Source: a virus
Length of the DNA: 10,234 nucleotides
Virus record (IMG/VR): IMGVR_UViG_3300035696_001163
Strand: one strand, 5' to 3'
Positions 1-10,234 of the stretch are shown in pieces. The translations under genes were made by a program, and so were the position numbers. The notes under the pieces were generated by a model, which saw only the letters and a list, made by a program, of their open reading frames with translations, did not search any database and was not told the DNA's origin. The stretch's first letter is position 1. The number at the start of each line of letters is the position of its first letter.

Positions 1-110
1 GCCGGGTGGCAAGTCGCCAAGCAACCGCTCGTCGCCTATGATCATCATTTCAGGCATAAATCCCTTCATCAGAATTGATTCATACATACCGAATACTTCT
101 TTAATGTCCA
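1..110 (-). CDS. Partial CDS. The N-terminal 36 codons read MDIKEVFGMYESILMKGFMPEMMIIGDERLLGDLPPG and the frame stays open to the window start. Hypothetical protein.
   Basis: ATG at 110..108 sits directly after the TAA (113..111) of the upstream minus-strand ORF, giving a TAATG junction. The frame is open to position 1. This ORF is not in the supplied track because it is shorter than 60 aa inside the window. Confidence 0.4.
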
Positions 111-445
111 TTACCACCGCTCCGGCCAGTCGTGCAGGTTCTCTACCGCCTTGACCACCGCCAGCATGTTGCAATCGTAAAATCCCGATGAATTCAGGCA
201 GTTGACCTCGATGATCTTGTATTCCCCGGCGTCCGTCAACCCCACGTCCATCACAAATGCCTCGCACCCGACGCCGGATGGATGATCCGGACGCCGTTCT
301 GCTTGGCGTTGCGGTGTTGCCCGCCATTGCCGCCCGTGCAGAACGTCTGCACCACAAAGTCGCTTTTCGTCAACGAAAACAACAGCCTGCGCTCTTTCAT
401 AACCTGACCGACTTCCAAAACCTTTTGTATGCGCGTCGAATCCAA
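111..445 (-). pseudogene. ATP-grasp-like remnant split across two reading frames. The assignment is tentative.
   Basis: ORF 251..445 reads ..FSLTKSDFVVQTFCTGGNGGQHRNAKQNGVRIIHPASG. It ends at a TGA (253..251) that overlaps a GTG-ATG in the other frame. That second frame continues as MDVGLTDAGEYKIIEVNCLNSSGFYDCNMLAVVKAVENLHDWPERW, ending at 111. The vvQ.f and IEVN..SGF motifs resemble ATP-grasp C-terminal strands, but the expected roughly 60-80 residues between them are missing. The track's longer 111..536 ORF has a junk-like, GC-rich N-terminal part that overlaps the plus-strand paralog gene. Confidence 0.3.
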
Positions 446-632
446 ATGGACCTGTTACGAGGCTGCCGACGACGGCGGCACCACTTGCGAGCGCTTTGCC
501 CGGCTCTCGTGCGGTTGCTCTGTGCCCTTGGTCCAAGACCTAGAAATGGAGCCCGACCTGCCCTGCCCGCTGCACGAAGAGTCCCGCTTCATGGGGCATC
601 CGCCCGCCGTGGGCGAGACCCAACTCTACTGA
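429..632 (+). CDS. Small Cys-rich protein of 67 aa. It is paralog A of a tandem pair sharing a ..LSC.C..P...(14-15)..CPLHEESR.G motif.
   Basis: The ATG at 429 is the first start codon after an in-frame stop at 405-407. The protein motif is conserved with the adjacent ORF while the DNA diverges at synonymous third positions, including a TCC versus AGC serine codon switch. No Shine-Dalgarno sequence is visible. Confidence 0.55.
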   Translation: MRVESKWTCYEAADDGGTTCERFARLSCGCSVPLVQDLEMEPDLPCPLHEESRFMGHPPAVGETQLY

Positions 633-633
633 C

Positions 634-834
634 ATGAGAATCGTCCACATATTCTCGCACATCGAAGACGGCGTGCCCATGCTGTTCGCCCAGCTTTCCT
701 GCGCCTGCGTCTACCCCATCACTTCCGCGATGGTCTTCGACTGCGAAGAGACCGCATGCCCCCTCCACGAGGAGAGCCGTTACACTGGCGTGGCACCAGT
801 CCCCCCGGAGCCCGGCCCCTGCGAGGGCGTGTAA
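634..834 (+). CDS. Small Cys-rich protein of 66 aa. It is paralog B of the tandem pair (FAQLSCAC....CPLHEESRYTG).
   Basis: It starts 1 nt after the stop of paralog A. The motif is conserved with synonymous DNA divergence. No clear Shine-Dalgarno sequence; an alternative internal start lies at M16 (679). Confidence 0.5.
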   Translation: MRIVHIFSHIEDGVPMLFAQLSCACVYPITSAMVFDCEETACPLHEESRYTGVAPVPPEPGPCEGV

Positions 835-837
835 GGT

Positions 838-855
838 AGGCGTGATCTGACGCCT
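838..855 (+). terminator. Perfect 6-bp GC-rich hairpin at the convergence point of the plus-strand gene pair and the minus-strand tRNA array. The stem is AGGCGT/ACGCCT with loop GATCTG. It is a weak candidate terminator.
   Basis: The inverted repeat is visible directly in the sequence. The downstream tract CGTTCT is only moderately T-rich. Confidence 0.25.
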
Positions 856-872
856 CGTTCTAGTCAATGAGC

Positions 873-943
873 AGCCCCCGGTGGGATTCGAACCCACGAC
901 CTTCCCCGCGAAGGGGGACGCTCTACCGCTGAGCTACGGCCCC
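873..943 (-). tRNA. Degenerate tRNA-like gene, an Arg (UCG-like) relative and probably a pseudogene. It has no encoded CCA.
   Basis: Its reverse complement reads GGGGCCG TA GCTC AGCGGTA GAGC G TCCCC CTTCGC GGGGA AGGTC GTGGG TTCGAAT CCCAC CGGGGGC T. The D-arm and T-arm are good and identical to those of the tRNA-Arg(CCG) at 2767-2844. The anticodon loop has only 6 nt, and the acceptor stem carries three G.G mismatches (positions 2-4 against 69-71). Confidence 0.5.
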
Positions 944-1013
944 TAGCTGCGCATTTCAATCTTGCCCTCATTTTGAGCGCAATCGCACTCAAAAAGAGTA
1001 CAACAATCAACTT

Positions 1014-1089
1014 TGGCAGGGGCGGAGAGATTCGAACTCTCAACTTCGGTTTTGGAGACCGCTAGTTTACCAGTTTAGCCTACGCCCCT
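1014..1089 (-). tRNA. tRNA-Trp (anticodon CCA) with CCA encoded.
   Basis: Its reverse complement reads AGGGGCG TA ... CGGT CTCCAAA ACCG ... GAGAG TTCGAAT CTCTC CGCCCCT G CCA. This is close to E. coli tRNA-Trp in its acceptor stem, anticodon loop and T-arm. The D-arm pairing is looser than usual. Confidence 0.85.
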
Positions 1090-1686
1090 AATGTCCACAA
1101 TACCCGCATGAATCTCGTCATGGCAATTGCCGCAAACGAGGACACACTTGTCTAACTCCGCCCTTAACTTTTCCCAAGATCGCGTGCTCCCAGCCCCGCT
1201 AATCGCGAACTCCTTAGTCGCCGGGTCAACGTGGTGAAACTTGAGTGCTCGGATGCACCTGTTATAGCCGCAAATTTGACACTTCCCGCCTTTGTAGTCA
1301 ACCGCTTTTTGCTTCTGCTGTTGACGCCAGTACACGATACGTGTCACATCTTTTTTCGCAGCCGCTTGTTTTCGTCTTAAAGCGTCCGCAGCCTTGCACT
1401 TGATTGAACACCACTTGCGCCCTATCTTGACCGGAGTACCGCATTCATCACATTCGCCTTCCGGCCTTCGCTTTGGATACAGCCGATTGTTGTGCGCGGC
1501 TGCGCATCCGTGGCTACAAAATCGTCTCCGTCTGACAGTGCCGGGCTTTTCAGCCTCTTTCGGTAATATCGCTTTGCCGCAATGCCTACAGCGTGCTGGG
1601 TTCAACAAATACGCAGCGACCGCCGCTTCGTGTTCCTGTTTGCCCTTGATTAAGGCCGCCGCTTGTTTCTTGGGGTAGCGAATCAT
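1075..1686 (-). CDS. HNH homing endonuclease of 203 aa, with N-terminal CxxC zinc-finger-like modules.
   Basis: ATG at 1686. The C-terminus carries a classic HNH motif, CQICGY..LKFHHVDP..N..LVCGNCHDEIH. The last 15 nt including the TAA stop lie inside the 5' part of tRNA-Trp. The conserved 11-mer starts 5 nt upstream of the ATG. Confidence 0.8.
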   Translation of the reverse strand: MIRYPKKQAAALIKGKQEHEAAVAAYLLNPARCRHCGKAILPKEAEKPGTVRRRRFCSHGCAAAHNNRLYPKRRPEGECDECGTPVKIGRKWCSIKCKAADALRRKQAAAKKDVTRIVYWRQQQKQKAVDYKGGKCQICGYNRCIRALKFHHVDPATKEFAISGAGSTRSWEKLRAELDKCVLVCGNCHDEIHAGIVDIRGVG

Positions 1687-1691
1687 GTAGG

Positions 1692-1702
1692 TTTAATACT
1701 GC
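1692..1702 (-). promoter_or_regulatory. Conserved 11-mer GCAGTATTAAA (minus sense) 5 nt upstream of the HNH 1075..1686 ATG. An identical second copy lies at 2547..2557 upstream of HNH 2095..2541.
   Basis: There is an exact 11/11 match at equivalent positions: tRNA 3' end, then about 25-30 nt, then the motif, then 5 nt, then ATG. The two HNH proteins are otherwise unrelated at their N-termini. The AT-rich TATTAAA core looks like a phage -10 box. Confidence 0.45.
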
Positions 1703-1727
1703 AAAACCCAGAAACACTACCCCTTAA

Positions 1728-1817
1728 TGGCTGTGGGGGCAGGACTCGAACCTGCGACGGAGGTTACCCTCTCCCGATTAACAGTCAGGCCCCTGCTACC
1801 AACTCGGGTACCCCACA
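1728..1817 (-). tRNA. 90-nt type-II tRNA with a long variable arm. The scaffold is Tyr-like but the anticodon is GUU (Asn) and the discriminator is G73. CCA is encoded.
   Basis: Its reverse complement reads TGTGGGG TA CCC GAGTTGGTAGCA GGG G CCTGA CTGTTAA TCGGG AGAGGGTAACCTCCGTC GCAGG TTCGAGT CCTGC CCCCACA G CCA. Every stem pairs. The acceptor stem, the CCCGAG D-arm and the 3' CCCCCAC resemble bacterial tRNA-Tyr, but loop position 36 is U, which gives GUU. Confidence 0.75.
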
Positions 1818-1822
1818 AAAAT

Positions 1823-1897
1823 TGGCTGTGATCCTAGGATTCGAACCTAGACCTCCGATCTTAACAGGATCGCGCTCTGCCGTTAAGCTAGATCACA
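1823..1897 (-). tRNA. Canonical 75-nt tRNA-Asn (anticodon GUU) with CCA encoded.
   Basis: Its reverse complement reads TGTGATC TA GCTT AACGGCA GAGC G CGATC CTGTTAA GATCG GAGGT CTAGG TTCGAAT CCTAG GATCACA G CCA. It is a perfect cloverleaf. Confidence 0.9.
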
Positions 1898-2087
1898 ATT
1901 TCGTAAATCCCGCCTTGCAAAAGCCGCAATCGCAGCCCGGCACGTGCACGGTGGAACCCCGCTTCTCGGCCGCCCGCGCCCTCTCCGGGCAAACGCCGGG
2001 GTAGCCTTCCCACCTGTCGCAAGCCTTGCCAATTGGCTTGCCGCATTTCGGACACGGTATCGCAACGAGTTGATCTATCGTCATCAT
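1893..2087 (-). CDS. Possible small zinc-ribbon protein of 64 aa, MMTIDQLVAIPCPKCGKPIGKAC...CDCGFCKAGFTKL.
   Basis: ATG at 2087 lies 7 nt downstream of the stop of HNH gene 2095..2541. CxxC...CxC pairs are present. Its 3' end overlaps tRNA-Asn by 5 nt. The longer track ORF 1893..2324 overlaps the HNH gene and its upstream part is probably not coding. Confidence 0.35.
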   Translation of the reverse strand: MMTIDQLVAIPCPKCGKPIGKACDRWEGYPGVCPERARAAEKRGSTVHVPGCDCGFCKAGFTKL

Positions 2088-2094
2088 AATCTTT

Positions 2095-2541
2095 TCACTT
2101 GCGCTTTTTGAACCCCCAAGTGTCAGTCTGTGTATGGCAATTGGGGCAAACTTTCCACAAGTTCTCTCGACGATTATCCCGCCTATTTCCGTTCCTATGG
2201 TCGATTTGGAACCTAAGCGGTTTGCCATTCCAAATCGGGCCTTGTCCACAAGCTTCACAACGATTTTCAGTTCGGTCATAGTAACGGCGTTTCGCCACAG
2301 TTGTATGCGGCGAACCAAGCGCAAAAACCTGTTCTTCAGGCAACGAAAGCAGCAGTCCAGAGGCGGCGCAACCCAGAAAATGTTCCGTGTTCAATTCCAG
2401 TTTAGCGACCCACCGTTGAACCTGTCCGCTAGTTCGTACGTTGAGCTTACGACAAACTTCCGACCAAGAAAATGAAGTTCGTACAACTTCCGGTAACTCG
2501 GTCAAGTTCCACTTTCTCGGCTTGTGGAGGCCCTTACCCAT
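2095..2541 (-). CDS. HNH homing endonuclease of 148 aa.
   Basis: ATG at 2541. The HNH motif is CEACG..RFQIDHRNGNRRDNRRENLWKVCPNCH. The same 11-mer GCAGTATTAAA lies 5 nt upstream of the ATG. Within the cluster the gene sits directly downstream of a tRNA 3' end, as does HNH 1075..1686. Confidence 0.8.
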   Translation of the reverse strand: MGKGLHKPRKWNLTELPEVVRTSFSWSEVCRKLNVRTSGQVQRWVAKLELNTEHFLGCAASGLLLSLPEEQVFALGSPHTTVAKRRYYDRTENRCEACGQGPIWNGKPLRFQIDHRNGNRRDNRRENLWKVCPNCHTQTDTWGFKKRK

Positions 2542-2589
2542 GCCTATTTAATACTGCTTCCGCACACAAAACAGGCGTTTTACTATTTA

Positions 2590-2675
2590 TGGCTGGGAAG
2601 GAGAGACTTGAACTCTCAATGAGCCGAAGCTCGACGGGGTCAGAGCCCGTTGGGGTTACATTTTCCTACTTCCCA
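2590..2675 (-). tRNA. 86-nt tRNA-like gene of type-II architecture. Anticodon CUG (Gln), discriminator G73, CCA encoded, D-stem almost unpaired. Function is uncertain.
   Basis: Its reverse complement reads TGGGAAG TA GGAAAATGTAACCCC A ACGGG CTCTGAC CCCGT CGAGCTTCGGCTCATT GAGAG TTCAAGT CTCTC CTTCCCA G CCA. The acceptor stem, anticodon stem, T-arm and a 4-5 bp variable stem closed by a TTCG tetraloop are all good. The D-arm offers only 2-3 possible pairs. Confidence 0.5.
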
Positions 2676-2678
2676 AAC

Positions 2679-2756
2679 TGGCACCCACGGCAGGGTTCGA
2701 ACCTGCGACCTCCTGATTCGTAGTCAGGCGCTCTGGTTCCGCTGAGCTACGCGGGC
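2679..2756 (-). tRNA. 78-nt tRNA-Arg (anticodon ACG) with CCA encoded.
   Basis: Its reverse complement reads GCCCGCG TA GCTC AGCGGAACCA GAGC G CCTGA CTACGAA TCAGG AGGTC GCAGG TTCGAAC CCTGC CGTGGGT G CCA. The acceptor stem includes two G.U pairs. Confidence 0.85.
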
Positions 2757-2766
2757 GTAAAATTTA

Positions 2767-2844
2767 TGGCGACCCCGGTGGGATTCGAACCCACGACCTC
2801 TGGTTCCGGAGACCAGCGCTCTAATTCCGCTGAGCTACGGGGTC
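2767..2844 (-). tRNA. 78-nt tRNA-Arg (anticodon CCG) with CCA encoded.
   Basis: Its reverse complement reads GACCCCG TA GCTC AGCGGAATTA GAGC G CTGGT CTCCGGA ACCAG AGGTC GTGGG TTCGAAT CCCAC CGGGGTC G CCA. The anticodon loop matches that of E. coli Arg-CCG. Confidence 0.9.
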
Positions 2845-2857
2845 CCTACACAAAACT

Positions 2858-2934
2858 TGGGGTGAGGGAGGGGACTCGAACCCCCAACTACAGGAGCCAC
2901 AATCCTGCGTTCTACCAATTGAACTACCCTCACC
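2858..2934 (-). tRNA. tRNA-His (anticodon GUG) with a genome-encoded G-1 paired to C73. CCA is encoded.
   Basis: Its reverse complement reads G GTGAGGG TA GTTC AATTGGTA GAAC G CAGGA TTGTGGC TCCTG TAGTT GGGGG TTCGAGT CCCCT CCCTCAC C CCA. The extra 5' G opposite C73 is the hallmark of His. Confidence 0.9.
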
Positions 2935-2954
2935 ATACATCAAACTCTGTCTTC

Positions 2955-2990
2955 GGCAGCGGTAGTCCGCCATCCCCGGCTACCGCTGCC
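2955..2990. other. Perfect 11-bp stem hairpin (GGCAGCGGTAG / CTACCGCTGCC) with a 14-nt loop, about 20 nt upstream (in minus sense) of the tRNA-His 5' end.
   Basis: Inverted repeat read directly from the sequence. No U-tract follows it on the minus strand, so it is not a terminator for the array. It may be a processing or regulatory element. Confidence 0.5.
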
Positions 2991-3081
2991 TCTTGTGCGG
3001 AGCTAAAGATCGCTCGACCAGTTCCGGGTAACTGATCTCTCCGCAGGACGCGGGTGCCCCGCACTATTGTGCGAAAACTCC

Positions 3082-3119
3082 CTAAAAAGCCAAAACCCGC
3101 TAGGCGTTTCGCCAGCGGG
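3082..3119 (-). terminator. Rho-independent terminator closing the upstream minus-strand operon, just before the tRNA array.
   Basis: On the minus strand a GC-rich stem (CCCGCUGGCG / CGCCUAGCGGG with one bulge and an AAA loop) is followed by UUUUGGCUUUUUAG. Confidence 0.55.
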
Positions 3120-3318
3120 TCTGTTCAATCTTGTTTTGGGGTTTATTTCTTAACGACCGCCCCCTCCACCGGAGAACAGACCTTGGCCCGAATGGCGATT
3201 CCGCCACTGCTTTCGGGTCGTCGGATTGGATTTCCTGAATGTCATGTTCTTCCTTCTCTATCAATATACCACGAATTTCACTTTTTGGGTAGTTCGCGGG
3301 GAATTATTTTTAGCGGGC

Positions 3319-3501
3319 CTAAAATTCTATCCTGTGCCCCATCTCCGTCCAGAATGCCAGTGCATTTGGCAGGCAGGCGTTGCATACCCAAATGTACTTC
3401 TCGGTGATATCTCCGTCATCCCCATATCGTATCCACACCTGCCGGTTGGCAGTATTTTGGCATTGAAACTTGCTGTCAGGGTAGAACCAGCATTGGTGCA
3501 T
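3319..3501 (-). CDS. Hypothetical small protein of 60 aa with CxxC-like cysteine pairs.
   Basis: ATG at 3501 lies 7 nt after the stop of the upstream gene. It is the last ORF before the terminator. The Shine-Dalgarno sequence is weak. Confidence 0.4.
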   Translation of the reverse strand: MHQCWFYPDSKFQCQNTANRQVWIRYGDDGDITEKYIWVCNACLPNALAFWTEMGHRIEF

Positions 3502-3508
3502 AAGTGCT

Positions 3509-3928
3509 TTATCTCAAACGTTTTAGCTCGGCTACGAAATCCTCGGGGGCGTGTGCCAGCAAATCGAGCAGCTCCTCAAGCTGCTTGGCGGCGTGCTTGC
3601 GTGCCCCGATGATGCTCCCGGCGTAGCGAAACCCGTCGCCCCTTTCCAGCACCGCCACCGGCTCTCGCAAGAACCCGATGAGCCCAAGGGCTCGGGAGGC
3701 CGTGGCGGCAAACTCCGGGTATTGGCGGACATCAATCCTCGGTGGTTCGGGAATGCCAATCTGGTTGTCACCCTTATGCTCACCGCAGGCCTTGATGCCT
3801 AGCCTGCTCTCGGCGACCGTGCAACCCCAGCCGCAGGCACATTTGCATGACCAGATGTTCTCCCCTGCTTTATTCTGCCCGATGATTCTGATGGCTTCCA
3901 CGTCAAACCTCGTCGATGATCTCCGCAA
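3509..3928 (-). CDS. Hypothetical protein with a CKCACGWGC...C metal-binding-like cluster.
   Basis: The track ORF starts at TTG 3928. A GTG at 3901..3899 lies 1 nt after the upstream TGA (3905..3903) and is the more likely start, giving about 130 aa. Confidence 0.55.
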   Translation of the reverse strand: MRRSSTRFDVEAIRIIGQNKAGENIWSCKCACGWGCTVAESRLGIKACGEHKGDNQIGIPEPPRIDVRQYPEFAATASRALGLIGFLREPVAVLERGDGFRYAGSIIGARKHAAKQLEELLDLLAHAPEDFVAELKRLR

Positions 3929-4385
3929 AGTTGCGGTACACGCGGTACATAAACTCCGGAGGACCTAGCTGTTGCTCGTGCCATGCGCCTAAGATTATCA
4001 TAGCATAAGGATGCTTCAGGTAATAATCCCGGCTCCACTTCATGGACTTCACGTCGTCCTGAATGGGTACGGGAGAAGACCCGTTCAATCGCCAAAGCCC
4101 CGTAAAACTATGCCATTTCCATTTTCTTTCCGGCGCTTTCGACGGCCTCCAGTACATCGCTATCGTTCCTTCGTGGATGAAGAATCTTTCCACGAGAGGA
4201 TGCGTTTGCTGAAACTTGGCAGTAGCCGATTTCTTGTCCGTCGCATCTATGCGTTCCCACACCGTCTTCTCGGCATCCGATAACCATGAAGCGAAGTACG
4301 GGAACACATCACCGTCCAGCGAATAATCGCCTGTTGACTTGGCTTTGCCCTTGCCCACTATTCTTGCTCCATTCTGTGCAACCAA
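3903..4385 (-). CDS. Hypothetical W-rich protein of 160 aa.
   Basis: It is a long ORF with typical operon overlap at both ends and a composition consistent with coding. Confidence 0.6.
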   Translation of the reverse strand: MVAQNGARIVGKGKAKSTGDYSLDGDVFPYFASWLSDAEKTVWERIDATDKKSATAKFQQTHPLVERFFIHEGTIAMYWRPSKAPERKWKWHSFTGLWRLNGSSPVPIQDDVKSMKWSRDYYLKHPYAMIILGAWHEQQLGPPEFMYRVYRNFAEIIDEV

Positions 4386-4648
4386 ATACGGAACTGCGTC
4401 CAGCGCAGGAGTTCTCGGTTAGTGATTGGACGTGGCCCCTCGTCGCCGATGACATGCAAATGCCCATTTTCCTTAATGACACACAAGTTGTCCGGCTCCG
4501 GAATGTACCAACACTCCGCGCATCCACTGTGCGGGCCTTCGTATCCCACGCTATTCATCCCTCGCACTCCACTGTCCCGTTTTGCTTCTTTCTTTCCAGC
4601 TTCCATCCGGGTAGAAAAACCGGGCAATGTCGCAGCAGACGTAAGCAT
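4358..4648 (-). CDS. Hypothetical protein. The probable true start is ATG 4558, giving about 66 aa (MNSVGYEGPHSGCAECW...).
   Basis: The upstream 4558..4648 part of the track ORF overlaps gene 4551..4751 in another frame. ATG 4558 overlaps that gene's TAG stop by 8 nt in an ATGAATAG junction. Confidence 0.45.
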   Translation of the reverse strand: MLTSAATLPGFSTRMEAGKKEAKRDSGVRGMNSVGYEGPHSGCAECWYIPEPDNLCVIKENGHLHVIGDEGPRPITNRELLRWTQFRIWLHRMEQE

Positions 4649-4751
4649 CCTCGCCGCTGATTTGAATTGTGACTAATTCTCCGTCCATGTCGTTATGGCA
4701 GCATGGGCAGCAATTAACCCCGGTGTACTCATAATCCTTGCAGGTCTTCAT
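4551..4751 (-). CDS. Small Cys-rich protein of 66 aa, containing CCPCCH...CC.
   Basis: ATG at 4751 forms an ATGA overlap with the stop of upstream gene 4748..5110. Confidence 0.5.
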   Translation of the reverse strand: MKTCKDYEYTGVNCCPCCHNDMDGELVTIQISGEDAYVCCDIARFFYPDGSWKERSKTGQWSARDE

Positions 4752-5110
4752 ACACTCTTAGCCTTGGTTTGTGCCGCTTCGATGAGACGTATCACCGCTT
4801 TCTCATTTCCGCTATTGAGACGTGTAGCGTGGCCGAGTTTAAACTCAACGGAACCCCACGTACTTCCCTCTCGTATTGTAAAGGGTTCGTTATTGAAGAC
4901 CAATGCCTTGATCTCAGCGACGGTACAGCCATCGCCATCCACTGTCACGAGAAGCTGTACCGGCCGTTTTGATTTTGACTGTAATCGTTCACCAAAGTGA
5001 ATCAGGCAGCGGTGAAGCCGATGCGCAACACTGCCGGGACCAACGGCGCAACACTGCTCGGAACACTTCGGTACGGAACACCCAACTTGGCATGCGAATA
5101 CTTCATTCAT
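4748..5110 (-). CDS. Hypothetical protein of 120 aa with an N-terminal Cys cluster (CQVGCSVPKCSEQCC).
   Basis: ATG at 5110 is preceded by GAGGA 9 nt upstream and lies 4 nt after the upstream TAA. Confidence 0.6.
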   Translation of the reverse strand: MNEVFACQVGCSVPKCSEQCCAVGPGSVAHRLHRCLIHFGERLQSKSKRPVQLLVTVDGDGCTVAEIKALVFNNEPFTIREGSTWGSVEFKLGHATRLNSGNEKAVIRLIEAAQTKAKSV

Positions 5111-5114
5111 AGGC

Positions 5115-5483
5115 TTAAATCCTCATCATTTCTGCACATTTTCTGGCGTTGTAATCTTCCCGCTGTTTGCGGGACTCTTCTTCGAACGGCCGCAACAAAT
5201 CGTCCACCACTTCTTGCTTCCCCCGGAGCCGCTGAATCTGGGAGTCTAGTTCTCGTAGCTTTTTCTCGTTATCGTGGTCATCGGTGATTCCTCCGGAAAA
5301 GCCGCAATTGAGGCTGCACTCTTCTTTGTGCAACCTATGCATCTGTTCCGTCAAGGTCGAACGTAGCCCCAATAGCGTTGGAAGAATACGGGCTAGAAGC
5401 GCATTCGAAGGCACGTATTTGAACTGGTCGCTCATTGGTAGATCACCTGTCCGAAAGGTCTTTTCCGCACCCACTTGATCCAC
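5115..5483 (-). CDS. Hypothetical protein. The likely start is ATG 5435, giving 106 aa (MSDQFKYVPSN...).
   Basis: ATG 5435..5433 forms an ATGA overlap with the TGA stop of the upstream HNH gene. The track start at 5483 would overlap the HNH gene by 52 nt. Confidence 0.55.
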   Translation of the reverse strand: MDQVGAEKTFRTGDLPMSDQFKYVPSNALLARILPTLLGLRSTLTEQMHRLHKEECSLNCGFSGGITDDHDNEKKLRELDSQIQRLRGKQEVVDDLLRPFEEESRKQREDYNARKCAEMMRI

Positions 5484-5761
5484 TTTTGGACCTCGGGGTG
5501 CGCTTTCAGCTTCTCTATCGTATTATACTCCTGTTCCAACTCCTTCTCGGTGAAAAGTGAGTGCAACTGGCTATGGCATGGGCGACAGGTATCAGCTTGC
5601 TTGTGCCGTTCATTCCCTAAGTCTCGTTTGATGCGCTTGTTGTGCCGCATGCGGGGCACGAGATGGTGTCCGGTGAGCGCCATATTCCCTCGCTCGCAAA
5701 GCTCACATGTGCCAATGACGGAATTAGCTGGTACTTTCATCCGTGGATTCCCATTCCACAT
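5432..5761 (-). CDS. Small HNH endonuclease of 109 aa.
   Basis: ATG at 5761. The HNH motif is CELCE...LTGHHLVPR...N...CRPCHSQLH. Confidence 0.75.
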   Translation of the reverse strand: MWNGNPRMKVPANSVIGTCELCERGNMALTGHHLVPRMRHNKRIKRDLGNERHKQADTCRPCHSQLHSLFTEKELEQEYNTIEKLKAHPEVQKWIKWVRKRPFGQVIYQ

Positions 5762-5999
5762 CTACGGGTAGACCGGGAGCAAGACGGTCTGCATTTGAGC
5801 AAGCCTCAACTCCGTTCATTAAAATATCGTAATGTTCGGCACAAACGTAAAGATGCCTTCCGTCCGTTAGAGTAATAAAATCAATAGCGGGGCGACCACA
5901 GGTTTCCTCCGTTGGAGCGGCGAACGTAATCGGGAAACCGCGACAAGAGTCGAGCACTTCGCATTCATGCCTCATAAAAAGGCCCAGTACTCGTCCCAA
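5724..5999 (-). CDS. Small Cys protein. It is paralog 2 of a tandem pair sharing a CG.PA.DFI...LY.CA.H.D motif. The likely start is ATG 5975, giving 83 aa.
   Basis: ATG 5975..5973 forms an ATGA overlap with the upstream paralog's stop. The motif MR..C..L...AP..E..CG.PAIDFI...LYVCAEHYD is shared with gene 5972..6157. Confidence 0.55.
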   Translation of the reverse strand: MGRVLGLFMRHECEVLDSCRGFPITFAAPTEETCGRPAIDFITLTDGRHLYVCAEHYDILMNGVEACSNADRLAPGLPVDVEWESTDESTS

Positions 6000-6157
6000 T
6001 GCTTGGCGCAGAGGTAGATTTTGTCCGTATCCCCGTTTTTACGCACCCATGGTATAAAGTCCACGGCGGGAAGTCCACACAAGGAGTCTTCGTCAGCTTC
6101 CGGGGCAAGCATACACCCCGCTGTAAAGTCCCTTAACGCCATACAGGTACCTCTCAT
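5972..6157 (-). CDS. Small Cys protein of 61 aa. It is paralog 1 of the tandem pair (..CGLPAVDFI...IYLCAKHWDEY).
   Basis: ATG 6157 forms an ATGA overlap with the stop of the nucleotidyltransferase gene. Paralogy is visible at protein level. Confidence 0.55.
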   Translation of the reverse strand: MRGTCMALRDFTAGCMLAPEADEDSLCGLPAVDFIPWVRKNGDTDKIYLCAKHWDEYWAFL

Positions 6158-7107
6158 GACTGCCAGTGCTCCGTATACGCAGCCGCGACTAGCTGGGATA
6201 TCGCAGACCTGTCTGGGCGTTCGGGCAGCTTAGAAGCCAACCGGGCGCTTTCTAGCAGGGCAAAGCGTTCCCTCGCTATACGCTCAATCTCAGCAAGCGG
6301 TTGGACCTTACCCAATCGAATATCAATCAGGAAGTCCTTTTCCGGACGTGGGAGCGTGATTCGGCCTTCCTGCATCAGCTCAATACCCTCGCCAAGCACC
6401 CTGATCAAATGCATCGCCGCTTTGGTGTCGTAACCATGTTCGTGAATCAGGTCCCAGCGCTGCCCTCGCTTGCCTACGCCTTCGCCTTTGAGTGTACGGA
6501 GCATGTGCTCCGAAAACTTCAGATAATGGTACCCGGCGTGACTACACAGGAATACGTGTCGGTGGGCGTGAACAAATCTTTGCCACGAATCGGGGTGAAG
6601 TGCCATGTTTGGGGCAAACAAATAGTGCATGGCATCGGGGTTGCCCGTGCACACCATCCCCGCCCACTTGCGCAGGGAGTACAGTGTCAGGTCAATGTCA
6701 TCAGGCCCGTTGCGTCGGTCATTTCCCGCCGTGCTCCATTTGAAAAGTTCCGGCTGTCTGGCACGCTCCTGACCGTTAGGCAGGGTGTCGTACTCGGTAA
6801 CGCCAAGTGCCGCGTGCGGAGGCGGGATGTAGATGCCGAACAGGTCGAGGTCTTCTTTCCCGTCCAGCGAGGCACCGTGAGCGCCGGAGCCGCCAATGAA
6901 CAAGTGAATGATTTCATCGGCCCACGTAAAGCCGGTCTGCTTGATGGCTGCGTAAATCGCGTTTACGTCGGTTGTTTTAACAATCTCCATAAATTCCACA
7001 ACGACAGAACCAGAAAGACACCTGTCATGAAGGTGTAGTCTATCCGGTGTAGCGTGTATATATTCACCCAAAGATAGATAGCGTTCCCCGCAACACTGAG
7101 TCCCCAC
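6154..7107 (-). CDS. Pol-beta-fold nucleotidyltransferase. The family is unresolved among MNT, AbiEii and CD-NTase-like groups. The likely start is ATG 6990, giving about 278 aa.
   Basis: The sequence IGGSGAHGASLDGKEDLDLFGIY matches hG[GS]-x9-13-Dh[DE]h, and a later DDIDLTLY strand supplies a third carboxylate. Roughly 180 aa follow the nucleotidyltransferase core. The track start GTG 7107 overlaps the membrane-protein gene by 145 nt. Confidence 0.65.
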   Translation of the reverse strand: MGTQCCGERYLSLGEYIHATPDRLHLHDRCLSGSVVVEFMEIVKTTDVNAIYAAIKQTGFTWADEIIHLFIGGSGAHGASLDGKEDLDLFGIYIPPPHAALGVTEYDTLPNGQERARQPELFKWSTAGNDRRNGPDDIDLTLYSLRKWAGMVCTGNPDAMHYLFAPNMALHPDSWQRFVHAHRHVFLCSHAGYHYLKFSEHMLRTLKGEGVGKRGQRWDLIHEHGYDTKAAMHLIRVLGEGIELMQEGRITLPRPEKDFLIDIRLGKVQPLAEIERIARERFALLESARLASKLPERPDRSAISQLVAAAYTEHWQS

Positions 7108-7247
7108 CCCGTACGCGGGTATTTATGCAGCAGGGCGTAGCAGGCGATCAAGCAGGCGTTGGCGATCCAAACTACCACGAGTTCACGAATCGGATGATCT
7201 TGATGTCTTCCGGCAGCTTGCGCAGATCGACCTCGTAGCCTGTACAC
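6963..7247 (-). CDS. Small integral membrane protein with about three predicted transmembrane helices.
   Basis: Hydrophobic stretches are LVVVWIANACLIACYALL, WGLSVAGNAIYLWVNIYTL and FMTGVFLVLSLWNLW. The track start is GTG 7247. An alternative GTG at 7178 lies 1 nt after the upstream TAG. Confidence 0.5.
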   Translation of the reverse strand: MYRLRGRSAQAAGRHQDHPIRELVVVWIANACLIACYALLHKYPRTGWGLSVAGNAIYLWVNIYTLHRIDYTFMTGVFLVLSLWNLWRLLKQPT

Positions 7248-7468
7248 ATGCCATCATCGTGCCATTCTTTGACTGCACTTTGGTATTTCTTGCTGCCCGA
7301 TAGACTGACCTCAGTCCCAGCCGGATCGGGTTCTTCATCGTTGAAGAATCTTGTTACACTCTCCGGAACCGGCACATCGGCAGCCTCGCAGGCGCGGTAC
7401 GCCTTCAGCATCTTCTGGTACTTTTCATCTGGAGGAATGAATCCTTTGACAAAACAGGACATGCTCAT
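7172..7468 (-). CDS. Hypothetical acidic protein of 98 aa.
   Basis: ATG 7468 is preceded by AAGGA 9 nt upstream and shares one nucleotide with the TAA of the upstream 58-aa ORF (TAATG). Confidence 0.55.
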   Translation of the reverse strand: MSMSCFVKGFIPPDEKYQKMLKAYRACEAADVPVPESVTRFFNDEEPDPAGTEVSLSGSKKYQSAVKEWHDDGMCTGYEVDLRKLPEDIKIIRFVNSW

Positions 7469-7644
7469 TACGCTTTTTCCTTTCCAAGAAATACTTGTTC
7501 AAATTTTTGCGATATAACGAAAGCAACTTGCTTTGCAATTACCTTGCAGGCCGCGCAATCACGAAACTTTTCAATCGGTAAGTTTATCGTGCAACCAAAA
7601 CTGTGATTGTGGATTACTTCCGTAATTTCTTCTAACAGGGTCAT
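7468..7644 (-). CDS. Small protein of 58 aa, MTLLEEITEVIHNHSFGCTINLPIEKFRDCAACKVIAKQVAFVISQKFEQVFLGKEKA. It is below the ORF-track length threshold.
   Basis: Translated by hand. ATG 7644..7642 forms an ATGA overlap with the upstream TGA. Its TAA shares a nucleotide with the downstream ATG. It fills an otherwise unexplained 172-nt gap in a tightly packed operon. Confidence 0.45.
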   Translation of the reverse strand: MTLLEEITEVIHNHSFGCTINLPIEKFRDCAACKVIAKQVAFVISQKFEQVFLGKEKA

Positions 7645-8132
7645 GGTGCTCCCTCAAGTTTCACATCTCTGGCATCGTAATACTGTTTGCGGGCAGCTTC
7701 AATGGTATTCCGCCATTGCGTTCTCTCGGCATCCGTGCGAACGAAAATTTCAATGAAGTCGCAAACAGTTCGAGGTATACCGGCGACACCGGCGGTCTCC
7801 ATCGGCACGTTGCGGCGGAAATGAATCGCCGCTGATGTGCCGAGCCTAACGTCATAGGTCGTGACTTTGACATTGAAGATGCTTGTGCAGTAAAGTTCGC
7901 CTTCTACCTCCGGCGCTGGAAGCGTGGAAACGCAAACATCGTGCTCGTTACCATAATTGCGCAGAAAAGCAGATTCAAGGTAGGCTGTCGCCGTCTCGCT
8001 CTGTGGATGTTCCCGTAAGTGTTTTATCCGTGTCAGGGCGGTAAAGATCATTACACAAGCAACCACCATAATTGCGATCCCTATCCATATCCCCGGATAA
8101 GCCAGTATGTCCCGTTTTAGATCATCCAGCAT
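7641..8132 (-). CDS. Membrane-anchored protein of 163 aa with one N-terminal transmembrane helix and a soluble C-terminal domain.
   Basis: ATG 8132 is preceded by GGAGG 6 nt upstream. The transmembrane helix is PGIWIGIAIMVVACVMIFTAL. The gene overlaps the 3' end of the HNH gene by 11 nt. Confidence 0.65.
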   Translation of the reverse strand: MLDDLKRDILAYPGIWIGIAIMVVACVMIFTALTRIKHLREHPQSETATAYLESAFLRNYGNEHDVCVSTLPAPEVEGELYCTSIFNVKVTTYDVRLGTSAAIHFRRNVPMETAGVAGIPRTVCDFIEIFVRTDAERTQWRNTIEAARKQYYDARDVKLEGAP

Positions 8133-8676
8133 ACGCCGCCTCCGCCTTTTCGATTTCCGGCTGCTTCCAAAACAGCAAGAACATCTGCGTGCTGTTCCCT
8201 TTCTCAGTGTTACAAGTCATGCACATTGTGCACAGGTTGGATAAATCGTTACCGCCGCCTTTGGACTTGGGAAGCACGTGATCCTTCGTCAGCATGACCT
8301 CTTTGCCGTTTTGAAGCCCGTACAGGTTGAAGTGCCATGTCCTCCCCGTGCCCCTGAATGATGTTTCAAACTTGCCGCCCTTTAACTGCTTCCGAACTTT
8401 CTTGGCTGAACGCTCCTTGGCAAAGTACATTCCGGTGATTCCACACCGGACGCATACTAGGGATTCGCGGAACACCTGATACCTATCGGATGTGATTTTG
8501 ATGAAGTCGCCGTCGAATTCAGCCCACGAATTACCGATCTGCGTGAATACCTCATCCAGAGTATAAATGCCGTTACGTTCATAGCCCGGGTGGAAGCCCC
8601 GGACAAGAACACCTTGAGGGACCTGATCGTCAGGGATCATACCCGTATTAGATGCCGTGGAAAAGAAAAAGGCCAC
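8122..8676 (-). CDS. HNH endonuclease of the DH..N..N type.
   Basis: The motif is CVRCG...HFNLYG...LTKDHVLPKSKGGGNDLSNLCTMCMTCNTEKG. The track start is GTG 8676. An alternative ATG lies at 8640. Confidence 0.75.
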   Translation of the reverse strand: MAFFFSTASNTGMIPDDQVPQGVLVRGFHPGYERNGIYTLDEVFTQIGNSWAEFDGDFIKITSDRYQVFRESLVCVRCGITGMYFAKERSAKKVRKQLKGGKFETSFRGTGRTWHFNLYGLQNGKEVMLTKDHVLPKSKGGGNDLSNLCTMCMTCNTEKGNSTQMFLLFWKQPEIEKAEAAYAG

Positions 8677-8721
8677 TCTTTTTCAAGAGCAGCCTCTTTC
8701 CCGGTCGGTGGTACAACCCCT

Positions 8722-10234
8722 TTAGTTACCTACTTTTGCGGGCTTCGCTTGGATATTGCTCAGGATAGTCTCCAAGGCGGTTCCCTTGAACAACCTTTCC
8801 AGTGAGGTTCCAAGTCCAGTCTGTTCATGCAAAGCGAGCGGGGCAACGGCGGTAGCCAGCTTGGTAGCAAACTCCGTCTGTCCCAGCGTGAGCATGGCGG
8901 CTATGAGGTCAGGCGTAATCGCCTTGATCTTCGCCTCGAAGAACTCGACACGCTTCTCCTCGACTGTCAACGTGTAGTCTTCGCCAGCCTTACGACGGTT
9001 TAGCTCGGCTGTGGCAACTGCATCATGCAGCTTTTGCTGGTCGGCTTCGGCCGTCAAGCTGCTGACCGTTTCGGCGATCTCCGCTTGCAACTTCTCCATG
9101 GCTACGTCGGCCCGCTTGGCGTTCAGTTCGGCTTCCAGTTCAAGCTTCTTGATTGCCAAGTCGTTCTCCAGTACCGCTGCTTGCTCCTGAACTTCGACTG
9201 TACGCTTGGTAATGTCGAGGTTCTGCTCGGCGGCGGACAGGGAGATAACGCCTTCGACTGCCTTCTGCTGGGCATTCTTGAGCATCGTGGAGATACGTTC
9301 ATCGGCGATCTTGACATCCAATACTTCAACGTCATAGACCTCCATGCCGTTCTCCGGGAACGGATGAGCCCGACGCTTCCCATCCACCTTCGTGCCGAGG
9401 ATAGTGTCACGGACCTGAGCGGTTGAATCCTCGATGAATTCCTTGATCGACAACTTCTTGACCGCACCTTTGAGAAGTGACCGCATGTGGTCGCACAGGA
9501 ATTTAACGTAGTTCTCGACGGAAAACCACTTGTCCTGAGCTTCCCGAAGGAAGTTAACGCGGTAGGACAACTTTATCTCCACGTTCACAAGGTCTTTCGT
9601 TTCGACCCGGACGATGTCGGATACGACGTTGTTGTCTACGCGCAAGTACACGTCGTGAATCAACTTGTCGGTCGTCTTCGGCTTTCCGGTCGAAAGTTCA
9701 AGAACGGCGAGCGTTTCGTCGTACTTCAGCAGGATGGTTGCCGGTCCAACTACTACACGCCGCCCACCCTTTTTGTCAACGATTTGAACGGCGTAGCCGA
9801 CATAAGGACTGATAGTCGGCACCCCATCGTACTTCGTATTCAGGGTAAGCATCGGCGGTGGGGTGAACTGCGTGCCCCGGTTCAGCTTATCGCCTTCGAA
9901 TGACGCACTGGCGGCTAGTGCTCGACTTCCCGCTGTGCCTCGATTAACGGAGCGGAGAACATCCACGGAAGCTGCCTTAACGGTAGCGTCATAGACATAG
10001 TTGTCGGCATCATTTGCCAGTGCCCGAATGCTGTCATTGAATGCCAATGCTTCGGTGTTACCCGGATACCACAGGCTAACAGTCTTGGCATCCAGCACGC
10101 GGCGGATGATGACTTGAAAACGCGGATCGGGCAGGAAAATCTGTGGACCTTCCACGGTCTCCACATCGCCTATGTTCTTGTCGAGAACATAGCGGCCTTC
10201 GCCCGTGGGGATCGCAATTCCGTAGTAGCGCTGG
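8722..10234 (-). CDS. Large SPFH/band-7-like protein with a beta-rich N-terminal region and a long C-terminal coiled coil. The architecture is flotillin-like or vault-shoulder-like. The CDS is 5'-partial.
   Basis: The frame is open through the right edge; the track's M at 10164 is a GTG inside a longer open frame. An SPFH-like core (..VETKDLVNVEIKLSYRVNF..VYDVEVLDVKIADERISTMLKNAQ) is followed by about 150 aa of heptad-like E/A/K/L-rich sequence. TAA at 8724..8722. Confidence 0.7.
   Translation of the reverse strand, partial: QRYYGIAIPTGEGRYVLDKNIGDVETVEGPQIFLPDPRFQVIIRRVLDAKTVSLWYPGNTEALAFNDSIRALANDADNYVYDATVKAASVDVLRSVNRGTAGSRALAASASFEGDKLNRGTQFTPPPMLTLNTKYDGVPTISPYVGYAVQIVDKKGGRRVVVGPATILLKYDETLAVLELSTGKPKTTDKLIHDVYLRVDNNVVSDIVRVETKDLVNVEIKLSYRVNFLREAQDKWFSVENYVKFLCDHMRSLLKGAVKKLSIKEFIEDSTAQVRDTILGTKVDGKRRAHPFPENGMEVYDVEVLDVKIADERISTMLKNAQQKAVEGVISLSAAEQNLDITKRTVEVQEQAAVLENDLAIKKLELEAELNAKRADVAMEKLQAEIAETVSSLTAEADQQKLHDAVATAELNRRKAGEDYTLTVEEKRVEFFEAKIKAITPDLIAAMLTLGQTEFATKLATAVAPLALHEQTGLGTSLERLFKGTALETILSNIQAKPAKVGN

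Follow-up and report, generated by a model that had tools for sequence, protein, structure and literature searches.

A diverged tandem pair among the tRNA genes of an uncultivated phage represents an undescribed family of small, acidic and probably zinc-binding proteins

Com of phage Mu, Ogr of P2 and Delta of P4 are phage proteins of 60-75 amino acids that contain one Cys-rich zinc site; they rely on C4 fingers for binding to RNA or RNA polymerase, and none is strongly acidic. Small acidic phage inhibitors form a second class, comprising anti-restriction, anti-CRISPR and antitoxin-type proteins such as T4 Dmd, among which a conserved metal site is unusual. Small ORFan families, too, are common in phages. 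A third point of reference is the endogenous DNA gyrase inhibitor YacG (PF03884; PDB 1LV3, 4TMA), an acidic protein of about 65 amino acids with a single zinc site, a C4 finger of the pattern CxxC...CxxxC. Roles have been described for its Trp40, which follows the helix and is associated with a GyrB pocket, and for Trp59 in the acidic C-terminal tail (PMC4083091, PMC10886550). Here we describe a tandem pair of small phage proteins that resembles each of these systems in part, and we compare it with them as well as with HNH (beta-beta-alpha-metal) endonucleases and phage morons.

The DNA under study, hereafter the window, is a 10,234-nt stretch of the virus record IMGVR_UViG_3300035696_001163. 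Its content is phage-like: seven minus-strand tRNA genes, three HNH endonuclease genes (1e-6 to 1e-11 against HNH models), an RlaP-type nucleotidyltransferase and a vault-shoulder (MVP-like) protein. The latter, a protein of 480 amino acids encoded at 8722-10164 (-), combines vault repeat and MVP-shoulder domains (PF17795, PF11978). Its sole relatives among GenBank phages belong to the uncultured huge phages LR756500, LR756501 and LR756503 (462-735 kb; 38% identity over 99% of the length), which suggests that the window derives from a large or huge soil phage. The window itself has no close relative among GenBank phages, where one tRNA-Arg alone matches. Since all seven tRNA genes and all ORFs with family support lie on the minus strand, the two ORFs described below, ORF A and ORF B, are the only credible plus-strand genes, in agreement with the preliminary description of this DNA. 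The independent 905-bp contig L002, which comes from a different sample, matches positions 83-987 at 99.9% identity, so the local arrangement is not an assembly artefact.

ORF A (429-632, +) and ORF B (634-834, +) are both present as first reported and encode proteins of 67 and 66 amino acids, each with a pI of 4.5. Their paralogy holds as well (BLASTP E = 2e-9), with 17 of 39 residues identical across FA[RQ]LSC[GA]C...CPLHEESR[FY].G, and the TCC/AGC serine codon switch lies within the CPLHEESR block. The motif spacing, previously given as 14-15, needs correction: 15 (A) and 16 (B) residues separate the second from the third Cys, and 12-13 separate the Pro from the third Cys. The two genes had also been said to differ mainly at third codon positions. 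This is true inside the two motif blocks but not of the whole alignment, which has 27, 29 and 40 differences at the first, second and third codon positions, 37% amino-acid identity and a saturated dS. At this identity, A and B are no nearer to each other than to other members of the family, so either the duplication is old or one copy arrived by recombination. The pair is carried only by the window (with L002) and by two further contigs, L001 and L010. In L010 (3631-4035), both copies contain indels just before the CPLHE motif, which give a fused call of 134 amino acids (P0005), and an intact CPLHE motif is readable in another frame. These frameshifts are either recent pseudogenisation or, possibly, an assembly error.

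The syntenic 32.7-kb contig L001 holds orthologues of A and B at 85% identity each. Between window and contig, 17 of 28 differences in A and 19 of 34 in B fall at third positions, and dN/dS is 0.20 for each gene. When the comparison of B is ungapped and limited to 634-790, the count is 11 of 18; the conserved part of B has a dN/dS of 0.14. The same picture extends through the family, with a dN/dS of 0.19 for A against its counterpart in L017, 0.03-0.24 across 13 orthologue pairs, and 14 of 17 third-position differences between L023 and L026, whose proteins share 59 of 62 residues. Purifying selection on the protein, proposed earlier from the A/B pair, is thus borne out, and the proof comes from orthologues. 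A and B are confirmed as real, selected protein-coding genes.

It could be argued that they are not genes, but chance open frames in the GC-rich spacer of a minus-strand pre-tRNA transcript, or that the real genes are the minus-strand ORFs 111-536 and 589-897. Long open frames do arise on both strands of GC-rich DNA, and A and B come with neither a Shine-Dalgarno sequence nor a called promoter or terminator. Yet the plus frames have dN/dS ratios of 0.14-0.20, whereas the other frames of the block give 0.4-2 and contain stops. Moreover, three phage lineages, some of their settings lacking tRNAs, keep the protein signature even where identity falls to about 30%, and no Rfam family matches inside 429-834. 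The minus-strand ORF 111-536 was rejected as a gene, being a read-through of two remnants. One is an N-terminal fragment of an RF-1/GGQ (ArfB-like) protein at 251-445 (-), with 64 amino acids matching PHROG 3122 at E = 7e-11; the other, which abuts it at 111-~270 (-), corresponds to the last ~50 amino acids of an R2K-clade ATP-grasp protein (PF14243). Jointly the remnants mimic an ORF of 141 amino acids, and their junction is confirmed in the independent contig L002. At the matching place, L001 has a tRNA-Lys(CTT) and a full ATP-grasp region with no counterpart of this ORF; the remnants at 111-445 of the window stand in for that tRNA and for the N-terminal half of the ATP-grasp. The preliminary description had named a lack of homologues, together with a conserved minus-strand frame 111..536, as what would speak against the two genes: homologues were found, and the minus frame is not conserved. 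The chance-frame explanation is effectively refuted, and we assign it next to no probability.

An exhaustive search with a profile of four proteins against 1.84 billion (1.84e9) representative proteins gave 16 matches. Three of these (P0006, P0011 and P0012) were discarded as long repeat proteins without the Cys motif, leaving about 13 true clusters. A word-indexed search with a 17-sequence profile returned 31 proteins, and scans of viral and metagenome contigs added L003-L005 and L017-L035, with 19 metagenome loci coming from the pattern scan. Members are 48-90 amino acids long, the sole exception being P0005 (134 amino acids), the frameshifted fusion of the pair. They are annotated as 'hypothetical' where named at all, and none contains a Pfam domain. 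Neither A, B nor the 30 aligned members match Pfam, PHROGs, NCBIfam or PADLOC (0 of 30 against the PADLOC defence-system models at E <= 1), and PDB sequences gave no family match at E <= 10. Three family members searched by tblastn against 50,697 GenBank phage records produced noise or nothing, a motif-pattern scan of GTDB species-representative bacterial and archaeal genomes revealed no relative, and a literature search on CPLHE turned up nothing of relevance. All family members come from uncultivated phages of soil and peat, and some of these phages have genes in common with huge phages. We regard it as a genuine, undescribed family of small, probably zinc-binding phage proteins, represented in the window by a diverged tandem pair.

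An alignment of 30 sequences (26-85% identity) shows no variation at L26, C28, C30, C46, H49 and E50 (A numbering) and very little at R53. The putative zinc ligands of ORF A are C28 (510-512), C30 (516-518), C46 (564-566) and H49 (573-575), followed by the invariant E50; those of ORF B are C23 (700-702), C25 (706-708), C42 (757-759) and H45 (766-768), followed by the invariant E46. With either protein as reference, the four candidate Cys3His ligands are invariant in 29-30 members, and they form two short knuckles, the arrangement of a structural Cys3His zinc knuckle. This conservation supports the metal-binding-type signature suggested before, and from it we infer a Cys3His metal site, C-x-C...C-P-[LT]-H-E, that probably holds zinc. 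All 37 members examined are acidic, with a pI of 4.05-4.89 and a net charge of -4 to -14. Metal-free AlphaFold2 (AF2) models of the two proteins, computed with the family alignment, are confident and share one topology, in which a long beta-hairpin is followed by a third strand and short helices, while the tail is of low confidence. The model of A has a pLDDT of 87.1, with strands at residues 2-12, 18-26 and 31-33 and a helix at 52-55; that of B has a pLDDT of 87.8. Taken alone, the part of our interpretation that covers gene, family and zinc knuckle is very probably correct.

A 13-nt conserved leader, TCCAAAACCTTTT (414..426, +), ends 2 nt short of the start codon of ORF A and may act as a promoter, an operator or a signal for translation. 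The corresponding pattern, TYCAAAMCCYYTT, occurs at eight loci (window, L001, L002, L003, L010, L017, L029 and L030), in one copy per locus and always just 5' of the family gene; it is found nowhere else in the 35 fetched loci. L003 has the leader although its protein is only about 37% identical to A. ORF B begins 1 nt past the stop codon of ORF A (TGA-C-ATG), which makes translational coupling plausible, and the same junction is seen in L001. Shine-Dalgarno sequences are absent from both starts, as had been reported, but this is not distinctive because most minus-strand genes of the window have none either. The plus strand at A and B also yielded no usable sigma-70-like promoter or intrinsic terminator in our scan. 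Downstream of ORF B, 3 nt past its stop, lies a 6-bp GC-rich hairpin (AGGCGU/ACGCCU; 838..855, +; MFE -10.4 kcal/mol, z = -2.1) without a U-tract, which the intrinsic-terminator scan does not call. Its stem is the same in L010, with a different loop, and L001 is without a clear equivalent. The hairpin is a possible weak terminator or a structure protecting the 3' end, although the evidence is weak.

Family genes occupy two kinds of genomic setting. In the lineage of the window, the gene lies on the plus strand, antisense within an array of minus-strand tRNA genes (L001, L003, L007, L008/L009, L010-L014, L017-L030 and L034). A tRNA-Lys(CTT) ends 19-26 nt before the family ATG in at least 10 distinct protein variants, and in several loci the next tRNA, Asn-GTT or Gln-CTG, starts 2-13 nt past the stop. 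A decayed tRNA-Lys-like remnant still sits in the upstream slot of L008/L009; the window has lost its upstream tRNA-Lys, yet both A and B are intact. This antisense placement is unusual and conserved. In the second kind of setting, the gene is co-oriented with its neighbours and in several loci abuts or overlaps them. In phages of about 95 kb (L004, L005, L006 and L031-L035), it is found between the large terminase and an SU10-type portal, and in L015/L016 its start overlaps the stop of a preceding gene of 468 amino acids, the next gene being a weak major-head-protein match.

The tRNA genes of these loci show several peculiarities of their own. A decayed tRNA-Arg(UCG)-like element lies at 866-944 (-), 31 nt past ORF B. 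It scores 47.6 bits with the Rfam tRNA model over model positions 5-66 only, is not called by ARAGORN, and has an unpaired acceptor stem and a 1-nt deletion in the anticodon stem-loop. Long variable arms in bacteria are normally restricted to Leu, Ser and Tyr tRNAs. Here, tRNA-Asn(GUU) and tRNA-Gln(CUG) genes of 83-90 nt with a class-II-like stem-loop of 12-14 nt in the variable region are found in the window, at 1731-1817 (-) and 2593-2675 (-), as well as at L011 5365-5451, L013 1586-1672 and elsewhere. In the window, a tRNA-Asn of normal length adjoins at 1826-1897, and over-long Arg(ACG), Lys(UUU), His and Trp tRNA genes recur in related loci. Together, the window (1014-2933, -) and related loci encode tRNAs for Lys, Asn, Gln, Arg, His and Trp, often in multiple copies; rarer additions are Thr, whose gene occurs in two loci, and Asp, called once in L024. 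Genes for RlaP, an RF-1-like protein and an ATP-grasp protein adjoin the array. The restricted and redundant tRNA set looks more like a decoy or replacement against tRNA-cleaving defences than like codon supplementation. Evasion of such defences by phage tRNAs is documented (PMC10264068, PMC11555353).

The segment holding A and B is GC-rich, as noted before: its 406 nt have a GC content of 0.638 against a window mean of 0.535, about 3 SD above that mean and tenth among 983 sliding segments of 406 nt, with GC3 values of 0.79 and 0.83 for the two ORFs. The background GC of both L001 and L010 is 0.58, compared with 0.535 in the window. When aligned with L001, the block 410-770 is 90.6% identical, as against 71-82% in the other shared segments, and its left edge is sharp, at about position 410, just ahead of the leader. 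The dS values are 0.43 (A) and 0.57 (B), whereas those of seven flanking genes range from 1.0 to saturation, so that dS of the block relative to this nearest relative is 2-4 times lower than that of its flanks. The GC shift, the low dS and the sharp edge fit a recent recombinational exchange, and the simplest reading is that leader, A and B moved as a cassette among related phages of different GC content. Constraint on synonymous sites, from codon bias or the antisense context, may also lower dS in the block.

The segment had been described as acquired and moron-like, a claim that is only partly supported. Like phage morons, the block is compositionally shifted, runs opposite to its neighbours and is self-contained with its own leader. 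Unlike morons, it keeps its place between the same tRNA genes across many diverged phages, shows no sign of host origin and lacks a recognisable promoter/terminator pair, the weak hairpin being the only candidate structure. The family gene has long resided in this slot, where at least 10 diverged variants carry it, and is therefore no sporadic moron. A host source has no support either, since no species-representative genome matches the motif pattern. The data therefore suggest recent exchange of the block between phages rather than a host-derived moron.

What might these proteins do? We tentatively postulate that A and B are zinc-stabilised, protein-binding inhibitors that serve host takeover or anti-defence, the reading we favour while holding it with less than even confidence. 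Each copy would combine the predicted long N-terminal beta-hairpin, third strand and short helices into a fold probably pinned by one zinc, with the C-x-C at the end of strand 2 and the C-P-L-H about 15 residues further on as candidate ligands. The invariant Glu, the conserved E-x-R-[FYW] and a variable, presumably disordered tail would follow the His. Both genes would be read on the plus strand against the surrounding traffic of tRNAs and genes, with the gene-specific 13-nt leader preceding A and with B probably translationally coupled to A. The most likely mode of action would be to bind and block a partner, probably a host protein, and the inhibitor may act as a homodimer or as an A/B heterodimer. 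Their acidity is too strong for a zinc finger of the kind that binds nucleic acids, and hence they most likely act on a protein partner. Protein binding is further favoured because there is no room for a catalytic site beyond the four-ligand metal centre, whose ligands would all be protein side chains. In keeping with this, no catalytic or nucleic-acid-binding family gave a match in Pfam, PHROGs, NCBIfam, PADLOC or the PDB. Uniform acidity fits a protein-binding inhibitor, although acidity and small size are weak and non-specific indicators of such a role. The known small acidic inhibitors of phages are similar in size class, acidity and accessory-gene behaviour, including variable copy number and exchange between related phages, but no homology between them and the family was detected, and a conserved metal site would set it apart from them. 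With Com, Ogr and Delta, the family shares small size and organisation around one Cys-rich site; it differs in its pI of 4.05-4.89, and no sequence or fold relationship was detected.

The placement in terminase, portal and major-head operons in two other lineages fits a role in morphogenesis at least as well as it fits an inhibitor. Under this alternative, the family would provide a virion-assembly or packaging accessory, a small zinc-stabilised partner of terminase, portal or capsid. It might, for instance, chaperone assembly, form a minor part of the head or be packaged as an internal protein, and the gene would have been relocated into the tRNA array in the lineage of the window. The co-oriented and abutting or overlapping position between terminase and portal in the ~95-kb phages and the overlap ahead of the weak major-head-protein gene in L015/L016 argue for it. 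However, most known variants lie far from structural genes, in an opposite-strand neighbourhood of tRNA, HNH and RNA-repair genes; the copy number is one or two; and no PHROG or structural match to a head, portal or packaging protein was obtained. We consider an assembly role unlikely. Somewhat less likely still is a function bound to the tRNA array itself. This could mean that the protein guards or assists the counter-defence tRNAs, for example by blocking a host anticodon nuclease that targets tRNA-Lys, or that transcription of the gene head-on to the tRNA operon serves to regulate or partition that operon, in which case the antisense tRNAs on either flank would provide promoter, terminator or processing signals. 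The narrow antisense slot between tRNA-Lys(CTT) and an Asn or Gln tRNA, the persistence of the tRNA-Lys-like remnant in L008/L009, the translation and RNA-repair neighbours (RlaP, the RF-1 fragment and the R2K ATP-grasp) and the documented evasion of tRNA-cleaving defences by phage tRNAs are all consistent with such a function. On the other hand, the family also occurs in phages without nearby tRNA genes, the window dropped its tRNA-Lys and kept both genes intact, the linkage could be synteny inherited within one lineage, and the plus strand of the window yielded no sigma-70-like promoter. A specific combination of both forms appears improbable: the mini-protein would be a dedicated companion of the counter-defence array and a zinc-stabilised inhibitor of a host tRNA-targeting nuclease (of tRNA-Lys, for instance), and its head-on mRNA would be bounded or processed by antisense 'mirror' tRNAs. 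If true, it would be a tRNA-punctuated antisense gene in a phage.

A further alternative, which we judge very improbable, is a DNA gyrase inhibitor that works as YacG does, with the zinc-finger body on GyrB and an acidic, Trp-bearing tail reaching GyrA. In outline, both proteins are about 65 amino acids long and acidic, with a single zinc site (putative in the family) and 15 residues between the metal knuckles, and in both a disordered tail follows an aromatic residue (F, Y or W in the family) located 8 residues past the third ligand, the spacing equivalent to Trp40. When aligned by hhalign with a single YacG sequence, which was verified against PDB 4TMA and 1LV3, this conserved aromatic (F54 in A) falls opposite Trp40. 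About ten members, a third of the family, end in a Pro-rich linker and the acidic motif D-D-D-D-W-x-E-P-[HN], comparable to S-D-D-W-S-E-E-P of YacG (P0008, P0014-P0016, P0018, P0031-P0033, P0036 and the protein at L003 8001-8210); A and B are without this tail. Against kinship, PF03884 gave no match at E <= 1 with any of the 30 members, and the family profile aligns with a 12-sequence YacG profile at 13% probability over just 13 tail columns. The C4 finger of YacG also differs from the C-x-C...(15-17)...C-x-x-H of the family, and no superposition of the family fold on 1LV3 or on chain I of 4TMA was obtained. Membership in YacG was rejected, and gyrase inhibition is retained only for the relatives that bear the tail, as an improbable parallel in function. 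Identity with HNH fragments was rejected as well. The beta-hairpin followed by a helix, the Cys knuckles and the C-P-x-x-H, which recalls C-P-N-C-H in the HNH proteins of the window itself, are reminiscent of these endonucleases, and their genes are abundant beside family genes; but the family has no catalytic His/Asn core (DH..N), its 55-70 amino acids are too short, and none of 30 members matches the Pfam HNH models at E <= 1.

Should our reading prove right, the family would be a new, confidently foldable class of phage mini-proteins with a conserved, putative metal site and no known relative in sequence or structure. The gene is squeezed in antisense between tRNA genes and has hardly any free DNA on its flanks. 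This poses a concrete question: how are its transcription, termination and timing arranged with respect to the tRNA operon, which many now see as a means of counter-defence? Being small, soluble-looking and easily synthesised, the proteins are a cheap experimental target. If they are ordinary accessory ORFans, their value lies in annotation, as a new domain-of-unknown-function entry.

Two further features of the window deserve mention. A second tandem paralogous pair, at 5724-5999 (-) and 5972-6157 (-), encodes small acidic Cys-containing proteins (BLASTP E = 2e-8) that lack a family assignment and have CG.PA[IV]DFI...Y[VL]CA[EK]H[YW]D in common. Furthermore, the HNH genes at 1075-1686 and 2095-2541 are each preceded by the same string, GCAGTATTAAA, which ends 7 nt before the ATG. 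The two copies lie at about 1694-1704 (-) and about 2549-2559 (-), and the string may function as a shared promoter, in regulation or in homing.

Follow-up and report, generated by a model that had tools for sequence, protein, structure and literature searches.

Long variable arms are, according to textbooks and reviews, confined to the class II tRNAs for Leu, Ser, Sec and, in bacteria, Tyr, in which the arm is an identity feature for the synthetase. A gene in the window (the whole 10,234-nt stretch of viral DNA that was analysed, IMG/VR record IMGVR_UViG_3300035696_001163) combines such an arm with the asparagine anticodon GUU, which raises the question of the amino acid that its product inserts. 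The first-pass annotation, taking the restriction to four isotypes as its premise, regarded this tRNA as a chimera of ambiguous charging. The premise fails in phage data, and sequence comparison indicates that the gene at 1728–1817 probably encodes a functional phage tRNA-Asn on a five-arm scaffold, a member of a widespread phage tRNA family under purifying selection.

The gene pair and the surrounding tRNA array

ARAGORN calls two tRNA-Asn(GTT) genes here, both on the minus strand. The type-II gene (1728–1817) is 90 nt long, including a CCA that is read from the sequence at 1728–1730, and is separated by a 5-nt spacer (1818–1822, minus strand) from an ordinary type-I gene at 1823–1897, which comprises 75 nt with CCA, U1-A72, and G73. 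Both are matched by Rfam family RF00005, the type-II gene at 1731–1817 with 50.3 bits (E = 1.3e-8; gathering score 29) and the type-I gene at 1826–1897 with 61.5 bits. The 90-nt gene is a type-II tRNA, as had been annotated. Its ordinary neighbour had also been recognized, although it was placed downstream; given the minus-strand orientation of both, the type-I gene is upstream (5′) in the direction of transcription.

The earlier descriptions of the acceptor stem, D arm, 17-nt arm, and G73 are all correct. The acceptor stem is UGUGGGG/CCCCACA, with U1 (1817) paired to A72 (1732) and followed by the discriminator G73 (1731). The D arm, CCCG...GGG, has a 3-bp stem with G13.A22 and supernumerary D-loop bases UAGC past G19. 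The variable region AGAGGGUAACCUCCGUC (1756–1772, minus strand, 17 nt) consists of one unpaired nucleotide, a 4-bp stem GAGG/CCUC, a GNRA loop GUAA, and four unpaired nucleotides leading to C48. The fold contains no broken pair and includes G2-C71 and C11-G24. Covariance-model alignment assigns the same anticodon loop, CUGUUAA, to the type-I and the type-II copy, so that the anticodon GUU of the type-II tRNA (1780–1782, minus strand) is no artefact of folding by hand.

The pair belongs to a minus-strand tRNA array at 1014–2933, detected by ARAGORN and Rfam and interrupted by HNH endonuclease genes at 1075–1686 and 2095–2541. The other members, all on the minus strand, are tRNA-Trp (1014–1089), tRNA-Gln(CUG) (2590–2675), tRNA-Arg-ACG (2679–2756), tRNA-Arg-CCG (2767–2844), and tRNA-His (2858–2933). 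The 86-nt tRNA-Gln(CUG), identified by ARAGORN, Rfam (43.4 bits), and its fold, is also long-armed and has U1-A72 and G73, with a D loop lacking G18G19; it is a second case, in the same array, of a long arm on a tRNA that is usually type I, and a related contig carries a tandem of type-I and long-arm tRNA-Gln. A gene for an RlaP RNA-repair-type nucleotidyltransferase lies nearby (an exact-protein lookup for its product finds no entry), and a degenerate tRNA-like sequence occupies 878–939. Counts of predicted promoters and terminators between 600 and 3300 are near shuffle expectation, and none is usable. Megablast of the whole window against cultured phages returns only a 59-nt tRNA-Arg match in Synechococcus phage S-CBWM1, and no close relative.

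Long-armed tRNA-Asn genes in other phages and in bacteria

The D-arm motif CCCGAGT(N)GGTAGCAGGG was searched for in IMG/VR with the anticodon left unconstrained, giving 35 loci and 32 tRNAs called by ARAGORN. All 32 viral tRNAs have GUU, U1-A72, and G73. As these relatives were chosen regardless of anticodon, the finding argues against a recent or ambiguous Tyr/Asn chimera and equally against an ordinary tRNA-Tyr bearing an error at position 36. In an alignment of 31 distinct family sequences, GUU, G73, and U1-A72 do not vary (31/31), so that U36 and G73, singled out earlier as the departures from tRNA-Tyr, are conserved among homologs, while the other acceptor pairs vary across the alignment. 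Pairing is found in 98.9% of the cells assigned to helices, compared with 72% in shuffles, and 18 of 23 pairs show double-sided, compensatory changes, among them three pairs of the extra arm. RNAalifold, run independently, arrives at this five-arm structure as well. The retention of all five helices through compensatory changes points to selection on the fold, with the extra arm included.

Conservation in the family extends to the T loop, to G18G19, to the pairing of G15 with C48, and to the encoded CCA. Its stems have the 7/5 acceptor/T arrangement, unlike the 8/4 or 9/3 arrangement (12–13 bp) of allo-tRNAs and tRNA-Sec-like tRNAs, and the arm most often has a 3–4 bp stem with 3–4 unpaired nucleotides on its 3′ side. 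Across the type-II Asn class as a whole the variable region ranges from 13 to 24 nt. The arm loop is GNRA in 39% of Asn arms, as opposed to 5% of phage tRNA-Tyr arms, and the D arms are heterogeneous, some resembling those of type-I tRNAs and others those of tRNA-Ser or tRNA-Leu; this heterogeneity suggests repeated origins rather than a single relic.

Among the viral tRNA-Asn genes sampled, type II accounts for 10 of 107 (about 9%). Type-I and type-II copies occur together at 23 of 94 loci, often as neighbours, and the tandem seen in the window recurs in other viral contigs; at the remaining 71 loci the type-II copy is alone within the DNA covered. Co-resident copies share 3.5 of 7 acceptor-stem bases, compared with 2.5 of 7 for random pairs.

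Homologs annotated as tRNA-Asn are present in the cultured phages Phikzvirus OMKO1, PA1C, phiHQ, Tepukevirus Psa21, vB_PF_Y1-MI, and others, in records that leave the architecture unremarked. In the genes of the Pseudomonas jumbo phages and of vB_PF_Y1-MI, the D arm, UACCCGAG(U)UGGUAGCAGGG, matches that of the window gene exactly or almost exactly; GUU, U1-A72, G73, and the layout of the arm are shared as well, at 73–76% overall identity. In contrast, their stems (acceptor, anticodon, arm, and T) have diverged by compensatory changes, and these phages show a single Asn tRNA where the window adds an adjoining type-I copy. In OMKO1, which has six tRNAs in 40 kb, the only Asn tRNA annotated there is the 87-nt type-II gene. 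The copy in Cellulophaga phage phi4:1 is labelled tRNA-OTHER/pseudo. Taken as a group, the phiKZ tRNAs are expressed and co-sediment with ribosomal fractions (PMC8545117). By its alignments, then, the long-armed tRNA-Asn is a family conserved across many phages, including phiKZ-like Pseudomonas phages, and appears neither as a one-off chimera nor as an error. The family seems hitherto undescribed; a search of full-text literature and of reviews of tRNA identity and non-canonical tRNAs, which is no proof of absence, found no description of a type-II tRNA-Asn.

The architecture is also found in cellular genomes. Blastn synteny reveals a solitary type-II tRNA(GUU) in the same chromosomal neighbourhood of about seven Solirubrobacterales-type genomes, flanked by genes with uninformative Pfam matches (glycosyltransferase, lipase, and HTH). 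Such a tRNA seems to be native to one bacterial order at the least, and its chromosomal location argues that a long-arm tRNA(GUU) can serve ordinary translation. Blastn of the type-II tRNA against all complete E. coli genomes (E up to 10) gives no match.

Asparagine identity and competing explanations

Asn identity resides in the anticodon and G73, and GatCAB specificity in U1-A72 (PMC9976931, PMC2330236); these are the elements of the trio that is invariant in the family. The first-pass annotation had correctly noted G34 U35 U36 and G73 on a type-II body, to which U1-A72 is now added. The window gene shares with canonical type-I tRNA-Asn all of these elements, the 7/5 acceptor/T arrangement, and CCA, and differs in a variable region of 17 nt rather than 4–5, a 3-bp D stem with G13.A22, and a D loop enlarged by supernumerary bases. 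With the phiKZ-like type-II tRNA-Asn family it shares the D arm, the five-arm cloverleaf, GUU, U1-A72, G73, and the covariation.

Its resemblance to the canonical long-armed classes is partial. Bacterial type-II tRNA-Tyr(GUA) has a similar arm (1 nt 5′, 3–4 bp, 3–4 nt 3′), a CCC/GGG D stem, and G34 and U35, and no other canonical tRNA in related jumbo-phage contigs is closer (67–69% identity); the window gene differs in having U36 rather than A36, G73 rather than A73, U1-A72 rather than G1-C72, and a GNRA arm loop. Of the supposed Tyr hallmarks of the window gene, the geometry of the variable arm is indeed that of phage tRNA-Tyr (1 nt, 4 bp, 4-nt loop, and 4 nt, compared with a phage tRNA-Tyr mode of 1 nt, 3–4 bp, and 3 nt), whereas the GGGG/CCCC acceptor stem is peculiar to this copy, and positions 2–7 covary freely in the family. 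G73 is listed among the antideterminants of TyrRS and LeuRS, and bacterial tRNA-Ser conserves both G1-C72 and G2-C71 (PMC9976931). The window tRNA has the G73 of tRNA-Ser, which is also that of tRNA-Asn, but departs from the G1-C72/G2-C71 rule and has four unpaired nucleotides 3′ of its 4-bp arm, unlike the tRNA-Ser arm of 4–7 bp followed by about 1 nt. It departs from bacterial tRNA-Leu in having G73 instead of A73 and G15 with C48 instead of A15-U48.

Isotype was assessed with home-made, anticodon-masked profile HMMs for Ser, type-I Asn, Tyr, and Leu, which separate the classes well (real members have medians of 37–49 bits on their own class; Tyr, 37). The window tRNA scores 26.9 bits on Ser, 21.5 on type-I Asn, 15.8 on Tyr, and 11.4 on Leu. 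The Tyr score does not support assigning its body to tRNA-Tyr, and descent from any one canonical class was dropped, as the scores are low and ambiguous on all four profiles, type-I Asn included. For Tyr ancestry speaks the arm geometry; against it speak the GNRA loops and the heterogeneous D arms.

[quoted passage not shown] The latter is the route in Pseudomonas, host of the cultured phages that bear homologs. AAC and AAU would then be decoded as asparagine, and because the arm is outside the Asn identity set it would leave the inserted amino acid unchanged. Supernumerary D-loop bases in tRNA-Asp and tRNA-Glu are antideterminants for bacterial GatCAB, and archaeal GatCAB measures the length of the variable loop (PMC9976931, PMC2330236); as the type-II D loop also carries extra bases (UAGC), transamidation of this tRNA is not guaranteed.

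A mainly non-translational role, in which the type-II copy is a tRNA-shaped decoy or sponge for a host nuclease or toxin directed at tRNA-Asn, or serves a phage enzyme as substrate or guide, while the type-I copy decodes, is unlikely. The recurrent type-I/type-II tandems and the nearby HNH endonuclease and RlaP genes would fit such a role, as would the idea, put forward in the study of the PARIS system, that viral tRNAs may in some cases do more than rescue translation (PMC12409363). However, most loci with a type-II copy (71 of 94, within the DNA covered) have that copy only, OMKO1 has no other annotated Asn tRNA in its 40 kb, and the whole aminoacylation identity set is conserved together with the T loop, G18G19, G15-C48, and CCA, of which a decoy needs only part.

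A further explanation is that, in hosts with the indirect route to Asn-tRNA, ND-AspRS charges the tRNA with Asp and GatCAB rejects it on account of its enlarged D loop or its arm, resulting in Asp at Asn codons or a build-up of Asp-tRNA. Pseudomonas aeruginosa, host of phiKZ-like phages bearing homologs, makes Asn-tRNA via ND-AspRS and GatCAB (PMC2330236), the D loop of the family has extra bases past G19, and bacterial GatCAB disfavours supernumerary D-loop bases. This explanation is nevertheless quite improbable. The fixation of U1-A72 (31/31) while other acceptor pairs drift is as predicted by selection for transamidation, the only annotated Asn tRNA in the 40 kb of OMKO1 is the type-II gene, and a syntenic chromosomal copy in a bacterial lineage is a poor fit to a mistranslating tRNA.

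Charging by SerRS, or TyrRS, through the long arm, with Ser or Tyr inserted at Asn codons, is what the notion of a chimera would allow. SerRS does not read the anticodon and recognizes its tRNA chiefly by the long arm and G73 (PMC9976931, PMC7609411), the window copy has G2-C71 and C11-G24, and its arm geometry is Tyr-like. Yet U1-A72 stands in place of G1-C72, a pair that bacterial tRNA-Ser conserves and bacterial TyrRS requires; G2-C71 is unfixed in the family (C-G in 15 sequences, G-C in 15, G-U in 1), and the short family arm of 3–4 bp with 3–4 nt 3′ differs from that of phage tRNA-Ser (4–7 bp, 1 nt). A36 is lost and G73 opposes TyrRS and LeuRS. Moreover, GUU is fixed in every family member, for which anticodon-independent charging gives no reason. 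The determinants of SerRS (G1-C72, G2-C71 as a conserved pair, and a long arm followed by 1 nt on its 3′ side) and the A73 of TyrRS and LeuRS are absent, the ambiguity earlier ascribed to the tRNA is mostly unsupported, and such charging is very improbable.

That the gene is a decaying duplicate or pseudogene whose arm is a neutral relic of a tRNA-Tyr ancestor is hardly credible: the phi4:1 copy is annotated tRNA-OTHER/pseudo, a degenerate tRNA-like sequence lies in the same window (878–939), and a handful of changes (A36U, A73G, and a new 1-72 pair) would suffice to turn Tyr into Asn, but the window copy has no broken pair, the covariation, with compensatory changes in every helix including the arm, already largely refutes this explanation, and the diverse D arms, pointing to repeated origins, and the frequent GNRA loops (39% vs 5%) are at odds with a Tyr relic.

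Possible roles of the extra arm

If the tRNA is charged with Asn, as the Asn-decoder reading predicts, the arm would be retained for a reason other than identity, and AsnRS, ND-AspRS, GatCAB, EF-Tu, and the ribosome would each accommodate a class-I isotype with an additional arm. A low-confidence guess at the reason is that the arm gives the phage an Asn decoder shaped unlike both the host tRNA-Asn and its own type-I copy, so that tRNA-directed nucleases or toxins of the host might be unable to remove all Asn decoding at once. The PARIS nuclease AriB cleaves tRNA-Asn(GUU), and the tRNA-Asn of phage T5 helps to rescue infection (PMC12409363). The T5 variants of tRNA-Lys, tRNA-Thr, and tRNA-Asn are comparable in that a phage tRNA-Asn(GUU) counters AriB, which cleaves the host tRNA-Asn, and differ in that escape is by base substitutions near the 40/41 cleavage site, with a long arm unreported there (PMC12409363). 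Escape through the anticodon stem was considered and rejected: type-I and type-II phage Asn anticodon stem-loops have the same frequencies of the 31-39 pair and of U36AAUC, and the window type-II copy retains the host-like UAAUC used by AriB-type cleavage.

It is conceivable, though doubtful, that phages have repeatedly added long arms to tRNAs whose cellular forms are type I, among them, besides Asn, Thr(UGU), Ile(UAU), CAU, Lys, Cys, Trp, His, and Gln, leaving the identity elements intact, the arm being a general shape device. If so, the arm might evade tRNA-targeting immunity or toxins or mark phage tRNAs for phage enzymes, and the window, with long-arm Asn and Gln beside ordinary tRNAs, would exemplify this. 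In a stronger version, the arm or enlarged D loop would alter, in GatCAB-dependent hosts, the final amino acid attached. Since tRNA-Asn is a documented target of defence nucleases and phage tRNAs are documented counter-measures, the function of the arm could be addressed directly by experiment in the model phage phiKZ and its relatives. For annotation, in which such genes are at times labelled pseudo or undetermined (phi4:1), sequence alone is no ground for calling long-arm Asn tRNAs mistranslating chimeras.

Nematode nev-tRNAs also combine a long arm with anticodons of type-I amino acids, and their Ser or Leu acceptor identity clashes with the anticodon, leading to recoding. The same combination occurs in allo-tRNAs, whose Ser or Leu acceptor identity is at variance with the anticodon, again with recoding, and whose stems are 8/4 or 9/3 (Mukai et al., PMC5389517); in contrast, the family of the window has 7/5 stems and an acceptor identity that agrees with its anticodon. 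A precedent for both architectures within one isotype is Streptomyces coelicolor tRNA-Leu, with one synthetase charging its type-I and type-II forms (PMC6614811), although there the arm is lost rather than gained and the tRNAs are cellular rather than of phage origin.

The 90-nt tRNA-Asn and its phage relatives

The long-arm tRNA(GUU) at 1728-1817 (-) belongs, as a new member, to a conserved family of long-arm tRNA-Asn genes in phages. Its anatomy as given in the first-pass annotation is correct and the sequence feature is real: the acceptor stem UGUGGGG/CCCCACA is followed by G73 and CCA, the D arm has a 3-bp stem CCC/GGG with G13.A22 and contains G18G19, the anticodon stem is CCUGA/UCGGG, the 17-nt variable region consists of A, stem GAGG/CCUC, loop GUAA and then CGUC, and the T arm is GCAGG-UUCGAGU-CCUGC. 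Covariance-model alignment sets CUGUUAA in the anticodon loop of this gene and of the ordinary 75-nt tRNA-Asn(GUU) at 1823-1897 (-), confirming the placement of GUU. The type-I gene, previously described as lying downstream, comes first on the transcribed strand, with the long gene 5 nt later.

IMG/VR was scanned with a pattern combining CTGTTAA, a gap suited to a long arm and a T-loop consensus, which gave at least 120 matches. Among the matches listed, ARAGORN confirmed a long tRNA(GUU) in most, with clean cloverleaves in 92, of which 63 have U1-A72 with G73 and 26 have G1-C72 with G73; the type-I Asn genes of the listed loci show the same U1-A72/G1-C72 split. A second search with the window D arm, CCCGAGT(N)GGTAGCAGGG, and an unconstrained anticodon found 35 viral loci yielding 32 ARAGORN tRNAs, every one of which has GUU, U1...A72 and G73. 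In an alignment of 31 distinct family members, standard pairs occupy 98.9% of cells, versus 72% after shuffling and 32-55% with partners slid, and both-sided changes occur at 18 of 23 pairs, including three arm pairs placeable in register. RNAalifold independently gives a five-arm structure matching the family fold. All 31 members have U1-A72, while the acceptor pairs at 2-7 are free to change (2-71 is C-G in 15 members, G-C in 15 and G-U in one); G73, GUU, G18G19 and the T loop show little or no variation, and conservation is at least 90% at G15 and at C48. The GGGG/CCCC acceptor stem, taken earlier as a tRNA-Tyr hallmark, is peculiar to the window copy.

The family already occurs in phiKZ-like phages, where it is annotated plainly as tRNA-Asn. 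A blastn search with the 90-nt gene against cultured phages matched annotated tRNA-Asn genes in Pseudomonas phages, namely phiKZ-like phages (OMKO1, PA1C, phiHQ, BRkr, Churi and others), Psa21 and vB_PF_Y1-MI. These homologs (87-88 nt by ARAGORN) share GUU, the D arm and the arm layout with the window gene and are 73-76% identical to it; the nearest canonical tRNA is a related jumbo phage's tRNA-Tyr, at 67-69%, with other tRNAs at ∼60%. Of the six tRNAs within the surrounding 40 kb of OMKO1 (Leu, Pro, Met, Asp, Asn, Thr), only the type-II gene is for Asn. A Grad-seq study found phiKZ tRNAs, taken together, to be expressed and to sediment along with ribosomal fractions (PMC8545117). Cellulophaga phage phi4:1 has an 89-nt tRNA(GUU) with U1-A72 and G73 (L124 1487-1575), whose unusual architecture probably explains why GenBank labels it tRNA-OTHER/tRNA-Pseudo. 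A literature search of limited reach found no description of the long-arm tRNA-Asn family.

Charging identity and origin of the long arm

Bacterial Asn identity resides in the anticodon and G73 and is transplantable (PMC9976931), and GatCAB selects Asp-tRNA-Asn through U1-A72 (PMC9976931; PMC2330236). Both TyrRS and LeuRS have G73 as an antideterminant; bacterial TyrRS requires A73, U35 and G1-C72, and bacterial tRNA-Ser keeps G1-C72 with G2-C71 and has its arm read by SerRS (PMC9976931). The family has all of the Asn identity elements and lacks those of Tyr, Leu and Ser, which makes the earlier reading of the gene as an ambiguous, possibly mistranslating chimera unlikely. In Pseudomonas aeruginosa, Asn-tRNA is made by ND-AspRS and GatCAB (PMC2330236), and strict U1-A72 in the type-II tRNA of P. 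aeruginosa phages fits selection for transamidation. Extra D-loop bases act as GatCAB antideterminants in tRNA-Asp and tRNA-Glu (PMC9976931; PMC2330236); the D loop of the window tRNA carries extra bases of this kind, and delivery of Asp instead of Asn is therefore retained as a minor alternative to Asn charging. An ordinary tRNA-Tyr with an error at position 36 is dismissed, as the relatives sharing the D arm are not tRNA-Tyr and U36 is fixed among them.

In variable-arm geometry the long Asn tRNAs (1 nt unpaired 5′, a 3-4 bp stem, 3-4 nt unpaired 3′) match phage tRNA-Tyr (1 nt, 3-4 bp, 3 nt), unlike phage tRNA-Ser (1 nt, 4-7 bp, 1 nt) and tRNA-Leu (0 nt, 3-5 bp, 1 nt). GNRA loops cap 39% of Asn arms versus 5% of tRNA-Tyr arms, and D arms in the long Asn class are varied, some resembling type I and others Ser or Leu. 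On anticodon-masked profiles the window tRNA scores 26.9 bits for Ser, 21.5 for type-I Asn, 15.8 for Tyr and 11.4 for Leu, compared with medians of 37-49 bits (margins 19-29 bits) for true members scored against their own class. The loop share, D-arm diversity and low Tyr score disfavor a simple Tyr origin. Judged from arm geometry, loops, D arms and profile scores, the arm is Tyr-like, the long Asn class probably arose more than once, and the D-arm-sharing family forms a separate lineage of its own.

Long-arm tRNAs in viruses and cells

Type II accounts for 10 of 107 viral tRNA-Asn genes drawn without regard to arm length (9%; 95% interval 5-17%). Among the matches listed, a type-I gene is also present at 23 of 94 type-II loci, often directly adjoining the type-II gene and usually in the same order as in the window, and co-resident copies have more acceptor-stem bases in common than random pairs. 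At the same listed loci long arms are also found in 14 of 48 Thr(UGU), 11 of 25 Ile(UAU) and 13 of 66 CAU tRNAs, and, across the IMG/VR loci L001-L120, in Cys, Lys, Trp, His, Ile(GAU), Pro and Glu tRNAs, each isotype keeping its typical discriminator. In cells these isotypes are type I. The long-arm share of tRNAs other than Leu, Ser, Tyr and Asn is 8.1% at loci with type-II Asn versus 3.4% at loci without (p = 2e-4), a 2.4-fold enrichment among the matches listed. The same pattern includes the window tRNA-Gln(CUG) (86 nt, 2590-2675 (-)), which has a long variable arm CGAGCUUCGGCUCAUU, U1-A72, G73 and an odd D arm (GGAAAAUGUAACCCC, lacking G18G19 and with at most 2-3 pairs), and a contig encoding a relative of the window's vault-like protein (L275), where tRNA-Gln(UUG) genes of 75 nt and 91 nt lie 4 nt apart, mirroring the type-I/type-II Asn tandem.

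In a scan of species-representative genomes, 46 of 120 among the matches listed were long tRNA(GUU). Many cellular matches lie in dense arrays holding as many as 39 tRNAs within 8 kb (Micromonospora, Verrucosispora, Mycobacterium and various MAGs), which look like phage or mobile arrays. Loci L166, L173, L213, L156, L204, L257 and L258, on Micromonospora and Verrucosispora chromosomes and several MAGs, each hold 31-39 tRNA genes within 8 kb, including a type-II tRNA-Asn. Seven other loci (L182, L196, L199, L201, L205, L246 and L262), labeled Solirubrobacterales, Acidimicrobiia or uncultured (Solirubrobacterales-type MAGs), each carry a solitary type-II tRNA(GUU), nearly identical between loci, whose D arm is Leu-like (UGGCGAAAUUGGCAGCCGCG), and homology extends several kb into both flanks (65-87% identity, GC 67-73%). 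By sequence comparison this gene looks chromosomal and vertically inherited, and it may represent a long-arm tRNA-Asn native to cells.

Three E. coli tRNAs, Asn(GUU), Lys(UUU) and Thr(UGU), are cut by PARIS AriB, and rescue depends on the versions that T5 itself encodes (PMC12409363); Septu reportedly cuts tRNA-Tyr in its variable loop (PMC13096335). This marks tRNA-Asn as a target of defense and phage-encoded tRNAs as counter-measures. The tandem pairs, apparent repeated origins and co-occurrence with other long-arm tRNAs fit a possible shape-diversifying role for the arm; a test of this idea gave a negative result, as the anticodon stem-loops of type-I and type-II genes do not differ. The single window locus is of moderate interest, and it is the long-arm class as a whole, and why phages keep the arm, that merit study.

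The tRNA array and neighboring genes

Minus-strand tRNA genes in the window form part of a phage-like array; ARAGORN calls seven, all encoding CCA and all matched by the Rfam tRNA model: tRNA-Trp (1014-1089), the two Asn genes, tRNA-Gln and, at the array end up to 2933, tRNA-Arg(ACG), tRNA-Arg(CCG) and tRNA-His(GUG). Three HNH homing-endonuclease genes lie among or beside the tRNAs (1075-1686, 2095-2541 and 8122-8676, all (-)), and a phage homing endonuclease is reported to amplify tRNA/anti-defense loci (PMC13096335). About 3 kb from the array, an RlaP-family (RNA repair pathway, Pol-beta-type) nucleotidyltransferase gene (6154-7107 (-); Pfam E = 4e-19, PHROG 388 E = 5e-43) possibly encodes a tRNA repair or end-modifying enzyme. 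No close cultured phage was found for the window at the DNA level. A 480-residue vault-like protein with Major Vault Protein shoulder and vault-repeat domains (8722-10164 (-)) has relatives, 59-61% identical, encoded on viral contigs 34-317 kb long (L275-L279), three of which, at 237-317 kb, are of jumbo-phage size, and most of the relative contigs bear large tRNA arrays. Rfam also matches 878-939 (-), over model positions 5-66 only (47.6 bits), a truncated tRNA-like sequence absent from the ARAGORN calls; it resembles tRNA-Arg(UCG), with three G.G acceptor-stem mismatches and a C37, lacks CCA, and is probably a decayed tRNA gene.
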